Part shown: positions 1 to 64,000 of the stretch, piece by piece
How the letters are laid out: every line of letters begins with the position of its first letter
Numbering within the stretch: position 1 is the stretch's first letter
Source: Gemmatimonadaceae bacterium
GTDB lineage: Bacteria; Gemmatimonadota; Gemmatimonadetes; Gemmatimonadales; Gemmatimonadaceae
Length of the DNA: 64,000 nucleotides
Assembly (NCBI GenBank): GCA_051859245.1
Contig: JBHYGA010000004.1
Span: 352,001 to 416,000, forward strand
Reading direction: 5' to 3'
Program-made: the position numbers and the translations under genes
Notes under the pieces: generated by a model
Seen by the model: only the letters and a program-made list of their open reading frames with translations
What the model was told of the DNA's origin: nothing
Database searches by the model: none

Positions 1-596
1 AAGGCGTCATGAATGCGTTTACCCGTACACTGCTCGTAGATCGCACCGGCGGCGTTGAAATCCCAGTTGTTGTAATAGTAAAACGCGCCTGGTGCATGAC
101 TGCCGCGCGCGGGTCGTTGCGCAGCCATGCCGTCGGATTCGGCCGCGGCCTCGTGATACACGCCCGAACGCGACTGCAACACCTGTCGCAGTGTGGCCTG
201 TTTCTCAGCGTCGGTCAGCGACGGTGCGATGTCGTCAACGCCGAGCGAGGCGAGCGTTTGGTCGAGCTGCAGACACGCCCGTTGCGAGTCCATGCCAATC
301 AAGGCATTGAGCACCGGTTTGCGAATGGAGTGCAGCAGACGTTTCTGCCGGATATCACCCCACTCGAACAGCACCTTGCCATCGTGCAGCAGCAGCATGG
401 ATTCGGAGCCTGCCGTGCGCAGGAAGTCGCGCAGTGAGTCGAGGCCACTCTGAGAATAGCCGGCGTCGCTGGGGCTGATGCGCTCAAACGCGTCGCGGCG
501 GGACGCTTCCTGAATGCGCGGGGCTGCCGCATTGCAGGCAGCGAGGGTCGCAATGCCCAGCGTTGCGAGCAGGCGTGCAGCGTAGCTTGACGCCAC
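1..596 (-). CDS. Serine hydrolase (beta-lactamase/PBP-like) lipoprotein, runs off the left edge
   Basis: Not in the ORF track. Manual minus-strand translation from GTG at 596: MASSYAARLLATLGIATLAAC (lipobox)...LLHSIRK (SxxK)...FYYYNNWDFN (YxN). Confidence 0.8.
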   Translation of the reverse strand, partial: MASSYAARLLATLGIATLAACNAAAPRIQEASRRDAFERISPSDAGYSQSGLDSLRDFLRTAGSESMLLLHDGKVLFEWGDIRQKRLLHSIRKPVLNALIGMDSQRACLQLDQTLASLGVDDIAPSLTDAEKQATLRQVLQSRSGVYHEAAAESDGMAAQRPARGSHAPGAFYYYNNWDFNAAGAIYEQCTGKRIHDA

Positions 597-597
597 G

Positions 598-1557
598 TTA
601 CGCCATCTGCGCCGCATTCTCCGGCAACACATACTGCCCGTCGGCGATCGCCGTGAGCTCCTCGGCTGGCGCACGCACCGCCCACGCGTACCCATTCGCC
701 ACAATCGCGGGCTCCACAATGCGCGCGCCCAGAAAGTATCCCGCGCGCTCCGGAATCACAGTGCGCTCGATCGTGCGCGCTTCGTCGCTCATGCCGCCGG
801 ACAAATAACGCAGACGCAGCCCGAGCCCCGCACGATCGAGATCAGCGGTAATCGCTCGCGTGAGCAACGGCTCCAGCTCACGCACCCGCGCGTACTGCTT
901 ACGCGCGTAGCCGAAGTATTCCCACGCGGCGTACCCCGGCGAAATCGCGCGCGACACCTGCACCGCGAGGCCTTCGTTGACCAGCAGCTCACGCAGCGAC
1001 GCGAGACGCCCCGTCTCCCAGTACGAGTAGTATCCACCGGCATCGTGCACGAGCGCGCGCATTTCGCTGCGGCTCAGTGGCGATGTGTACCGCACGGTGT
1101 GCGTGATTTCGTGCGCGAGCCAGAGCGGCAACAGCTCGGGATCAAGCCCCAGTCCCTGCGTATCCGGATTGGCTACGCCGGTGAAATGCTCAAGACACAC
1201 AAACGCCACGCCGCGTCCGTCTACGACGAGTTCACCGGCGTTGGCGGCGCCCACGCCCACCATGATCACCACGTCGATGTCGCTGTCGAGCGCGAGCAAC
1301 TCACGCACCTGCGCCACCGTGCGTTCGGCAATGGACACGATATCGGTGCGCGCGAGCAGGGCGAGCAGATCGCTGCGGTCGGCGAGCACGGTGCTGCGCA
1401 CCACATCGTCAAAGTGCGGACCGGCCGGATCCAGCACGTAGTTGTCCCAGTACGCGGTGAGCAGGGCCCGATGCCGATCGAAGTACGCGCGATACGCAGC
1501 GACTCGATCGGGGGCTTGCAGAACGGCGAGAAAGTCTGGGAGGAGGTTGACGATCAT
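598..1557 (-). CDS. Putative Zn-dependent protease (DUF2268-like)
   Basis: LAHEITH (HExxH), downstream NEGLA, and GYFLG near the C-terminus; start taken at MIVNLLP. Confidence 0.65.
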   Translation of the reverse strand: MIVNLLPDFLAVLQAPDRVAAYRAYFDRHRALLTAYWDNYVLDPAGPHFDDVVRSTVLADRSDLLALLARTDIVSIAERTVAQVRELLALDSDIDVVIMVGVGAANAGELVVDGRGVAFVCLEHFTGVANPDTQGLGLDPELLPLWLAHEITHTVRYTSPLSRSEMRALVHDAGGYYSYWETGRLASLRELLVNEGLAVQVSRAISPGYAAWEYFGYARKQYARVRELEPLLTRAITADLDRAGLGLRLRYLSGGMSDEARTIERTVIPERAGYFLGARIVEPAIVANGYAWAVRAPAEELTAIADGQYVLPENAAQMA

Positions 1558-1778
1558 CAACGCCCTGGGCGCGGGATTGCGGCGCGGTATGGACTCGCCG
1601 AGTGAACGTGCCGAAATACGCCAGAGTGAGCGGATAAGGGCGACGGGCCAAGATAGCGCGCACACGCGATTGCAGGCAAGCGCGGATTTCCAACCGGCCT
1701 TGTTATGCCGTCGAGTCCACGTGCCGACACTCCATGTCGTGAGACGGCATGTCGCCGACTCCGTCGCTCGACCTCGCC

Positions 1779-2432
1779 ATGACCACACTGCAACTCATCG
1801 ATCTCACCTGCCCCGTGTGCACCACGCAGTTCCGCTCACAAGCGGTGCTGGCAACGAACGCATTCGGTGGCAAACGGACGGATTTTCACGAGCGCGCCGC
1901 CGGCATGCAGCCGCTGCCCTACTTCGTGCATCTGTGCTGCACCTGCGGCTACGCGGGTGTGGACCGTGATTTCGATCACGAGGTGGATCTGAGCACGGAA
2001 ACGCGCGAGAAAGTGTGGTTCACGTTGCCGTCGTCACTGGCGCGCGAAGGACCACGCGGTTCGCTCAAGTACGAACACGCGGCGCTCGTGGCCTCGTGGC
2101 AGGGATGCGAACCGCGGTACCTCGGCGATCTCTATCTGCGCGCGGCCTGGTGCTGCGTGGACGAGCAGGACCATGAAGCTGAACGGTATTATCGTCGGCA
2201 TGCGGCCTGGCAGTTTGCCGAGGCGCTGCGGTTGTTCGACGGCGTGGAACGCTCAGAGCGCGCGGTCATTACCTACCTGATCGGCGAACTCTGGCGCCGC
2301 ATTGGCGACGAAGACATGGCCAGCTCATGGTTTGATCGCGTGCCGCTGGAGATTGTAGAGCCGTCCACGCAAGAGTGGGTGCTCGACGTGACGCGTCAGC
2401 AGCGGCAGACGCCGCGTGAGTGGTTCGGGTAG
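1779..2432 (+). CDS. DUF2225-like Zn-ribbon plus TPR-like helical protein
   Basis: CPVC...CCTCGYA Cys pairs; YLRAAW and YLIGELWRRIG helical motifs. Confidence 0.7.
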   Translation: MTTLQLIDLTCPVCTTQFRSQAVLATNAFGGKRTDFHERAAGMQPLPYFVHLCCTCGYAGVDRDFDHEVDLSTETREKVWFTLPSSLAREGPRGSLKYEHAALVASWQGCEPRYLGDLYLRAAWCCVDEQDHEAERYYRRHAAWQFAEALRLFDGVERSERAVITYLIGELWRRIGDEDMASSWFDRVPLEIVEPSTQEWVLDVTRQQRQTPREWFG

Positions 2433-2451
2433 GGTTCCAGACCTGGTTGCA

Positions 2452-2925
2452 TTAGAAGTGGTTTGAGACCAGAGACCACGTGGAATCCAATACAAACATG
2501 TGATGTACGCGCCACAGGTCAGCCATACCGGCGTTTACCACATATCGATTGGGCGTCAGTCGCACGACAAACACACCGGTCACCTGAGACAGCCAACCGC
2601 TACGGGCCAGGGAGTCTTCGGCCGCAAAGTACAGCGAAGCGTAGGCCAGGCGAGCGGCAGCACACTTAGCAGAATCCCGTACAACGGTTGCACTGACGCT
2701 GGAAACGCCGGCTACACCAATGCTATCGAGGAACGCCATCACCTCTGGCTCAGCTGAGGACGAATCGAGTTGCTGAGCGATCCGATCCAGCGTGTAAGAT
2801 TCCATGTTTTCGTGCAAAGTGCATACGGCGGGCGGTTGCGTGGACGCTTCAGGGCTGGATATGGAAACTGCGGTCGCGGCAGTTGTGGCAAAAATCGCAA
2901 TGAAGACTATAGGGTAGCGTGTCAT
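2452..2925 (-). CDS. Small secreted hypothetical protein (candidate immunity/partner)
   Basis: Signal peptide MTRYPIVFIAIFATTAATAVS; starts 7 bp after the stop of the upstream large gene. Confidence 0.6.
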   Translation of the reverse strand: MTRYPIVFIAIFATTAATAVSISSPEASTQPPAVCTLHENMESYTLDRIAQQLDSSSAEPEVMAFLDSIGVAGVSSVSATVVRDSAKCAAARLAYASLYFAAEDSLARSGWLSQVTGVFVVRLTPNRYVVNAGMADLWRVHHMFVLDSTWSLVSNHF

Positions 2926-2932
2926 GGTGGGA

Positions 2933-4783
2933 CTATCTCCAGGATTGGGTGGGTCTCGCACCGCTCAACGTCAAGCATGATTGCGGAGAAAGGGGCAGTG
3001 TCCGAGTGTATCCGAAAGTCTTCGCCCCCTGTCTGATGTTTCTCGGCACGCGAAGCGTGTCGAGAACAATGGTGCCATTCGGCAGCCTCCGACGTGCAAA
3101 TACAGTCCGCACTGAGGAAACTGTGTCCATAGACCAAACGCGATCCTTCTCCACTACGATCTGCCGAAATCCGGGAGCCAAGAAGTGTGGGAAGTCATTG
3201 ATCTTGTACAACGTATTCCAGTCAGCCGCGCTAGGACCTCGTCCCGCCGTCCCAACGTTCGGCCTGCCTCCGGTACAGCTCGCCGGAACGGCCTGTTGGT
3301 AGTTAATGGGGTGAGTATGCAACTGCCGTACCACCTTCATCGTGCTTGTTGTCCAGTTCGTCGCAAATAGCTCCGGATATCCAGACGTCGTCGAGCATGG
3401 GGTGCCTGCGGGGTCCGCTGGCAAAAACCTGGTAATGATGACCCCTGCAGAATCAATCACGAAAGCGACGCGCTCGCGACGCAGACTATCTGGCAGCTGA
3501 TCTCCACCTAGCTTCCAAAGACTATCAATCGCTCCTCGAACGGAGGCGAGATCGACGTCCGGGTTGCCCGTCGGGCATGGCAGCGTATCGATGGACACGC
3601 TGCAAGTGATGGTCTGTCCGGTGGTGAGTGTTGCGCTAACGCTGAGCGAGAGTGGAATCGGAACTGGAACGCGACAACGCAAGGAGTTTGCGTCGCACAC
3701 ACCTCCGCCGGATACTGACAGGCTCGACAGTTGTCGCGCTGGGGTTACCGTGACGACTAAAGTCGTAGAGTCGCCGGCGACGACGGGGTTTTCGTAGGCG
3801 GTTGCAGCAAGGACAACTGGCAGAATCACTGTCTCCGCCGAAGCTTGCTCGATGAAACTGTTAGTGCCAACTCGCGCGCGAACGAACATTGTACCTGGAT
3901 CAGGTGGTGCGAATCGACACGTCGTACCGAGTGTCGAACAGCCCACCGATGAAGTTGTCCCCGTGGTGTCTTGCCAGATCCATTCACGAACTGAGACGGA
4001 CCGGCCGTCCGTTGAGGAAGCCGTGAAGTTGATCGAGTCCCCTGTGTAGGCGGGGCTTGGCGTTGCCACGAGCTCGAGGGTTCGAGCTATTCGCTTGACG
4101 GTGACTTTCTGTTGGCCAGCCAGAACATTGGCGAGGGCAGAATATGCGTACGCGGGTCCAGACGGAGTTGGGCAGCCGGGCGGAGTTGGGGGCGGCGCTG
4201 TCGTGCAGGAACCACTTCCCGCGATCGGGTATCGCTCGAAATAGACGGTAGCACCTTGTCTTCTCACAAAGCTTCCTTCGAACACGACGACGCTCGCCGC
4301 TGGATGCCCATTGGGAAGATAGCTTAGGCCCGAAACTACCGTGGCAGTCCCATTTCCGAAAATAATGGGCACGCGCACAAACAACTGTTGCCAGTTAGAG
4401 GTTGATCCACCGCCCATGGGGCCATAGACTCCGTTTCTATTCGGCTGCGGACTAAAGCAGCAGGTATACGCCGGATTCGGCGTAACAGTAATTGCGCCGC
4501 TGACCGTTATCTGCACGAGAGCGGAGTCAGGGAATGCGCAACCGGTACTCGTCGAAGACTGCGCGCCGGTTGAAGGCTCGCCGTACGGTGCCGAAAAGGT
4601 CATCGAGCACTCTCCAGCGGTCGGAAGCTGAGCGGCCGAGCTCATCCGTGGAGAAGCTACCACTGCGGTTGATGAACCGGTTACACGATCTGGTTCAATT
4701 TGACAGCTTGAACACAGAATCAGCGTCGCGAAAAATATCCAGTGTAGCGCGTTCGGTTGGACGGTGCCCAATTTTCTCTGCAT
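2933..4783 (-). CDS. Secreted Cys-rich protein with Ig/PKD-like repeats and a C-terminal JAB/MPN-like domain
   Basis: Signal/lipobox-like LILCSSC; beta-rich middle; C-terminal RRERVAFVI...LHTHP...GPSAADW. Confidence 0.6.
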   Translation of the reverse strand: MQRKLGTVQPNALHWIFFATLILCSSCQIEPDRVTGSSTAVVASPRMSSAAQLPTAGECSMTFSAPYGEPSTGAQSSTSTGCAFPDSALVQITVSGAITVTPNPAYTCCFSPQPNRNGVYGPMGGGSTSNWQQLFVRVPIIFGNGTATVVSGLSYLPNGHPAASVVVFEGSFVRRQGATVYFERYPIAGSGSCTTAPPPTPPGCPTPSGPAYAYSALANVLAGQQKVTVKRIARTLELVATPSPAYTGDSINFTASSTDGRSVSVREWIWQDTTGTTSSVGCSTLGTTCRFAPPDPGTMFVRARVGTNSFIEQASAETVILPVVLAATAYENPVVAGDSTTLVVTVTPARQLSSLSVSGGGVCDANSLRCRVPVPIPLSLSVSATLTTGQTITCSVSIDTLPCPTGNPDVDLASVRGAIDSLWKLGGDQLPDSLRRERVAFVIDSAGVIITRFLPADPAGTPCSTTSGYPELFATNWTTSTMKVVRQLHTHPINYQQAVPASCTGGRPNVGTAGRGPSAADWNTLYKINDFPHFLAPGFRQIVVEKDRVWSMDTVSSVRTVFARRRLPNGTIVLDTLRVPRNIRQGAKTFGYTRTLPLSPQSCLTLSGARPTQSWR

Positions 4784-5286
4784 TCTAAGATCTGTGAGAG
4801 AATGCGACGTGTCGCTGGCATTGCGTTGGCGATTAGATATCGGCCGAGAGTACTTCGGACGACGCGAATATCGTAAACACAAGCGTCACCACGTCGTCAC
4901 CAACAGGCGAAATGTGTGCGTTTCGGTGGGGATTCGCTCGACTGGTTCGACGAATATGTCGAACCTTTTGATCCTAGGCGCTTGCGTTGCCTGAGACGGT
5001 TGGCGGAAGACAATGCGGTGCCGCACCGAAACCAAGCCTGAAGGCGCCAAGTGCGCCGTCGTCTCTGTCGGACTACGGGCATCGGCGCATCGAGAGCTCA
5101 TACATGACCAGAAACACGCGCAACGTGGACATGGAGCGAAAAGAAGCGGCGAGTTCAACTGGCTGTTCGCGCGCGCACAACGACTGTCCGTAGCCCATCA
5201 CGAGGCCGTGCGCCGCTGACGCGGAAGGAGTTCAACCTGTGGGGTGACTTTAGTCCTCCGCACTTCGTCTCGTTCGAGCAGGTACG

Positions 5287-5943
5287 CTACCGCGTCCCGA
5301 ACAACCGATCACCCGCGTCACCGAGCCCCGGCAGGATGTAGCCGTTCTCGTTGAGCTCGCGATCAAGCGACGCGGTGAGCACGGACACATCCGGATGCGC
5401 CGCCGCCAGCCGTCGTACGCCTTCGGGCGCCGCAACCAGGCACAACAACCGAATGCGATGCGCTCCCGCACGCTTGAGTGACGTAACTGCGGCCGCCGCA
5501 CTGCCTCCCGTGGCCAGCATCGGATCCAGCAGCAGAAAATCCCGCGCTTCCGCGTCGCCCGGCACCTTGAAGTAGTAGTCCACCGGCTCGAGCGTATCGT
5601 GATCGCGATAGAGACCGATATGCCCCACGCGCGCCGATGGCATGAGGCGCAGAATGCCCTCCACCATGCCGAGTCCGGCGCGTAAAATCGGCACCAGCAC
5701 CAGCTTTTTGCCCGACACGGCCCAGCCCATCGTGGACTCAAGCGGCGTATCCACCGGCGCCGGCTCCACTACGAGATCCTTGGTGGCCTCGTACGCCATG
5801 AGCATGGCGATCTCGTCCACCAGCTCCTTGAACGTTTTGGTCGACGTTTCCCGGTCGCGCAGCAGCGTGATCTTGTGCCGCACCAGCGGGTGATCCACGA
5901 TGGTGAGCGTGGGGAAATCGGGATGCGAAATGGCGACTGACAT
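5287..5943 (-). CDS. upp: Uracil phosphoribosyltransferase
   Basis: [51 protein letters not shown]. Confidence 0.97.
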
Positions 5944-6050
5944 GGGCACAACTCGGCTCGGGTGATACCAGCGACGCGATAGATGCGCGGACCAACGCCG
6001 CCGCGCCGAAGCTAGCGGTTGGCAGAGCACAGACGCTAGCTTTGCCCTCC

Positions 6051-6230
6051 ATGAAGGAATATCAAGCCGTAATCGTGCGCTTCGGCAAGCGCGTGCGCGA
6101 TGATGAAGACGCACTCACCGATCTGCTCAACGAGCGCAGCCGCTCCGGGTGGACGCCGGAGCTGATCACGCAGGATGCCATGCGACTGACCGTGGTGTTT
6201 GCGCGTGAGGCGCCGGACCCCGAGGCGTAG
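6051..6230 (+). CDS. Small hypothetical protein (DUF4177-like)
   Basis: MKEYQAV...[13 protein letters not shown]...VVFARE pattern. Confidence 0.6.
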
Positions 6231-6236
6231 TTCGCG

Positions 6237-7601
6237 TTGCTCGCGGCGCTGCGCGCGTTTGGACGGAACGCGACGTCGTTCCAGCTCCTCGAGCGCGACT
6301 TTCTGGTGTGGCGGGATGTTGAGGCCGGCAAAACAGACGGCCGCGATACCCCGGTCGCTGCGGTTGGCTACGTGGACACCGGACCCGCTTGGGTAGCTGG
6401 CGGCGAACCGGTCGCGCCGGAACACGATGTACACATCGTGGCCGAACGTTTTCTCGAGGCGGCACAGCGCGCCGGTAAACGCGCGGCCTTTTTTGCGACC
6501 GAAGGACGACTCGTCACGTCGCCCCGCTTTTCGCGCTTGTTGCTCGGCGAACAACCGGTGTGGGATCCGGCCGCGTGGTCTGACACCATACGCGCGTCAC
6601 GATCGCTGCGTGCACAGATCAAACGCGCACGGAGCAAAGGTGTGGTGGTGCGACACGTTTCGGCCGCAGACGTTGCAACGGGCACCCCACTGCGACGCGA
6701 ACTCGATGCGCTGATCCAGCGCTGGCAAGCCACGCGCGCCATGGCACCCATGGGATTTCTGGTGCGCGTTGAACCGTTCACACACGCAGACGAACGCCGA
6801 TTGTTTGTGGCGGCACAGCACGGCCGAATGGTGGCGCTGCTGTCGATGGCGCCGGTGTACGCGCGTGACGGGTGGTTGTTTGAAGACTTGTTGCGCGATC
6901 CCACGGCGCCTAACGGTACCACGGAGCTTTTGGTTGACGCGGGCATGCGCGACATCGCGCACGCAGGCTCACGGTGGGCCACACTCGGCCTCGCGCCACT
7001 CGCGGGCCCGATTACGCCGCTGCTGGCGCGCGTGCGCAAACTCAGCACGCCATTCTTTAACTTCGCCGGACTGCAGGCGTTCAAAGCCAAGCTGCGTCCG
7101 CATACGTGGGAGCCCATCTGGCTGGCGTATCCGGCAGGCACGTTGTGGTGGCGCGCGCTGCTCGATGCGCTCACGGCGTTTGCCGGCGGTTCATTGTTGC
7201 GATTTGCGTGGGCAACACTGCGCCGAGGACCGCGACCTGTGCTTGTGGCAATGACCGCGCTGCTCGTGCCGTGGACAATTACGCTCGCGCTGCTCGATAC
7301 TACGCGATGGTTTCCTGACCCGTGGATGCAACGCGCCTGGGTGACGTTCGACGCGTTGTTGTGCATTGCACTTGTTGTGCTGATCTCGCGTTGGCGCGGT
7401 TGGTTGGGTACGCTCGTTGCAACGGCAGTGACCCTCGATGCACTGATTACCGTCATGCAGGCCGCTAACTGGTATGGGCCACGCGCGTCCACGATTACCG
7501 ACTGGTTGTTGATCGCGCTGGTGTGCACCGCACCGCTGCTGGCCGCGATCGTATTGTGGGGCACCGTGTCGCGACATCGCGTGAGCGAAGCACGAGTGTA
7601 A
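6237..7601 (+). CDS. Aminoacyl-phosphatidylglycerol synthase-like domain (DUF2156/MprF-C) with C-terminal membrane helices
   Basis: WVAGGEPV, LLRDPTAPNGTTELL, TLGLAPLA, FNFAGLQAFKAKLRP.WEP. Confidence 0.8.
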   Translation: MLAALRAFGRNATSFQLLERDFLVWRDVEAGKTDGRDTPVAAVGYVDTGPAWVAGGEPVAPEHDVHIVAERFLEAAQRAGKRAAFFATEGRLVTSPRFSRLLLGEQPVWDPAAWSDTIRASRSLRAQIKRARSKGVVVRHVSAADVATGTPLRRELDALIQRWQATRAMAPMGFLVRVEPFTHADERRLFVAAQHGRMVALLSMAPVYARDGWLFEDLLRDPTAPNGTTELLVDAGMRDIAHAGSRWATLGLAPLAGPITPLLARVRKLSTPFFNFAGLQAFKAKLRPHTWEPIWLAYPAGTLWWRALLDALTAFAGGSLLRFAWATLRRGPRPVLVAMTALLVPWTITLALLDTTRWFPDPWMQRAWVTFDALLCIALVVLISRWRGWLGTLVATAVTLDALITVMQAANWYGPRASTITDWLLIALVCTAPLLAAIVLWGTVSRHRVSEARV

Positions 7602-7679
7602 CTGCCGCGTATCGCGTTTGGTAAGCGAGTCGACGCGCGTCTTGCGGCGAGCTGGAGCCGACGGCGTACGGTGGATCGA

Positions 7680-7764
7680 AATGCGGGCGTGCGCCTAATG
7701 CGGGCGTGCGCCTAATGCGGGCGTGCGCCTAATGCGGGCTTGCGCCTAGTGCGGGCGTGCGCCT
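7680..7764 (+). repeat. Tandem repeat, 5 x 17 bp (AATGCGGGCGTGCGCCT)
   Basis: Three exact copies, then two copies with one substitution each; no spacers. Confidence 0.95.
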
Positions 7765-7766
7765 AA

Positions 7767-7939
7767 TGCTGAGAGAACTGCGGCGGGAAGACACAAAGGC
7801 ACGAAGGACACAAAAACAGCAACCGATTTTGGGGGAAAAAAGCCACCTCGATCTGTTGCGGTTCTCCAAAAATCCTTTGCAGTTGCCCTTCTTCGTGCCC
7901 TTCGTGCCTTTGTGTCTTCCCGCCGCAGTTCTCTCAGCA
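7767..7939. repeat. REP/MITE-like element with 41-bp perfect inverted repeats
   Basis: 7767-7807 TGCTGAGAGAACTGCGGCGGGAAGACACAAAGGCACGAAGG is the exact reverse complement of 7899-7939; imperfect pairing continues inward. Confidence 0.9.
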
Positions 7940-8067
7940 CCAGGCTAGCGCGCGCGATACGCGCCGATGTTTAGCCATTCGTCTCTGGCCCCTCAATCGT
8001 CGCCGCACCGAACGCCGGCAATAACCTGCTGCATGCGCGCGTTCAGCGAGACAGATGTGATCGTCTT

Positions 8068-10062
8068 CTACCGCTGATGCGTTCCCGACGGCAGCTCATA
8101 TGGCACTTCGTGCGGCACACCCGTCGCTACCGGCGCCGCTGCGGGCCGCTCCAGCAACATCGCGCGTTCTACGACGCGTGTAAGGTGTGCACGCGTGATC
8201 AACCCGAGCAGTTGTCCACTCGGCACCGCCACCACCGGTAACGCGGCGAGGTCGCGCGCGCCCATGCGTCGCATCACATCATCAAGCGGTGTATCGAGCG
8301 TGACGGCGGGCGTAGACACTGCGAGATCCGCGACGAGCAGCATCGGCAACGCATCAGTCTGACGTGACGCGGTCGCCAGCGCGCCAACGGGCAGAATACC
8401 GGCCAGTTTACCATTCGCGTCGACTACGGGAAACATGGGCTGCGCCGCAAAGGCGACGCGCGCGAGCACCGTTTCCACACGCTCATGTTCGCGCACGACC
8501 AGCGGAGCCATGTCACACGCGTCGCGCACATGCAAACGCGACAGGACATCGCGCTCGTTTTCGTGACGCAACACAATACCGCGCCGGCGCAGCCAGCCGC
8601 TGTACAAATCGTCTCTTTCGTATCGACGTGCAATCACCAACGCGAGCCCAGTCACCAGCAACAGCGGCGGCATAAGGGCGTAGTCGTCGGTGAGTTCAAA
8701 CACGAGCAGTACGGCCGTAATCGGCGCGCCGGTGGCGGCACCAACTACTCCGCCCATGGCCACAAATGCCCACGCCGCCGGCGTGATCTGCAGTGATGGC
8801 ATGGCCCAGGCGAGTGCACCCGCCAGCGCGCTGCCCGTTGCCGCACCAACGTAGAGCGCTGGCGCAAACAGTCCGCCCGATCCACCGCTGCCAAGTGTGA
8901 GCGATGTCGCAATGATTTTCGCAAATACCAGCGCGAGTACAATCCACCACGCGGTGCCCGAAAACACTTCGGCCGGAATCGACAAGTGGCCGGGGCCGAG
9001 CAAGAGACCGCCAGACGCGTACACAAGCAATCCTACGGCGCCGCCACCAATTGCTGCGCGTAAACCGGGCGACTTCACACGCTCACGCATGGCTCTGCCA
9101 ATGCCAAAGTACGAGCGCACAAACAGCACCGTCACGAGTCCACACGCCACACCAAGCAGCGGTGGCAGTGCGAGCAGCTCAAACCACGAGCGCGACGGAT
9201 GCAGCACGGGGATTGGAAACGCCGGATGCACACCGAACACGGCTTGTGAGACAACCGCGGCCGTGACACTGCTCACCACGACGGTGGGAAACGCGCGCAC
9301 ATGCAAACCACCGAGCAGTTCTTCAAGCGCAAAAAACGCGCCAGCGAGCGGTGCATTGAATGCCGCGGAAATTCCCGCCGCTGTCCCCGCGCTCACGAGT
9401 AACCGTGTACGATCACGCGAGAACTTGAACACGCGCGAGAGATACGAACCAAGTCCGCCGCCAACTACCGCCGCTGGTCCTTCACTGCCGACAGATCCAC
9501 CCGAGCCGAGCGTTATAGCACTCGCGAGACTGCGCGCACCGAGCGCTTTCATGGGCATATGTCCGCCGTCCTGCGCCACACGCCGTTTGAGATCGGGCAC
9601 GTTGATGCCATCTTCGCCCGGCGCAAAGCGGCGCATCACGGCCACCGCAGCCATGAAGCCAAGCGCGGTGAGTACCGGGCGATACACCGGATTTCTGAGC
9701 GCTTCCACGTTCTGACCGGGCAGCGACACAAAGAGCCAATAACTTGCGTCAATCAGCTTGTAGAACACCACAATGCCGAGCGCCGCGCCAATGCCAATGA
9801 TCACGGCAAACACCAGCAGCAGCGCATTCTCGCTGACGGCCGTAGTACTCACCCAGTCGATCAGATCATCCCAGCCACTGAGCGCCGTTCGGCGCGGACC
9901 AAAGGTGACCCTTCGCGTTTGCCGCCGGGTTTGCACCAGCACTGAGCGAATCGTGTACGCGGTGCGCTGGCCCCAGGGTCCAAGGGCCTCAAGCCGTCTG
10001 AGCAGACGGGTCAACGTGCGCTCACTGGCGCGGGGACGAGGTGCGTTCGTCGTCCGATGCAT
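8068..10062 (-). CDS. ClC-family chloride channel/antiporter with CBS domains
   Basis: GGSVGSEGP, AGISAAFNAPLAG.FFALE, GGSGGLFAP, APITAVLLVFELT; C-terminal CBS pair. Confidence 0.92.
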   Translation of the reverse strand: MHRTTNAPRPRASERTLTRLLRRLEALGPWGQRTAYTIRSVLVQTRRQTRRVTFGPRRTALSGWDDLIDWVSTTAVSENALLLVFAVIIGIGAALGIVVFYKLIDASYWLFVSLPGQNVEALRNPVYRPVLTALGFMAAVAVMRRFAPGEDGINVPDLKRRVAQDGGHMPMKALGARSLASAITLGSGGSVGSEGPAAVVGGGLGSYLSRVFKFSRDRTRLLVSAGTAAGISAAFNAPLAGAFFALEELLGGLHVRAFPTVVVSSVTAAVVSQAVFGVHPAFPIPVLHPSRSWFELLALPPLLGVACGLVTVLFVRSYFGIGRAMRERVKSPGLRAAIGGGAVGLLVYASGGLLLGPGHLSIPAEVFSGTAWWIVLALVFAKIIATSLTLGSGGSGGLFAPALYVGAATGSALAGALAWAMPSLQITPAAWAFVAMGGVVGAATGAPITAVLLVFELTDDYALMPPLLLVTGLALVIARRYERDDLYSGWLRRRGIVLRHENERDVLSRLHVRDACDMAPLVVREHERVETVLARVAFAAQPMFPVVDANGKLAGILPVGALATASRQTDALPMLLVADLAVSTPAVTLDTPLDDVMRRMGARDLAALPVVAVPSGQLLGLITRAHLTRVVERAMLLERPAAAPVATGVPHEVPYELPSGTHQR

Positions 10063-10217
10063 GCTCGCAATGTAGAGCGCGAAATCGCAGAATGGGTGCA
10101 AAGCGGGCGCATTGGTCACATCTTTCTGTGCACGAGCGCCGTGTGCTCACAGATTCGATGTGATCTCCGCCCAAGCGGGCGACTCCGGGATCAATCTCTC
10201 CCCAGACTGAGTTGCTG

Positions 10218-10868
10218 ATGGCATCGTTTGCGATACGCATGATTTTCGCGCTCACCACCGTCGCGAGCGTCGGTTGCATGTCAACATCAGGTGGCTCGCG
10301 TGCCGTCACACCAGCCATGCCGGTGGTGACCGTAGAGCCGGCGACAAGTGACGTGGCATTGGTGAATCCCGCCGGTGTTCCGCCCGTGAGTGGATCGCTG
10401 CGCACATTACACGCACTGCAATACATGGACGTACGTGTGGGAAGCGGTGCACCACTCACGTCACGTCAGTGCATTTACGCGCACTACACCGGATGGCTTG
10501 CAAACGGCACAAAGTTCGATTCATCACGTGACACGGCGCCCAATGGAGAGCCGCGATCTCCAATTGCGTTTCCACAGGGTGCGCGCCGTGTGATCGCGGG
10601 ATGGGACGCCGGCTTCGAAGGCATGCAGGTGGGCGGGGCGCGTCGTCTGGTCATTCCCTTCCCCATGGGATACGGTGAAGCCGGCAGCCCGCCCACCATT
10701 CCGCCACGCTCCACACTCGTGTTCGATATCGAGCTGCTCGCGGCGCGCGACACACTACCCCGCGGCGCCGATGAAGCACCGCGCAACGCACCGCCGCTCT
10801 GCGCTCCCTGGAGCGACGTAGCGCCCACACTCGCGCCGCCGGCTGGCGGTGTGCCTCTTCTCAACTGA
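10218..10868 (+). CDS. FKBP-type peptidyl-prolyl isomerase, probable lipoprotein
   Basis: HYTGWLANGTKFDSS, VIAGWDAG, IPPRSTLVFDIELL; lipobox-like SVGC. Confidence 0.93.
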   Translation: MASFAIRMIFALTTVASVGCMSTSGGSRAVTPAMPVVTVEPATSDVALVNPAGVPPVSGSLRTLHALQYMDVRVGSGAPLTSRQCIYAHYTGWLANGTKFDSSRDTAPNGEPRSPIAFPQGARRVIAGWDAGFEGMQVGGARRLVIPFPMGYGEAGSPPTIPPRSTLVFDIELLAARDTLPRGADEAPRNAPPLCAPWSDVAPTLAPPAGGVPLLN

Positions 10869-10875
10869 GCTCTGT

Positions 10876-12273
10876 ATGCACATTGAATTCTCTGGCGCGG
10901 CGCGCGAGGTCACGGGCTCATGCCACATTCTGCACGCCAACGGACACCGCATTCTGCTTGACTGCGGGCTCTTTCAGGGACGCCGCGCCGAATCGCGGGC
11001 GAAGAACGAACGTCTGCCACTTCCCACGAGTGACATCAGTGCCGTGCTGCTCTCGCACGCGCACATTGATCACGCGGGACGTTTGCCGTTTCTCGTGAAG
11101 CATGGCTACACGGGCAGCATCTGGACCACGAGCGCCACGCGTGATCTGTGCGCCGTGATGCTCGCAGACTCCGCCAACATTCAACAGCGCGACGTAGAGT
11201 TCCTGGCTCGGCACGGCCGCGACTACGTGGAGCCGTTGTACAGTTTGAACGACGCGGTGCAAGCCGTGGATCAGATGATTGGTGTGCCATACGATCGCTG
11301 GCTCGACATTGTACCGGGCGTGCGCGCCATGTACACCGACGCCGGACATATCCTGGGCTCGGCGAGCATCGTGGTGGAAGTGAAAGAGGGTTCGCATACG
11401 CACCGTGTGGTGTTTTCCGGTGACATCGGACGCGATGATCAACCGATTATTCGCGATCCGGCGCCGCCGACAGGTGGCGCGGACACCGTGATCATTGAGT
11501 CCACCTACGGCAATCGTGATCACGAAAGCGTGGCCGGAGCGCGTGCACATCTCGCTCGCGTTGTGCGCGAGACGGCGAAGCGTGGCGGACGCGTGTTGAT
11601 TCCGGCCTTTGCGCTCGGACGCACACAAGAGCTGGTGTACGATCTGCACGAACTCTGGCGCGCTGGTGAGATTCCCGAGGTGCCGATTTTTATTGACTCA
11701 CCGCTCGCGCTCGATGCCACGACGGTGTTCAAAATGCACCACAATATTTTTGATCGCACCGAGACGCTCATTCAGGAAGCAGAAGAACCGCTGGCGTTCC
11801 CGCTGGTGAAGTTCACGCGCAACGTGGAAGAGTCCAAACAACTCAACATGCGTCAGGGTCCGGTGGTGATCATCGCTGCCAGTGGCATGGCCGAATCCGG
11901 TCGCATTCTGCATCACCTGTTGCACGGCGCGAGTGATCCGCGCAACACGATTCTGATTGTGGGCTTCGCGGCCGAACACACGCTGGCGCGCCGGATTATC
12001 GAACGGCAACCCATACTGCGTGTGTTTGGCAACGAAATTCCGCTGGCCGCGCAGGTCGAAGTGCTGAATGGCTACTCGGCGCACGGCGATCGCACAGAGC
12101 TCAAAGCCTGGCTCGACGAAGTAAGGGCCGGCGGGATCAAAGCGCGGCGCGAGATTCAACACGTGCACCTGGTGCACGGTGAGTCGGAGTCGCAGGATGC
12201 GTTTGCAACGCAGCTGCGGGCCGACGGCTACAACGTGGACGCGCCGGCATCGGGAGACACCCGACCGGTCTGA
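10876..12273 (+). CDS. MBL-fold/beta-CASP ribonuclease
   Basis: GAAREVTGSC, SHAHIDHAG, AGHILGS, ESTYG, YSAHGD, VHGE. Confidence 0.93.
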   Translation: MHIEFSGAAREVTGSCHILHANGHRILLDCGLFQGRRAESRAKNERLPLPTSDISAVLLSHAHIDHAGRLPFLVKHGYTGSIWTTSATRDLCAVMLADSANIQQRDVEFLARHGRDYVEPLYSLNDAVQAVDQMIGVPYDRWLDIVPGVRAMYTDAGHILGSASIVVEVKEGSHTHRVVFSGDIGRDDQPIIRDPAPPTGGADTVIIESTYGNRDHESVAGARAHLARVVRETAKRGGRVLIPAFALGRTQELVYDLHELWRAGEIPEVPIFIDSPLALDATTVFKMHHNIFDRTETLIQEAEEPLAFPLVKFTRNVEESKQLNMRQGPVVIIAASGMAESGRILHHLLHGASDPRNTILIVGFAAEHTLARRIIERQPILRVFGNEIPLAAQVEVLNGYSAHGDRTELKAWLDEVRAGGIKARREIQHVHLVHGESESQDAFATQLRADGYNVDAPASGDTRPV

Positions 12274-12342
12274 TGTGCCACAGCCGGCCCGCCGGCCATC
12301 AGCGAGCGTGGCTGGCGCGGTGGTGCTGACTAGCTTTGAGGT

Positions 12343-12975
12343 ATGATTCGCCGCGCGCGCCGTTTGATTTCGGGGTTCCTGGCCTTCGCGATTGTGGGCT
12401 GGGTTCTCACGATCGCGCTGGTGTGGTGGTCGTCGCGTCGTGATGACGCGGCGTCCGCCACGGGTCGTGTCGCCGACGCCATCGTGGTACTCGGCGCGGC
12501 GCAGTACGCGGGGCGTCCCTCACCCGTGCTGCAAGCGCGTCTCGATCACGCGCACACGCTGTACAATCGCAACCTCGCACCGCATGTGATTCTGACCGGT
12601 GGTCGTGGAGACGGCGATACACAGAGTGAGGCGGGGGCCGGTCGCCGTTACCTCGTCAAGCACGGTGTGCCCGACTCCGTGATTCTGTACGAAGACGAAG
12701 GCCGCACGACCTTCACGTCCATGCACAACGCTGCAGAACGGGTGCGGGCGGTGAACGGGCACACGGTGTTACTGGTCAGTGACCCGTTCCACATGCTGCG
12801 CTTGTCATTGCTTGCACGCTTGCACGGACTGGCTCCACTCGCGTCACCAACACTCACCAGTCCGATTTCGGCAAATCCACTGCTGGAGTTTGAATACGCG
12901 GTGCGCGAATCACTCGCTGTGCCGGCCGATGTCGCGCAGTTCGTGCTCGAGAAACTGCGCAAGTCACGCGACTGA
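12343..12975 (+). CDS. YdcF/DUF218 family protein
   Basis: DAIVVLGA, PSPVLQARLD, LTGG, VSDPFHMLR; N-terminal TM helix. Confidence 0.9.
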   Translation: MIRRARRLISGFLAFAIVGWVLTIALVWWSSRRDDAASATGRVADAIVVLGAAQYAGRPSPVLQARLDHAHTLYNRNLAPHVILTGGRGDGDTQSEAGAGRRYLVKHGVPDSVILYEDEGRTTFTSMHNAAERVRAVNGHTVLLVSDPFHMLRLSLLARLHGLAPLASPTLTSPISANPLLEFEYAVRESLAVPADVAQFVLEKLRKSRD

Positions 12976-13026
12976 CATGCGCAGTTTGTCGCCGCGAATG
13001 CTGCTGACAAACGCTTGCGACGATTG

Positions 13027-14916
13027 TTAGCGACCGCCGCCGCGTCCACCACCACGCGTCACGCGCCAGTCGCTATCGCGCACGAGCGTTTTCCGTCCCT
13101 GTCGATCAACGCTCCAGATCGGCGACGGCCATTCGTCATTGCCGTAGCTCACCACATTCGCGCCGGGCATGACCATCGCGCCAAACGCGGCCGTGCCAAA
13201 CGCTGGCACTGTAAACGTTTCGGCGTTGTCGAGCCGCACCTGATATCCAAGATCGGCCAGCGCACCAACCGACAGTCGGCTGAGCGGCATCCCACCGGGC
13301 TGTGCAAAACCCACCATCAGTTCGCGTCGCAACACATTGATGCGCCAATGTGAATCACGCGTACCTTGCCCACCCGTGTTCTCGAGTGGAACGGGCGTGC
13401 CCGTGTAGGTACCGCCACCGATCGCGGCGAACGCGGCACGTCCTTCGGCACCTTGAAAAATCGGATCCGCACTGCCGAGTCCGTTGATCAATCCACGACG
13501 ATTCCAGTTGAAGCTCTGCAGGCCGAGTACGTGTCCGAACTCGTGTGTCATCACATCGTCGAGCGTGCCGTTGTTGTTGAGATTCGTGAGGTCTGCGGTA
13601 TCGAGCTCCACGAATCCAACCACCGGAAGTCCGCCATCAGTGCGCACAAAGCATGGACCAGCGCGACCGAGGATTGCACCTGGTCCGTCAATGCTGTCAA
13701 AGTTCACGTACATGCGAACATTCGAAATCACATCGTCAATCTGAGGCACGCCCGGTCCGCACGCGTTCGCGCCGGCCACGACACGCGCCGGCGTGAGTTC
13801 GCCTGCAATCACATTGCGCCACCGCGCAATGGCGCGTTCCACGGACAACAAGTTGCGTGACGACGGCTCGCCATTGATGAATCGCACGTCAATGAAGAAC
13901 ACGCTCGGCACCGCGTTCGCCCGAAATACAAAGGAGTCCGATGGAAACTGCGGCGAGCGTGCAACCAGCGTTTGCTGTTCGGCGCTGCCCAGCACCCAGG
14001 TGCCAACCCGGGCAATGCCTTCGGGCGAGTTGGTGGCGCGTGTGCTGCCGGTTACCGAACCGGAAGCGGGTCCTGGCTGGAACGTCACAGTTACGCCGCC
14101 GGCTGGATTGCCGTACTGATCGCGCGCGCGCACTGTGGGGCGCACGCTCACACCAATACCAGGCACACCATCTTGAACGAGCGGTGACGCGGGTTCGAGC
14201 AGCACGGCCGTTTCCGCCTGTGCAAGCGCGCGAAACTGAACCGGTGTTGCGATGCCGGGTGTTTGCGCGGTCACGATTTGTGGTACGTCGGTGCGCGTGC
14301 CAATGCGCCAGCCTTCGAGTGAAGCGACGCCACTCGCGTCGGTCACGCGTTGCGGGCTGCCAATGATCTCGCCGTTGCCACCGAGCACTGTGAACGTGAC
14401 GGTGGCGTTGGGAATGAGATTGTCGAATGCGTCAATAACAGTGACCGCCGGTGGCTCGGGCACGAGCGTGTTCACCACGGCCGCTTGTGCTTCGGGCGCG
14501 CGTCGCGCCATCACGAACGGCGGCCCCGGGCTTACGGCTGCGGTAAACGCGATCGGTGCGAGTCCTTCGACGGTTGCGGTCAGCATTTGCGATCCGGTGC
14601 GCGTGCCAAGTTGCCAGCCGCCGGCCGATGCGATGCCTGATCCATCTGTTCGAATGGTGTCATTGAACGACCGTCCGCCGCCGGCGGTGACTTGCCAGCG
14701 CACGAGCACACCGCCAAGTCCGCGGCCGCGCTGGTCAGACACGATGACCGCCGGAGCGGGCGCAGCAATCGTGGCGTTGACGGCCGCCGTAAACGTGACG
14801 GGCCCATCGCTGGTGAGTGTTGACGCGACGCGCGGCTCGCTGTCGCACGCGCTCAGCAGCGTCATCAACACGACAGCACCAAACACTTGCGCGGAAAGAA
14901 AAGGTCGGGAAAGCAT
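13027..14916 (-). CDS. Lipoprotein with Ig-like repeats and a leishmanolysin-like (M8) zinc metallopeptidase domain
   Basis: Lipobox LSAC; repeated TDxSGxASxxxWxLG units; THEFGHVLG...SHWR...ELM. Confidence 0.8.
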   Translation of the reverse strand: MLSRPFLSAQVFGAVVLMTLLSACDSEPRVASTLTSDGPVTFTAAVNATIAAPAPAVIVSDQRGRGLGGVLVRWQVTAGGGRSFNDTIRTDGSGIASAGGWQLGTRTGSQMLTATVEGLAPIAFTAAVSPGPPFVMARRAPEAQAAVVNTLVPEPPAVTVIDAFDNLIPNATVTFTVLGGNGEIIGSPQRVTDASGVASLEGWRIGTRTDVPQIVTAQTPGIATPVQFRALAQAETAVLLEPASPLVQDGVPGIGVSVRPTVRARDQYGNPAGGVTVTFQPGPASGSVTGSTRATNSPEGIARVGTWVLGSAEQQTLVARSPQFPSDSFVFRANAVPSVFFIDVRFINGEPSSRNLLSVERAIARWRNVIAGELTPARVVAGANACGPGVPQIDDVISNVRMYVNFDSIDGPGAILGRAGPCFVRTDGGLPVVGFVELDTADLTNLNNNGTLDDVMTHEFGHVLGLQSFNWNRRGLINGLGSADPIFQGAEGRAAFAAIGGGTYTGTPVPLENTGGQGTRDSHWRINVLRRELMVGFAQPGGMPLSRLSVGALADLGYQVRLDNAETFTVPAFGTAAFGAMVMPGANVVSYGNDEWPSPIWSVDRQGRKTLVRDSDWRVTRGGGRGGGR

Positions 14917-15004
14917 CGAGGGTTCGCGAAGTTCAGGCGGTTTGTTGCGACGAATTGCGGCGCGCGGGGTTCCGACGCACGTGACACGTACGCCAATTTA
15001 GGAG

Positions 15005-16293
15005 ATGCAGATCCCCGTCGAGAGCTATCGCCTCCCGAACGGTCTCCATGTGGTGCTCTCTGAAGATCACACGGCGCCGATCGTCGCAGTCAATTTGTGG
15101 TACCACGTGGGTTCGGCCAACGAACGCGCGGGGCGTACCGGTTTTGCCCACCTGTTCGAACACATGCTGTTCCAGGGCTCCGAGAACGTTGGCGCCAACG
15201 AACACTTTGAGTTTGTGCAGCGCGCTGGTGGTACCCTGAATGGGTCCACTTGGCTCGATCGAACGAACTACTACGAAACATTACCCTCCAACCAGCTCGC
15301 CCTGGCGCTCTGGCTGGAGGCCGACCGCATGGCGCGTCTCCTACCGGCCATGACGCAGCCAAAACTCGACACGCAACGCGACGTGGTAAAGAATGAGCGT
15401 CGCTGGAGCGTGGACAACCAGCCCTACGGCACGTGGTGGGAGAAGCTGCCGGCGCTCTGTTTTCCGCCGGAGCATCCGTTCCACCACTCGCTGATCGGGA
15501 GCATGGACGACCTCGACGCGGCCTCACTGGAGGATATCGCCGAGTTCTTCCGCACGTACTACACGCCAGACAACGCCGTGTTGACCATTGCCGGCGATTT
15601 TTCTGGTGCTGAGGCCCGGGCGCTGGTGGACACGTACTTTGGTTCGGTACCGAAGGGTGGGGAGCGGCCACCGCTTCCCGATATGTCGGTGCCGTTTACC
15701 TACGGCGGGGCCAAGCGCGAAGTCGTGCCTGACGCGTGTGCGTTGCCGCGTGTGTTCGTGGCCTCGCGCATGCCGGTGCTCGGTACGGATGAGTATTACG
15801 CGGCCAGTGTGTGTGCGGCGATTCTTGGGCTGCGAACGGGGAGCCGGTTTGAGAAGTCGCTGGTGCGCAAGCAGCGCATTGCGTCGTCGGCTTCGTGTTT
15901 CACGTTCGATTTGGCCAAAGGCGCGGATCTGTTTGTGGCCGACGTCACCGCGTTACCAGACATTACGCCGGAACAGTTGGAAGCCGCGGTGCATGCGGAA
16001 CTTGATCTCATGCACGAGCACGGTGTGGTCGAGTCGGAAGTGGCGCGCGCGATCGCGCTGACAGAAACGCACTTCGTGACAAGTTTGCAGTCGGCGGCTG
16101 AACGGGCCGATCAGCTGTCGCGCTTTGCCACGTACTTTGGTGATGCCGCGCTTGTGAACGAACAACCGAACCGATTCCGTGCGGTCACGGCGGCGCATGT
16201 GACCGCGTTTGCACGTCAGTACCTCGGCGCTGACAATCGTGCCACGTTGTTGTATGTGCCTATCGAAGAAGAGACCGAGACTGAGGCCGCCGC

Positions 16294-16297
<4 letters not shown>
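15005..16297 (+). CDS. M16 (pitrilysin-family) zinc peptidase, catalytic subunit
   Basis: GFAHLFEHMLF (HxxEH), NGST..DRTNYY, YYTPDNAVL. Confidence 0.95.
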
Positions 16298-18712
<2,415 letters not shown>

Positions 18713-18764
18713 CCTCGTGCGTGCGCCCGAGACTCTGCCTGAATAGAGACTCGCAGACCAACCC

Positions 18765-19675
18765 GTGCGTGTTCTCACTGGCGCCAGTACCGGAGACTCC
18801 ACGGCGCTTGCCCTCATCGGCCCTGTCCGCTGGCTCAGCGATGGCAACCTCGTTGCTGCTGATCTCGGCGCCACCCGCCTCGCTGTGATTGACGCCGACG
18901 GTCGGTATCTCCGTGCCTTGGGACGCGACGGCGCGGGGCTTGGAGAGATGCGAAGCATCGTGTCCGTGTCATCGATGTCGGGCGATACCATCGCGACGTA
19001 CGATGCATCGCTTCGTCGGCTTTCGTTCTGGCACGTCAACGCTGGCTTTGTGAGACAGGTCGGACCGCTCGATGGTGGCTCGCTTGAGGCCTGGCCCGCA
19101 GACGCGTGGCCATGGCAGGATTCGCTGCTGGTTGTTTTGCAGCTCGCAACGACACCAAGGCCTACGCTCACCACTGGTGAAGTGGTTCGTCGTTGGCCGA
19201 TGCAGGCACAGCTGACACTGCGTGACCGTAGCGGTCGCATCCTGCACACGTCTTCCCCATTCAACGGGATGTATACCGGTGCGGACGCGACTGGCGACGC
19301 TCGACTTCCGTTCTCGAATCAACCGTTCGTTGCACTGGCCTCCGATCGCATCTACTGGAGCGTGCTCAACGCGCGTTCGACAAAAGCTTTCGACCCGAGA
19401 TCTTGCCCGTTGATCGGCCGGCGATTGGACGTGTACTTGTTGATTCCGAACAGCTCGTGTGGGTAGAGCAATTCGAAGCGACACGTCTTGGGTTTGAGTT
19501 TCAGCTGTCCGGTGCGTACTGGTCCATCGTGAAGCCTGATGGATCTGCGATCGCGAGAGTAGTCTTGCCTGAGCACACGCGCCTGGAAGCAGTGCTCGGC
19601 CGTCGTGTAGCAGTTGTGGAGCGTGATACGATGGATGTGCAGCGCATCGCCATCTACGAGCTCCGGCAGCAGTGA
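18765..19675 (+). pseudogene. Split/truncated 6-bladed beta-propeller protein
   Basis: N-half (LGRDGAGLGE) in ORF 18765-19466 and typical C-end (RPAIGRVLVDSEQLVWVE...DTMDVQRIAIYEL) in another frame, 19403-19675; no signal peptide seen. Confidence 0.55.
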
Positions 19676-19750
19676 GGCTCTGCGGTTGCGCGTGTGACCC
19701 ACCTCGCCAGGCGCCTAGTCCATCCGAGCCCTTTACGGGTATGCAGGTTG

Positions 19751-20230
19751 ATGCGAACTCTCGTTGCCCTCCTCGCTTGCACCATGGCGCTGGCCTGCGG
19801 CGAAACGCCAGCAGAAACGTCTCCCTCAAACAGGGAGCTCCCGCTTGCCGAGGAACCGCTGCGTGAAGGAACAAGCGCGTTGCGCGTGGGGCGCATCTAT
19901 TTGAGCGAGTACGATAGTGCGATTGTCGAAACCCCATCAGCTGCGCGCCGAGGTGAGCCCGTCAACGTCTCCGTCACTACCTACGGCGGCGGTTGTGTGA
20001 GCGCCGATACAACGGTCGCCACCGTGTCAGGTTTGCGTGCTGTTGTTGTGCCGTATCAGCGCCAGTACCAACCACCAGCGAGCGGCGCGTGCACGTTGGC
20101 GTTGCGAATCGAACGCCGCACCGTGCCTCTTATCTTTGCGACCTCAGGCATCGCCGTGGTACGCGTAGTCGGTCGCAGCTCGCGAGATGACGAGCTGATC
20201 GCTGTGGAGCGTCGATTGACGGTGCAGTAA
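19751..20230 (+). CDS. Hypothetical lipoprotein, paralog A
   Basis: Lipobox ALAC; TTYGGGC...GACT; colinear with 20818-21297. Confidence 0.8.
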   Translation: MRTLVALLACTMALACGETPAETSPSNRELPLAEEPLREGTSALRVGRIYLSEYDSAIVETPSAARRGEPVNVSVTTYGGGCVSADTTVATVSGLRAVVVPYQRQYQPPASGACTLALRIERRTVPLIFATSGIAVVRVVGRSSRDDELIAVERRLTVQ

Positions 20231-20273
20231 GCGCCCGCTTGCCGAGTGCAATGCAGCTGTTGAACCAATCCTG

Positions 20274-20693
20274 ATGAAATCAGAACCAGAGCTCAGCATC
20301 TCGCCGCGCACAAAACCGATGACACGGCTCGGAGCGACGGCGCTTCTCGCCGGCATTGGTAGTGTGGTCGGTTTCGCACTTGGTACAGCCTTGTTAGTCG
20401 CAATTGAGGTAGTCGACAGTGGCGCTTTTGTTTGGCGTACGGCCATTCCATTCGGCGTGCTGTTTGGCGGAACAGTGGGCGCCGCAGTGGGAGCGGTCGG
20501 CGCGCCTGCGATAACGTGGCTCCTGCTTCGCCATGTGCCACTCCATCGCGCCATCATGTTTTGCGCGCTTGGCACAGTCGTAGGGGAAGCGATCGGAGTG
20601 GTGGTGCTTCGTCAAATCGTTATCGGCGGTTGCGTGGGCTTTGTGATCGCGGCGATCGCGATGCGCATCGCCTATCGCACGCACACTGAATGA
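20274..20693 (+). CDS. Gly-rich small membrane protein
   Basis: About four hydrophobic segments with GxxxG motifs. Confidence 0.65.
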   Translation: MKSEPELSISPRTKPMTRLGATALLAGIGSVVGFALGTALLVAIEVVDSGAFVWRTAIPFGVLFGGTVGAAVGAVGAPAITWLLLRHVPLHRAIMFCALGTVVGEAIGVVVLRQIVIGGCVGFVIAAIAMRIAYRTHTE

Positions 20694-20817
20694 CGAGGTA
20701 GCACCCACATCGCGTTTTGTGTTGCGCGCATGACGATTCGCACAGTTAGTGCTGCAATGAACGCGCTGTGCGAACCGAGGTGGTCAATCCCCTCCCCGCG
20801 CGGGTATGCAAGTATAC

Positions 20818-21297
20818 ATGCGAACTATTTCCGCACTTCTCGTCTGCCTCGCGGCGCTGGCGTGTGGCACCGCCCCAACGGAAAGCCCCGTCTCAACATC
20901 TGAACTGCCGCTCGCCGAAGAGCCGCTGCGCGCAGGGGCAACTGCGCTCCGCGTGGGTCGCATTCAGATGTCAGGATCTGATACCGCCGTCATCCAGCTT
21001 CCCTCGACCGTGCGCCGCAACGAGCCGGTAGACGTCTACGTCACCACGTACGGCGGCGGCTGTATTGGCCCCGATACGACCGTTGCGAACGTTTCCGGTT
21101 TACGCGCGACGATTGTGCCGTATCAGCGCGAGTACCGGCCGCTGCCAACCGGAGCGTGCACGATGGAGCTGCGAGTGGAACGTCGTGCGGTGCGTCTGGT
21201 GTTTGCGACCGCCGGTATTGCCGTGGTTCGCGTGGTCGGTCGCGTGACGCCCGATGACAGCCTCGTTGCCGTCGAGCGTCGACTCACGGTGCAGTAG
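20818..21297 (+). CDS. Hypothetical lipoprotein, paralog B
   Basis: Lipobox ALAC; same length (480 nt) and motifs as paralog A. Confidence 0.8.
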   Translation: MRTISALLVCLAALACGTAPTESPVSTSELPLAEEPLRAGATALRVGRIQMSGSDTAVIQLPSTVRRNEPVDVYVTTYGGGCIGPDTTVANVSGLRATIVPYQREYRPLPTGACTMELRVERRAVRLVFATAGIAVVRVVGRVTPDDSLVAVERRLTVQ

Positions 21298-21463
21298 TCG
21301 CCTTTTGAGCTGACTCCACAAACGCCAAGTCCGTCCACACGGCCGCCCAACATCGGTGCCGCGCCGCGCGACGATCTCGACAACAAGGCAGACGCGTCGC
21401 ACTTTCGGACTGATCGCCGATTGACCGTGGTCGGCACTCCATCACGTCCACCCAGTGCGCAGC

Positions 21464-23743
21464 ATGACTCCCCGCGTATCGCATCACATAACGCGCCTCG
21501 CCGCGATCCTCGCCCTTGGTGTCCTGGCCGCGCTGCCCGCCACGGCAGTCGCGCAGCAAACTGCCACCGTCCCCACCATCGCCCCGTGGATGTCTCCCGC
21601 ATCCCCGCTGACGCTGGTCTCCGCCCGAAAGACCGACCGCGTTGCGTTCATGGTGTACGACCGCGGCCTGCGCAACGTCTACACCGCCGCAGCGCCCGCT
21701 TTCACGCCGCGTCGCCTGACGAACTTCTTGAAGGACGACGGCATCGACCTCACCGACGTCAACATCTCAGACGACGGCAGCCTCATTGTATTCGTGCGCG
21801 GCTCGGCGCCCAACCGCTGGGGTTGGGTGGCCAACCCGAATCACGATCCGCAAGGCGCCGAGCGTGCGATCTGGGCGGTGCGCAGCAGTGGCGGTGCGCC
21901 GTGGCGCGTGGCCGAGGGCGCGGGTCCGGTGTTGTCTCCCGACGGACGTTTTGTGCTCTTCACACGTGATGGACAGATCTATCGCGCGCGCGTGGCGCGT
22001 ACCGGCCCGGTCGGTGCGATGGACACCGGCGGTGTGCCACTCATCAAGTTGTGGGGACGCAACGAAACGCCGCGCTGGTCGCCCGACGGTAGGCGCATTG
22101 CGTTTGTGAGTCAGCGCGAACATCACTCGTACGTGGTGGTGTACGACGTGGCCACGCGCAGCGTGCAATACGTCGCGCCGGGTGTGGATTGTGATGGCAC
22201 GCCGGTGTGGTCACCCGACAGTCGTTACATCGCGTTCTCGCGCAGGCCCGGCACGCCGTTCGGACAACAACTGCGCGTACCACCTGGCAACGGCAATCCG
22301 TTCGGTGGATGCGGTGGTGGCGCACCCGCGTCAACATCCGTCACGGCAGGACAAAACAATCTTGTGCGATCACCGGGATTCTTTACCTCGCAACTGCCCG
22401 GTGGTTACCGACTCGCGCTCATGGTCGCCGATGTTGGCAGCGCAAAAAACATTTCGTCACCGCTCGTGTCGGCACAAATCCCCGCAAAAGAAGTGTGGCA
22501 CAACGCGGTGGACGAGCGCGTGATCACCACGCTCAACGGTATGACGTGGGCCGGCGATCACATTGCATTTCCAGTGAACATTCCGGGTGACGAGTACGAA
22601 CGCTGGTACGCGATTCCCGCTACCGGCGGGGACACCGTGCGTCTTACCACCACCAACGGATTGATCGAAGACGCAACGTCCGTTGCGTGGTCGCGCGACG
22701 GTGGACGCACCATGTTCTACACCACCAATGCGGGCGACATTGAACGTCGTCATATCTGGAGTGTGCCGAGTGGTGGTGGCACGCCGGTGCAGCTCACCAA
22801 AGGCGACGGTGTGGAGACATATCCGCAGCCGCTCGCGAGTGGCAAACATGTGGCCGTGCTCGCATTCGGTGCTCGCACGCCTGCATCCGTTGCCCTCGTC
22901 CCAACAACCGGCGGCGAGCCGCGCATCATCTTCCCCACGCTCGGCGCGGACTTTCCCAAAGAGAAACATGTCGTGCCGCAGATCATCACCACCAAAGCAT
23001 CAGACGGACTCGAGATCAGCAATCAGTTGTTCTTGCCAAAAGACATGAAGCCCGGCGAGAAACGTCCGGCGATTGTGTTTGTGCACGGCGGTCCGCGGCG
23101 GCAAATGCTGCCCGCGTATCACTACATGCAGTTCTATCACTGGTCGTACGCCGCGAATCAGTGGCTGGCCGATCTGGGGTATGTGGTGCTGAGTGTGAAC
23201 TACCGCCGTGGCGTGGGCTACGGCAAGAGTTTTCGCGATGCACCAGGCGCACGCGCGGCGGGCAACAGTGAGTATCTCGATGTGCTCGCCGGTGCGCGGT
23301 ACTTGCAGCAGCACGCCAATGTAGACACCACCCGCATTGGCATCTGGGGATTGTCGTACGGTGGCCTGCTCGCGTCACAGGCACTCGCGCGCAACAGCGA
23401 CATCTTTGTGGCCGGCGTGGACATGGCCGGTGTGCATCAGTACGACTATGTGCTCGACTCTACAAGCCTCGCGTTCAAGTCGTCGGCGATTGGTGCAATT
23501 GATGGCTGGAAGAGCCCTGTGTTTCTTGTGCACGGTGATGATGATCGCAACGTGGACTTTGCGCAGACGGTCGGCCTCGTGCAGTTATTGCGCGCGCGCA
23601 ATGTATATCATGAGCTCATGGTGGTGCCGGACGATTTGCACGAGAGCATGCTACATGCGAACTGGATTGATACGTTCGATCGCATGGGTGCGTTTCTCAA
23701 GCGGTTTGTGTGGAATCGGGAGGCCGTGCCCAAGGCGCCGTAG
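21464..23743 (+). CDS. Secreted S9 (prolyl oligopeptidase family) peptidase with PD40 repeats
   Basis: Signal peptide; WSPDG repeats; VHGGP, GLSYGG nucleophile, HGDDDRNV, DDLHE. Confidence 0.92.
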   Translation: MTPRVSHHITRLAAILALGVLAALPATAVAQQTATVPTIAPWMSPASPLTLVSARKTDRVAFMVYDRGLRNVYTAAAPAFTPRRLTNFLKDDGIDLTDVNISDDGSLIVFVRGSAPNRWGWVANPNHDPQGAERAIWAVRSSGGAPWRVAEGAGPVLSPDGRFVLFTRDGQIYRARVARTGPVGAMDTGGVPLIKLWGRNETPRWSPDGRRIAFVSQREHHSYVVVYDVATRSVQYVAPGVDCDGTPVWSPDSRYIAFSRRPGTPFGQQLRVPPGNGNPFGGCGGGAPASTSVTAGQNNLVRSPGFFTSQLPGGYRLALMVADVGSAKNISSPLVSAQIPAKEVWHNAVDERVITTLNGMTWAGDHIAFPVNIPGDEYERWYAIPATGGDTVRLTTTNGLIEDATSVAWSRDGGRTMFYTTNAGDIERRHIWSVPSGGGTPVQLTKGDGVETYPQPLASGKHVAVLAFGARTPASVALVPTTGGEPRIIFPTLGADFPKEKHVVPQIITTKASDGLEISNQLFLPKDMKPGEKRPAIVFVHGGPRRQMLPAYHYMQFYHWSYAANQWLADLGYVVLSVNYRRGVGYGKSFRDAPGARAAGNSEYLDVLAGARYLQQHANVDTTRIGIWGLSYGGLLASQALARNSDIFVAGVDMAGVHQYDYVLDSTSLAFKSSAIGAIDGWKSPVFLVHGDDDRNVDFAQTVGLVQLLRARNVYHELMVVPDDLHESMLHANWIDTFDRMGAFLKRFVWNREAVPKAP

Positions 23744-23758
23744 CGTCACACGCCCGCC

Positions 23759-24319
23759 CTATCGAACGACATCGTAGATAGATTTCACGATACCATTGCT
23801 GTACGCCTCGTGCTCAACAAGCGCGAGATTCGCGTAACTGTCGGTCGTGTGGTCGAAGAGTCGCTTGCCTGCGCCGAGGGTGACGGGAAAGGTGAGGAGG
23901 TGATAGCGGTCTACAAGCCCTGCGGCCGCAAGGCCGCGTGCGAGTGCGCCGCTGCCATGTACGAGAATCGTACCAGGCGCGTTGATGGACTTGAGCGTTG
24001 CGACGTCATCCAGAGAACGCAGTACGGTGGTGTTGCTCCACTCCGGATTACTCAGCGTTGACGAGACTACGAACTTCGGCATTGCATTGTACTCCGCGAA
24101 CTCTTCCATCGTTGGCCAGACTGGTGCGAACTCGTCGTAGCTCACACGTCCGAACAGCAAGGCACCGGCCTCTGCCTGTTCTCGACCTTTGATTTCGTAG
24201 GCCGCCTCGACAAACGGGATGTTCTTGAATGTCCAGCCCGCGTGTGGATGTGTGCCTCCACCGGGCGCCTCCATTACGCCGTCGAGGGACAGAAAAGTTG
24301 TGACAATCAGTGTGCGCAT
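23759..24319 (-). CDS. Dihydrofolate reductase/RibD C-terminal family protein
   Basis: FLSLDGVMEAPG, LLFGRVSY, PKFVVSSTL, VHGSG, GAGKRLF; RBS GGAGG. Confidence 0.92.
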   Translation of the reverse strand: MRTLIVTTFLSLDGVMEAPGGGTHPHAGWTFKNIPFVEAAYEIKGREQAEAGALLFGRVSYDEFAPVWPTMEEFAEYNAMPKFVVSSTLSNPEWSNTTVLRSLDDVATLKSINAPGTILVHGSGALARGLAAAGLVDRYHLLTFPVTLGAGKRLFDHTTDSYANLALVEHEAYSNGIVKSIYDVVR

Positions 24320-24356
24320 GCTTCCTCCAAGGGTGATGTACAGGTTCTGTAGTGTT

Positions 24357-24383
24357 GTCGATTGCGATGTCAAGAAATCGACA
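24357..24383 (-). promoter_or_regulatory. Putative ECF42-type promoter TGTCGA-N17-CGAC
   Basis: Minus strand TGTCGA tttcttgacatcgcaat CGAC, upstream of the DHFR-family gene; same geometry as 28170-28196. Confidence 0.6.
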
Positions 24384-24561
24384 GGGTCATCATCGCTGCA
24401 ATCGTGAGGCGACAGCCCTGACGCACGCCCGGAGCATTTGCCTTACAACCATGCGGATCGTATGGTTCGCCAGATACGGAGTTCGCTTGACCCAGCGCTC
24501 GCACCGATTCGCAAGTTCAGTATTATCGGTGCTTTGGTAGACGTAACTCACCTGACGAACC

Positions 24562-25329
24562 ATGAAATCGCGTGCCCCGCTCGTTTCGGCGATACTCGCT
24601 GCCACGCTCTCAACAACGTTGATGTGCGCGCTGCTCACTCCTCACATTTCTGCACAATCAGCAACCGCCTGGCCCCAGCACTCACGCGAGCGTCCCGCAC
24701 CACCCGTTCAACGCGCGCCCGCACTAACCGCGCCTGTCGCACCACCCGCGAACGCCACCGTGCTCTCGCTCGCGGCGTTCCACTCCGGCGGCAATCCCGC
24801 ACCGTGGCGTGCACTGCCCGACGGCAGTTTTGAAGTGGTGCCAGGGTCTGGCGGCATCGAAACACGCGAGTCGTTTGGCGACGTGTATCTGCATGTGGAG
24901 TGGAGCACGGCAAATCCGCCCGTGGGTACGGATCAGAACCGCAGCAACAGCGGCGTGTTTCTGATGCGTCAATACGAAGTGCAGGTGCTCGACTCGTACA
25001 ACAATCCCACGTACCCCGACGGACAAGCGGGTGCGATTTATGGCCAGTATCCGCCGATGGTGAACGTGACGGCGCCGCCCGGCGAGTGGAACAGCTTTGA
25101 CATTGAGTTTCGCGCGCCGCGTTTTGCACCCGATGGTTCACTGCGCGATTCGGCTCGCATGATGGTGCGACACAACGGTGTGCTCATTCACAACAATCGC
25201 GCGCTGATGGGCCCCACATCACACACGGTGCGCGCGCCGTACGACGCACACGAAAGCGCACTTCCGATTGCATTGCAGGATCACAATGAACGCGTGCGCT
25301 TTCGTAACATCTGGGTGCGTCCGCTCTGA
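24562..25329 (+). CDS. Secreted DUF1080 (3-keto-disaccharide hydrolase-like) protein
   Basis: FGDVYLHVEW, NSGVFL, YEVQVLDS, GAIYGQ, LQDH..RVRFRNIW. Confidence 0.92.
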   Translation: MKSRAPLVSAILAATLSTTLMCALLTPHISAQSATAWPQHSRERPAPPVQRAPALTAPVAPPANATVLSLAAFHSGGNPAPWRALPDGSFEVVPGSGGIETRESFGDVYLHVEWSTANPPVGTDQNRSNSGVFLMRQYEVQVLDSYNNPTYPDGQAGAIYGQYPPMVNVTAPPGEWNSFDIEFRAPRFAPDGSLRDSARMMVRHNGVLIHNNRALMGPTSHTVRAPYDAHESALPIALQDHNERVRFRNIWVRPL

Positions 25330-25330
25330 G

Positions 25331-26305
25331 CTACGCGGCAAGCACCTCGCGCTCAAGTCTCGCGTAACTCGCTTCCATGCCGGTTGTCATGCCCGTACCA
25401 AGAATCATGTCGCGCAATTCTTTGGTGGGATACGTGATGAGCAGGCTCACGAGCGTGCCTTCGTGCAGCGGTGTCAGCGTGAGTTGATTGTGTACCGCGG
25501 GACCATCCGTGCCAATCATCTGCTCGGTAGTTACAGCGCGATACGGCGCGTCGATTTCCAGCAGCTCCCCTTCAAAACCAAAGCGCTGCGCGCCGTCGGC
25601 CGATTCCCATTCGTAGCGATAGCGCTCGCCAACGTTGAGCGCGATCTCGCACACGGGCATGGACCATCCGTCAGGTCCGGTGAGCCAACGCTGCATCAGC
25701 TTGGGTTCGTGATGCGCGCGCCAAACCTCCGCCGCGCTTCCACGAATCACTCGGCTCACACGCACCTGCGTGTCGCTCAGTAACTGTGCGTCGGTCGCGA
25801 GGCTCGACGCAAACGACTTGAGGTCAGCCAATACCGCGTCGATCTGACCCATGGCCGACTTCATGCCTTCCATCATGCCCATGCCTACCAGTTGCTCCAT
25901 CGCTTCCACGCTGGGGAACGTGGTCACCGTAGTCTGGCGTGAGCCGGTCGACGTCGACTCGAAGTTGAAGACCATGTGCATGGTTGGCATACCTTCGGCC
26001 GGCGCGTCGGCGCTGTCGCCGAACCCGTCTTCTACTTCAAAACGCTTCATCGGCTCAACCGAGAGGAAGCGGAACCAGCCGCCAGCCTTCGTGCCATCGG
26101 GACCGGTCATGACGTAGTGCGACTGCCCGCCTTCGGCCATGTCATGCCGCGTGAACGTGGCCGGCCACTGTTCGGGGCCCCAGAATCGCTCGAGTTGTCG
26201 TGGATCGGCGTAAGCGTCCCAGAGTCGCTCGACGGGGACGGGGTAGTCGGCGACCACGGTCATCGTGAGGTGGTGCGGGTCTGACGAGATGTGCGTGATG
26301 GGCAT
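25331..26305 (-). CDS. Tandem SRPBCC/AHSA1 domain protein
   Basis: Two AHSA1-like units (LWDAYADP..LERFWGP; VWRAHHEP.LMQRWLTGPDGW). Confidence 0.9.
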   Translation of the reverse strand: MPITHISSDPHHLTMTVVADYPVPVERLWDAYADPRQLERFWGPEQWPATFTRHDMAEGGQSHYVMTGPDGTKAGGWFRFLSVEPMKRFEVEDGFGDSADAPAEGMPTMHMVFNFESTSTGSRQTTVTTFPSVEAMEQLVGMGMMEGMKSAMGQIDAVLADLKSFASSLATDAQLLSDTQVRVSRVIRGSAAEVWRAHHEPKLMQRWLTGPDGWSMPVCEIALNVGERYRYEWESADGAQRFGFEGELLEIDAPYRAVTTEQMIGTDGPAVHNQLTLTPLHEGTLVSLLITYPTKELRDMILGTGMTTGMEASYARLEREVLAA

Positions 26306-26307
26306 GA

Positions 26308-26673
26308 CTACTCCTTGGGCGGACGGGGTTCGGCGAGCAATGCGTCGAGCTGACGGATGCGAGAGACCCAGTGCTGCTCGAGCTGCTGCAGCAGCGCGCG
26401 TGCCTGGGCGAGACGTTCGGGATTACCGCGCACGATGCGTTCTCGCCCCTGCGCCTGTTTGCTCACCAGACCGGCGTCTTCCAGCACGGCGACGTGCTTT
26501 TGCACGGCCGCAAACGACATGTCATAGCGCGAGGCGAGCGTCGATACAGAGGCCGGTTCGTCGGCGAACAATCGCGCCACAATGTCGCGACGGGTGGCGT
26601 CGGCAAGCGCGCGAAAAAGCCGGTCCGTTTCGGCGTCGGAGAGAGAAGCACGTACAACCATATGGTTGTACAT
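26308..26673 (-). CDS. ArsR/SmtB family transcriptional regulator
   Basis: LFRALADATRRDI...SFAAVQKHVAVLEDAGLV....GRER; start may be 26661 or 26673. Confidence 0.92.
   Translation of the reverse strand: MYNHMVVRASLSDAETDRLFRALADATRRDIVARLFADEPASVSTLASRYDMSFAAVQKHVAVLEDAGLVSKQAQGRERIVRGNPERLAQARALLQQLEQHWVSRIRQLDALLAEPRPPKE
26652..26671. promoter_or_regulatory. Perfect 20-bp palindrome, probable ArsR operator
   Basis: GTACAACCATATGGTTGTAC overlapping the 5' end of the ArsR gene. Confidence 0.75.
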
Positions 26674-26726
26674 TAGCAATCACCGTTCTGGTGCGCAAGG
26701 GCGAATGCGGGCTATAGGTTGTGAGT

Positions 26727-27446
26727 ATGACCTTCACCAACGCCTACGCCGACAACGCGCGCGCCGAAGCGTACGCGCGCCTTGAGTTTCCGGGCACGTA
26801 CTATCTCGCGTATCGTGATCTGCCATCGATCATTGGCGAGGCCGCACCCGGCGCCACCGCACTCGACTTTGGTTGCGGCGCCGGACGTTCCTCACGCTTT
26901 CTCCGCAAACTCGGTTACACCGTGACTGGTGTTGACATCTCCGCCGAGATGCTGTCGCACGCGCGTCGCATCGATCCGGATGGCGACTACCGTCAACTGC
27001 CCGACGGAAGTCTCGACGCACTCGGAGACGCGCAGTACGACGTGGTCTTTGCGTCGTTCACGTTCGACAACATTCCCGGTTGGGATCACCGCGTTGGCTT
27101 GTTCCGCGCGTTCGCTGAACGCCTGCGTCCCAACGGACGTGTGATCAATCTCGCGAGTGCACCCGAGATGTATCAACACGAATGGCTGTCATTCTCCACA
27201 CGTCAATTCGAAGAGAACCGCACCGCACGTACAGGCGACATTGTGCGCACGATCATGCTCGACGGCAGCGACCAGCGTCCGATTGATGATGTGTACTGGA
27301 TCGAAGATGATTACCTGGAGCTGTACCGTCGTGCGGGGCTGACGGTGAAGAATATTCACCGTCCGCTCGGCACGGCGGCAGACAACCAGCCGTGGGTCAA
27401 CGAAGAGCGCGTGTCACCGTGGAGTATCTATGAGCTTGCTCGTTAA
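26727..27446 (+). CDS. Class I SAM-dependent methyltransferase
   Basis: ALDFGCGAG, TGVDIS.EML, LRPNG. Confidence 0.9.
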   Translation: MTFTNAYADNARAEAYARLEFPGTYYLAYRDLPSIIGEAAPGATALDFGCGAGRSSRFLRKLGYTVTGVDISAEMLSHARRIDPDGDYRQLPDGSLDALGDAQYDVVFASFTFDNIPGWDHRVGLFRAFAERLRPNGRVINLASAPEMYQHEWLSFSTRQFEENRTARTGDIVRTIMLDGSDQRPIDDVYWIEDDYLELYRRAGLTVKNIHRPLGTAADNQPWVNEERVSPWSIYELAR

Positions 27447-28134
27447 CAAATTGAGTGCGCGAACTCTTCGGCAATGTGTTCGCCTTGTGTTGGTGTCCAC
27501 GGCAATAGGGCTTATCGTGGCTCCAGCGGCTCACGCGTGCTCACTCGTGTCACCGTGGGAAATCCGACGCGCCAGTCGCCTTGAGTTCATGGGCACGCCG
27601 CTTCCCGACACAGTACTCGCCGGCGCCGGCTCGCGCACGTTCTCCGAACAGGCGGGTCACTTCGGACCCGGCACGGCGCGCACTATTTACGGACAACGGG
27701 TGAGCGTTGATCGCCTCGGAGCGCGTGCGCGGCGCGCACTCCCGGCTGGTGTACGCGAAGTCGTGCTTGTGCCGTGGGACTACGGAGCTGACTGCCGACC
27801 GGTGCCATGGAGTCGCAGTGCACGTTGGTTGCCCGACACGCGCAGCGGATTGTTCGCCGCGCAACTACGACCACGTGAACACTGGGCCGGCAACGTGCCC
27901 ACGTTTGACATCACACCATTCATGCAGCCGTACTACGACCCGTCGCCGGACTCAACGGTTCGCGACTGGCTGCCACGTCCCCGCGTGCGTGCTGAGCGAT
28001 TGCTCCGCATGTTCGATGAACTGTGGTCGCTCGGTGCAACGCTCGACTCCGGGCAAGTACGACGGTGGACCGCTCGTGCGAGCGCGGACACTTCGCTCGC
28101 TGATAAGTGGCCCGTCACCATGTTCAGGCACTGA
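27430..28134 (+). CDS. Hypothetical secreted protein
   Basis: Signal-like ...IVAPAAHA-CS; VVLVPWDYGADC; no family recognised. Confidence 0.55.
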   Translation: MSLLVNKLSARTLRQCVRLVLVSTAIGLIVAPAAHACSLVSPWEIRRASRLEFMGTPLPDTVLAGAGSRTFSEQAGHFGPGTARTIYGQRVSVDRLGARARRALPAGVREVVLVPWDYGADCRPVPWSRSARWLPDTRSGLFAAQLRPREHWAGNVPTFDITPFMQPYYDPSPDSTVRDWLPRPRVRAERLLRMFDELWSLGATLDSGQVRRWTARASADTSLADKWPVTMFRH

Positions 28135-28169
28135 AATCCGCAGGCACTCTGTCGAATTCCTTGCCTTCG

Positions 28170-28196
28170 TGTCGAGAATGAAGCGCCTTTTCCGTC
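28170..28196 (+). promoter_or_regulatory. Putative ECF42-type promoter TGTCGA-N17-CGTC
   Basis: Directly upstream of the YciI-ECF operon; a second TGTCGA lies at 28150-28155. Confidence 0.65.
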
Positions 28197-28244
28197 ATTC
28201 AGATACCCAGCTACACCACTTGCTCTGAACACGGAGAAACCACC

Positions 28245-28619
28245 ATGCGCTACGCCCTGCTCGTCCACTACCCGCAGCCCGCCGTTTCCACGCTCACCAA
28301 AGAAGAAATCGCCGAAGGCATGTCGGCATTTCACGCCTACGCCAAAGCGCTCGACGATGCAGGCGTGCTGCGCTCAGCGGAGGTGCTGCAAACCATCGCC
28401 AGTGCCACGAGTCTGTCTGTCAAACAAGGAACGCTGCAGGTACAGGACGGCCCGTTCGCCGAAACCAAGGAAGCGTTCGCCGGCATTTTCATGATCGACG
28501 TTGACGATCTTGATGCGGCGCTGGCGTGGGCCGAACGCTGTCCGGCGGCGCAGTGGGGCACGATTGAGATTCGCCCCTCGGCGGTGCGTTTTGTGGACGG
28601 TGGATGGACCAACGCGTGA
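28245..28619 (+). CDS. YciI/DGPF family protein
   Basis: DGPFAETKE motif, GTIEIRP. Confidence 0.93.
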   Translation: MRYALLVHYPQPAVSTLTKEEIAEGMSAFHAYAKALDDAGVLRSAEVLQTIASATSLSVKQGTLQVQDGPFAETKEAFAGIFMIDVDDLDAALAWAERCPAAQWGTIEIRPSAVRFVDGGWTNA

Positions 28620-28649
28620 TCGCGCGGCACGTCAACGCACTGCATTCGC

Positions 28650-29900
28650 ATGATGACTGATCCCGCGTTGCGCGCCGAGGAGTTGGCGCGCAGCGCGTAC
28701 GGTCGCTTGCTCGCGATTCTTGCGTCGCGTGACGGCGACATCGAAGCCGCGGAAGATTTTTTGTCAGACGCCTTCGCGCAAGCGCTACAGACATGGCCAC
28801 GCACCGGCATTCCCGACAACCCGGAAGCCTGGCTACTCGCTGTCGCGCGCAATCGGCGCAGTGATGTACAACGTTCTGCAGCGCATCGACTGAACGATCC
28901 GATTGACGACGTCGCGCTCGGCAGCGAGCTGCCAATCGTGCTGCCGTCCGATCCGGCAGAGCTCCCTGATCGACGACTGGCGTTGCTTTTCGTGTGCGCA
29001 CATCCCGCAATCGATCCGGCGGCTCGCACTCCGCTCATGCTGCAAGCGGTGCTTGGTTTTGGCGCCGAGCAGATTGCGCATGCGTTCGCCATGCAAACGT
29101 CAACGATGGCGCAACGACTCGTGCGCGCCAAACGCCGAATTCGTGATGCACGCATTCCGTTTGTTGTGCCGGAGCGCGAGAGGCTTGCTGAGCGTCTCAC
29201 ACCAGTGCTTGAAGCAATCTACGGTGCGTTTGCAATTGATTTTCCGCTCGTGGCCGGCACGGAACAACGCGAGTCGCTGGCCGAGGAATCGCACTATCTC
29301 GCGACAACGCTCGCTGAGTTGCTGCCCGATGAACCTGAAGTGCTTGGATTAGCAGCGCTCATTTCACTCTCACTGGCACGACAATCCGCGCGTGGCGATG
29401 CCGACACATTCGTTCCGCTCGACGAACAGGATACGTCAAAGTGGGACACCGAACGCATTGCAGTTGGTGAGCGCTGCTTGCATCGCGCGAATGCACAAAG
29501 TCGGCCCGGTCGTTTTCAGATTGAAGCAGCGATTCAGTCGGTACACTGCGCGCGAGCAACGTCCGGCGTGACCGACTGGCGCGCACTGCGAACGCTGTAC
29601 CATGCGCTGCTCACGTTTGCACCAACGCTCGGCGCACGCGTTGCACTCGCCGCCGCGATTGGACGCGTGGACGGCGCAATCGCTGGCCTTGCCAATCTCG
29701 ATGCTATAGCCGAGCCCTCGGTGCAGCGATTTCAGCCGGCGTGGGCCACCCGTGCGCACTTGCTGCAGGCGGCCGGACACGCGGACGAGGCGGCGCAGGC
29801 GTTCGACCGGGCAATCGCGCTGACTACCGATCTGCGGTCGCGCCGCTACCTCGAGCGGCGCCGGGCCGGTCTCAGACCGTCGCATCCTGACGTACTCTGA
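28650..29900 (+). CDS. ECF42-type sigma factor with C-terminal TPR extension
   Basis: AEDFLSDAF, GIPDNPEAWLL, LLFVCAHPAI, MAQRLVRAK, FQIEAAIQSVH, TDW; DGPF gene upstream. Confidence 0.9.
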   Translation: MMTDPALRAEELARSAYGRLLAILASRDGDIEAAEDFLSDAFAQALQTWPRTGIPDNPEAWLLAVARNRRSDVQRSAAHRLNDPIDDVALGSELPIVLPSDPAELPDRRLALLFVCAHPAIDPAARTPLMLQAVLGFGAEQIAHAFAMQTSTMAQRLVRAKRRIRDARIPFVVPERERLAERLTPVLEAIYGAFAIDFPLVAGTEQRESLAEESHYLATTLAELLPDEPEVLGLAALISLSLARQSARGDADTFVPLDEQDTSKWDTERIAVGERCLHRANAQSRPGRFQIEAAIQSVHCARATSGVTDWRALRTLYHALLTFAPTLGARVALAAAIGRVDGAIAGLANLDAIAEPSVQRFQPAWATRAHLLQAAGHADEAAQAFDRAIALTTDLRSRRYLERRRAGLRPSHPDVL

Positions 29901-29937
29901 GCGCACGAACACCCCAAGCGGAGCTAACGAACGATGC

Positions 29938-29966
29938 TTGACAAATATATTTGTCAAAGCTAGGAT
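29938..29966 (+). promoter_or_regulatory. Sigma70 promoter overlapped by a perfect 20-bp operator palindrome
   Basis: TTGACA-N17-TAGGAT; TTGACAAATATATTTGTCAA at 29938-29957; ATG 6 nt after the -10 box. Confidence 0.8.
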
Positions 29967-29972
29967 CTGCGC

Positions 29973-30581
29973 ATGCTCGACATCCACGTCATCGACGACC
30001 CGGCCGCGGCCACCGTGGCGCTAGAACCGATCCGCAGCCGACTGCTCGCGCAAATGGCCCACCCCGCCTCGGCCGCGACGCTCGCCACCCGCTCCGGCCT
30101 GACGCGACAAAAGGTCAACTACCACTTGAACGCGCTTGAAGCGCACGGGTTAGTGCGGCTGGCTGAGCAGCGAAAGTGGGGTGGCATTACCGAACGGCTG
30201 ATGGTGGCCACCGCGTCCTCGTACGTGGTATCGCCGAGTGCACTAGGCCCCGTAGCCGTGGACCCGGACCGCGAGGTCGACCGGCTCTCGGCCAGCTACG
30301 TGATTGCCCTGGGCGCGCGGCTTATTCGGGAGGTCGGCGCCCTCGTGAAGCGCGCGACGGAGACTGGCAAACGGCTCGCCACGCTGTCGATCGACACCGA
30401 GGTGCACTTCAGAACCTCCGAAGACAGGGCAGCCTTCACCGCAGAATTAACAGACACAATCGGAACACTTATAGCAAAGTATCACGACACATTAGCACCT
30501 GGCGGCAGAGCGCACCGGTTGGTAATTGTCGCCCACCCACTCCCTCAGCCTGCCGAGTGCAAGGAGCCCGTATGCCAGTGA
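29973..30581 (+). CDS. ArsR-like HTH transcriptional regulator
   Basis: LEPIRSRLLA...SAATLA...RQKVNYHLNALE..GLV. Confidence 0.9.
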   Translation: MLDIHVIDDPAAATVALEPIRSRLLAQMAHPASAATLATRSGLTRQKVNYHLNALEAHGLVRLAEQRKWGGITERLMVATASSYVVSPSALGPVAVDPDREVDRLSASYVIALGARLIREVGALVKRATETGKRLATLSIDTEVHFRTSEDRAAFTAELTDTIGTLIAKYHDTLAPGGRAHRLVIVAHPLPQPAECKEPVCQ

Positions 30582-31393
30582 AAAAGGAAGCCACCGGTCG
30601 CCGTTCCGTCGAGATCGAGATCGAGGTGCCCGGCACGCCCGAACACGTCTGGCAGACCATTGCGACCGGGCCCGGCATTTCGGCGTGGTTCGTGCCGGCG
30701 GAGTTCGAGGCGGGAGAAGACGGGAAACCCGCCGCGCTGACCTTGGATTTTGGCCCCGCCATGGACTCAAGGTCAGTGGTCACGGCTTGGGATCCACCGC
30801 GACTCTTCGCCCGCGAAGGCGCCGGTTGGGTACCTGGTTCTCCACCGATTGCCACGGAGTTCAGCGTGGAAGCGAAATCGGGCGATGTCTGTGTGATCCG
30901 CATAGTACAGAGTCTGTTCGCCAGCACCGACGACTGGGACGGACAGCTCACCGGCGCCGAAGAAGGCTGGCCGGGGATCGCCCGCGTGCTGCGGCTGTAT
31001 CTCACGCACTTCCGCGGCTTTCACTCGGCCATCATGCGCATCATGGTGCCCGTGCCCGGCTCGGCACGCGAAGCTTGGGCGGCGCTCACGTCAGCGCTGG
31101 GCCTGAACGGCGTGCCCGCTGGGGAGCGTTGGACCGCTCCTCGCGGCGCGCCCGAGCTCGGCGGAGTGGTCGAACACGTCGATGACAACCCATACGGTGT
31201 GCTGCTGCGGCTCGACACGCCCGGTCCGGGCACCGGCGCATTTGGCACCATCGAGTTTGGCGACATGGTGATGGCGACGATGACGCTCTACATGTACGGC
31301 GATCAGGCCGACGAGCACGTGGCGCGCGAAACGTCGCGGTGGCAAACTTGGATTCAGGGGCAGTTCGCCATGTCAACCGAAGGGGAACGATGA
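30572..31393 (+). CDS. SRPBCC domain protein
   Basis: EVPGTPEHVWQTIATGPGISAWF, VTAWDPP; RBS AAGGAG. Confidence 0.88.
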   Translation: MPVKKEATGRRSVEIEIEVPGTPEHVWQTIATGPGISAWFVPAEFEAGEDGKPAALTLDFGPAMDSRSVVTAWDPPRLFAREGAGWVPGSPPIATEFSVEAKSGDVCVIRIVQSLFASTDDWDGQLTGAEEGWPGIARVLRLYLTHFRGFHSAIMRIMVPVPGSAREAWAALTSALGLNGVPAGERWTAPRGAPELGGVVEHVDDNPYGVLLRLDTPGPGTGAFGTIEFGDMVMATMTLYMYGDQADEHVARETSRWQTWIQGQFAMSTEGER

Positions 31394-31437
31394 TGTCGCC
31401 ACAGAACGCCGGGTGTGCGTTGTTCGTCCGGATGTAA

Positions 31438-32757
31438 GTGCCTCACGCAAGGCGCAACAATACGGTCGCACTGCGTGCCGGGGTGCAGTGCCTGCTGTTC
31501 CTCGCATGTGCAAGCCCCGAACAGAACCGTGATCGCGCAACTCAAGCCGGCGCGACGCCCTCGATCAGCAGTGGAGCATTCGCCGAGTATGCCATCCGCG
31601 ATACGATCGCCGAGTGCGCGGCGTGCGCTATTGAACTGACACCACTCGTTTCGCTCGGTAGCGAATCAGATTCGGTTCTTCTTACGCGCACACCTGTCAT
31701 CGCGCGCGACAGTCGTGGACGAACCATCGCGGCCGTGCGCGATAACGGATTTGAGCCGGTAATCGTGTATCGAGCGGACGGCACGATTGAACGAACACTC
31801 GGCAGACACGGAAGCGGGCCCGGTGAACACGAACGGGTTGAAGCGATTGCCGTAACGGAGGGCGATTCAGTCGTGCTCGCGCACAGCTACCGGCGCGTCT
31901 CCGTTTTTGCTCCCGACGGGCGATACGTGCGTGGTGGGACGTTGCCCAGTGCACCCCGCGCCATCCTGTATGCCACGAACGGAGACTTGATCATCAATGC
32001 GTCGCTCGCAGCTGGTGAGAACGCAGCGCTCCCCCTGCACGTCGTTGGGGCCGACGGAATGCTGCTCCGAAGCTTCGGTACGGAAGACATCTTTGGTGGC
32101 GGCACATCGGAACGCACACTCGCGCCTCGTCTCGACGGCCAATGGTTCTGGCTTTCGGAGAGCGGACAGTATCGTTTGGAGCGCAGTGATACGTTGGGAC
32201 GCGTCTCACGCGTTGTTACGGTTGCCACACCGTGGTGGTACGTGTTCAACTCAACAGCGGAGGTGCAGGCATTCTTTGATTCATTGCCGGCACCGGATGA
32301 AATACCATCCGGTGCGGAGAAACGCCCTCGTCGACTTCGGTATCGTCCACCGTTCAGAATCGCGAGTGTTGTGCCTGACGCAGCAGGAAAGCTCTGGGTT
32401 GCCCATCACACGCACGTCGACAACTGGGAAGTGCTTGAGGCCGAGTATGATCGCAGTTCGAGTGACGTCCGCCTGGCCGACGAGATGAACGGGAGAATGT
32501 ATCGCACCGTGCTCGATGTGATCGATCCGGAGCAGGGTGTACTGATCGCGCGACGAATAATTCCGGGCTACGGATGGATTGCCAACGACGGCACATTCAT
32601 TCACGTTCGATATCGTGACGACGGCATTGTGGCGCTCGACATATCGTCGCTGGCACTGAGCGGGTGGCCACAGGGTTGGCGCTGTTGCCGTTACACCTGC
32701 ACCGCCTCCACTGTGCCCCGCGCCCGACTGCGCTCCGCGGCAAACGCCATCAGGTGA
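31438..32757 (+). CDS. 6-bladed beta-propeller (NHL-like) lipoprotein
   Basis: Lipobox-like FLAC; LGRHGSGPGE; VFAPDGRYVR; start uncertain; 3' end overlaps the convergent gene. Confidence 0.65.
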   Translation: MPHARRNNTVALRAGVQCLLFLACASPEQNRDRATQAGATPSISSGAFAEYAIRDTIAECAACAIELTPLVSLGSESDSVLLTRTPVIARDSRGRTIAAVRDNGFEPVIVYRADGTIERTLGRHGSGPGEHERVEAIAVTEGDSVVLAHSYRRVSVFAPDGRYVRGGTLPSAPRAILYATNGDLIINASLAAGENAALPLHVVGADGMLLRSFGTEDIFGGGTSERTLAPRLDGQWFWLSESGQYRLERSDTLGRVSRVVTVATPWWYVFNSTAEVQAFFDSLPAPDEIPSGAEKRPRRLRYRPPFRIASVVPDAAGKLWVAHHTHVDNWEVLEAEYDRSSSDVRLADEMNGRMYRTVLDVIDPEQGVLIARRIIPGYGWIANDGTFIHVRYRDDGIVALDISSLALSGWPQGWRCCRYTCTASTVPRARLRSAANAIR

Positions 32758-34064
32758 CTCTCGATTGACTGCGCAATGGTCGACGTCAATCGCGACGCAT
32801 CTTGATGAGCGACGGCCTGCACAAAATCCGCGACCATACGCCAGTCGCCACCACCGTGTCCGGACTGCGCGTCGTCGTTGCTCTCCTCGACAACATCGCT
32901 GATCCACTGGGTCACACGCCCTGTGCGGAAATCATGCGCTTCGAGATGTTGCATGTCGCCGTCGAGATAACCGTGTGAACCCATCACACGCGTGCGTCGA
33001 CCACTCATGGGCGTGAAGGCATCCATGCTGAACGACGCCGTGACATCATCCTCGAATCGCAAGTTCACCGTGTAGTGATCGCACTGATCGTTGTCCATGC
33101 GATAGACGCAGCGCCCGTAGTCGGATGTGCGCAGCGCATGCAGAATGTCGTCACCGCGTGTGGGTTCGTCAGCCGCGAGGTTGAACACGTACAATCGTTG
33201 CCGCTGTTCGTGATAAATGCGCAGCGCCGAGTAGGGGCAGGAGCGTTCTACCGTGCAGCCATCGGTGCAGCGGGCGGTGCTGCCATCAGGCGCGTTGTCC
33301 GCCGTGAACCACGACAGCGCACCGAAGGCCTGCAGGTCACGCGTGGGGCGGTCCACCAGCCAACGCAGAATGTCGAGGTCGTGACTGGACTTGGCGAGAA
33401 TGATTGGCGTAGACGAACTGCTCGACCGCCACGTGCCGCGCACATAGGAATGCGCCATGTGTACATGACCAATCGGCTCCATGTGCTGAATGTTCACCAG
33501 TCGACCAATCGCTCCGTTGCGAATGAGCTGCCGCATGTGCGCGAAGTACGGCGCGTAGCGCAGCACATGACATACAGCCACGATCCGCCCCGTGCTGCGT
33601 GCCCGCGCCAGCAACGCGCGACACTCGTCTTCGGTTGGCGCGATGGGCTTTTCGAGCAGTACATCGTAGCCCGCGTCGAGCGCTGCCATGCACGGCGCGA
33701 AGTGCAGCTGATCGGGTGTGCTCACAATGATCGCGTCAGCAAACTTCGGCCTGGCAAATACTTCTTCCCAGTCCACAAACCGAGCGTCGTCTGGTATGTT
33801 ATGCCGATCTCCGTAACCATCGCGGCGCACCGGCGACGGCTCCGCAACGCCAACGATCTGCAAATGATCCGGGTATGAGAGCGCAAAGTTGCCGTACACG
33901 TTCCCACGTGCACCAGCGCCGAGTGTGATCGCGGTAATCGCACGCGGCGGCGGCACAAGTTGGCGCGCGTCAGGCAGATAGAGCGGCTGCCCGCGCTCGT
34001 TCGTTGCATCGGTGGAAAAGGGGAACGATGCGTCGGCGTGAGAATCCAAGTGTGCGGAAGTCAT
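32691..34064 (-). CDS. Gfo/Idh/MocA oxidoreductase
   Basis: LGAGARG, VLLEKP, CHVLRY, HSYVRG.W, HGGGD. Confidence 0.92.
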   Translation of the reverse strand: MTSAHLDSHADASFPFSTDATNERGQPLYLPDARQLVPPPRAITAITLGAGARGNVYGNFALSYPDHLQIVGVAEPSPVRRDGYGDRHNIPDDARFVDWEEVFARPKFADAIIVSTPDQLHFAPCMAALDAGYDVLLEKPIAPTEDECRALLARARSTGRIVAVCHVLRYAPYFAHMRQLIRNGAIGRLVNIQHMEPIGHVHMAHSYVRGTWRSSSSSTPIILAKSSHDLDILRWLVDRPTRDLQAFGALSWFTADNAPDGSTARCTDGCTVERSCPYSALRIYHEQRQRLYVFNLAADEPTRGDDILHALRTSDYGRCVYRMDNDQCDHYTVNLRFEDDVTASFSMDAFTPMSGRRTRVMGSHGYLDGDMQHLEAHDFRTGRVTQWISDVVEESNDDAQSGHGGGDWRMVADFVQAVAHQDASRLTSTIAQSIESHLMAFAAERSRARGTVEAVQV

Positions 34065-34139
34065 CTCTACCACTACACCACTGCACGCCGTATCGCAATT
34101 CGCCGGCGATTGCTGATCACCACAGACGGCAGCGTGCTG

Positions 34140-35135
34140 CTATCGCGCGGTCGGCAACGCGACCAACCGTCGGGTCTCTTCATCCCACAGCGCGAGCCGC
34201 GCACACGCAAATCCTTCGCGCAACGAAATCTGCCGTACGTTCGCGAACAGTGCGGTGTTCTCGTGGCATTGAACCAGTCGATACGACGGCACGCGCGGAC
34301 TTAAATGATGGATGTGGTGATATCCGATGTATCCGGTGAACCATGCCAGTGCACGAGGCAACGCGTAGTACGACGAGCCTTCGAGTGCGGCTCGCACAAA
34401 ATCCCACTCGCCGTCTTCCGCCCAGTAGGTGTCTTCGAACTGATGCTGCACATAGAACATCCACATGCCAACCGTGGATGCAATCACGGTTACGGGCCCC
34501 TGCACCAGCAGAAAATCGCGCCAGCCCACCAGACTCACCATCAACGACACCACCAACACGATCACCACGTTCGTCATCAGCATGCTGCGGCGCTCGCGCT
34601 TCCACTCGGCGCGCGCAAACATCGGTAGTCGCATCATGATCACGAAGTACAAGACCGGCGCGAGTCCGAACATCACGACGGGATGCCGCATCAGGCGGTA
34701 ACGACGCTGCGCAGACGGCGACATGGTGCGATACTCGCGCAGTGTGATCGTTTCAATATCGACGTGACGCTTGTCGAGGTTCCCGGACGTCGCGTGATGC
34801 GTACCGTGAAAATGTCGGAAGTAGCCGTACGGCAGCAGCGTAAACGGCGCACACAGGCGCCCAATGATCGTTCGCCACCGGCGCGACGCGACAAAACTGC
34901 CGTGCCCACAGTCGTGTTGCACAATGAACGTGCGCACCACAAAGCCAGCCGCCGGAAACGCCAGCGCGAGTGTGAGCAGATACGACACCGAGAGCGAGCG
35001 ATGCATCAGCCACCACAGCACCAGAAACGGTGGCAGCGACGTCGCAAAGGCCCACCACGCCCGCGCGGTCTCCGGGCGTTCGTAGCGACTTACATGTGCA
35101 CGCAGTGCGTCGGCCGATGGCAGTGAGTTCCGCAT
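34140..35135 (-). CDS. Membrane fatty acid desaturase
   Basis: His boxes HDCGH, HGTHH, HHIHH; FYVQHQFE. Confidence 0.93.
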   Translation of the reverse strand: MRNSLPSADALRAHVSRYERPETARAWWAFATSLPPFLVLWWLMHRSLSVSYLLTLALAFPAAGFVVRTFIVQHDCGHGSFVASRRWRTIIGRLCAPFTLLPYGYFRHFHGTHHATSGNLDKRHVDIETITLREYRTMSPSAQRRYRLMRHPVVMFGLAPVLYFVIMMRLPMFARAEWKRERRSMLMTNVVIVLVVSLMVSLVGWRDFLLVQGPVTVIASTVGMWMFYVQHQFEDTYWAEDGEWDFVRAALEGSSYYALPRALAWFTGYIGYHHIHHLSPRVPSYRLVQCHENTALFANVRQISLREGFACARLALWDEETRRLVALPTAR

Positions 35136-35342
35136 GTGCCAAGGAGTGTACACCGCCCCTGCACACCAAACATCCGTCACATGACGTAGAACGCCGATGC
35201 TGGCCACCATGTCGCATCGCCCCGACATGCTGTGCGGGTTTCCCGCACGCGCGAAACGTGACTCGCACGCCATGCTATGTGAGGCGACGCGACCGAGCAG
35301 TCCGCCAGGTGCGACGCCGAATCACATCACTCTGGAGTCTGC

Positions 35343-35828
35343 ATGATTCACGAAGTCGAAGGCGATATTCTGCTCTCGGGCGCGCACGCGATCGCGCACG
35401 GCGTTTCGCCCAACGATCACTTTGACGTTGGCTTGGCCCTCGCGCTCCGCGAAATGTGGCCGTCAATGGCCAAGGATTTCCGGCACTACGCCCATCAGGC
35501 GCATCCTACACCCGGCACGGTGTGGACCTATCCCACCGCCGACGGTCGGGTGATCTACAATCTCATCACACAGGAAGGCGAGCAGCTGCGCGGCGGCTCG
35601 TCCGGCGCGGCGTCGGTCTCCAACGTGCACCACGCGCTCAAGGCGCTGCGGGTCCAACTCGAGAAAGACGGCGTTCGAAGCCTCGCCCTTCCGCGGCTCG
35701 CCACCGGCGCCGGTCGCCTGGACTGGGCCGACGTCCGGCCGCTCATCGCGCAACAGCTCGGTGACCTGCCCATCCCCGTCTATCTGTACACCACCTTCCA
35801 CCACGGTCAGGCCGCCAAAGAGTCTTGA
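35343..35828 (+). CDS. Macro domain protein (ADP-ribose processing)
   Basis: EVEGDIL, AIAHGV, GLALAL, IYNLITQ, SLALPRLATGAGRLDW. Confidence 0.85.
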   Translation: MIHEVEGDILLSGAHAIAHGVSPNDHFDVGLALALREMWPSMAKDFRHYAHQAHPTPGTVWTYPTADGRVIYNLITQEGEQLRGGSSGAASVSNVHHALKALRVQLEKDGVRSLALPRLATGAGRLDWADVRPLIAQQLGDLPIPVYLYTTFHHGQAAKES

Positions 35829-35873
35829 CACCCTCGCATTCTGGTGCGACTTTGTTTGCCGTCCGAACAAAGT
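35825..35873 (+). promoter_or_regulatory. Promoter with ROK-type operator (left arm of glycan locus)
   Basis: TTGACA at 35825; inverted repeat ACTTTGTTTGCCGTCCGAACAAAGT at 35849-35873. Confidence 0.75.
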
Positions 35874-35933
35874 TTGACTGGGACGGCTAATTGTCCCTCC
35901 CACCCGTCTGCTCCCACCCAGGACGAGGCCCGT

Positions 35934-38900
35934 ATGAGCCCGACTCGAACGCCCCTGACCCGATCACGGGTCAGGCGCCGGTTCGCCCCCGCCGCCGCGC
36001 TTGCCGCGGCGCTGTTGCTCTCGGCGACGCCGACCATCTCGGCTCAGACGCCTCAAAACATCCGTGTGGTCAGCGACGCGTCGGGGGCCCGACTGCAGGT
36101 GAACGGTCGGGACTTCATGGTGCTCGGCATGAACTGGGACTATTTCCCGATCGGCCAGAACTACGCCTACAACTTCTGGGGCCAGTCCGACGAGTTCATT
36201 CGCACGGCGCTGGATCGGGAAATGGCGCTGCTCAAAAGCATGGGCGTCAACACGATCCGTCAATACAACGGCGTGCCACCCAAATGGGTGCGATACATCT
36301 ACGAGAACTTTGGCATCTACACCGTACTGAATCACGCGGTGGGGCGATACGGCGTGACGGTAGGCGGCGCCTACAAGGCCAATACTGACTATTCAGATCC
36401 GCGCGTGCGCGAGCTGCTCAAGGCCGAAGTCGCGGCATTGGTGGAGCAGTTCCGCGGCACACCGGGTCTGCTCATGTACATGCTCGGCAACGAAAACAAT
36501 TACGGGTTGGAATGGAAATCGGCCGAGACGGAAAACCTGCCCGTTGGCGAACGGAACGCGGCCAAGGCGCGGTATTTGTATTCGCTCTTTGGCGAGATCA
36601 TTCGGGACATCAAAACGCGTGATCCCGCGGTGCCCGTGGCAATGGCGAATGGCGACCTGCAGTACATCGACATCATTGCCGCTGAGACCAAGGGTCTCGA
36701 CGTATTCGGCACGAACGTGTACCGCGGTATTTCGTTTGGAAATCTGTTTGCCGAAGTCAAGGAGAAACTCGGGCTGCCAGTGATGTTCACGGAGTTTGGC
36801 GCCGATGCCTACAATGCCAGAGAGCGTCGCGAAGACCAGCTTACGCAGGCACGCTATCTGCTTGGCCAGTGGCAGGAGATTTACGCGCAGTCTGCCGGCA
36901 AGGGCGGCGTTGGAAATGCGATTGGTGGCATGACCTTCCAATGGTCAGACGGGTGGTGGAAGGTAGGACAGGAAACCAATCTCGATGTGCAGGACAACGA
37001 CGCCGGATGGTCGAACGAGGCGTACCGCGAAGATTTCATGCGCGGTGACAACAACATGAATGAAGAGTGGTGGGGCATCATGGCCAAAGGCCCCACCGAT
37101 GCGCAGGGTCACTTTCAGCTGTATCCGCGCGCGGCGTACTACGCGTTGCAGCGCGCGTACGCGCTCGATCCGTACGGAACTGGTACCGACGCGGCACGTA
37201 TTCGCGCGCACTTCGGCGCGATTGCACCGGCGGCGATGGAACTGCTCGCCAACGGCAATCGTGCGGCGCGCGGTGCCGAGATCGGAGATCGGTATCGCAT
37301 TGCTGGCATGCGACTCGAACTGTCGAGCTTCAATACGGGTGGCAGCAACATCAGCACGCCGGCTGAGGGGACGACGCCGAGCCCAACGGCGCGGCCTGCC
37401 GTTCGCGGATTTGATCACCTCGAGTCGTATTTCGTTGATGTGGAAGCACGACCGGCGTCGAATGTGACCGCGATGCTGTCACTCAATGTGACGGGCAACA
37501 TCCCCGACAATCCGATCAACGAACTGTTCTACGAGAATCGCGCCCGCACACGCACGCTGCTGACCGATGGCGGACCGTCTGTAAGCACCGAGGGACTGGA
37601 GCGTTTGCGTGTGTACCGCGCGAGTTTGCGCTGGGACGAGCGCGATTTCCGTCTTGACGGTTTCTATCGTACCGGGCATTACCACTGGGGTTACGAAGGC
37701 GACTTCTTTGGCATGTACCGTGAAGCGAACTACGGCGCCAATATTGACATTTATGGTGGTGAAGCACCGCTCGGCGTGGAGTTCACCGGAAAGCGCGCAC
37801 TGTCGGGACTCAAGCTGGCCGTGGGTCCGGAGCTCTGGTGGGGCGCGAACCCCGCGGTACTCGCGAAGTACCGCAAGCAAGTGGGTCGCTTTATGGTGAC
37901 GGGTGTGTATCAGGAAGATCTGGCGCAACGGGGGGCGACGTCGAGCTCGTTCGCTATCCCGCAGCCGCAAGTGCGCGCCACCACGATGCACGTTGCAACC
38001 ACGGTGGGACCCGCTGGCGTGGAGCTGGGCGGTATCTGGGGTGGCAATACACGTGTGGGTCGCACGTTCCAGATTGCCGATGGTGAGCCCGGCAACTATC
38101 GCGTGCTGCAGGATCGTGTGAAAGACAGCGATGCACTTGGTGCGAAAGCCAAGATCACGATCTCAAGTGGCCGCTGGAACTGGTACGCGCAAGGCGCAGC
38201 GATGGGCCTGGTTGCTGACGGTGGACAAACGTCAACGATGACGTTCACCGGATGGGGACTGAAGGACAGCGGTATGGGCAATCAGTGGAATGCGCTGAGC
38301 GGCTTTACGTATTCTGTTGGCAACGTGCAGATTGCGCCCAACTTTTTGTGGCAGAAGCCGATTGTTGGTCCCGTGCCGAGTGATGTGCCTGCGCCCGGCC
38401 GACCGCGCAACATTCTTGATGATCCGTTCTCGGTGCGATGGAATCGTGAAACGGTTGGCGCGGAGTTGTTGCTCACGTTTGATCCCACGCCGGCGACGTA
38501 CATGCATCTGTGGGATTCCGACACGCGGGAAGACGCGCGCCTCGCGGGCACACTTGGATTCACGTATCGCCACTTGCCCACCACGCAGGACGCCGCGATT
38601 GGTATTCTCGCCGACGGACGCACGTTTTTTGCCTTTCCGGGCGCTGCACCAGCACAGGACCTGTGGGAAGTGCGCAGCCGCGTGGTATCGCGCGTAGGTC
38701 AGGATGTACGTGTGATCGCCAATCTGTTTGGCGGTACAGCACAGGCCAATGGTGACAGCGATCGTTTGCTGCGTCGTTACGGCGGCGAGCTGCGCGCGGT
38801 GCGGAATCAGATCAAAGTGGCTGCCTCGGCCAAGTTCAACGATTGGGGACCGTTCGACTATCATCGCGACTTCAACCTCACGTTCCCCGAGCAGTACATG

Positions 38901-39119
38901 GCCGATGTGTCATACGTGCTCGGCATTCCCAACTGGACAGACGCGCCGGCTACACGGTTTGGCATTCGTGGCACGTGGCGATCACTCGACCGTTTCTCGC
39001 CGCGGTATTGTCCGGCCGAAGTACCCAATGCACTGGGTACGCCCACGTGCGATCCTACTGCTCCGGGTGCGCGCGGTTCAGAGTGGGAGATTCGCACGTA
39101 CCTCACGGTTGGTTGGTGA
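35934..39119 (+). CDS. Clan GH-A (GH2/GH158-like) glycoside hydrolase fused to a probable outer-membrane beta-barrel
   Basis: Signal peptide; MGVNTIRQY, LGNE (acid/base), FTEFG (nucleophile); about 600-aa amphipathic beta C-region ending EIRTYLTVGW. Confidence 0.75.
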   Translation: MSPTRTPLTRSRVRRRFAPAAALAAALLLSATPTISAQTPQNIRVVSDASGARLQVNGRDFMVLGMNWDYFPIGQNYAYNFWGQSDEFIRTALDREMALLKSMGVNTIRQYNGVPPKWVRYIYENFGIYTVLNHAVGRYGVTVGGAYKANTDYSDPRVRELLKAEVAALVEQFRGTPGLLMYMLGNENNYGLEWKSAETENLPVGERNAAKARYLYSLFGEIIRDIKTRDPAVPVAMANGDLQYIDIIAAETKGLDVFGTNVYRGISFGNLFAEVKEKLGLPVMFTEFGADAYNARERREDQLTQARYLLGQWQEIYAQSAGKGGVGNAIGGMTFQWSDGWWKVGQETNLDVQDNDAGWSNEAYREDFMRGDNNMNEEWWGIMAKGPTDAQGHFQLYPRAAYYALQRAYALDPYGTGTDAARIRAHFGAIAPAAMELLANGNRAARGAEIGDRYRIAGMRLELSSFNTGGSNISTPAEGTTPSPTARPAVRGFDHLESYFVDVEARPASNVTAMLSLNVTGNIPDNPINELFYENRARTRTLLTDGGPSVSTEGLERLRVYRASLRWDERDFRLDGFYRTGHYHWGYEGDFFGMYREANYGANIDIYGGEAPLGVEFTGKRALSGLKLAVGPELWWGANPAVLAKYRKQVGRFMVTGVYQEDLAQRGATSSSFAIPQPQVRATTMHVATTVGPAGVELGGIWGGNTRVGRTFQIADGEPGNYRVLQDRVKDSDALGAKAKITISSGRWNWYAQGAAMGLVADGGQTSTMTFTGWGLKDSGMGNQWNALSGFTYSVGNVQIAPNFLWQKPIVGPVPSDVPAPGRPRNILDDPFSVRWNRETVGAELLLTFDPTPATYMHLWDSDTREDARLAGTLGFTYRHLPTTQDAAIGILADGRTFFAFPGAAPAQDLWEVRSRVVSRVGQDVRVIANLFGGTAQANGDSDRLLRRYGGELRAVRNQIKVAASAKFNDWGPFDYHRDFNLTFPEQYMADVSYVLGIPNWTDAPATRFGIRGTWRSLDRFSPRYCPAEVPNALGTPTCDPTAPGARGSEWEIRTYLTVGW

Positions 39120-41335
39120 CCACGCGTAGCACAGGTCGTTCCGTGTCTGTGGAGCAGCAGATCACCGCGCTGCTTGCCCGCATGACACTGGACGAAAAGA
39201 TCGGGCAGTTGGCGCAGGTGAACGCGGCCGGCGGTCACGTGCCCGATCACCTGCGTGATGCGATTCGTGAAGGGCGCATTGGTTCGGTGCTGAATGAAGT
39301 GCACGTTGAGACCGTCAACGAGCTGCAGCGACTCGCGGTCCACGAAAGTCGGCTCGGTATTCCGCTGCTGATCGGGCGCGATGTTATTCACGGGTTCACT
39401 ACCGTATTTCCGATTCCGCTGGGGCAAGCGGCCAGCTGGAATCCTGCGTTGGTAGAAGAAGGCGCGCGCATCGCCGCGTACGAAGCGGCCGCGTGCGGTG
39501 TGAACCTGACGTTCGCGCCCATGATCGACATTGCGCGCGATCCTCGGTGGGGACGTGTGGCCGAATCACTCGGAGAAGATCCGCATCTTACCGGCGTGCT
39601 GGGCGCGGCCATGGTTCGCGGCTTTCAGGGTGACGACCTGGCACACGATGGCAGTATTGCCGCGTGTGCGAAACACTTTGCGGGCTACGGCGCAAGCGAG
39701 AGTGGTCGCGACTACAACACCACCAACATTCCCGAGAACGAGTTGCGAAACGTCTATCTGCCGCCGTTCAAGGCGGCGGTGGATGCGGGCGTCGCCAGTC
39801 TCATGACCTCGTTCTCCGATCTGGATGGTGTGCCTGCGTCGGCCAATACCTTCTTGCTCAGACAGGTGCTGCGCGACGAGTGGCGCGCCGATGCCATGGT
39901 GATCAGTGACTGGGAATCCATTCGGCAACTGGCCGTACACGGGTTCACGGAGAACGACCGCGAATCGGCGTACCAGGCGGCCACGGCGGGCGTTGATATG
40001 GAAATGGCCAGCACCACGTACGCTGATCATCTCGCGTCGCTTGTGCGCGAGGGGCGAGTGACTGAACAAACGGTCGATGCGTTGGTGCGGAATGTGTTGC
40101 GCGTGAAGTTTCGTCTGGGATTGTTCGACAACGCGCAAACGAATGCCTCCACGTATGCGCCCGCGGCAAACGCAGAACACTTGAAGGCCGCATACAACGC
40201 CGCGGTAGCGAGCGCGGTACTGCTCAAGAACGACGATTGGGCGCTGCCGCTCGATGTCGACTCGTTGGAGCGCATTGCCGTGATCGGCCCCCTGGCGGAT
40301 GATCCGTACGAGCAACTTGGCACGTGGATCTTTGATGGCGACGCGGCACACAGTCGCACGGTGCTGCAGAGCATTCGCGAGTATGTGGGCGACCGCGCTA
40401 CGGTAGAGTTTGCGCGCGGCGTGCACACCACGCGCAGTCGCGGTCACGACGCGTTTGACGACGCGGTCGCGCTGGCTGCACGCGCTGATGTAACGATCCT
40501 GGTGCTTGGTGAAGAAGCGATTCTGTCGGGCGAGGCGCACTGCCGCGCCGACATTACGTTGCCCGGTGCACAGCAGGCGTTGCTGGAAGCCGTGTCGGCC
40601 ACGGGCACCAAAGTGATTCTGGTGCTGATGGCCGGCCGGCCACTCGCGCTTGAGGAGGCCGTGCGACATGCGCCGGCGATTCTGTATATGTGGCACCCCG
40701 GGACCATGGGTGGTGCCGCGATCTCTGACTTGTTGTTCGGTGTAGCGTCGCCAAGTGGTAAACTACCGGTCACGTTTCCGCGGGTGACGGGGCAAATCCC
40801 TATCTATTACGCGCACAAACACACCGGCAAACCCGCCACGGCTGAGTCATTCATTCACATGGAAGACATTGAGCCGCGGGCGCATCAGGTGTCGGTGGGC
40901 AACACCTCTTTTCATCTGGATGCCGGCTTCACGCCGCTCTTTCCGTTCGGGTTTGGTCTGTCGTACTCGCATGTGGAGTACGAGCACATGCAGTGCAGCA
41001 CGGCAGTGCTCACCATGAGCGGCCGCATTACGATCAGTGCTGACGTGGTGAACGTTGGTCCGCGTGCTGTTGAGGAAGTGGTGCAGCTATATGTGCGCGA
41101 CCTCGTCGGCGATGTGACACGACCGGTGAAGGAACTCAAAGGGTTTACTCGTGTGCGCCTTGAACGCGGTGAACGTCGCCACGTGTCCTTCACACTGACA
41201 CCACGCGATCTTGCGTTTTACGGGCGGGCGCAGCGCCTGATCGTGGAGCCGGGTCGCTTTCATGTCTGGATTGGAGGCAGTTCCAATCCGGAGCTGCGCG
41301 CTGAGTTCACGTTGGTCGACGACACGACGCACTAG
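39116..41335 (+). CDS. GH3 beta-glucosidase (BglX-like), no signal peptide
   Basis: DVIHG, RDPRWGR.AE, KHFAGYG, ISDW, PSGKLPVTFP, C-terminal Fn3-like EVVQLY; GTGA overlap with upstream gene. Confidence 0.93.
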   Translation: MTTRSTGRSVSVEQQITALLARMTLDEKIGQLAQVNAAGGHVPDHLRDAIREGRIGSVLNEVHVETVNELQRLAVHESRLGIPLLIGRDVIHGFTTVFPIPLGQAASWNPALVEEGARIAAYEAAACGVNLTFAPMIDIARDPRWGRVAESLGEDPHLTGVLGAAMVRGFQGDDLAHDGSIAACAKHFAGYGASESGRDYNTTNIPENELRNVYLPPFKAAVDAGVASLMTSFSDLDGVPASANTFLLRQVLRDEWRADAMVISDWESIRQLAVHGFTENDRESAYQAATAGVDMEMASTTYADHLASLVREGRVTEQTVDALVRNVLRVKFRLGLFDNAQTNASTYAPAANAEHLKAAYNAAVASAVLLKNDDWALPLDVDSLERIAVIGPLADDPYEQLGTWIFDGDAAHSRTVLQSIREYVGDRATVEFARGVHTTRSRGHDAFDDAVALAARADVTILVLGEEAILSGEAHCRADITLPGAQQALLEAVSATGTKVILVLMAGRPLALEEAVRHAPAILYMWHPGTMGGAAISDLLFGVASPSGKLPVTFPRVTGQIPIYYAHKHTGKPATAESFIHMEDIEPRAHQVSVGNTSFHLDAGFTPLFPFGFGLSYSHVEYEHMQCSTAVLTMSGRITISADVVNVGPRAVEEVVQLYVRDLVGDVTRPVKELKGFTRVRLERGERRHVSFTLTPRDLAFYGRAQRLIVEPGRFHVWIGGSSNPELRAEFTLVDDTTH

Positions 41336-41366
41336 TGCGTACCACCATCAACTTTCTGTTACTCCC

Positions 41367-43139
41367 ATGACCGCAAGACTCGCGGATCGCGAGACAATCG
41401 CCTACGTGGAAGCGCTGCTTTCCCGTCTTACGCTCGAGCAGAAAGTCGGGCAAATGATGCAGCCCGAACGCATGGCCATCACGCCAGACGAAGTGGCGGA
41501 GTACCACATCGGCTCCGTGCTCAGCGGTGGTGGATCGGCGCCGGGTGCGAATACGGCCGCCGACTGGATCGCGATGAACGACGCGTACTGGATGGCGTCC
41601 ATGCGCAACGCACCAGGCCGCGTACCGATTCCGCTGTTATACGGCGTGGATGCGGTACACGGCCACGCCAACGTGCTCGGCGCGACGGTTTTTCCGCACA
41701 ACATCGGGCTTGGCGCCACGCGCGATCCTGACTTGATGGAACGCATCGCGCAGATCACAGCGCGCGAGGTGCTGGCCACCGGTGTGGACTGGACGTTTGC
41801 GCCGACACTCGCCGTGGCCAAGCACATCTACTGGGGGCGCACGTACGAGAGTTTTTCGGATGATCCGGCACTTGTGTCGTCGTATGCCGGCGCGCTCGTG
41901 CGCGGACTGCAGCAGGGTTTCGGTCGCGATGGTGTTGTAGCGTGCGCCAAGCACTGGGTTGGTGACGGCGGTACGACCAACGGCCGCGACCAGGGCAACA
42001 CTGCGATCTCCGAAGAGGAACTGGAGCGCACGCACATGTCGCCCTATTTGCCAGCGCTGAAAGAAGGAGTCCTCACGGTGATGGCGTCGTTCAACAGCTG
42101 GAACGGCGTAAAATGTCACGGCAATCGCTACCTGCTCACCGAGGTTCTCAAGGAGCGCCTGGGCTTTGACGGGTTTGTGATTTCCGACTGGGACGGTGTG
42201 GACTACTTGTCGGATGATCCCGCAGAAGCCGTGGCGATGGCGGCAAACGCTGGCGTTGACATGTTCATGGTCTCAGTCGAGTGGAAGCGCTGTCTGGCAC
42301 ACTTGCTGGAGCACGCGCGGTCGGGTGTTGTGCCCATGTCGCGCATTGATGATGCCGTGCGCCGCATTCTCACCGTGAAGCATCGCTACGGATTGTTCGA
42401 TCGACCGCGTCCCGCGGAGCGGTATTGGTCGACGGAGCCGTGTCTTGGCGCCGCCGAACATCGCGAGGTGGCGCGTGAAGCGGTTCGCAAATCGCTAGTG
42501 CTACTGCAGAACAACAACGGAGTACTGCCGCTGGATCGTTCGGCGCGCATTCTCGTGGCGGGCAAGAACGCGGACAACCGCGGGCGTCAATGCGGTGGCT
42601 TTACCGTGGCGTGGCAGGGCACGAGTGGCAACGAACAGATCGTCGGTGGTACCTCAATCTGGGAAGGCATCAAGCAAGTTGCGCCGCATGCGCACCTCAG
42701 CGTGGATGGCAGCGCGGCCAATGCCGCAGCGCACGATGTGGCCATCGTGGTGATCGGCGAACGGCCGTACGCGGAAGGCATGGGCGACATTCGTCCGCCC
42801 GGTACCGTCGCCCCAGGCTCAAGCCCTGAAGGGCGCACGGCCAAACTTGATGCGTATGGTCAAACCATTGAGCACGCCGTCTCGCATCCCGAAGATCTGG
42901 CCACGATTCGTGCCATTACGCGTCAGGGCATACCGGTGATTGCGGTGCTCGTATCTGGTCGCCCTCTCATTGTAGATGCCGAGCTGTCAGAGACGTCGGC
43001 GTTTGTGGCCGCGTGGTTGCCCGGCTCAGAAGGTCAGGGAGTGGCTGATGTGTTGTTTGGTGATCATCCGTTCACCGGCGTGCTGCCGTTTGCGTGGCCG
43101 CATATTTCGACGCGTTGGCCGCGTGGTTACGGGCTGTAG
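41367..43139 (+). CDS. GH3 exo-beta-glucanase/beta-glucosidase, no signal peptide
   Basis: GSVLSGGGS, DAVHGH, FPHNIGLGA, WGRTYES, KHWVGDGGT, ISDW, GERPYAEG.GD, AAWLPGSEG. Confidence 0.93.
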   Translation: MTARLADRETIAYVEALLSRLTLEQKVGQMMQPERMAITPDEVAEYHIGSVLSGGGSAPGANTAADWIAMNDAYWMASMRNAPGRVPIPLLYGVDAVHGHANVLGATVFPHNIGLGATRDPDLMERIAQITAREVLATGVDWTFAPTLAVAKHIYWGRTYESFSDDPALVSSYAGALVRGLQQGFGRDGVVACAKHWVGDGGTTNGRDQGNTAISEEELERTHMSPYLPALKEGVLTVMASFNSWNGVKCHGNRYLLTEVLKERLGFDGFVISDWDGVDYLSDDPAEAVAMAANAGVDMFMVSVEWKRCLAHLLEHARSGVVPMSRIDDAVRRILTVKHRYGLFDRPRPAERYWSTEPCLGAAEHREVAREAVRKSLVLLQNNNGVLPLDRSARILVAGKNADNRGRQCGGFTVAWQGTSGNEQIVGGTSIWEGIKQVAPHAHLSVDGSAANAAAHDVAIVVIGERPYAEGMGDIRPPGTVAPGSSPEGRTAKLDAYGQTIEHAVSHPEDLATIRAITRQGIPVIAVLVSGRPLIVDAELSETSAFVAAWLPGSEGQGVADVLFGDHPFTGVLPFAWPHISTRWPRGYGL

Positions 43140-43214
43140 CACACAGCGTGTGTAGCATCCGAACCCACATTACGACCGAACAACGTCGGGAACACATACC
43201 GTTGCAGTGATCAC

Positions 43215-43240
43215 GAGGGGACCGCACACGCGGTCCCCTC
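43215..43240. terminator. GC hairpin between convergent operons
   Basis: GAGGGGACCGC-ACAC-GCGGTCCCCTC, 11-bp perfect stem; no clear U-tract. Confidence 0.55.
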
Positions 43241-43253
43241 ACTGCGTTTCGCA

Positions 43254-44804
43254 CTATGTCGCCAACGCCGGTCCAGGATTGCCACGTCGTGCTTCGAGCT
43301 GCTCTCGCACTTCGCGCGCTCGTGCTTCGGTGATCGGATACGTTGCGACGGCCCAGATGGCGAGGCCCGACGTCACCATGGGTATGACGGCATCACACAA
43401 CCGCATCAGGAAGATCGTGTTTTCGGTTTGCGTACCGCCGAGCGAGACATCAAAACCGGTCGCGTTCAGCAGATAGCCGCCGGCCGCGAGCGCTGCGGCC
43501 ATGCCAAGCTTTACCACCCACCAGAAGATCGAGCCGAACATTCCTTCGCGCCGCTGATAGGTCTCCACTTCATCAGCGTCTACAACATCGGCAATCATTG
43601 ATCCCATGAGCGTGAACAATCCGCCAAGCCCAAACGCCATCAGTGGCACCGGCAGCATCAGCAACATCGGATACTTCGGATTATAGCAGAACCACTTGAG
43701 ACCGTAGCCAAGAATGGAAAGGCCTGTGCTCACAAAGAATGCTTTGCGTTTGCCGATTCTTGTGCTGAGCCAGGTAATGAAAAAAATGACGCCGAACGTT
43801 GAGGCCGCGCCGAGCGTACCGGCGTATCCAGCGTAGCGCGCACCCAACTCCTGATCGCCGCCAAACACGTAGTAGATGATCACGTACGTCTGAAACGACG
43901 AGATCATGATGAAGCCATTGAACACGAGGAATGTGGCCACGCACAACTTGATGAACGGCTTTGAGCGCAGCGTAGTGGCAAAGCCCTTGCCGAACTCTTT
44001 CATGTTCCGGCCAAACGCGGCGAAGCGGGATTCGCGCTTGGTCGGCACGTTGGGGTCTGCCGACGCCATCACAAATCGCTCGCGCAGGAAGATTGCGGGA
44101 ATGACTCCGATCATGATCGTGGCGACACCGATACCGATGGCCAGGCCTTTGGCACCGGCGATCTGATTGGGAAACCACGGTTTGTACGTCATGATCCAGA
44201 GAAACCATGGCGACACCAGATACGCGAGCTGACCAATGAAATTCTGCACGCCCATCAGGCGCGTGCGCTCGTGATAGTCGGGTGTGAGTTCGTAACCCAG
44301 CGCAACCCATGGCGTTGCGTAGACTGTGTACGCCAGGTAAAAAATGTTCGAGCCGGTCAAAAAGAACCAGAAATAGAACGACTCACTTCTTCCGCCAGGC
44401 AGCTGCCACAACAGGGCGAAGATGATACCAGACGCAATGGCCCCGGCGAAGATGTACGGGCGACGCCTTCCCCAACGCGACGATGTGTTATCCGAGATGT
44501 AACCCATCATCGGATCAGTGAGCGCGTCGAGAATCCGCGGAAGCGCACCGAGCAAGCCCACCAATGCGGGATTCATGCCCAGTCCGAGATTGAGCACGAT
44601 GACCATGCCACCAATAGCGGCCGCGAGCAGGTTGTTTACGAACGCACCCGACCCGTAGGCGAGCTTTCGCGCAAACGAGATGCGATCCGCCGCGGCGGTC
44701 GAGTACTGCGCGGTGAACCCAGTGTGCCCCGAATCGTCGATGCGCGCGTGCCACGCGGCAATGGCAAGCTTCCAGAGGTTGCGCCCGCGCGAAGCGATAC
44801 TCAT
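43254..44804 (-). CDS. GPH-family (MFS) glycoside:cation symporter
   Basis: KLAYG.G, DALTDPMMGYISD.T.SRWGRRRPY, ELTPDYHERT, MIADVVD...RREG. Confidence 0.92.
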   Translation of the reverse strand: MSIASRGRNLWKLAIAAWHARIDDSGHTGFTAQYSTAAADRISFARKLAYGSGAFVNNLLAAAIGGMVIVLNLGLGMNPALVGLLGALPRILDALTDPMMGYISDNTSSRWGRRRPYIFAGAIASGIIFALLWQLPGGRSESFYFWFFLTGSNIFYLAYTVYATPWVALGYELTPDYHERTRLMGVQNFIGQLAYLVSPWFLWIMTYKPWFPNQIAGAKGLAIGIGVATIMIGVIPAIFLRERFVMASADPNVPTKRESRFAAFGRNMKEFGKGFATTLRSKPFIKLCVATFLVFNGFIMISSFQTYVIIYYVFGGDQELGARYAGYAGTLGAASTFGVIFFITWLSTRIGKRKAFFVSTGLSILGYGLKWFCYNPKYPMLLMLPVPLMAFGLGGLFTLMGSMIADVVDADEVETYQRREGMFGSIFWWVVKLGMAAALAAGGYLLNATGFDVSLGGTQTENTIFLMRLCDAVIPMVTSGLAIWAVATYPITEARAREVREQLEARRGNPGPALAT

Positions 44805-45592
44805 GGTACGGTCTCGTACACCCGCACCCAGTCCACCAACATGGTTTGCGGAAAGCGCGTTTGTGCATCAGGCGCACCCACAAACGTGCCACCAACGGCC
44901 ACGTTGAGAATGATGTAGAACGGATGGTCAAACACCCACTCACCTCGCACATCACCGCGGCGCACGGTGTGGTAGAGTGTGCCGTCGACGAAGAAATCAA
45001 TGCGGGCATCAGACCATTCGATGCTGAACTCATGGAAATCGTCGTCGAAACGCGCCTGCTGTAACTCGTAGCGCCGCGTGATCGCGTTGCCGCCAGAGTA
45101 TCCCGGTCCATGCACACTACCGAGCACAACCCGCGGCTCCTGCCCGCGGTATTCCATCACATCGATTTCACCAGTCTGCGGCCAGCCGACAACATCAATG
45201 TCTGCACCCAACAACCAGAACGCGGGCCAAATGCCCTGACCAACCGGCAACTTGATGCGCGCTGCAATGCGACCGTACTGAAACTCGCGCCGCCCTTTGG
45301 TGGTGATGCGAGCCGATGTATAGGCCCGTCCTTCGAATGATTCCGCACGAGCGGTAATGGCCAGATTGCCGCTGCCATCAAGCGACGCGTTAGCGGCCCG
45401 ATTGGTGTCGTACTCGAGCTGTGCGTTACCCCAATCGGTGCCCACATCGAACTGCCAGTTGGCAGCGCTGGGCAACGTACCGGCCGTGCCTTCAAACTCA
45501 TCTTCCCAAACGAGCGTCCACGACGGACTGGGATCAGTGCACCCGAAGAGCGAAGCGGCAAGCGCCGCGAGTAGTACAGCCTGTCGGGTCAT
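44801..45592 (-). CDS. GH16 endo-beta-1,3-glucanase (laminarinase-type) lipoprotein
   Basis: Lipobox LFGC; LVWEDEF, YTSARI, G.WPAFW, WP..GEIDVME, ILNVAVGG, VDWVRVY. Confidence 0.93.
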   Translation of the reverse strand: MTRQAVLLAALAASLFGCTDPSPSWTLVWEDEFEGTAGTLPSAANWQFDVGTDWGNAQLEYDTNRAANASLDGSGNLAITARAESFEGRAYTSARITTKGRREFQYGRIAARIKLPVGQGIWPAFWLLGADIDVVGWPQTGEIDVMEYRGQEPRVVLGSVHGPGYSGGNAITRRYELQQARFDDDFHEFSIEWSDARIDFFVDGTLYHTVRRGDVRGEWVFDHPFYIILNVAVGGTFVGAPDAQTRFPQTMLVDWVRVYETVP

Positions 45593-45613
45593 GATCGCAG
45601 GGAAGAGGGCGCG

Positions 45614-46864
45614 CTAGCGCGCGCCGATGGTGGGAAAGAGCGACGGATCGTTCAGCGCCGCTTCAAGCACAAGCGTGGCGGCGCCAACAGCAACGCCGAG
45701 TGGGCCGAGTTCACTGTGCCGGATTTCAGACGCGGCAACAGCGCTCACAAACGTCCGACGAAGCACAACTTCACGTAGCGGACCGATCAGTCGGTGACCA
45801 ACGCGCGTCAGCCCACCGCCAATAATGACGGCGGCAGGATTCATCAGGTTGAGCAGCCCCGCGATGGCAATACCGAGGTATTCCGCCGCTTCGCACACCA
45901 CCTGGACCGCGAGCGGATCGTCAGTGATCGCGGCTGATTCGATCGCTTCAATCGTGAGTGACGATGTGCCATGCAGCGATGACGCAGGAAACTCCGGTAA
46001 CAGCGCGCGCGCGCGTTCGACCAAGGCATTCGCACCAACGAATGTGACGAGACATCCCCGGTTGCCGCAGTTGCACACGGCGCCGCGCGGATCAATCGCC
46101 ACGTGACCGATTTCTCCGGCGACGCCGGTAGCTCCGCGCCGCACGCGTCCATCAATCACATGCCCCGACCCAATGCCGGTTGCCACCTTGATGTACGCGA
46201 AGTCATTAAAACCACGGCCCGCTCCCCACCACTGCTCCGCCAACGCGCCAAGGTTCGCGTCATTGTCAATGAAAAGCGGCAGCGCAAACTGCGTTTGCAA
46301 CGCTTCGAACCCGTTGCGTCCACCCCAGTCGGGCATAGCCAGCGGTGAGAGGCGCTCCGGGTGACGCGGATCAACCGGGCTTGGCATGGCGATGCCAATG
46401 CCGAGTAAGCGATTGGGTGCACCGTGCCACTGCGCAATGCAGCGTGCAATCAGCTCGGCCACCAGCGTGCGGGTTCCGGCGGGATCGCGTCGTACAGGCC
46501 ATTCGCGATACTCAGAAGCGAGCACGCGGCCGCGCAGGTTGGTGAGCACTACCGTGATGTGCGTCGCGCCAACGTCCACGCCAATAATGCCGCAGGCATC
46601 ATCCTGAAACTCGAGATTGATCGGTCGTCGTCCGCCGCGCGATTCGCCAATGCCCGCTTCGGACACGAGTTCGGTGGCGATCAGGAATCCCACCAACTCC
46701 GACACGGTGGAGCGCGAGAGATCTTCACGACGCGCGATTTCGGCGCGCGAGATGGTGCGCTCCTTCCAGATCAGTCGCAGTACCGCATCCGCCAACGCGG
46801 ACGGACGCGGTACAACAGTCGGGGCAACACCAACGTCGGCGTCACTCATGATCTGGTCAGTCAT
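45614..46864 (-). CDS. ROK-family transcriptional repressor
   Basis: N-terminal HTH ISRAEIA...LSRSTVS, GGRRP; DNDANLGALAE, GEIGH, CNCGNRGCL. Confidence 0.93.
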   Translation of the reverse strand: MTDQIMSDADVGVAPTVVPRPSALADAVLRLIWKERTISRAEIARREDLSRSTVSELVGFLIATELVSEAGIGESRGGRRPINLEFQDDACGIIGVDVGATHITVVLTNLRGRVLASEYREWPVRRDPAGTRTLVAELIARCIAQWHGAPNRLLGIGIAMPSPVDPRHPERLSPLAMPDWGGRNGFEALQTQFALPLFIDNDANLGALAEQWWGAGRGFNDFAYIKVATGIGSGHVIDGRVRRGATGVAGEIGHVAIDPRGAVCNCGNRGCLVTFVGANALVERARALLPEFPASSLHGTSSLTIEAIESAAITDDPLAVQVVCEAAEYLGIAIAGLLNLMNPAAVIIGGGLTRVGHRLIGPLREVVLRRTFVSAVAASEIRHSELGPLGVAVGAATLVLEAALNDPSLFPTIGAR

Positions 46865-46907
46865 CGTGTCTCCGTTCAGGCACGGAGAGCACGTGCCGAG
46901 GTCCATG

Positions 46908-49328
46908 TCATTTGTGCAAGAGCACGTTGTCGACATAGACCGTATTCGGATCGGCCACCAGGATCAACTGCGCGAGATGGCCCCTGGTGGTGAGTCCGGT
47001 GAACTGCGAGAGCGGTACATCAAGGCGCGTCCACTGCCCGGTGCGGAGCCCTGGCGTGGTCGCGGCCGTGAGCGTGATCTCATGCTCGCGGTCATCACCA
47101 CCACCGAACGCGCCATTCGCGCCAAAGTCCACCAGCTTGATTTTGAACGTTGCCGGCGCTGCGGTGGGATCTGCTGTCCAGATATCCAGCGAGAAGTGCG
47201 TCATGGCCGTGGCATTGATCGGGCTCGACGTGAACTCAATCCCGGCAAACACCAGATTCGTGTACTTCTTCACCGTGTTGCCAGCAATCTGCACGTCTTC
47301 CACATCAGCGTTGTCCCACTGGGCCGACCACGTGTTCACCGTGACGTTGGTGTAGCTGTCGCTGAACAGTGAAATCACATCGGCCGCGGCAAATGTTGGC
47401 GCGGGCGCTGCGGTTGTTGGCGCGGTCGGCACCACGTTGGAATAGAAATACAGGTTGTCGAGGTAGACCGTGTTCGGATCACTCACGAAGATCAGCTGCG
47501 CCAGATGACCGCGTGTGACCAGCCCGGTGAACGCACTGAGCGGAATGTCCAGACTCGTCCACTCGCCCGTGCGGATACCAGGCGTGGACGCGGCGTCGAG
47601 CGTGAGTTCATGCTCAACATCATCGCCGCCACCGAACGCACCGTTGGCGCCAAAGTCCACCAGCTTGATCTTGAAGATCGCGGGCAACGCAGTGGCATCG
47701 GGGGTCCAGAAGTCCACATGGAAACCCGTCATCGCGGTGGCGTTGACTGTTGGTGCCGTGAACTCGATGCCGGCGAAGGTGAAGTTTGTGTATTTCTTGA
47801 CGTTGTTGCCGGCGATCTGCACGTCTTCAAGATCGGCGTCGTCCCACGGCGCTGACCACGTGGACACCGGCACGTTGGTGTACGTGTCGCTGAAGAGCGA
47901 GATCACACTCGACGCCGGACGTGTGGGAGCCGGCGCGGCGGTGGTTGGAACAGACACCGGTGGTGGCGGCGCCTTGTAGAAATACAGATTATCGAGATAC
48001 AGCGTGGAGCTGGAACTCGTAATGATCATTTGCGCGAGGTTGCCGCGCGCGTTGAGGCCCGTGAACGAGGAGAGCGGAATCTCCACCGTGCTCCACGCGT
48101 TGGCCGTGAGCCCCGACGACACCGTCACTTCATGTTCGCTGTCGTCACCGCCGCCAAACACACCGTTCGCACCGAAGTTGACGAGCTTGACGCGGAACGA
48201 GGAGGTGTTGCGAAGGAAGACATTGAGATGCAGATGCGTCATCGCCGCTGCGTTGACGGTCCGCGTGATGAACTCGATGCCAGCGAACGAGAGATTCGCG
48301 TATTTCTTGGTGTCGTTGCCCGCGATCTGGACATCGGACACATCGGCCATGTCCCAGTCGGCCGACCATTTATCGACGGGCACGTTGGTGTACGCGTTGC
48401 TGAACAGCGAGACGACATCGGCCGCCACGCGTGTTGGTGTGGGCGCCGCCGTGGTTGGCGGGCTGAGCGCGTTGATTGTGACGGCACCCGCGGCCGCTGT
48501 TTCGCCGAGCGCCGCGCTCACCGTGGCGGAGCCCGGTCCGACTACCGAAATGGCGCCGGTTGGTGTTACCGCTGCAACGGCCGCATTTGATGAGCGAAAG
48601 GTGAAATACGCGGCGGCCGCTTCGACCACCACGTCACGCCCGTCCACATCGAAGGTGACCGTGGTGCCGGTCACATCGACTGTGGCGCCGACTTCGCCGC
48701 TGAGTGTGGCCGACGCGATGGCGGGTCGGGTGTTGCGAATCGTGCCCAGTGTCTCAAAACGGATTTCATCAATCCAGAGATCGTACCCCACGCCGTTCTC
48801 CGGCCCCTCGGCAAAGAAGAACATGCCGCGCTCTTCCATGAGTTTGCTGGCCAGTGGAAGTGGAATCACCACTTTTTGCCAGGAGGTTGTGAGCGGAATA
48901 CCGCCGCGCTGGGCGGTAAAGCGCGATTCGCCGGTGTTATCGTTGGCGAAGCCGGCCACGTCGAGCGTGGCACTGCGGCTGGCCCGCGCGTAGAACGTGA
49001 GCGCGTCATAGGCACTCAGGTCGCGCGCCACGTTGGCGACGAAGGCACCGCCGGCGTACGAACCGGCCGGATCGCCTACCGATGGAATCGTGATTTTGAG
49101 CGCCGATGTGCCGCGGAACTTGACGCCGGGATCGATCGCGACCGCGTCCACCTTGGAGCCGGCGAACGCCTGGAATGAGACGCCTGCTGCGTATCCGTCG
49201 CCGAAGATATCCGGTTCGCTTGGGAAGGGCGCAAGATCGAGTGAACTGATATCGCGGCTGCAGGCGGCGAGGATCAGCGACACCCCAACCAACGCGAGAA
49301 CGTGGCGTGAGGACGATCGCGGGTGCAT
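46908..49328 (-). CDS. Surface glycan-binding-like lipoprotein with three tandem ~170-aa repeats
   Basis: Lipobox LAAC; Ig-like linker; 3 x PTTAAP.PT....V.SLFS..YTNV....WSA.WD...KLV.FGANG.FGGGDD.EHE. Confidence 0.8.
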   Translation of the reverse strand: MHPRSSSRHVLALVGVSLILAACSRDISSLDLAPFPSEPDIFGDGYAAGVSFQAFAGSKVDAVAIDPGVKFRGTSALKITIPSVGDPAGSYAGGAFVANVARDLSAYDALTFYARASRSATLDVAGFANDNTGESRFTAQRGGIPLTTSWQKVVIPLPLASKLMEERGMFFFAEGPENGVGYDLWIDEIRFETLGTIRNTRPAIASATLSGEVGATVDVTGTTVTFDVDGRDVVVEAAAAYFTFRSSNAAVAAVTPTGAISVVGPGSATVSAALGETAAAGAVTINALSPPTTAAPTPTRVAADVVSLFSNAYTNVPVDKWSADWDMADVSDVQIAGNDTKKYANLSFAGIEFITRTVNAAAMTHLHLNVFLRNTSSFRVKLVNFGANGVFGGGDDSEHEVTVSSGLTANAWSTVEIPLSSFTGLNARGNLAQMIITSSSSTLYLDNLYFYKAPPPPVSVPTTAAPAPTRPASSVISLFSDTYTNVPVSTWSAPWDDADLEDVQIAGNNVKKYTNFTFAGIEFTAPTVNATAMTGFHVDFWTPDATALPAIFKIKLVDFGANGAFGGGDDVEHELTLDAASTPGIRTGEWTSLDIPLSAFTGLVTRGHLAQLIFVSDPNTVYLDNLYFYSNVVPTAPTTAAPAPTFAAADVISLFSDSYTNVTVNTWSAQWDNADVEDVQIAGNTVKKYTNLVFAGIEFTSSPINATAMTHFSLDIWTADPTAAPATFKIKLVDFGANGAFGGGDDREHEITLTAATTPGLRTGQWTRLDVPLSQFTGLTTRGHLAQLILVADPNTVYVDNVLLHK

Positions 49329-49395
49329 CTGCGTGCTCCGAGGAGGGGGCGGAGGTCCGCATCCACGAGCGACCGGGCAGGCGCTGGCAGACGGG

Positions 49396-49445
49396 CTTTG
49401 TTTGGCTAGCGAACAAAGTATGCGGCTCAAGGCGGACGCTGTCAA
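49396..49445 (-). promoter_or_regulatory. Promoter with ROK-type operator (right arm of glycan locus)
   Basis: Minus strand TTGACA-N17-CATACT; inverted repeat CTTTGTTTGGCTAGCGAACAAAG at 49396-49418. Confidence 0.78.
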
Positions 49446-49597
49446 GAACGAGTCGGGTGCGAAGAGACGGAAATTGCCCTCGCCTCACGCGGAGGCACCC
49501 GTCATACTTCCCCACGACCCGATGGCGTGTGCCATCGCGTTCCGGCACCGACGGACGAACTGTTCGCTGTCGACCGACGTCCCTCCACTCCCGCGCT

Positions 49598-50305
49598 GTG
49601 TCGCCCTCGTCCAAAACTGTCCGTCCCGTGTCGCGCGCTGCCGCGAAGAACGCTGTCGACGTTGCCCGTCCCTTCGAAGTGCGCCGCTCGCGAATTCAAG
49701 GTCGTGGTGTGTTCGCCACGCAGCAGATTCGCAAAGGCAAGAAGATCATTGAGTATGTGGGTCAGCCGATCACGCATGAAGAAGCGGATCGACGCTACGA
49801 TGATGCAGAAGGTCGCCATCATACGTTTCTGTTCGTGTTGAACGACGACACTGTGCTTGATGCGCGCTACGGCGGAAACGATGCGCGATTTCTGAACCAT
49901 TCCTGCGATCCGAACTGCGAGACGGAAATCGACAACGACCGGATCTGGATCAAGTCGATCAAGCCCATCGCTCCCGAAACAGAGCTGGTGTACGACTATC
50001 GTTTCGAATGGGACGATGCCTACGAGCCGGAAGACGTGCGCTATTACGCGTGTCGTTGCGGCAGTGCGAAGTGTCGAGGCACGATTTTGCGCGTGCCCGT
50101 GTACCTGCGGAAAACGGTGCGTGAATGGTTGGCGGGCAACGATGTGCCCAAGCCACGCAAGCCGCGCAAGAAAGTGGCGAAGAAAGTGGCGAAGAAGGTG
50201 ACGAAGAAGGCCACTCGCAAGGTTGGAAAAACGGGTGCGAAAAAAGCGGTCCGGAAAACCACTCGCAAAGCCGCGAAAAAAACCACGAAGAAAAACGCGA
50301 CGTGA
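49598..50305 (+). CDS. SET-domain lysine methyltransferase with post-SET domain and Lys-rich tail
   Basis: IQGRGVFA, IIEYVG, ARFLNHSCDPNC, ELVYDY, CRCGSAKCRG; tail KKVAKKVAKKVTKK; start approximate. Confidence 0.92.
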   Translation: MSPSSKTVRPVSRAAAKNAVDVARPFEVRRSRIQGRGVFATQQIRKGKKIIEYVGQPITHEEADRRYDDAEGRHHTFLFVLNDDTVLDARYGGNDARFLNHSCDPNCETEIDNDRIWIKSIKPIAPETELVYDYRFEWDDAYEPEDVRYYACRCGSAKCRGTILRVPVYLRKTVREWLAGNDVPKPRKPRKKVAKKVAKKVTKKATRKVGKTGAKKAVRKTTRKAAKKTTKKNAT

Positions 50306-50865
50306 TGCACACACCGGGCTCGGATGTCGGCAAGGTCTCAAGCACGCGCATGTACACTGGGCGCGTGATTTCGCTAGATGTTGACGAAGTCCGCTTTCCT
50401 GATGGCTCAATAGGCTCGCTGGAAATGATTCGGCATCCGGGAGCCAGCGCGATCGTGCCACTCATTGGTGCGCCCGACGATCCGGACCCGGAGCTCGTGC
50501 TGATCCGACAGTATCGGTATGCCGCCGAGCAGTATTTGTATGAAATACCGGCCGGCCGGCTGGATCCGGGCGAAACGCCAACGGATTGTGCGTCGCGCGA
50601 GTTGCTGGAAGAGACCGGGTACACGGCGGAGCGGGTCATTCCGCTCTTCACGATGTTTACGACCCCCGGGTTCACCGACGAGAAGATCCATCTCTTTCTC
50701 GCGACCGGCCTCACCGCCGGCCAGCACCAGCGTGAAGCCGATGAGTTTCTCGAGCTCGTGCCGACGAAGCTCTCTCACGCCCTGCGTATGATCGAGCAAG
50801 GCGAGATACAGGACGCGAAAACGGCCCTCGCACTGCTGTATACCTCGGCGTTCAAGCGGGGCTGA
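50305..50865 (+). CDS. NUDIX hydrolase (ADP-ribose pyrophosphatase-like)
   Basis: RQYRY, EIPAGRLDPGE....CASRELLEETG (Nudix box), TPGFTDE, IQDAKT. Confidence 0.93.
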   Translation: MHTPGSDVGKVSSTRMYTGRVISLDVDEVRFPDGSIGSLEMIRHPGASAIVPLIGAPDDPDPELVLIRQYRYAAEQYLYEIPAGRLDPGETPTDCASRELLEETGYTAERVIPLFTMFTTPGFTDEKIHLFLATGLTAGQHQREADEFLELVPTKLSHALRMIEQGEIQDAKTALALLYTSAFKRG

Positions 50866-51110
50866 CAAGCGTCTGCCAACTCGGCGGCAACCCGCCCAGG
50901 AGACAGGGTGTCCTATTTCCGAGAACCGAATTCAGGACACTGTGGCAGAACGACACATCCGTCAAAATGACCGACAAACGCGTATGTTCAAGCGAATCAT
51001 AGTGTTGCGGTTGTGACACATATCGCGGCAAACGCGGCACGCCACGTGCACTGTAAGAGTTCCAACGCCACGCCTCCACGGCTCGGCGACACTCGAACAG
51101 GAGAACCACC

Positions 51111-51746
51111 ATGGCTTTAATCGCCCGTCAGAAAACACCGCTTGAGCAGGGAGGCGTACGCGAACAGCTGCGCGCTCTCGATGATGCCGGCGTCGTGGGC
51201 GCATTCCTGGGTGGTGAAGAACGTGCCTTCCAGGAACTGGTTGATCGCTATCAGGGTCGACTGCTGAACTTTGTGTACCGTACCATCGGTGATCGCGATC
51301 GCGCCGAAGACCTCGTCCAAGAGGTGTTCATCCGCGTGTACCGCCACATCAGCCGATTTGATCGGTCCAAGAAGTTCTCCACGTGGATCTACACCATTGC
51401 CTCGAATCTGGCCAAGAACGAGCTGCGCAACCGCTCGCGCAATCCGCTCGTGCTCTTCCAGGCCATTCGCGCCAAGTTCGAAGATGAAGACCGTCCGTTG
51501 CAGTTCGAGGACACGCAGTACCGGCCCGATGATCTCTTCCGCAAGCGTCATCTGCGGGAAATGGTCGAGCGTACGGTCGCCCAGCTGCCAGCCCATCACC
51601 GCGAGGTGTTTGTGCTCCGTGAGCTTGAGGGCAAGTCGTACGAAGAAATCGCCGAGATTACGGGTGTGAACCTGGGCACGGTGAAATCGCGCCTCAACCG
51701 CGCGCGCACAGCCTTCGCCGAGATCATCGAGCCGCTGGTTCAGTAA
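51111..51746 (+). CDS. ECF sigma factor (RpoE-like)
   Basis: AEDLVQEVF, FSTWIYTIA.N, SYEEIAEITG..LGTVKSRLNRAR; RBS AGGAG. Confidence 0.93.
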   Translation: MALIARQKTPLEQGGVREQLRALDDAGVVGAFLGGEERAFQELVDRYQGRLLNFVYRTIGDRDRAEDLVQEVFIRVYRHISRFDRSKKFSTWIYTIASNLAKNELRNRSRNPLVLFQAIRAKFEDEDRPLQFEDTQYRPDDLFRKRHLREMVERTVAQLPAHHREVFVLRELEGKSYEEIAEITGVNLGTVKSRLNRARTAFAEIIEPLVQ

Positions 51747-51959
51747 CCGAACTTCAGGGCAGTTTCCAGCCGGCATATCCGACGTCAAAACTCGGATCTG
51801 CCGGTTTGGTGCAATTCCGGTACAAGGCGTGTAGAATCCCGCAGAGCCTGTGGCGATCTCAACCATTGTGAGAGGAACGGATTGACTCTCAATGGGTATC
51901 GTCACGCAGACCCTTTACGTGCCCCGCGGGTTTTCCCGCGTGCAAGGATTGCTGCTTCG

Positions 51960-52547
51960 ATGGACTGCCGGACTTTTCGTAAGCATCATCTCTCGTACCT
52001 CGACGACACGTTGTCGGGGGATCTGATGGCCGATGCGCAGCTGCACGTGATGGACTGCGACACGTGCGCCGCTCACGACACGATGGTGCGTCGCTCGCTG
52101 ATGCTGGTGCGCAACCTGCCATCGATTGAGCCATCGCAGGCGTTCAGCACACGACTGCAGGAACGCTTGGCGGCCTGCAAAGCGCAGCCGGCATCGGCGG
52201 ATGACGATGCGTATCTGGATGGTTTTCTCGACGCGCCGAGTGAACGCTCCGGACTGCGGGTGATGAGCGGATCTCGGCTCTGGCTGGCCATGGCGGCAGG
52301 GGTCACGGTGGTTGGTTCCGTGGCCCTTCGTAGCACCACGGTGCAGGCGAGCGAGCTGCAGATGGCACCAGTCATGGCATCGGCACCGGCGCTGCCGGCA
52401 CCCGAGCCCAGCATGGTGTCGGCGGAGCTGATGCAAGCGATGGCGTCGGGGAATCCGATGTGGTCCATGGCGCTGTTGCTTGAAGATGCGCCGGCACACT
52501 TTCTCGCCACGTCTACCGATTTCGAGCTCGCGTCTTTCGAACGCTGA
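51960..52547 (+). CDS. Zinc-finger (ZAS) anti-sigma factor with one TM helix
   Basis: MDC...YLD..L....HVMDCDTC (HxxxCxxC); TM segment; follows the ECF gene. Confidence 0.8.
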   Translation: MDCRTFRKHHLSYLDDTLSGDLMADAQLHVMDCDTCAAHDTMVRRSLMLVRNLPSIEPSQAFSTRLQERLAACKAQPASADDDAYLDGFLDAPSERSGLRVMSGSRLWLAMAAGVTVVGSVALRSTTVQASELQMAPVMASAPALPAPEPSMVSAELMQAMASGNPMWSMALLLEDAPAHFLATSTDFELASFER

Positions 52548-52551
52548 CCAG

Positions 52552-52582
52552 ACGCCGCGCCTCAATGGCGCGGCGTTTTTTT
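52552..52582 (+). terminator. Rho-independent terminator
   Basis: ACGCCGCGCC-TCAAT-GGCGCGGCGT followed by a T-run. Confidence 0.85.
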
Positions 52583-52644
52583 GCGGCGACATGCAAATGA
52601 CGGAGCCAGTCGGGCCACTCGCTCGCGGGCATTAGGTTTAGCGC

Positions 52645-53802
52645 ATGTCGCGCCCTGCCCCGCGTTCTCGCCCTGCTTCGTCAGCACGCGCCGCCGCGCC
52701 CCCATCTGCCGATGGCTACAAAACGGTGCGTGCGGCCATTGATGCGCGCGTGTTTGCGCCGGTGTACTACCTGCACGGCGACGATGATTTCCTGAAGGAC
52801 GCATCGTTGCAATCACTGCTCGACGCCGCGCTTGATCCGTCCACGCGCGACTTCAACTGTGAAGTGCGCTACGGCGCCGAGCTTGATGCAGAAACCATCG
52901 GTAGTTTGCTGGGCACGCCGCCCATGCTCGCCGAACGTCGCGCGGTGGTTGTGCGCGATGTGCATTTGCTCAAGAAGGCCGTACGCGCTGAACTGGATCG
53001 ATATCTCGCCAAACCTGCGAGTGATACGCTCGCGGTGCTGGTGGCGCCGGCCGGCCAGAGTGCGGATGCAGGGCTGGTGACCAAGTCCACCGCGTGTGTG
53101 TTTGAAGCACTGACACCGGAGCGGGTACGCAAATGGATTGCGCACTACGCGACAACGACACTCGCGGTGACTGTGACCACGGAAGCTGCGGCGCTGCTGC
53201 AGCAATCGGTTGGCAGTGATTTGCAACAGCTGTCGGCGGAACTTGATAAGTGCGCGAGTTATGCCCGTGGTGCGGCCGGTCTGGGCGTTGCGGATGCGAC
53301 CATCGATGCACCGGTGGTGATTATCGATGATGCGGCCGTGAGTGCGGTTGTTGGTGTGCGTCGCGGTGAAACAGCGGTTGACCTGCTCGACGCCATTGCG
53401 GCGCGCGATATGTCACGAGCGATCATGCTGGTGCCGTTTGTGCTGTCGCAACCCAAGGTGAATGCGGTGCAAGTGGTGATGATGCTGGCGACACAAACAC
53501 TCGCCCTGTCGTGGGCGCGTGCAAAGCGCGACGCTGGTTGGAACACTGGACAGGTGGCGCGTGAGTTCATGAACTATTTGCGCGACGTTGGCGGTGGGAT
53601 GGTGGGACGTCCGTGGGGTGAAGCCACGAGCGCGTGGGTTCGTGCGGTCGACCAATGGACGGCGGCGGAATTGCGCCGCGCGCGCAGCCTGCTGCTCGAT
53701 GCTGATATTGCGCTGAAAGACACGAAGGTATCCAACGAGGAGCAGATCATGGTGTCGCTTGTACTTGCACTGGCCAAGCCAGCTCGTGGGCGTGCGGCGT
53801 GA
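52645..53802 (+). CDS. holA: DNA polymerase III subunit delta
   Basis: PVYYLHGDDDF, DFN, TPPMLAERRAVVVRD, ELDK, LLDADIALK. Confidence 0.88.
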   Translation: MSRPAPRSRPASSARAAAPPSADGYKTVRAAIDARVFAPVYYLHGDDDFLKDASLQSLLDAALDPSTRDFNCEVRYGAELDAETIGSLLGTPPMLAERRAVVVRDVHLLKKAVRAELDRYLAKPASDTLAVLVAPAGQSADAGLVTKSTACVFEALTPERVRKWIAHYATTTLAVTVTTEAAALLQQSVGSDLQQLSAELDKCASYARGAAGLGVADATIDAPVVIIDDAAVSAVVGVRRGETAVDLLDAIAARDMSRAIMLVPFVLSQPKVNAVQVVMMLATQTLALSWARAKRDAGWNTGQVAREFMNYLRDVGGGMVGRPWGEATSAWVRAVDQWTAAELRRARSLLLDADIALKDTKVSNEEQIMVSLVLALAKPARGRAA

Positions 53803-54830
53803 ACACGCGAACCGCTTTTGTAATTGTTGGAAGCGCGATCGCGTTGGCGCTGGCGCCGGGCGCCGCCGATTACACGCCGCTGGTCGCCACGCCGCTCGCG
53901 GCGCAGGAAGTCGCGAGCGTTGATCAGGTGGTGGGGCGGGCACGCGCCCTCGTGGAATCAGGGAACGGACGCGCTGGTCGTTTACTGCTCGACTCCCTTG
54001 TCGCGCGCACCCCGGTGGGCACGCCCGCGCTCGGTGAGTTGCTGTACTGGCGCGGATTGTTGTCGGAGTCGGGCAGTGACGCTGAGCGGGATTGGCGCCG
54101 TTTGCTACTCGAAGTCCCCATGTCGCCTCGCGCAGAGGATGCCACGCTCCGATTGGCACAACTCGAACTCACGCGTGGACGCGCGGAGGGCGCACGGACG
54201 TTGCTTGAGCGCATGGCGCGCGACTATTCCGGGCCAGCAAGTCAGGCGCGCGTGCATTTCTGGATCGCGCGCGTGTATTTCGACGTGAACGACAAGCCAC
54301 GCGCGTGCGGCGCGCTCGACATTGCCAGACGTGATATGCCCGCCGGTGCGGTAGAACTGCGCACGCAGGCGGAAGATTTGCGTTCGCGTTGTCGCGGTAT
54401 CACGGCGGTTGCGCCAATTGCGGGTGCATCAACTGCCGGCGCACCAACCCGCGTGGCCACGGAATCGCAGCCACCGGTTGTGGCACCGCCGGTTGCGACG
54501 GCGCAAACACAAGCGCCGCCGGTGCAGACGCCGCCGGCTCAGCCACCACGCACACAAACACCACCGCCGTCTGCACCAGCCGAGTCGAATGCGGCACGAC
54601 CCGACAACGCACGCTACAGCGTGCAGCTCGCGGCCTACTCGCGCGCCGATCAGGCGGCCGATCTTGTGCGCAAGCTCGCGCCGCGCGGCGTTGACGCGCG
54701 CGTGGACGGCACCTCGAATCCGTTCCGAGTGCGTACTGGGTATTTCGCCACGCGGGCGCAGGCATCGGCGCGGCTGGCCGAGCTCAAAGCGAAAGGCATT
54801 GACGGTTTTGTGGCGGAGCTCACGCCGTGA
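53799..54830 (+). CDS. TPR plus SPOR domain protein
   Basis: Signal peptide, TPR-like helices, Pro-rich linker, YSVQLAAY...FRVRTG.F. Confidence 0.85.
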   Translation: MNTRTAFVIVGSAIALALAPGAADYTPLVATPLAAQEVASVDQVVGRARALVESGNGRAGRLLLDSLVARTPVGTPALGELLYWRGLLSESGSDAERDWRRLLLEVPMSPRAEDATLRLAQLELTRGRAEGARTLLERMARDYSGPASQARVHFWIARVYFDVNDKPRACGALDIARRDMPAGAVELRTQAEDLRSRCRGITAVAPIAGASTAGAPTRVATESQPPVVAPPVATAQTQAPPVQTPPAQPPRTQTPPPSAPAESNAARPDNARYSVQLAAYSRADQAADLVRKLAPRGVDARVDGTSNPFRVRTGYFATRAQASARLAELKAKGIDGFVAELTP

Positions 54831-57610
54831 GCGGTGCGAGTACGCCGTTGATGCAACAGTACCGGGAAATCAAATCGCAGCATCAGGACGCGATTCTGTT
54901 TTTTCGGATGGGCGATTTTTATGAAATGTTTTACGAAGACGCAGAGACGGCGTCGCGCGCGCTCGGGCTCACGCTGACATCGCGAAACAACGGTGGTGCG
55001 GCCGAAGTGCCGCTGGCTGGTATTCCGGTCAAGGCAGCGGCCGACTATTTGCGCAAGTTGGTGCAGCAGGGATTTCGCGTGGCGGTGTGCGAGCAAGTGG
55101 AAGATCCGAAGCTGGCCAAGGGTCTCGTGAGACGCGAAGTCGTCGAAACGATCACGCCCGGCGCGGCTTTCGCCGATGATCTACTCGACGGTACGCGCGC
55201 CAACTACGTGGTAGCGATACACGTGGCTCCGCAGGCGAGCAGCGTGCTGCGCAACGAAGACACCGTACAGGTTGGTATTGCTGCGGCCGATCTCTCCACG
55301 GGAGAGCTGCGCGTGATGCGCGTGAGCGCGGGCGACGCACCCGCGCATCTCGCGCGCCTCGCACCGCGCGAGCTCGTGATGGCGCGTGGCGCAGAGATCG
55401 GTCCAAATGGTGGCGCGCTCTCGCGCGCGTTGCGTGCGGTGGATGGCGTGCTGCGCACAGAGCGTGACGCGTGGGAGTTCGACAGTTTACTCGCTCACGA
55501 AGAACTGCCGCGTCAGTTCCAGGTGGCGTCGCTGGAAGGACTCGGCTTTGGTACAGCCGACGATGCGGAAGCGGTTAGCGCACTTGGCGCATTGATTCGC
55601 TATTTGCGTGTGCTGCAGCCCGGAGGGTTGCCACATCTCGCGCGTCCGGTGATGGAGCATGCGGGCAGCACGATGCCGCTTGATGAAATGACCCGACGCA
55701 ATCTTGAGCTGGTGGAATCACTGCGCGGTGGCACGGACGGCACGCTGTTGTCGGTGCTCGATCACACCGCCACTCCAATGGGTGCGCGGCTGCTGCGGCA
55801 GTGGTTGCTGTCGCCGCTCGTGGAGCGGGCCGCGATTGAAGCGCGACTGCATGCGGTGGATGCGCTCGCGCGCAGTCCGGTGCATCGCGCAACACTTCGC
55901 GATGCGCTCGACGGCGTGCGCGATGTTGAGCGACTCGCAAGCAAAGCTGCCGCCGGGCGCGCAACGCCGCGCGAGCTGCGGGCCCTTGGTGATTCGCTGG
56001 CCCGACTGCCACGCGTGTACACTGTCGCGCTCGACATTGTGAGCGACGCGGAACGTGCGCATCGCATGCCGGGCGCGCTCGCCGTGTTGCTCAGTGCGTG
56101 GGACGATCTGGCCACGTTGTCGCAGGAAATCCAGCGCGTGCTGGTGGAGCGTCCGCCGTTGCAGCTTGGCGATGAACCCACCATTGCAACCGGCGTTGAT
56201 GCGGAGCTGGATGAGCTGCGCACGATTCGCGATGGTGGCAAGGATGCAATCGCGACGATTCAGGCCGAAGAACGCGCTCGTACCGGCATTCAATCGTTGA
56301 AGGTTGGATACAACCGGGTGTTCGGGTACTATCTCGAAATTTCCAATGCGAACCGACAGCTGGTACCGGCAGACTATCAGCGTCGTCAGACGCTCACGGG
56401 CGCTGAACGATATGTGACACCAGCGCTCAAGGAGTACGAGGAGAAAGTGCTGGGCGCAGCGGATCGCATTGAGCTGCGCGAACGTGAACTGTTCGAGCAA
56501 GTGCGCATGCAGGCGGGTGCGGAGATCGTGCGCTTGCAGGCGGTGGCCCGGCGTGTTGCGACGCTTGATGTGCTCGCCACCTTGGCCGATGTCGCGGAAC
56601 GCGAGCAGTATGTGCGTCCGGAGTTGCACGACGGCTTCGACATGCAGATCTCGGCGGGCCGGCATCCGGTCGTTGAACGCATGATGGCGCGCGAAAAGTT
56701 TATTCCGAACGATCTGCAGCTTACGGATGACGCACGTTTGATCATTCTGACCGGGCCAAACATGGCCGGCAAAAGCACGATCCTGCGTCAGATCGGATTA
56801 ATTCAGTTGATGGCGCAGATCGGTGCCTTTGTGCCGGCGCGTTCGGCGCGACTGCCGGTCACTGATCGATTGTTCACGCGCGTTGGCGCGAGTGATAATC
56901 TGGTGCGTGGCCAAAGTACGTTCATGGTGGAGATGAGCGAAACAAGTGCCATTCTGCATACGGCCACTGCGCGCTCCCTCGTATTGCTCGACGAAATCGG
57001 ACGCGGTACCGCCACGTATGACGGTGTGTCGATTGCGTGGAGTGTGAGCGAACATTTGCATGATGCGATTGGATGCAAAACAGTGTTTGCCACACACTAT
57101 CACGAGCTCACGCAGCTGGCAGAAGAGCTGTCGTCGGTGCGCAACTTTACGGTGGCCGTGCGTGAAGCGGGCGATCAGATTCTGTTTCTGCATCGCCTGA
57201 TTCCGGGCGGTGCTGATCGATCGTATGGTATTGAAGTGGGGCGCCTGGCCGGACTGCCGGCACCAGTGATCGGGCGCGCGAAAGAAGTGTTGGCGTTGCT
57301 TGAAGGAGATGGTGCACAAATGGCAGCGCGGCTCACCGCCGATGGGCTGCACGCGCCGGCCGGTAGCCGATCGCGCGGGCCGCGTGTGTCGCGTCCGGCA
57401 CGCGTTGCGTCGGAGCCGGCGGCCGATCAGCTCGGTTTTTTTGGCGAGACGGTGCGCGTAGAAGTTCGCACTGATCCGGCGCAACAGGCGCTCACGGATC
57501 GTTTGCGCGCGATCGATCCGAATCACCTCACCCCGCTTGAAGCGCTGCAACTGCTCGCCTCACTGCGCGACGACGCGGAGCGTATTCCCGCGAGCAACGA
57601 CGGCCGGTGA
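54827..57610 (+). CDS. mutS: DNA mismatch repair protein MutS
   Basis: TPLMQQY, FFRMGDFYEMF, TGPNMAGKST, STFMVEM, DEIGRGT, FATHYHEL, SYGIEV. Confidence 0.98.
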   Translation: MSGASTPLMQQYREIKSQHQDAILFFRMGDFYEMFYEDAETASRALGLTLTSRNNGGAAEVPLAGIPVKAAADYLRKLVQQGFRVAVCEQVEDPKLAKGLVRREVVETITPGAAFADDLLDGTRANYVVAIHVAPQASSVLRNEDTVQVGIAAADLSTGELRVMRVSAGDAPAHLARLAPRELVMARGAEIGPNGGALSRALRAVDGVLRTERDAWEFDSLLAHEELPRQFQVASLEGLGFGTADDAEAVSALGALIRYLRVLQPGGLPHLARPVMEHAGSTMPLDEMTRRNLELVESLRGGTDGTLLSVLDHTATPMGARLLRQWLLSPLVERAAIEARLHAVDALARSPVHRATLRDALDGVRDVERLASKAAAGRATPRELRALGDSLARLPRVYTVALDIVSDAERAHRMPGALAVLLSAWDDLATLSQEIQRVLVERPPLQLGDEPTIATGVDAELDELRTIRDGGKDAIATIQAEERARTGIQSLKVGYNRVFGYYLEISNANRQLVPADYQRRQTLTGAERYVTPALKEYEEKVLGAADRIELRERELFEQVRMQAGAEIVRLQAVARRVATLDVLATLADVAEREQYVRPELHDGFDMQISAGRHPVVERMMAREKFIPNDLQLTDDARLIILTGPNMAGKSTILRQIGLIQLMAQIGAFVPARSARLPVTDRLFTRVGASDNLVRGQSTFMVEMSETSAILHTATARSLVLLDEIGRGTATYDGVSIAWSVSEHLHDAIGCKTVFATHYHELTQLAEELSSVRNFTVAVREAGDQILFLHRLIPGGADRSYGIEVGRLAGLPAPVIGRAKEVLALLEGDGAQMAARLTADGLHAPAGSRSRGPRVSRPARVASEPAADQLGFFGETVRVEVRTDPAQQALTDRLRAIDPNHLTPLEALQLLASLRDDAERIPASNDGR

Positions 57611-58176
57611 AGAAACCCTCTCGCGCGGATCTCGCCGCCGCGGTGTCGCTCACGGTGCCGGATGTGATCGCTCCGGATCTGAAGGTGTTGTTCTGCGGCA
57701 TTAATCCCGGACTCTATACGGCCGCGATCGGTCATCACTTTGGCCGCCCTGGCAATCGCTTCTGGCCCGTGTTGCACGCGAGTGGCTTTACGCCGCGGCA
57801 GTTCGCGCCCTGGGAAGAGCAGGAACTGTTACCGCTGGGTTTCGGCATTACGAACGTGGTGGCCAGAACGACCGCCACCGCAGCCGAACTCGAGCCCGAT
57901 GAAATCGTGGAAGGCGGACGCCTGCTGACGGCGAAAGTGGAGCGTTACCAACCGCGTGTGCTCGCCGTGCTGGGCGTGGGCGCGTATCGTACGGCCTTCG
58001 GCCAACGGAAGGCCGTGATGGGACCACAGGATCACACCATCGGTAGAACAGGGGTGTGGGTGCTGCCCAACCCGTCGGGGCTGAACGCGAACTACCAGCG
58101 GGACGCCCTCACGTACATGTTTGGTTTGCTGCTCTCGTCGGTCCAAGGGTGCATTCTCACCTCGGCGTCCCGCTGA
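57607..58176 (+). CDS. mug: G/U mismatch-specific DNA glycosylase
   Basis: LFCGINPG, HHFGRPGNRFW, VLPNPSGLN. Confidence 0.95.
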   Translation: MKKPSRADLAAAVSLTVPDVIAPDLKVLFCGINPGLYTAAIGHHFGRPGNRFWPVLHASGFTPRQFAPWEEQELLPLGFGITNVVARTTATAAELEPDEIVEGGRLLTAKVERYQPRVLAVLGVGAYRTAFGQRKAVMGPQDHTIGRTGVWVLPNPSGLNANYQRDALTYMFGLLLSSVQGCILTSASR

Positions 58177-58196
58177 TTCTTCCACGTCATTGCCGT

Positions 58197-59027
58197 ATGC
58201 GCTTTTCCTCTTCGATGCTTCGGCCTGCCGCGTTGCTCGCGACGGTGTTGGTCATTGCGTGCGGCAGTGATGCCCTCAGCGATGATCTCAAAGGCGCCTC
58301 GCCACTCACCGTACGAAAGCGCACGCCCGAGTATCGGGCCGAAGTCGTGCGCGAGTACCCGCACGATACGCTGGCGTTCACGCAGGGTTTGCAGTGGGTG
58401 GACGGCCAGCTCTACGAAGGCACCGGCGAAATTGGCTCGTCGAACATTCGCCGCGTTGAACTCAGCAGCGGGAAGGTGTTGCAGCGACGTGATCTGCCGG
58501 CGCCGCATTTTGGTGAAGGCATTACGGTGTTCGGCGACAAGTTGTATCAGCTCACGTGGAAATCGGGCACCGCGTTTGTCTATGATCGCAGCACCTTTGC
58601 TCCCAAGGGTGAGTTCCGCTACGAAGGCGAGGGCTGGGGTCTCACCAGCGATGGATCGCAGCTCATCATGAGCAACGGTACGCCCGTGCTGAAATTCCTG
58701 AATCCGTCAACCTTTGAGACGTTGCGCAGTGTGGCTGTGACCGAAAATGGCACGCCGGTGAGCGCGCTCAACGAACTGGAGTGGGTGAAGGGAGAAATCT
58801 GGGCCAATGTGTGGATGCAGGATCGCATTGCGCGCATTGATCCACAGACGGGCGCAGTGATCGGTTGGATCAACCTGACCGGGCTCCTGCCCGCACCACT
58901 GCGTGCGGCGGCCGGCCGCATTGATGTGCTGAACGGCATCGCCTACGACGCTGCCGGTGACCGCATTTTTGTCACCGGCAAGCTGTGGCCGCGTGTGTAC
59001 GAGATTCAGCTGCGCCCGGTCAACTGA
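58197..59027 (+). CDS. Glutaminyl-peptide cyclotransferase (lipoprotein)
   Basis: YPHD..AFTQGL, FGEGIT, YQLTW, EGWGLT, LNELEW, ANVW, VLNGIAYD, TGKLW. Confidence 0.93.
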   Translation: MRFSSSMLRPAALLATVLVIACGSDALSDDLKGASPLTVRKRTPEYRAEVVREYPHDTLAFTQGLQWVDGQLYEGTGEIGSSNIRRVELSSGKVLQRRDLPAPHFGEGITVFGDKLYQLTWKSGTAFVYDRSTFAPKGEFRYEGEGWGLTSDGSQLIMSNGTPVLKFLNPSTFETLRSVAVTENGTPVSALNELEWVKGEIWANVWMQDRIARIDPQTGAVIGWINLTGLLPAPLRAAAGRIDVLNGIAYDAAGDRIFVTGKLWPRVYEIQLRPVN

Positions 59028-59045
59028 GCGCGGCTGCACCCCGCG

Positions 59046-61367
59046 TTATCGCAAGCGCACAATCGCGAGTTGCACGTTGGCCGGCGGCGCTTGCCCATTG
59101 AATGACACCGACACCAGCGCGCGTTGCGCATTCGGCACGGTGAAGCGCAGATAGCTGCTGCCACCGCCAGCGAGCGTAACACGTCGCACCGCGTTTGATG
59201 TGAAGGTGCGCGTAGCCAACGGGTAGGTGCCGATGGGTTGACCACTCAGCGTAAGCGCTGGAAGGATGGAGCGGAAATTCCACGCGGGTACCGTGTACTC
59301 CGCCGCAACACCAGCCGCAAAGTCATCAGCAATGTTCGACACCGCCCAGTCGCGCAACCACGTGCTCAGCGCGCCGTTGGGAATGGCTGCCGAAAGATTC
59401 TCAATGCCGGTTCTCGGACCGCTCACCAGCTGACGATAGAACGCGGCTTCGCTCTGCGGTTGACGACCCGCTGCGTAGCGCAGGAAATGCCACGACGCAC
59501 CACGTGTTGCGAGCGAATCGTTTGACGCATAGGGTGATTGCGATTCCGGTGCGCGCAGATAGTTGGTCCACCGCGCAAAGTTCTGCGCCGCGTAATCGGT
59601 AAAGATCTGCGCCCTGGTGGCATTCGGTGCGACCTGCGTGAGACCGAGATTCTCGCGCGAGGTGAATCCGGCCAGTCGGAAGTACAGCAACTCTTCCGCC
59701 GTATGCGCGAGTCCTTCGTCGAGCCACACTTCTTCGTTGGTCGCCGCGTTTGGCGTGACCAGCAGTCGACGTCCCGAGTTGATCAGATGCTGGAACTCGT
59801 GCGCCACGGTGGTGCGATTGAGTCGCGTCACATCGGCTTTGCTGCGACGATTGCCATTGACCGCACCGTTCGGATCGGCCACGAGCAGGTACATCATTTC
59901 ACGTTCATTGCTGTTCGCACAGGCTGGCAATCCGTTGCGTGCGGTGCGCGGATACAGATCACGCGCAAAGAAGAATCCGCCCACAATGAAGTTGGCACCT
60001 TGCGGCGTGAGTTGGTTCACCGCGCGTGTGTAAAAGAGCGTGATCCGACCAAACCCACTCACGTTGGACGGCTCGCCGAAGTACTCCACGTCGAGTGGGT
60101 ACGTGAGTGTATCAAACGTGGCGGCAATGGCCGCGTACTCGTCGTCGGTGTAGCCGCCACTCGGATTCGTGGTGTCCGCCACAATCACCGCGCGTTGCGA
60201 GACGGCCACCACGCGGCCCGTGCGCATGTTCGGTTGCGAGCAGGCAGAAAGCGGTTGTGAATTCAGCTGCACAAAAGACCCAACCGCAGGCGGTTGGATT
60301 TGCGCCGACAAACCCGACAGGTCGTTGCGTCCACCACCGCCAAAGCGATCGCGTGCCGCACCAACATGCGCCGCGAGCTCGGTGCGTTCACGCCGGCGAA
60401 GCGCAAGCTCAAATCCGCCGTCACGCTGTTCTGCCGCCACGCTGTTCATAAGTGGTGCGGGCGCCATCGCCATGAACGCGGACGCCACCGACGCACTCGG
60501 CGCCGGCCCAACACCCAGCGCGAGGGCATCAAGCGCCGTGGTTGACGTGAACGTTGGATTCGCGTTGAGCGCGACGAGCGCAAACTCGGCGCCGGCCGAA
60601 GCGGCGGCAATGCATCGCTCCGCACTGCCGGTCGCGGCGTTCAGCAATACCACGCTTCCGACCGCCGGAGATACCGGCGTCCGGTTGCCACAAAATGATG
60701 TGCCGGGCGGACCAACAAGAACGTCGACTGTGTCGGCAATCGCGCCGGTTGGGCCGGTCGCGCTGACAACGGCACGACCCGTGCCCTGCGCGATGGCGGT
60801 GACCAAGCCGTTGGAGACAGAAATGATTGCCGGCTCGAGCGAACTCCACGAAAGCGCGAGCTGATCCACAAGATTTCCGAACTGATCGCGCGCGTTGGCC
60901 TGTACGCGAACCGTGTCGCCGACGCCGAGCGAGAGCGAACCGGGCGTGGTGACAAGTCGAGACGCTGCACCGGCGCGCACGGTGGCGGTAAACGTGACCG
61001 GTGCAACGCCTGACACATTCGCCGTGGCGATCACGGTGCCGGTTTGTGTGCCGAGCGTCCATTCCGATTGTGCGCGGCCTTCGTTGTTCGTTTGGACGGC
61101 GGTTGGCGACAGCGAGCCACCACCTGGCACCACGCCGAAGGTCACGCGGACATCGGGGATCGGCCGGCCGTCTTCATCGAGCACGGTGACGGCGAGCGCG
61201 ATGGGCAGTCGTTGCCCCACGACGCCGTCTTGCGAGTTGCCGCTTTCCACGCGAAGCGCCGAGGCGATTGGTGGTGGACCAGCCACGGATTCTCCTCCGC
61301 AGGCGGAGAGCATGGTGGCCGCCAGCAAGGAAAGCGCGAACGACGGAAGGAAACGGAAGCCGGGCAT
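59046..61367 (-). CDS. Ig-like repeat lipoprotein with gluzincin-type zinc metallopeptidase domain
   Basis: Lipobox LSAC; Big-1/Big-2-like N-terminus; TVAHEFQHLIN...WLDEGLA. Confidence 0.8.
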   Translation of the reverse strand: MPGFRFLPSFALSLLAATMLSACGGESVAGPPPIASALRVESGNSQDGVVGQRLPIALAVTVLDEDGRPIPDVRVTFGVVPGGGSLSPTAVQTNNEGRAQSEWTLGTQTGTVIATANVSGVAPVTFTATVRAGAASRLVTTPGSLSLGVGDTVRVQANARDQFGNLVDQLALSWSSLEPAIISVSNGLVTAIAQGTGRAVVSATGPTGAIADTVDVLVGPPGTSFCGNRTPVSPAVGSVVLLNAATGSAERCIAAASAGAEFALVALNANPTFTSTTALDALALGVGPAPSASVASAFMAMAPAPLMNSVAAEQRDGGFELALRRRERTELAAHVGAARDRFGGGGRNDLSGLSAQIQPPAVGSFVQLNSQPLSACSQPNMRTGRVVAVSQRAVIVADTTNPSGGYTDDEYAAIAATFDTLTYPLDVEYFGEPSNVSGFGRITLFYTRAVNQLTPQGANFIVGGFFFARDLYPRTARNGLPACANSNEREMMYLLVADPNGAVNGNRRSKADVTRLNRTTVAHEFQHLINSGRRLLVTPNAATNEEVWLDEGLAHTAEELLYFRLAGFTSRENLGLTQVAPNATRAQIFTDYAAQNFARWTNYLRAPESQSPYASNDSLATRGASWHFLRYAAGRQPQSEAAFYRQLVSGPRTGIENLSAAIPNGALSTWLRDWAVSNIADDFAAGVAAEYTVPAWNFRSILPALTLSGQPIGTYPLATRTFTSNAVRRVTLAGGGSSYLRFTVPNAQRALVSVSFNGQAPPANVQLAIVRLR

Positions 61368-61496
61368 AACGTGGGCCGGAGAAACGGTGCCGGCGCGCGA
61401 AGCCGGGTTCGACAGGCGGGTTGGGCAACAGGGGAACACAGAGGATTGTAGCGCCTCGATGCAACCCTCGTCGCTGGCTATGGTACATTTCACACT

Positions 61497-61970
61497 ATGT
61501 ACGACGGAAGTGTTCCCGCCCGCCCGCCGTTTCGTGGCGTGCGTTTCGAGGCTCTGGCCCCGCTGGTGTTCGCCGTTGCGCTGTCTGGCTGCGTAGGCGA
61601 ACCGGCGCGTTCAATTCGCTCCAGCGCCGAGGCGTTGATTCCGAGCGCCCTGGCGGCTGACGAACTGCCTGTGATGCTGAACGAGACGTCGCCTTTTTAC
61701 TACCCCGTCTCCGCGTGGGATCAGAAAATTCAGGGCAACGTGATGCTGCGCTTGCATGTGGACACCGACGGGCGGGCTGTGCGTGAGTCCACCACGGTGG
61801 CGCGCACGTCGGGTGTACCCTCACTTGATTCCGCCGCGGTGGCTGGTGCGGTCAAACTGCGTTTTCGTCCAGCTCGCCGGAGCGGCACGCCAACGGCCGT
61901 CAGTTTGCTCTTTCCGGTGCACTTTCGTCATCCTGATGGGCCGCCTTTTCCGGGCGATACGGTTCGCTGA
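61497..61970 (+). CDS. TonB C-terminal domain protein
   Basis: YP......IQGNVMLRLHVDTDG...SG...LDSAAV.....RFRPA..G......PVHF. Confidence 0.85.
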   Translation: MYDGSVPARPPFRGVRFEALAPLVFAVALSGCVGEPARSIRSSAEALIPSALAADELPVMLNETSPFYYPVSAWDQKIQGNVMLRLHVDTDGRAVRESTTVARTSGVPSLDSAAVAGAVKLRFRPARRSGTPTAVSLLFPVHFRHPDGPPFPGDTVR

Positions 61971-62023
61971 ACGCGAGCCCGACTTCGCCCAACTCGTACG
62001 TCACCCTCGACGCTCCCCTCGCC

Positions 62024-63451
62024 ATGGCGACGCTGCATACTTCCGATCCTGCCACCACCGATCACGTTCGCCACCGTCGCGCGTATGAGACGGTGCTCGA
62101 CACCATTGGGTGGACGCCCCTGATTCGCCTTTCGCGCGTTACGCGCGGTATGCGCACGCCGGTGTTCGGCAAAGCGGATTTTTTCAATCCCGGTGGTTCG
62201 GTTAAGGACCGCATTGGCTTGCCCATGATCGAGTCGTTGGAAGCGTCAGGTCATCTCAAGCCGGGCGGAACGATCGTTGAGGCCACGAGCGGCAACACAG
62301 GCGTTGGTCTGGCGTTGGCGGCCGCCGTGAAAGGGTACAAGTGCGTGTTCACAATGCCCGACAAAATGTCGCAGGAAAAAGTGCGACTCATGAAAGCGTT
62401 CGGTGCCGAAGTGATCATTACGCCCACCGCGGTGCCACCGGACCACCCGCAGAACTATGTGCAGTGGGCCAAGCGCATTGTGCGCGAAACACCAGGCGCC
62501 GTGCTTGCTGGTCAGTTTGAAAATCCGGCCAATCCGGCGGCGCACGTGGCGACCACGGGACCGGAGTTGTGGGAGCAGACGGAAGGTCGCATCACGCACT
62601 TTGTGGCCTCCGCCGGAACGGGCGGCACCGTGAGCGGCGTGGGGCGGTTTCTGAAAAAGCAGAATCCGAACATCAAGATCATCGCGGCGGATCCAGCGGG
62701 TTCTGTGCTCGCCGAACTATGGCGCACGCACGGCGAAGGACACCCCACCGGCGCGCCGTACAAGGTGGAAGGCGTGGGTCAGGACTGCGTGCCGCAGACG
62801 CTCGACATGAGTGTGGTTGACGAGTTCATCACGGTTGGCGACAAAGATGCGTTCGCGATGGCGCGTCGTCTCACACGCGAAGAAGGACTGTTTGTTGGTG
62901 GCTCCGCCGGACTCATCGCGCACGCGGCACTCACGGTAGCGCGTCGCCTCGATGATCCGAACGCGTATGTGGTCACGTTCCTGTGCGATACCGGCGAGCG
63001 TTACCTGAGCAAGCTGTACAACGACGAATGGATGCGCGAAAACCAGATGCTTGATGCACCGAGCACCGCACTTGAAGCGGTACTCGGCAACAAGAGTGGA
63101 TCGGCGCCGATCGTAGTGAGTGTTGCGCCAGGCATGAGTGTGCGACAGGCGCTTGGGCTGATGTCATTGCATGACGTTTCGCAGTTGCCCGTCATGGAAG
63201 GCAGCGTGTGCGTGGGCAGCGTGGCGGAAAGTCAGCTCACCACGCGTTCGCTCGGCAACGCCAAGGTGCTTGATCAGACGGTGGGCGATGTGATGGACGG
63301 ACCATTCCCGGTGGTTGATGGCGATCAGCCAGTGGAGCAGGTGGCGAAGCTGTTGTCCAAGGCGAACCGCGCGGTGCTCGTGAAGAAGGGTGGCGTAGTG
63401 CAAGGCATTGTGACGCGGTTTGATGTGCTTGAGTTTCTGATGGGGAAGTAA
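62024..63451 (+). CDS. Cystathionine beta-synthase (PLP enzyme with CBS domains)
   Basis: NPGGSVKDRI, EATSGNTG, GTGGT, VEGVG, DTGERYLSK; C-terminal CBS pair. Confidence 0.92.
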   Translation: MATLHTSDPATTDHVRHRRAYETVLDTIGWTPLIRLSRVTRGMRTPVFGKADFFNPGGSVKDRIGLPMIESLEASGHLKPGGTIVEATSGNTGVGLALAAAVKGYKCVFTMPDKMSQEKVRLMKAFGAEVIITPTAVPPDHPQNYVQWAKRIVRETPGAVLAGQFENPANPAAHVATTGPELWEQTEGRITHFVASAGTGGTVSGVGRFLKKQNPNIKIIAADPAGSVLAELWRTHGEGHPTGAPYKVEGVGQDCVPQTLDMSVVDEFITVGDKDAFAMARRLTREEGLFVGGSAGLIAHAALTVARRLDDPNAYVVTFLCDTGERYLSKLYNDEWMRENQMLDAPSTALEAVLGNKSGSAPIVVSVAPGMSVRQALGLMSLHDVSQLPVMEGSVCVGSVAESQLTTRSLGNAKVLDQTVGDVMDGPFPVVDGDQPVEQVAKLLSKANRAVLVKKGGVVQGIVTRFDVLEFLMGK

Positions 63452-63676
63452 GTGACACGCGCATCTGCTCTCACCAGCGCAACCGAAGCGGCTTCGTGTG
63501 AGACTGAGAGCGAGATACTCTCGCGCGTTGCGACGCAGAACCTCGCGGTTGCTGCGTCGCTCCGTGCGACGGCGTGGGCGTTAACGGAGTCAGGATTGCG
63601 CACGTTCCGCCCAGAGCTTTCGGAGTCGCAGGTTCAGGACGAGGTGCGTGCTCAGTTTCGCCGAGCTTCAGGCTGA
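63452..63676 (+). CDS. Small hypothetical protein (antitoxin-like partner of a nucleotidyltransferase)
   Basis: Helical protein with GLR..RPELSE..V...V pattern directly upstream of the NTase remnant. Confidence 0.5.
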   Translation: MTRASALTSATEAASCETESEILSRVATQNLAVAASLRATAWALTESGLRTFRPELSESQVQDEVRAQFRRASG

Positions 63677-63688
63677 ACGAGACACTGC

Positions 63689-64000
63689 GTGGATGACCTG
63701 CTCGGTCGTTTTGCCGCGCCATTGATCGCGCTGGGCCTCCCGTACATGATCACGGGAGGAGCGGCTGCGTTCGATGCTGCCGACACCTATGTCCCGCCTG
63801 TTGAGGTGTTGGAGGTCGAGGCCGGGCGGCGACTCCACGGTCATTTCAATGTGATTCACGCACCCACGTCGCTCCGTGCGGATGTGTACATCGCGGGTGA
63901 GGATCCGTTGTCACGTGCGTGATATCAAGCGCATGCTTGCACGCGCGGTGGTCGCGATTGACCGACATGTGGTTGAGGCGTTCGCGGCTGAGCGTGGCCT
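63689..64000 (+). pseudogene. Degraded nucleotidyltransferase-like gene
   Basis: LPYMITGG.AA start without the expected R.T.D.D segment; FNVIH....RADVY; stop at 63922; C-end-like RDIKRML...ID...GL continues in another frame. Confidence 0.5.

Follow-up and report, generated by a model that had tools for sequence, protein, structure and literature searches.

A 64,000-nucleotide stretch (the window, G000:C4:352001-416000) of a 4.7-Mb Gemmatimonadaceae genome (4,698,531 bases, 99.9% complete) contains two convergent operons that, judging from the encoded families, likely form a seven-gene cluster for the utilization of laminarin and other beta-1,3-glucans. The forward-strand operon encodes a fusion of a clan GH-A glycosidase and a barrel followed by two GH3 enzymes, and the reverse-strand operon a repeat lipoprotein, a ROK-family protein, a GH16 and a GPH transporter, an order and orientation that agree for all seven genes with the preliminary description of this DNA. 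The starts given in Table 1 for the fusion, both GH3, the ROK and the lipoprotein genes are likely starts after correction; the GTG start of the first GH3 appears to overlap the stop of the fusion gene.

Table 1. Features of the locus, in positions of the window.
Feature	Position	Strand	Details
TTGACA, -35-like hexamer of the left promoter	35825..35830	+	read directly
Palindromic operator 1	35849..35873	.	matrix score 35.3, the genome's best
Fusion protein, 1061 aa	35934..39119	+	signal peptide, GH-A domain, linker, barrel
GH3 beta-glucosidase, BglX type	39116..41335	+	no signal peptide; NF011678 686 bits (cut-off 666)
GH3, exo-beta-glucanase type	41367..43139	+	no signal peptide
G+C-rich hairpin, possible shared terminator of the convergent operons	43204..43245	.	
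GPH-family (MFS_2) sugar:cation symporter, inner membrane	43254..44804	-	PF13347 E 2e-59
GH16 laminarinase-type lipoprotein	44801..45592	-	PF00722; lipobox Cys18
ROK-family repressor with N-terminal helix-turn-helix	45614..46864	-	
Repeat lipoprotein, 806 aa	46908..49328	-	lipobox Cys23
Palindromic operator 2	49395..49419	.	matrix score 32.6
Sigma-70-like promoter of the right operon	49417..49445	-	promoter scan, 10/12 match

Both GH3 proteins begin at the catalytic domain, and reading of the alignment by eye found no hydrophobic leader in either protein or in the aligned relatives, as had been noted before. Their proposed cytoplasmic location is supported by two of 80 relatives in which one GH3 is fused to the C-terminus of the transporter. 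The best solved relative of the second GH3 is an exo-1,3/1,4-beta-glucanase (3RRX, E 2e-161) and those of the GH16 are beta-1,3-glucanases (E 6e-79), which argues at the sequence level for the substrate originally proposed. The symporter also matched TIGR00792, at a score under that profile's cut-off. Across 80 genomes the neighbours of the fusion gene included GH16 (53), the repeat lipoprotein (53), GPH (39), GH3 (32), a 1150-aa protein without a Pfam match (25), GH1 (20), GH17 (11) and GH30 (7); from its size and its place in published loci, the 1150-aa protein may be GH149-like.

The operons converge on a 114-bp intergenic gap holding the previously described hairpin, whose folding (z -5.1) was equalled in stability by none of 200 shuffled sequences; it has no clear U-tract and was missing from the output of the terminator scan. 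The hairpin in 14 relatives was strong (z -3.6 or lower) in six and weak or absent in four, the gap being too short in the other four. The full layout was found again in 15 of 80 related loci (28 of the 80 being shorter than 15 kb), with 41 of the 80 having two or more convergent partners, and the locus is patchy in the phylum, since the barrel was present in just 26 of 301 sampled genomes. The absence of a TonB-dependent receptor from the window was borne out: none of the 36 TonB plug matches in the genome lies inside it, the nearest on the same contig being ~80 kb and ~215 kb beyond, and no open reading frame of the window between 29 and 58 kb was TonB-receptor-like.

Operators and the ROK protein

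The operator core TTTGTT-N9-AACAAA matched the 4,698,531-base genome exactly twice, where 0.027 matches were expected; each operon has one of the two sites ahead of it and there is no other, upholding the proposal that the two operons share an operator. In a genome scan with a matrix compiled from 90 sites of related loci, the two locus sites scored far above everything else, and no operator was found upstream of any of the 36 plug matches, which answers the check for such sites at TonB-dependent receptor genes that had been suggested for this locus. The -10 element of the right promoter touches operator 2; the left promoter is absent from the promoter-scan list because its -10 match is poor. 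The scan returned three sigma-70-like sites in the region compared with 4.3 expected by chance, so that for the right promoter only its position is informative.

The ROK protein combines a ROK domain with an N-terminal helix-turn-helix and has its best profile scores with NagC/Mlc, which marks it as a repressor type, and a role as a kinase was rejected on the same grounds; together with palindromic operators at the promoters, these are the features of the NagC/Mlc/XylR type. The operator motif occurred in 62 of 80 related loci overall and in 37 of 37 carrying the ROK gene, and this association ties it to the ROK protein. It was found in one of 56 flavobacterial regions and in none of 80 metagenome loci, the latter having other regulators. 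On this pattern, the operators are likely bound by the ROK repressor.

The fusion protein and its lipoprotein partner

The fusion protein consists of a leader read by eye, a clan GH-A TIM barrel (residues ~43-428), a helical linker (432-451) and a predicted 24-stranded barrel (454-1060). The protein has no fewer than 4978 relatives with a length of about 1050 aa and no fewer than 598 loci in GTDB species, and titled relatives come from Gemmatimonadota, Krumholzibacteria, Eisenbacteria, Ignavibacteria, Myxococcota and Bacteroidota; among the matches listed, the closest titled relative was a Gemmatimonadaceae genome with a fusion protein 96% identical. Database labels of the gene are limited to 'glycosidase' or 'GH2 TIM barrel protein'.

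The enzyme domain has a TIM barrel with the acid/base NE after strand 4 and the nucleophile E after strand 7. Residues N186, E187 and E287 are invariant in aligned copies (163/163, 163/163 and 166/166, respectively) and align with the catalytic NE and E of BuGH158 (catalytic residues from the available part of PMC7157763). The domain shares its clan, the positions of its catalytic motifs and its occurrence in beta-glucan loci with the GH158/GH157 endo-beta-1,3-glucanases, but is 17-21% identical to them and lacks their C-terminal Ig domain. Fold ranks were nearly equal for GH157, GH2, GH5 and GH158; a profile search favored GH158 (E 6e-10) over GH2 (E 3e-5), and a single-sequence search with the fusion returned no GH158 match. 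Membership of GH158 was rejected, as a true member scores E 5e-91, such genes stand separately within the same loci, and the barrel replaces the Ig domain. The database label GH2 was rejected as well, with PF02836 at 16.6 bits below its cut-off of 21 and no GH2-type flanking sugar-binding or Ig domains in the model of the fusion; some homologs pass that cut-off weakly, and one distant member matched GH72. The sequence and model thus indicate an intact clan GH-A domain nearest to GH158/GH157 and not assignable to a family.

The C-terminal 600 residues matched no Pfam family and no PDB sequence. Modeled alone on 149 sequences, the barrel showed 24 long strands (pLDDT 93.7, pTM 0.90), the number also predicted in the model of the whole fusion, and among barrel-type matches listed by Foldseek for the whole fusion only the TonB receptor PfeA appeared (E 1.5e-9, with a poor fit). 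The protein has the marks of an outer-membrane beta-barrel, with a signal peptide, amphipathic antiparallel strands of alternating hydrophobicity, short turns on one side and a last strand that ends in a hydrophobic or aromatic residue; flavobacterial members end in ...IGK, and K, R or Q is terminal in 37 of 149 rows. It differs from SusC-like proteins, as PF07715 (plug) and TIGR04056 were unmatched in the fusion and in enzyme-free barrels, compared with 841 bits for a control SusC, and the models have 24 strands rather than 22. No Plug domain was matched in fused or enzyme-free barrels, and the model contains no plug. Links between strands are 2-10 residues long after even strands (one is 20) and 7-37 after odd strands; both barrel termini lie on the short-turn side, opposite the long, conserved loops. 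In outer-membrane barrels the short-turn side is, as a rule, periplasmic. The shared side of short turns and termini would place the enzyme below the pore, unless the linker threads the lumen, and the GH-A domain is predicted to face the periplasm; a place for the fused enzyme on the cell surface is at odds with this standard topology.

The lipoprotein comprises a CBM30-like plus Ig N-terminal region (residues 24-290) and three repeats of 165-175 aa that are 54-75% identical. A profile of the repeats found no CBM match in the PDB, and the lipoprotein had no SusD match (PF07980/PF14322). Its architecture resembles a described surface glycan-binding protein with the laminarin-binding modules CBM102/CBM103 of Christiangramia forsetii (10.1101/2023.09.07.556657, in the part available); the repeats are likely glucan-binding. 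The first 290 residues of the lipoprotein were present in 32 of 32 flavobacterial regions with the fusion and in none of the 24 others. A complex model of the barrel and the N-terminal region scored 0.62, compared with 0.00 for the best of three controls. Of solved complexes, 116 of 157 reach the mark for this score, and of mismatched pairs 2 of 215 do. Runs shared at least 84% of contacts, with partner pLDDT of at least 87. Predicted contacts join the residues just past the lipidated Cys to barrel loops 713-727, 810-829 and 897-902, long loops that would place the lipoprotein outside, in the position that SusD takes on SusC. The N-terminal region is thus predicted to dock on the outer loops of the barrel like SusD, and the surface location suggested earlier for the repeat lipoprotein gains support as a prediction of this model. 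In metagenome loci, an unrelated 245-aa lipoprotein followed 46 of 49 fusions, compared with 5 of 19 enzyme-free rows.

Flavobacterial and metagenome loci

The module is not special to Gemmatimonadota; it proved common in ordinary Bacteroidota laminarin-type loci, often beside SusC/D. We surveyed 151 genomes from the family of a Flavobacterium-titled locus, of which 58 had a GH149-like gene, at 60 places, and examined up to 20 kb upstream in 56 regions; the query genome, a single fragment and two genes lying at the start of a contig were set aside. The fusion gene was found in 32 of the 56 regions, 12 of which also had SusC, and was followed by its own lipoprotein and GH16 in all 32 cases, a cassette parallel to that of SusC, SusD, binding protein and GH16. 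In the 41 regions with a BguR-type regulator in view (labeled by Pfam domains and size; 10.64898/2026.01.10.698779, in part), 17 had the fusion only, 13 SusC only, 11 both and none neither, against 5.4 expected with neither (Fisher p 1.5e-4, overstated by kinship). The 15 regions without a regulator in view comprised nine with neither, three with the fusion only, two with SusC only and one with both. In 16 of the 17 fusion-only loci the fusion directly followed the regulator, and it was divergent in L088. SusD genes were carried elsewhere in 5 of 5 flavobacterial genomes tested. Among the 80 loci surrounding the fusion, only three had a TonB receptor, one of the three being of metal type.

Barrels with their own leader and no enzyme also exist, in which strand 1 starts straight after the leader. 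Among 80 metagenome loci there were 56 fusions, 21 enzyme-free barrels (~11 distinct) and three cut by contig ends, with a TonB receptor match in one locus; one enzyme-free cluster bears Pseudomonadales and Oceanospirillaceae names. Sixteen of the 21 enzyme-free barrels had GH16, GH1 or a family-5 ABC binding protein as a neighbor, and LacI or glucokinase was often nearby as well. In a quick, midpoint-rooted tree of 63 of the 149 rows, the enzyme-free forms grouped together as a single branch within the fused forms (SH-aLRT 99), so that the barrel seems to have been kept without its passenger. Where there is no passenger to hold, the presence of an anchor is difficult to account for, whereas that of a sugar porin is not.

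Entry of beta-1,3-glucan and relation to known systems

The replacement tallies, the enzyme-free barrels, the lipoprotein region that tracks the barrel and the barrel model support the earlier suggestion that the barrel is a likely entry route. We consider it fairly probable that the locus is a ROK-repressed regulon for beta-1,3-glucan uptake and breakdown, with entry through a plug-free, 24-stranded barrel that carries a lipoprotein outside and a glycosidase in the periplasm. The repeat lipoprotein, predicted to dock on the barrel, would hold the glucan while the GH16 lipoprotein, presumably at the surface, cuts chains to oligomers that may diffuse in through the barrel without TonB. The fused GH-A domain, with its catalytic residues intact and its predicted topology, could trim the emerging oligomers, keeping their periplasmic level low and their size suited to the next step; the GPH symporter would then take in short oligomers, the two probably cytoplasmic GH3 enzymes would release glucose, and imported sugar could lift the ROK repressor off both operators. 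Such a pathway would be complete and independent of TonB. More tentatively, with slightly more doubt than belief, we propose a new importer class, in which a TonB-free channel of 24 strands has a lipoprotein as its outer lid and a glycosidase as an inner ratchet. In more than half of the sampled flavobacterial laminarin-type loci it would be the alternative to SusC/D in taking up laminarin, and it would be the main route in those Gemmatimonadota, Ignavibacteria, Krumholzibacteria, Myxococcota and marine Gammaproteobacteria that carry it.

The barrel could instead be only an anchor or scaffold that displays the GH-A domain and lipoproteins on the surface, like an autotransporter with the linker helix running through the pore, and oligomers would then enter through general porins or an unlinked TonB receptor. 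The helical linker ahead of strand 1 recalls autotransporters, where such a linker has the same position, and this reading also accommodates the 12 regions with both systems, the many TonB receptors elsewhere in the genomes and the predicted docking, which fits a scaffold equally well. However, passenger-free barrels persist in sugar-transport operons, no regulator-headed locus lacks both systems, none of the genome's TonB receptors has the operator, and autotransporter barrels have half of the 24 strands predicted here; we regard an anchor as unlikely. Energized or gated transport, in which the barrel is plugged by a loop or by its GH domain and opened by a TonB-like motor whose genes lie elsewhere, would suit its size, its SusD-like partner, its long and conserved loops and the TonB receptor as sole barrel-type fold match listed. 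It is made improbable by the lack of Plug matches in fused and enzyme-free forms, by the start of strand 1 straight after the leader in the latter, and by the lack of a TonB/ExbBD family among the labeled recurrent neighbors. Slightly less probable again is that another beta-glucan is taken up, or that the fused domain works as a transglycosylase or as a binding trap, remodeling oligomers instead of supplying them for import. The tied structural ranks across GH-A families, the single GH72 match and a transglycosylating GH17 from a similar locus (10.64898/2026.01.22.701063, in part) would allow this, whereas the consistently beta-1,3-glucan neighbors (GH16 in 53 of 80, GH17 in 11, GH30 in 7) and the profile preference for GH158 over GH2 argue against it.

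Among known systems, the closest include the SusC/SusD laminarin loci of Bacteroidota, such as the BguR-controlled Formosa agariphila locus and the B. uniformis 1,3GUL, which share with the uptake regulon favored here a regulator, an outer-membrane barrel with lipoprotein partner, a CBM-repeat lipoprotein, GH16, GH3 and an MFS transporter. The fusion system differs from them in that it lacks a plug and any SusD fold match, its barrel has 24 strands by prediction and an enzyme is part of the barrel protein; this genome differs further in its ROK repressor and probably cytoplasmic GH3. The sugar-specific porins LamB, ChiP, CymA and KdgM are linked to ABC or other inner-membrane transporters. They resemble the proposed channel in lacking a plug and in being regulated together with hydrolases and an importer of the inner membrane, a context identical to that of the enzyme-free barrels, but the fusion barrel matches no Pfam or PDB-chain sequence, is larger and has a fused glycosidase and a lipoprotein partner. 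A glycosidase is also joined to a transporter in the GH17-MFS fusion of a Formosa laminarin locus (PMC6246565, in part), which is an inner-membrane carrier, whereas the barrel here is predicted to lie in the outer membrane. The kind of locus is thus already known; its core is an undescribed candidate transporter of an unclassified barrel family. Our literature search, which had subscription journals outside its scope, found no paper on the barrel, and figures or supplements may label the gene otherwise. In the available part of PMC10108472, one NS4 genome has a laminarin locus without susCD and laminarin loci include a highly expressed, unclassified 'GH0', known here by label only; the available part of 10.64898/2026.01.22.701063 places a 'GH2' after the regulator of a Muricauda locus and does not mention SusC, and this 'GH2' gene may be the fusion.

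Laminarin uptake has been tracked almost wholly via SusC/D. Because the fusion is present in 32 of 56 regions and has no database label beyond glycosidase or GH2 TIM barrel protein, a common route of entry may have gone unnoticed, and the barrel is likely a second, so far unrecognized entry route across several bacterial phyla. As such it would explain the laminarin loci reported without susCD (NS4, Muricauda), and a glycosidase built into a channel would represent a new design for transport.

Genes around the locus

The left operon is preceded by a stand-alone macro-domain gene resembling the DarG N-terminal domain (E 1e-17, far below cut-off), and the -35 hexamer of the left promoter shares bases with the stop codon of this macro-domain gene. 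A gene transcribed divergently from the right operon encodes a SET-domain protein whose C-terminal tail is rich in Lys and Ala and resembles histone H1. Besides the two GH3 genes of the left operon, a third large one lies near the locus, 7 kb left of the window, where the genome-wide operator scan gave no match. In one related locus (L017), a metal-type TonB-dependent receptor sits between the two operons; ZnuD and haem models score best, below cut-off.

Coordinates of the features described
Feature	Position	Remarks
Macro-domain gene	window 35343-35828	
SET-domain protein	window 49527-50305 region	ORF 49307-50305 (+)
Third GH3 gene	G000:C4:344531-347053	
TonB-dependent receptor	L017:14305-17316	
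Lipoprotein, ~245 aa	L204:11804-12544	50 similar ORFs in metagenome loci L137-L216
GPH with inserted repeat-like module	L014:16280-18397; L017:17356-19452; L022:14969-17038; L033:15053-17119; L040:15041-17134	Longimicrobiales-type loci
GPH-GH3 exo-glucanase fusion	L059:1412-4735; L067:2248-5586	Ignavibacteria-titled loci

Family members and a candidate second lid

Three relatives (P0124, P0227 and P0256) are longer or rearranged family members bearing extra modules, which in P0227 is a CBM_4_9. Among them is one 758-aa form from a Spirochaetia record, which shows that the barrel is present in Spirochaetota too. After the fusion gene, 46 of the 49 metagenome fusions have an unannotated lipoprotein of ~245 aa, for which no Pfam match was obtained and which is unrelated to the lipoprotein of the window. 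This protein is a candidate second lid family.

Variation at the inner membrane

The GPH transporters of five loci carry an inserted module of ~210 aa that resembles the lipoprotein repeats. The insertion point follows residue 136 (numbering of the window GPH), in the helix 3-4 loop, which should be periplasmic. Two other loci encode the GPH transporter and the GH3 exo-glucanase as a single protein of ~1110 aa, a second transporter-glycosidase fusion. Elsewhere (L006, L039, L041, L043, L052, L053, L061 and L074) the GPH position is taken by a family-5 ABC system, often with GH1 close by, and the inner-membrane step is therefore exchangeable.

Follow-up and report, generated by a model that had tools for sequence, protein, structure and literature searches.

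A gene in the 64,000-nucleotide stretch of DNA analysed in this work (the window) is predicted from structure models to encode a sugar-cutting enzyme joined to a large outer-membrane barrel whose family has no name. From its sequence context the gene appears to head a ROK-controlled β-glucan cluster (Table 1). Our preferred explanation, to which we assign a probability of roughly 0.55, is that the fusion is an integral outer-membrane channel for chains or oligomers of laminarin-type β-1,3-glucan, with the glucanase hanging from its periplasmic side. According to this model the large lipoprotein and the GH16 lipoprotein would bind the glucan at the surface and nick it, and the fragments would pass through the 24-stranded barrel, whose conserved loops may form a sugar-selective constriction. 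The fused GH158-like domain would cut the arriving fragments, giving a steep gradient and trapping the product without a TonB plug; the MFS symporter would carry short oligomers into the cytoplasm, the two GH3 enzymes would release glucose from them, and the ROK repressor would open both operons. More tentatively, such proteins might constitute a second kind of glycan uptake system, one that works without a TonB plug (24-strand channel, periplasmic glucanase ratchet and dedicated lipoprotein lid), that is found in Bacteroidota, Gemmatimonadota, Myxococcota, Eisenbacteria and marine Gammaproteobacteria and contributes part of the marine laminarin uptake at present ascribed to SusC/SusD.

Table 1. 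Features of the fusion gene and of the surrounding cluster (positions in the window)
Feature	Position	Strand	Remarks
Operator ACTTTGTT-N9-AACAAAGT, palindromic	35849..35873	.	lies 60 nt before the fusion gene; probably bound by the ROK repressor
Fusion gene	35934..39119	+	ATG start; 1061 aa, 117 kDa; signal peptide, GH-A domain, linker, predicted outer-membrane barrel
Sec-type signal peptide	35934..36044	+	residues 1-37, assigned by eye
Clan GH-A TIM barrel	36057..37223	+	residues ~42-430; nearest to GH158/GH157 β-1,3-glucanases
Catalytic residues (predicted)	36492-36494 (acid/base E187); 36792-36794 (nucleophile E287)	+	
Linker	37227..37292	+	helix 432-444, then coil up to strand 1
Predicted 24-stranded outer-membrane β-barrel	37293..39116	+	residues 454-1061; Trp closes the last strand
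GH3 β-glucosidase	39143..41335	+	signal peptide not seen; probably cytoplasmic
Second GH3 β-glucosidase	41367..43139	+	signal peptide not seen
MFS sugar symporter, GPH type	43254..44804	-	inner membrane
GH16 laminarinase-type enzyme with lipobox	44801..45592	-	sole match to that GH16 in the genome
ROK-family repressor	45614..46864	-	helix-turn-helix and ROK domain
806-aa lipoprotein (Cys23)	46908..49328	-	candidate surface partner of the barrel
Second operator copy	49395..49419	.	upstream of the lipoprotein-ROK-GH16-MFS operon

The enzyme domain and the gene cluster

The domain architecture and the fold of the barrel are computational results, as are the catalytic residues, the gene context, the operator and the co-occurrence data. 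A homolog of 96% identity (L001) could be aligned with the fusion ORF from residue 1 onward. The signal peptide, which the sequence-only reading had already recognized, shows by eye a basic n-region, a hydrophobic core and an ISA/Q site, and similar signals are present in the homologs. A Tat-like RRRF in the signal was dropped as a candidate because it is not kept in homologs.

The enzyme domain has the (β/α)8 barrel, the Asn-Glu after strand 4 and the Glu after strand 7 of clan GH-A, and by model comparison it is nearest to the β-1,3-glucanases of families GH158 and GH157. Its best structural matches were BuGH158 (PDB 6PAL), GH158(Pro) (9ORO) and LaGH157 (9FZ9) (Z 28.4, rmsd 3.2, 318 aligned), which have in common with it the clan GH-A fold, the Asn-Glu acid/base and the Glu nucleophile and likewise occur in a β-1,3-glucan gene context; identity in the structural alignments was 16-20% overall and 19-20% with GH158. 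A family profile matched BuGH158 (E 2.7e-10 over ~190 positions), and the single protein used as query gave no match. The GNE and TEFG motifs pointed out in the sequence-only reading correspond to G185-N186-E187 and T286-G289, are invariant in 121/121 close homologs and align with the GH158 catalytic region; E187 and E287 were retained in 81 of 84 non-redundant homologs. Unlike GH158 enzymes, the fusion model has no C-terminal Ig-like domain: a helix and then the 600-residue membrane barrel stand in its place, and the activity of the fusion is a prediction. The database label GH2 was rejected, as PF02836 scored 16.6 bits against a cut-off of 21, other GH2 domains are absent and the TIM barrel directly follows the signal peptide.

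Exact matches to the operator occur at two sites only in the genome, one of them upstream of the fusion gene. In a genome scan these sites scored 36.0 and 34.2, the next best 15.4, and no TonB-dependent receptor match lay within 20 kb of any of the top 12 hits. Because the operator is present only twice, there is no detectable co-regulation of a SusC. In 4 of 5 other genomes, too, there were exactly two sites, separated by 11-15 kb at the locus; the operator precedes the fusion in 37/54 non-Bacteroidota and in 0/17 Bacteroidota loci. Six-frame searches of 51 loci, each at least 18 kb long, found as neighbours GH16 (46), the lipoprotein (42), GH3 (35), MFS (35), ROK (28) and GH149-type genes (21), together with a TonB-dependent receptor in 6 loci (~11% expected by chance) and SusD in one.

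Fold and topology of the barrel

Modelling of residues 452-1061 with AlphaFold2 gave a barrel of 24 long strands (pLDDT 94.0, pTM 0.90), and every structural match listed for this domain was a membrane β-barrel. The β-region starts at residue 454 (nt 37293), in line with the ~37290 of the sequence-only reading, whose proposal of an enzyme fused to an outer-membrane barrel is borne out at the level of prediction. Long links between strands (median length 26 aa) alternate with short ones (median length 2 aa; p = 1e-4), one side of the barrel carrying the long loops and the other the short turns and both termini. Averaged over 96 homologs, one face of the strands is 71% hydrophobic and the other 30%. 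Thus, the predicted protein combines a signal peptide, an even number of amphipathic strands, long loops opposite short turns and an amphipathic last strand, as expected for an outer-membrane barrel. That the C-terminal region is made up of soluble β-sandwich domains, in a periplasmic or secreted protein, is hardly credible: such C-terminal sandwiches are known in GH157, GH158 and GH2 enzymes and no porin Pfam or NCBIfam match was obtained, but the high pTM of the single-domain model, the strictly two-faced strands and the exclusively membrane-barrel matches listed contradict it, as do stand-alone forms consisting of a signal peptide and the barrel domain and nothing else.

The suggestion of a β-signal with a terminal aromatic residue held in part. 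The last strand is of β-signal type and ends in Trp, as do 82/121 close homologs, but a terminal aromatic is not universal: of 96 non-redundant homologs, 49 have an aromatic and 82 a hydrophobic last residue, and -GK is the ending of many Bacteroidota copies.

Sequence searches of Pfam, NCBIfam and the PDB placed the barrel in no family, and fold searches found no close relative among solved structures (TM up to 0.42, 4-12% identity); poor scores of this kind are no proof of a new fold. PapC/FimD ushers, which also have 24 strands, could be aligned with the barrel end to end (Z 12.9, rmsd 6.6, 356 aligned). In contrast to them, however, the barrel model has no inserted plug sandwich or other long β insertion, identity is 7-8% at an rmsd of 5-7, no usher Pfam match was obtained, and the annotated neighbours are sugar-catabolic, with no pilus genes among them. 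With the sugar porins LamB, ChiP, CymA and the AlgE/Occ type, which have 14-18 strands and are all among the structural matches, the barrel shares the lack of a plug and long conserved loops with many aromatic and acidic residues. In the barrel, conserved residues of these two kinds lie in loops L3, L4, L7, L8 and L11 and in turn T8, as would suit a passive, sugar-selective pore. Identity to these porins is 6-11% in partial alignments, and they carry no fused enzyme.

AlgE headed the structural matches (Z 14.8, rmsd 5.5, 279 aligned), with MOMP and OmpM ranking equal. This, and the presence in many loci of GH149-type and GH17 genes able to build glucans, would suit an AlgE/BcsC-like barrel that releases β-glucan made by the cell, with the enzyme trimming it. 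We consider such export very improbable, since the cluster in the window has no glycosyltransferase, GH149 or GH17 gene and does have an importer, two glucosidases and a repressor, and since laminarin, not glucose, induces the Formosa locus discussed below (available data of PMC6246565).

The even strand number and the placement of both termini on the short-turn side suggest that the enzyme is attached on the periplasmic side, and cleavage is therefore more likely to take place after entry. Consequently, the order envisaged in the sequence-only reading, cutting and then import, fits less well than import followed by cutting. N-terminal hydrolases on C-terminal outer-membrane barrels are known from PlpD (Omp85, type Vd) and from enzyme autotransporters such as EstA, in which a helix precedes strand 1. 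Unlike the fusion, these have 16 or 12 strands, lipolytic enzymes and no known role in glycan uptake; the type Va profile (12 strands, PF03797) was not matched by the barrel, and no POTRA domain of the 16-stranded Omp85/type Vd kind was seen in Pfam searches or in the model. If the enzyme were nevertheless displayed outside the cell, the linker would have to be threaded through the channel, autotransporter-like. A helix of conserved spacing does stand ahead of strand 1 (P398 to residue 454, median 56 aa across homologs), and the linker (helix and coil, ~22 aa) is long enough for threading a barrel; in the full-length model (pTM 0.70) it is of low confidence, with pLDDT below 50 at residues 444-450. 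Moreover, the homolog P0349 has an additional N-terminal CBM4_9, and the available text of PMC7157763 proposes the cell surface as the site of action of BuGH158. We still regard external display as unlikely: the default topology is a periplasmic N-terminus, there are 24 strands where an autotransporter has 12, conservation is highest in long loops that would vie for space in the lumen and are kept in barrels without a passenger, and the enzyme domain of PlpD, once assumed to be exported, stays periplasmic (PMC11116518, as far as its available text goes). Twenty-one barrel positions are conserved solely in fused forms; they are scattered, with none in the periplasmic turns, and an enzyme interface was not located.

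The lipoprotein partner and barrels without enzyme

The lipoprotein (a conserved N-terminal β domain, an Ig-like domain and three ~176-aa repeats) is of a glycan-binding type and accompanies the barrel almost one-to-one, yet not universally. Its N-domain was present in 27/27 barrel-positive and 1/274 barrel-negative Gemmatimonadota genomes, and in Flavobacteriaceae barrel and N-domain occurred in the identical 70 of 251 genomes (28% of the sample). Co-occurrence can stem from inheritance of one cluster, and related genomes are not independent. No SusD match was found for the lipoprotein, and CBM30-type structures were marginal (E 0.09). Prediction of the barrel-lipoprotein complex gave a score of 0.58 against 0.01 for the best of three controls, the runs sharing at least 72% of contacts with a partner pLDDT of at least 86. 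The mark applied was reached by 116/157 solved and 2/215 mismatched pairs; those reaching it at a score of 0.60 or less comprised only 18 solved pairs and both mismatches. The modelled complex thus gives weak backing to the pairing. In a distant clade an unrelated helical lipoprotein (hhalign probability 7%) adjoins the barrel, as the next gene in 51/80 loci, and for 12 of the 15 enzyme-free barrels with downstream sequence the next gene is something else; these observations show that the lipoprotein partner is not universal.

The near one-to-one pairing in two phyla and the different lipoprotein of the distant clade would also be expected if the barrel brought its cognate lipoproteins to the surface, as do the Slam translocons, and ushers, the other solved 24-strand barrels, do move proteins. 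This function appears quite improbable, given that most enzyme-free barrels with downstream sequence have no such lipoprotein as their next gene and that the fused domain is a glycosidase and not a substrate-binding TPR/POTRA domain.

Barrels without enzyme were found in 21 of 80 metagenome loci. Of these 21, 16 contain GH16, GH1 or an ABC importer of family 5, and none has a TonB-dependent receptor or a GH-A gene standing apart. In a midpoint-rooted tree the enzyme-free barrels form a single clade (support 0.996) nested among the fused forms, and 59 barrel positions, most of them in loops, are shared at a level of 80% or more. Their persistence in β-glucan clusters suggests a role for the barrel beyond anchoring. 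The contrary idea, that it is a scaffold holding glucanase and lipoprotein at the outer membrane while SusC-type receptors or general porins admit the sugar, has in its favour that the genome contains 25 TonB-receptor barrel matches (23 above the cut-off), that the enzyme is better conserved than the barrel (median identity among homologs 52% vs 40%), and that Formosa expresses two SusC/SusD loci on laminarin (PMC6246565, in the part available). It is improbable, however, in view of the enzyme-less barrels with their conserved loop residues, of the cost of a 600-residue barrel where a lipobox would suffice, of the absence of the operator from any receptor gene, and of the 3/84 fusions that have lost the catalytic residues and still keep the barrel.

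The SusC/SusD question and the Formosa counterpart

The fusion gene occupies the position usual for SusC/SusD, as the evidence on gene order supports. Like the SusC/SusD importers of B. uniformis (1,3GUL) and Formosa (PULs 1 and 3), it provides a large outer-membrane barrel at the head of a substrate-induced cluster in which a dedicated lipoprotein and GH16 come next. Unlike them, it has 24 strands and not 22, neither a PF00593 nor a PF07715 plug match, and a TIM barrel with a 22-aa linker before strand 1; its lipoprotein does not match SusD, and members of the family occur in several phyla. The view of the sequence-only reading that the fusion replaces SusC fits this genome, but not every locus: SusC/SusD lies beside the fusion in L053, a receptor is present within locus L028, and Formosa has its two further laminarin loci. 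Among Gemmatimonadota loci with GH16, a receptor was found in 9/20 barrel-negative and 5/27 barrel loci, a difference that is not significant (p = 0.06). In Gemmatimonadota, the lack of a neighbouring SusC carries little evidential weight. In many bacteria whose cluster lacks SusC/SusD the fusion is probably the laminarin entry gate, as a prediction.

A probable ortholog is FORMB_24670 of Formosa, the link being one of gene order and mass only (117 kDa; family range 116.9-118.6 kDa), along with the GH2 label; in addition, a neighbouring GH17 matches FbGH17A (E 1e-164). No source-named Formosa homolog was among the best 120 of 5011 matches. The available part of PMC6246565 (Table S3) gives for FORMB_24670 a membrane-fraction share of 1.19% on laminarin and 0.006% on glucose (~196-fold), and %riBAQ values of 1.19 (membrane), 0.67 (extracellular) and 0.18 (soluble), the same order as in two TonB receptors. 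The BOMP class 1 entry in that table was rejected as evidence for a barrel, because PKD and SusD lipoproteins carry it too. In the same source, laminarin entry into the periplasm is credited to SusC/SusD-type transporters, and an MFS-GH17 fusion is reported for the same Formosa cluster; this likewise joins a transporter to a laminarinase but is inner-membrane and α-helical. Clusters with GH16, GH149, GH17, GH30 and MFS but no susCD have been described, the head gene being labelled only 'GH2' in the available parts of PMC13188888 and PMC6246565 (Table S7). Laminarin, a storage sugar of algae, is a major marine carbon currency. If the fusion gene encodes the gate, such susCD-less clusters would be complete uptake systems, SusC-based substrate prediction would overlook a route, and a function could be assigned to a new family of outer-membrane barrels.

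No description of the barrel was found in the literature searched, outside which most subscription journals fell, and the search yielded no transport or enzyme data for any family member; no RNA holder for the fusion gene was among those listed. PF19494 and PF02707/PF02722 matched neither the window protein (E up to 0.1) nor any of the 9 stand-alone members (E up to 5). The nearest named look-alikes in the Atlas were DUF6029 and Treponema Msp/MOSP (features 0.93-0.95), and a predicted DUF6029 model compared with a stand-alone barrel gave a TM of 0.55; we treat both relations as leads only.

Enzyme domain and barrel of the fusion protein

The only Pfam match of the fusion protein was a sub-threshold GH2 TIM-barrel (residues 90-294), and a PDB sequence search with this single protein gave no significant match. 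In the full-length model (pLDDT 80.3, pTM 0.70) a TIM barrel occupies residues about 42-430, and its best Foldseek matches were BuGH158, GH158(Pro) and LaGH157. VIA-align gave Z 28.4 with LaGH157 (rmsd 3.2, 318 aligned), but since a GH2, GH158 and a GH5 mannanase scored at most 2 Z units from it, the substrate cannot be told from the fold alone. When a profile of 35 family members was compared with structures, the two of GH158 came out on top (E 2.7e-10 and 7.2e-10), while GH2 beta-galactosidases scored lower (E 5e-5). N186-E187 and E287, the counterparts of N136-E137 and E220 described as catalytic in BuGH158 (PMC7157763, seen in part), were retained in 81 of 84 fused homologs dereplicated at 70% identity. 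Together with the modelled TIM barrel, the retention of E187 and E287 bears out the GH-A catalytic motifs noticed in the sequence-only reading. The domain is probably a beta-1,3-glucanase, related to GH158 rather than assigned to it; the database labels 'GH2' and 'beta-galactosidase' were unsupported. Three homologs, P0273 (GSSHN/YFSLG), P0293 (GSSHN/YFTLG) and P0357 (GNDKV/FHGIG), have lost the catalytic residues and kept the barrel, and may be binding-only variants.

Residues 452-1061 modelled alone (123 sequences) reached pLDDT 94.0 and pTM 0.90, with 24 long strands counted from the secondary-structure strings of the models. The two strand faces were 71% and 30% hydrophobic, and the links had a median of 26 aa after odd and 2 aa after even strands (p = 1e-4). 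The structural matches listed, all of them distant (TM no higher than 0.42, identity 4-12%), were without exception membrane barrels; 24-strand ushers aligned end to end. Thus the C-terminal outer-membrane barrel proposed from sequence alone held under modelling and fold search, and that the region folds as soluble sandwiches can hardly be credited. Membership tests did not place the fusion protein among TonB-dependent transporters, autotransporters, Omp85 proteins or ushers.

In outer-membrane proteins the periplasm is the side of the short turns and of both termini. Because the short turns and both termini are therefore periplasmic, the enzyme is placed inside, unless the linker threads the pore; display of the enzyme at the surface, on a channel, is fairly unlikely. 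PlpD is described as a precedent for an enzyme domain staying periplasmic (PMC11116518, seen in part). In the reading that we favour, at a probability of roughly 0.55, glucan would pass a plug-free outer-membrane channel, the periplasmic glucanase would sit at its exit, the lipoprotein would partner the channel on the outside, and the products would go to the MFS symporter and then to cytoplasmic GH3 enzymes. In its working it would resemble sugar porins or SusC/SusD pairs. That the barrel exports glucan is very improbable. Of the 'cut-and-import' protein first proposed, the fusion of enzyme and predicted barrel is kept, but cutting more likely follows entry, the termini being periplasmic by topology.

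Fused and stand-alone barrels alike share 59 positions conserved at 80% or more (H584, W585, E588, D590, F592, W636, W860, E866 and D975, for example). Most are in loops L3, L4, L7, L8 and L11 and the 20-residue turn T8, where they would fit a sugar-lined constriction. The last long loop has two cysteines, Cys1026 and Cys1039, which close homologs conserve and which likely form a disulfide on the outer side.

Features discussed and their positions in the window
Feature	Position	Strand	Remark
Weak Macro-domain gene	35343-35828	+	directly upstream of fusion gene, before operator
25-bp palindromic operator	35849 and 49395		upstream of both operons
Fusion ORF	35934-39119	+	1061 aa
Last long loop of barrel	38988-39074		38 aa; residues 1019-1047
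Lipoprotein gene	46908-49328	-	806 aa
Protein with lysine-rich, histone-like tail	about 49630-50305	+	12-nt repeats

Neighbouring genes, operator and lipoprotein

In the window the fusion gene and two GH3 genes are convergent with the lipoprotein, ROK, GH16 and MFS genes. Of 80 genome loci, the 51 with a length of 18 kb or more were searched in six frames, the 29 shorter ones being left out, and gave these counts of neighbours: GH16 46, lipoprotein 42, GH3 35, MFS 35, ROK 28, GH149-type 21 (named from size and gene order, with no Pfam match), GH17 15, TonB-dependent receptor 6 and SusD 1 (searched with one query only). By chance a receptor is expected in about 11% of stretches of such size. 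The exceptions include locus L053, with susC/susD upstream of the fusion, and L028, with a receptor within the locus. The usual order in Bacteroidota is regulator, fusion, lipoprotein, GH16, GH149, GH17, GH30, MFS. GH16 loci of 20 barrel-negative genomes, picked from 46, held a receptor in 9 cases and SusD in 3; the difference in receptors from the Gemmatimonadota barrel loci (5/27) was not significant (p = 0.06). The Macro-domain gene is a conserved neighbour in the closest loci only, and the protein with the histone-like tail presumably carries SET-domain-like motifs.

The operator has only two exact matches in the 4.7 Mb genome, against 0.003 expected from base composition. With a matrix built from 57 sites of other loci these two scored 36.0 and 34.2, compared with 15.4 for the next best, and no TonB-receptor match lay 20 kb or less from any of the top 12 sites; therefore, among the predicted outer-membrane barrels of this genome, the fusion alone is under this control. 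Four of five other genomes checked had exactly two sites. The operator preceded the fusion in 37/54 non-Bacteroidota and 0/17 Bacteroidota loci, the latter often with a different regulator. We infer that the ROK protein binds it.

The N-terminal domain of the lipoprotein, which begins at the conserved lipobox Cys, was found in 27/27 barrel-positive and 1/274 barrel-negative Gemmatimonadota genomes (a GH16 query, for comparison, was positive in 73/301). In three genomes (G065, G193, G260) the two genes co-occur though 57 to 308 kb apart, and in Flavobacteriaceae they were found, adjacent, in the same 70/251 genomes. Prediction of the complex gave 0.58 (best control 0.01, contact agreement 72% or more, partner pLDDT 86 or higher) and weakly backs the pairing. 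Among reference pairs, those that passed with a score no higher than 0.60 were 18 of the 157 solved ones and both of the mismatches that passed (2/215). A universal partnership is contradicted by a distant clade, in which an unrelated helical lipoprotein adjoins the barrel, and by most stand-alone barrels, which have neither type. That the barrel serves as a translocon for the lipoprotein is improbable. The three repeats of the lipoprotein resemble, by context only, the modules with which surface glycan-binding proteins bind laminarin (bioRxiv 2023.09.07.556657, seen in part), and no sequence match to solved structures was found for them.

The lipoprotein of the distant clade (loci L123 and L130-L185, e.g. 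L145:11869-12486) is conserved, 206-277 aa long, apparently helical and TPR-like, and follows the barrel directly. It had no Pfam or NCBIfam match; its profile matched 54/80 metagenome loci and L072, and was absent from the window's genome. Possibly it is a SusD analogue. A single Gemmatimonadota genome has the lipoprotein and no barrel match; its locus L242 (G280:C38:3000-22900) brings together lipoprotein, operator, GH16, GH3, a GH149-type gene, a GH-A gene of its own and a short frame resembling a TonB receptor.

Distribution of the family and barrels without enzyme

Among 7999 scored candidates close to it in length, 4978 matched the fusion protein, and at least 709 stretches were confirmed in GTDB genomes (709/711 candidates among the matches listed). 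Among the carriers with a name are Gemmatimonadota, Flavobacterium, Algoriphagus, Nonlabens, Myxococcota, Eisenbacteria and Ignavibacteria; a Gemmatimonadaceae genome supplied the closest named homolog among the matches listed (96%). The barrel query was positive in 27/301 sampled Gemmatimonadota and 70/251 sampled Flavobacteriaceae genomes, the family of the Nonlabens genome. In each of two genomes (G164, G432) the barrel gene is present twice at full length. Extra N-terminal parts were seen in homologs P0349 (a CBM4_9 ahead of the GH domain) and P0245 (a partial second GH-like region). P0227 (Nonlabens ulvanivorans) and P0228 (Jejuia pallidilutea) are C-terminal fragments whose automatic UniRef name, 'TonB-dependent receptor(-like)', was not backed by our tests.

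Distant searches found proteins of 564-597 aa consisting of signal peptide and barrel, from Pseudomonadales or Oceanospirillaceae where named. The 80 metagenome loci comprised 54 fused, 21 stand-alone and 5 truncated barrels. GH16, GH1 or a family-5 ABC importer accompanied 16 of the 21 stand-alone barrels, and a receptor or separate GH-A gene none, several of these loci being redundant or short. In a midpoint-rooted tree the 12 non-redundant stand-alone barrels grouped into a single clade (0.996), which lay nested within the fused forms. Loss of the enzyme with retention of the barrel in a glucan cluster argues against a mere anchor, a role that is quite unlikely.

In loci L116, L118 and L119 a stand-alone barrel is flanked on one side by a large multi-domain GH16 and on the other by a type I secretion system (OEP, ABC, HlyD), all in one apparent operon. 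Many of loci L140-L185 (e.g. L145:14433-16235) have a second, separate GH-A protein of ~600 aa akin to the fused domain, encoded two or three genes downstream.

A probable ortholog in Formosa

PUL 2 of Formosa Hel1_33_131 comprises FORMB_24670 (labelled 'GH2', 117 kDa, with signal peptide), a 49-kDa protein, GH16, PKD, GH149, GH17, GH30, MFS and GH17; it has neither receptor nor SusD, and both are present in PULs 1 and 3 (PMC6246565, Tables S3, S7 and S8). Gene order and protein masses agree with the Flavobacteriaceae loci and link FORMB_24670 to the fusion protein as its probable ortholog; the GH17 of locus L066 matches FbGH17A. The available text and tables of that source do not mention a barrel, the accessible part of a 2026 Muricauda paper gives the gene in the same position as a GH2 glycosidase (PMC13188888), and the portions seen of further literature on loci without susCD do not mention the fusion protein.

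In the Formosa data (PMC6246565) FORMB_24670 made up 1.19% of the membrane fraction on laminarin and 0.006% on glucose, and exceeded both laminarin-locus receptors (0.46% and 0.45% on laminarin). Its membrane-to-soluble ratio was 6.5, compared with 14 and 17 for the two receptors and 0.9-1.8 for the next three PUL 2 proteins. It was also detected in a bloom metaproteome from 2009.
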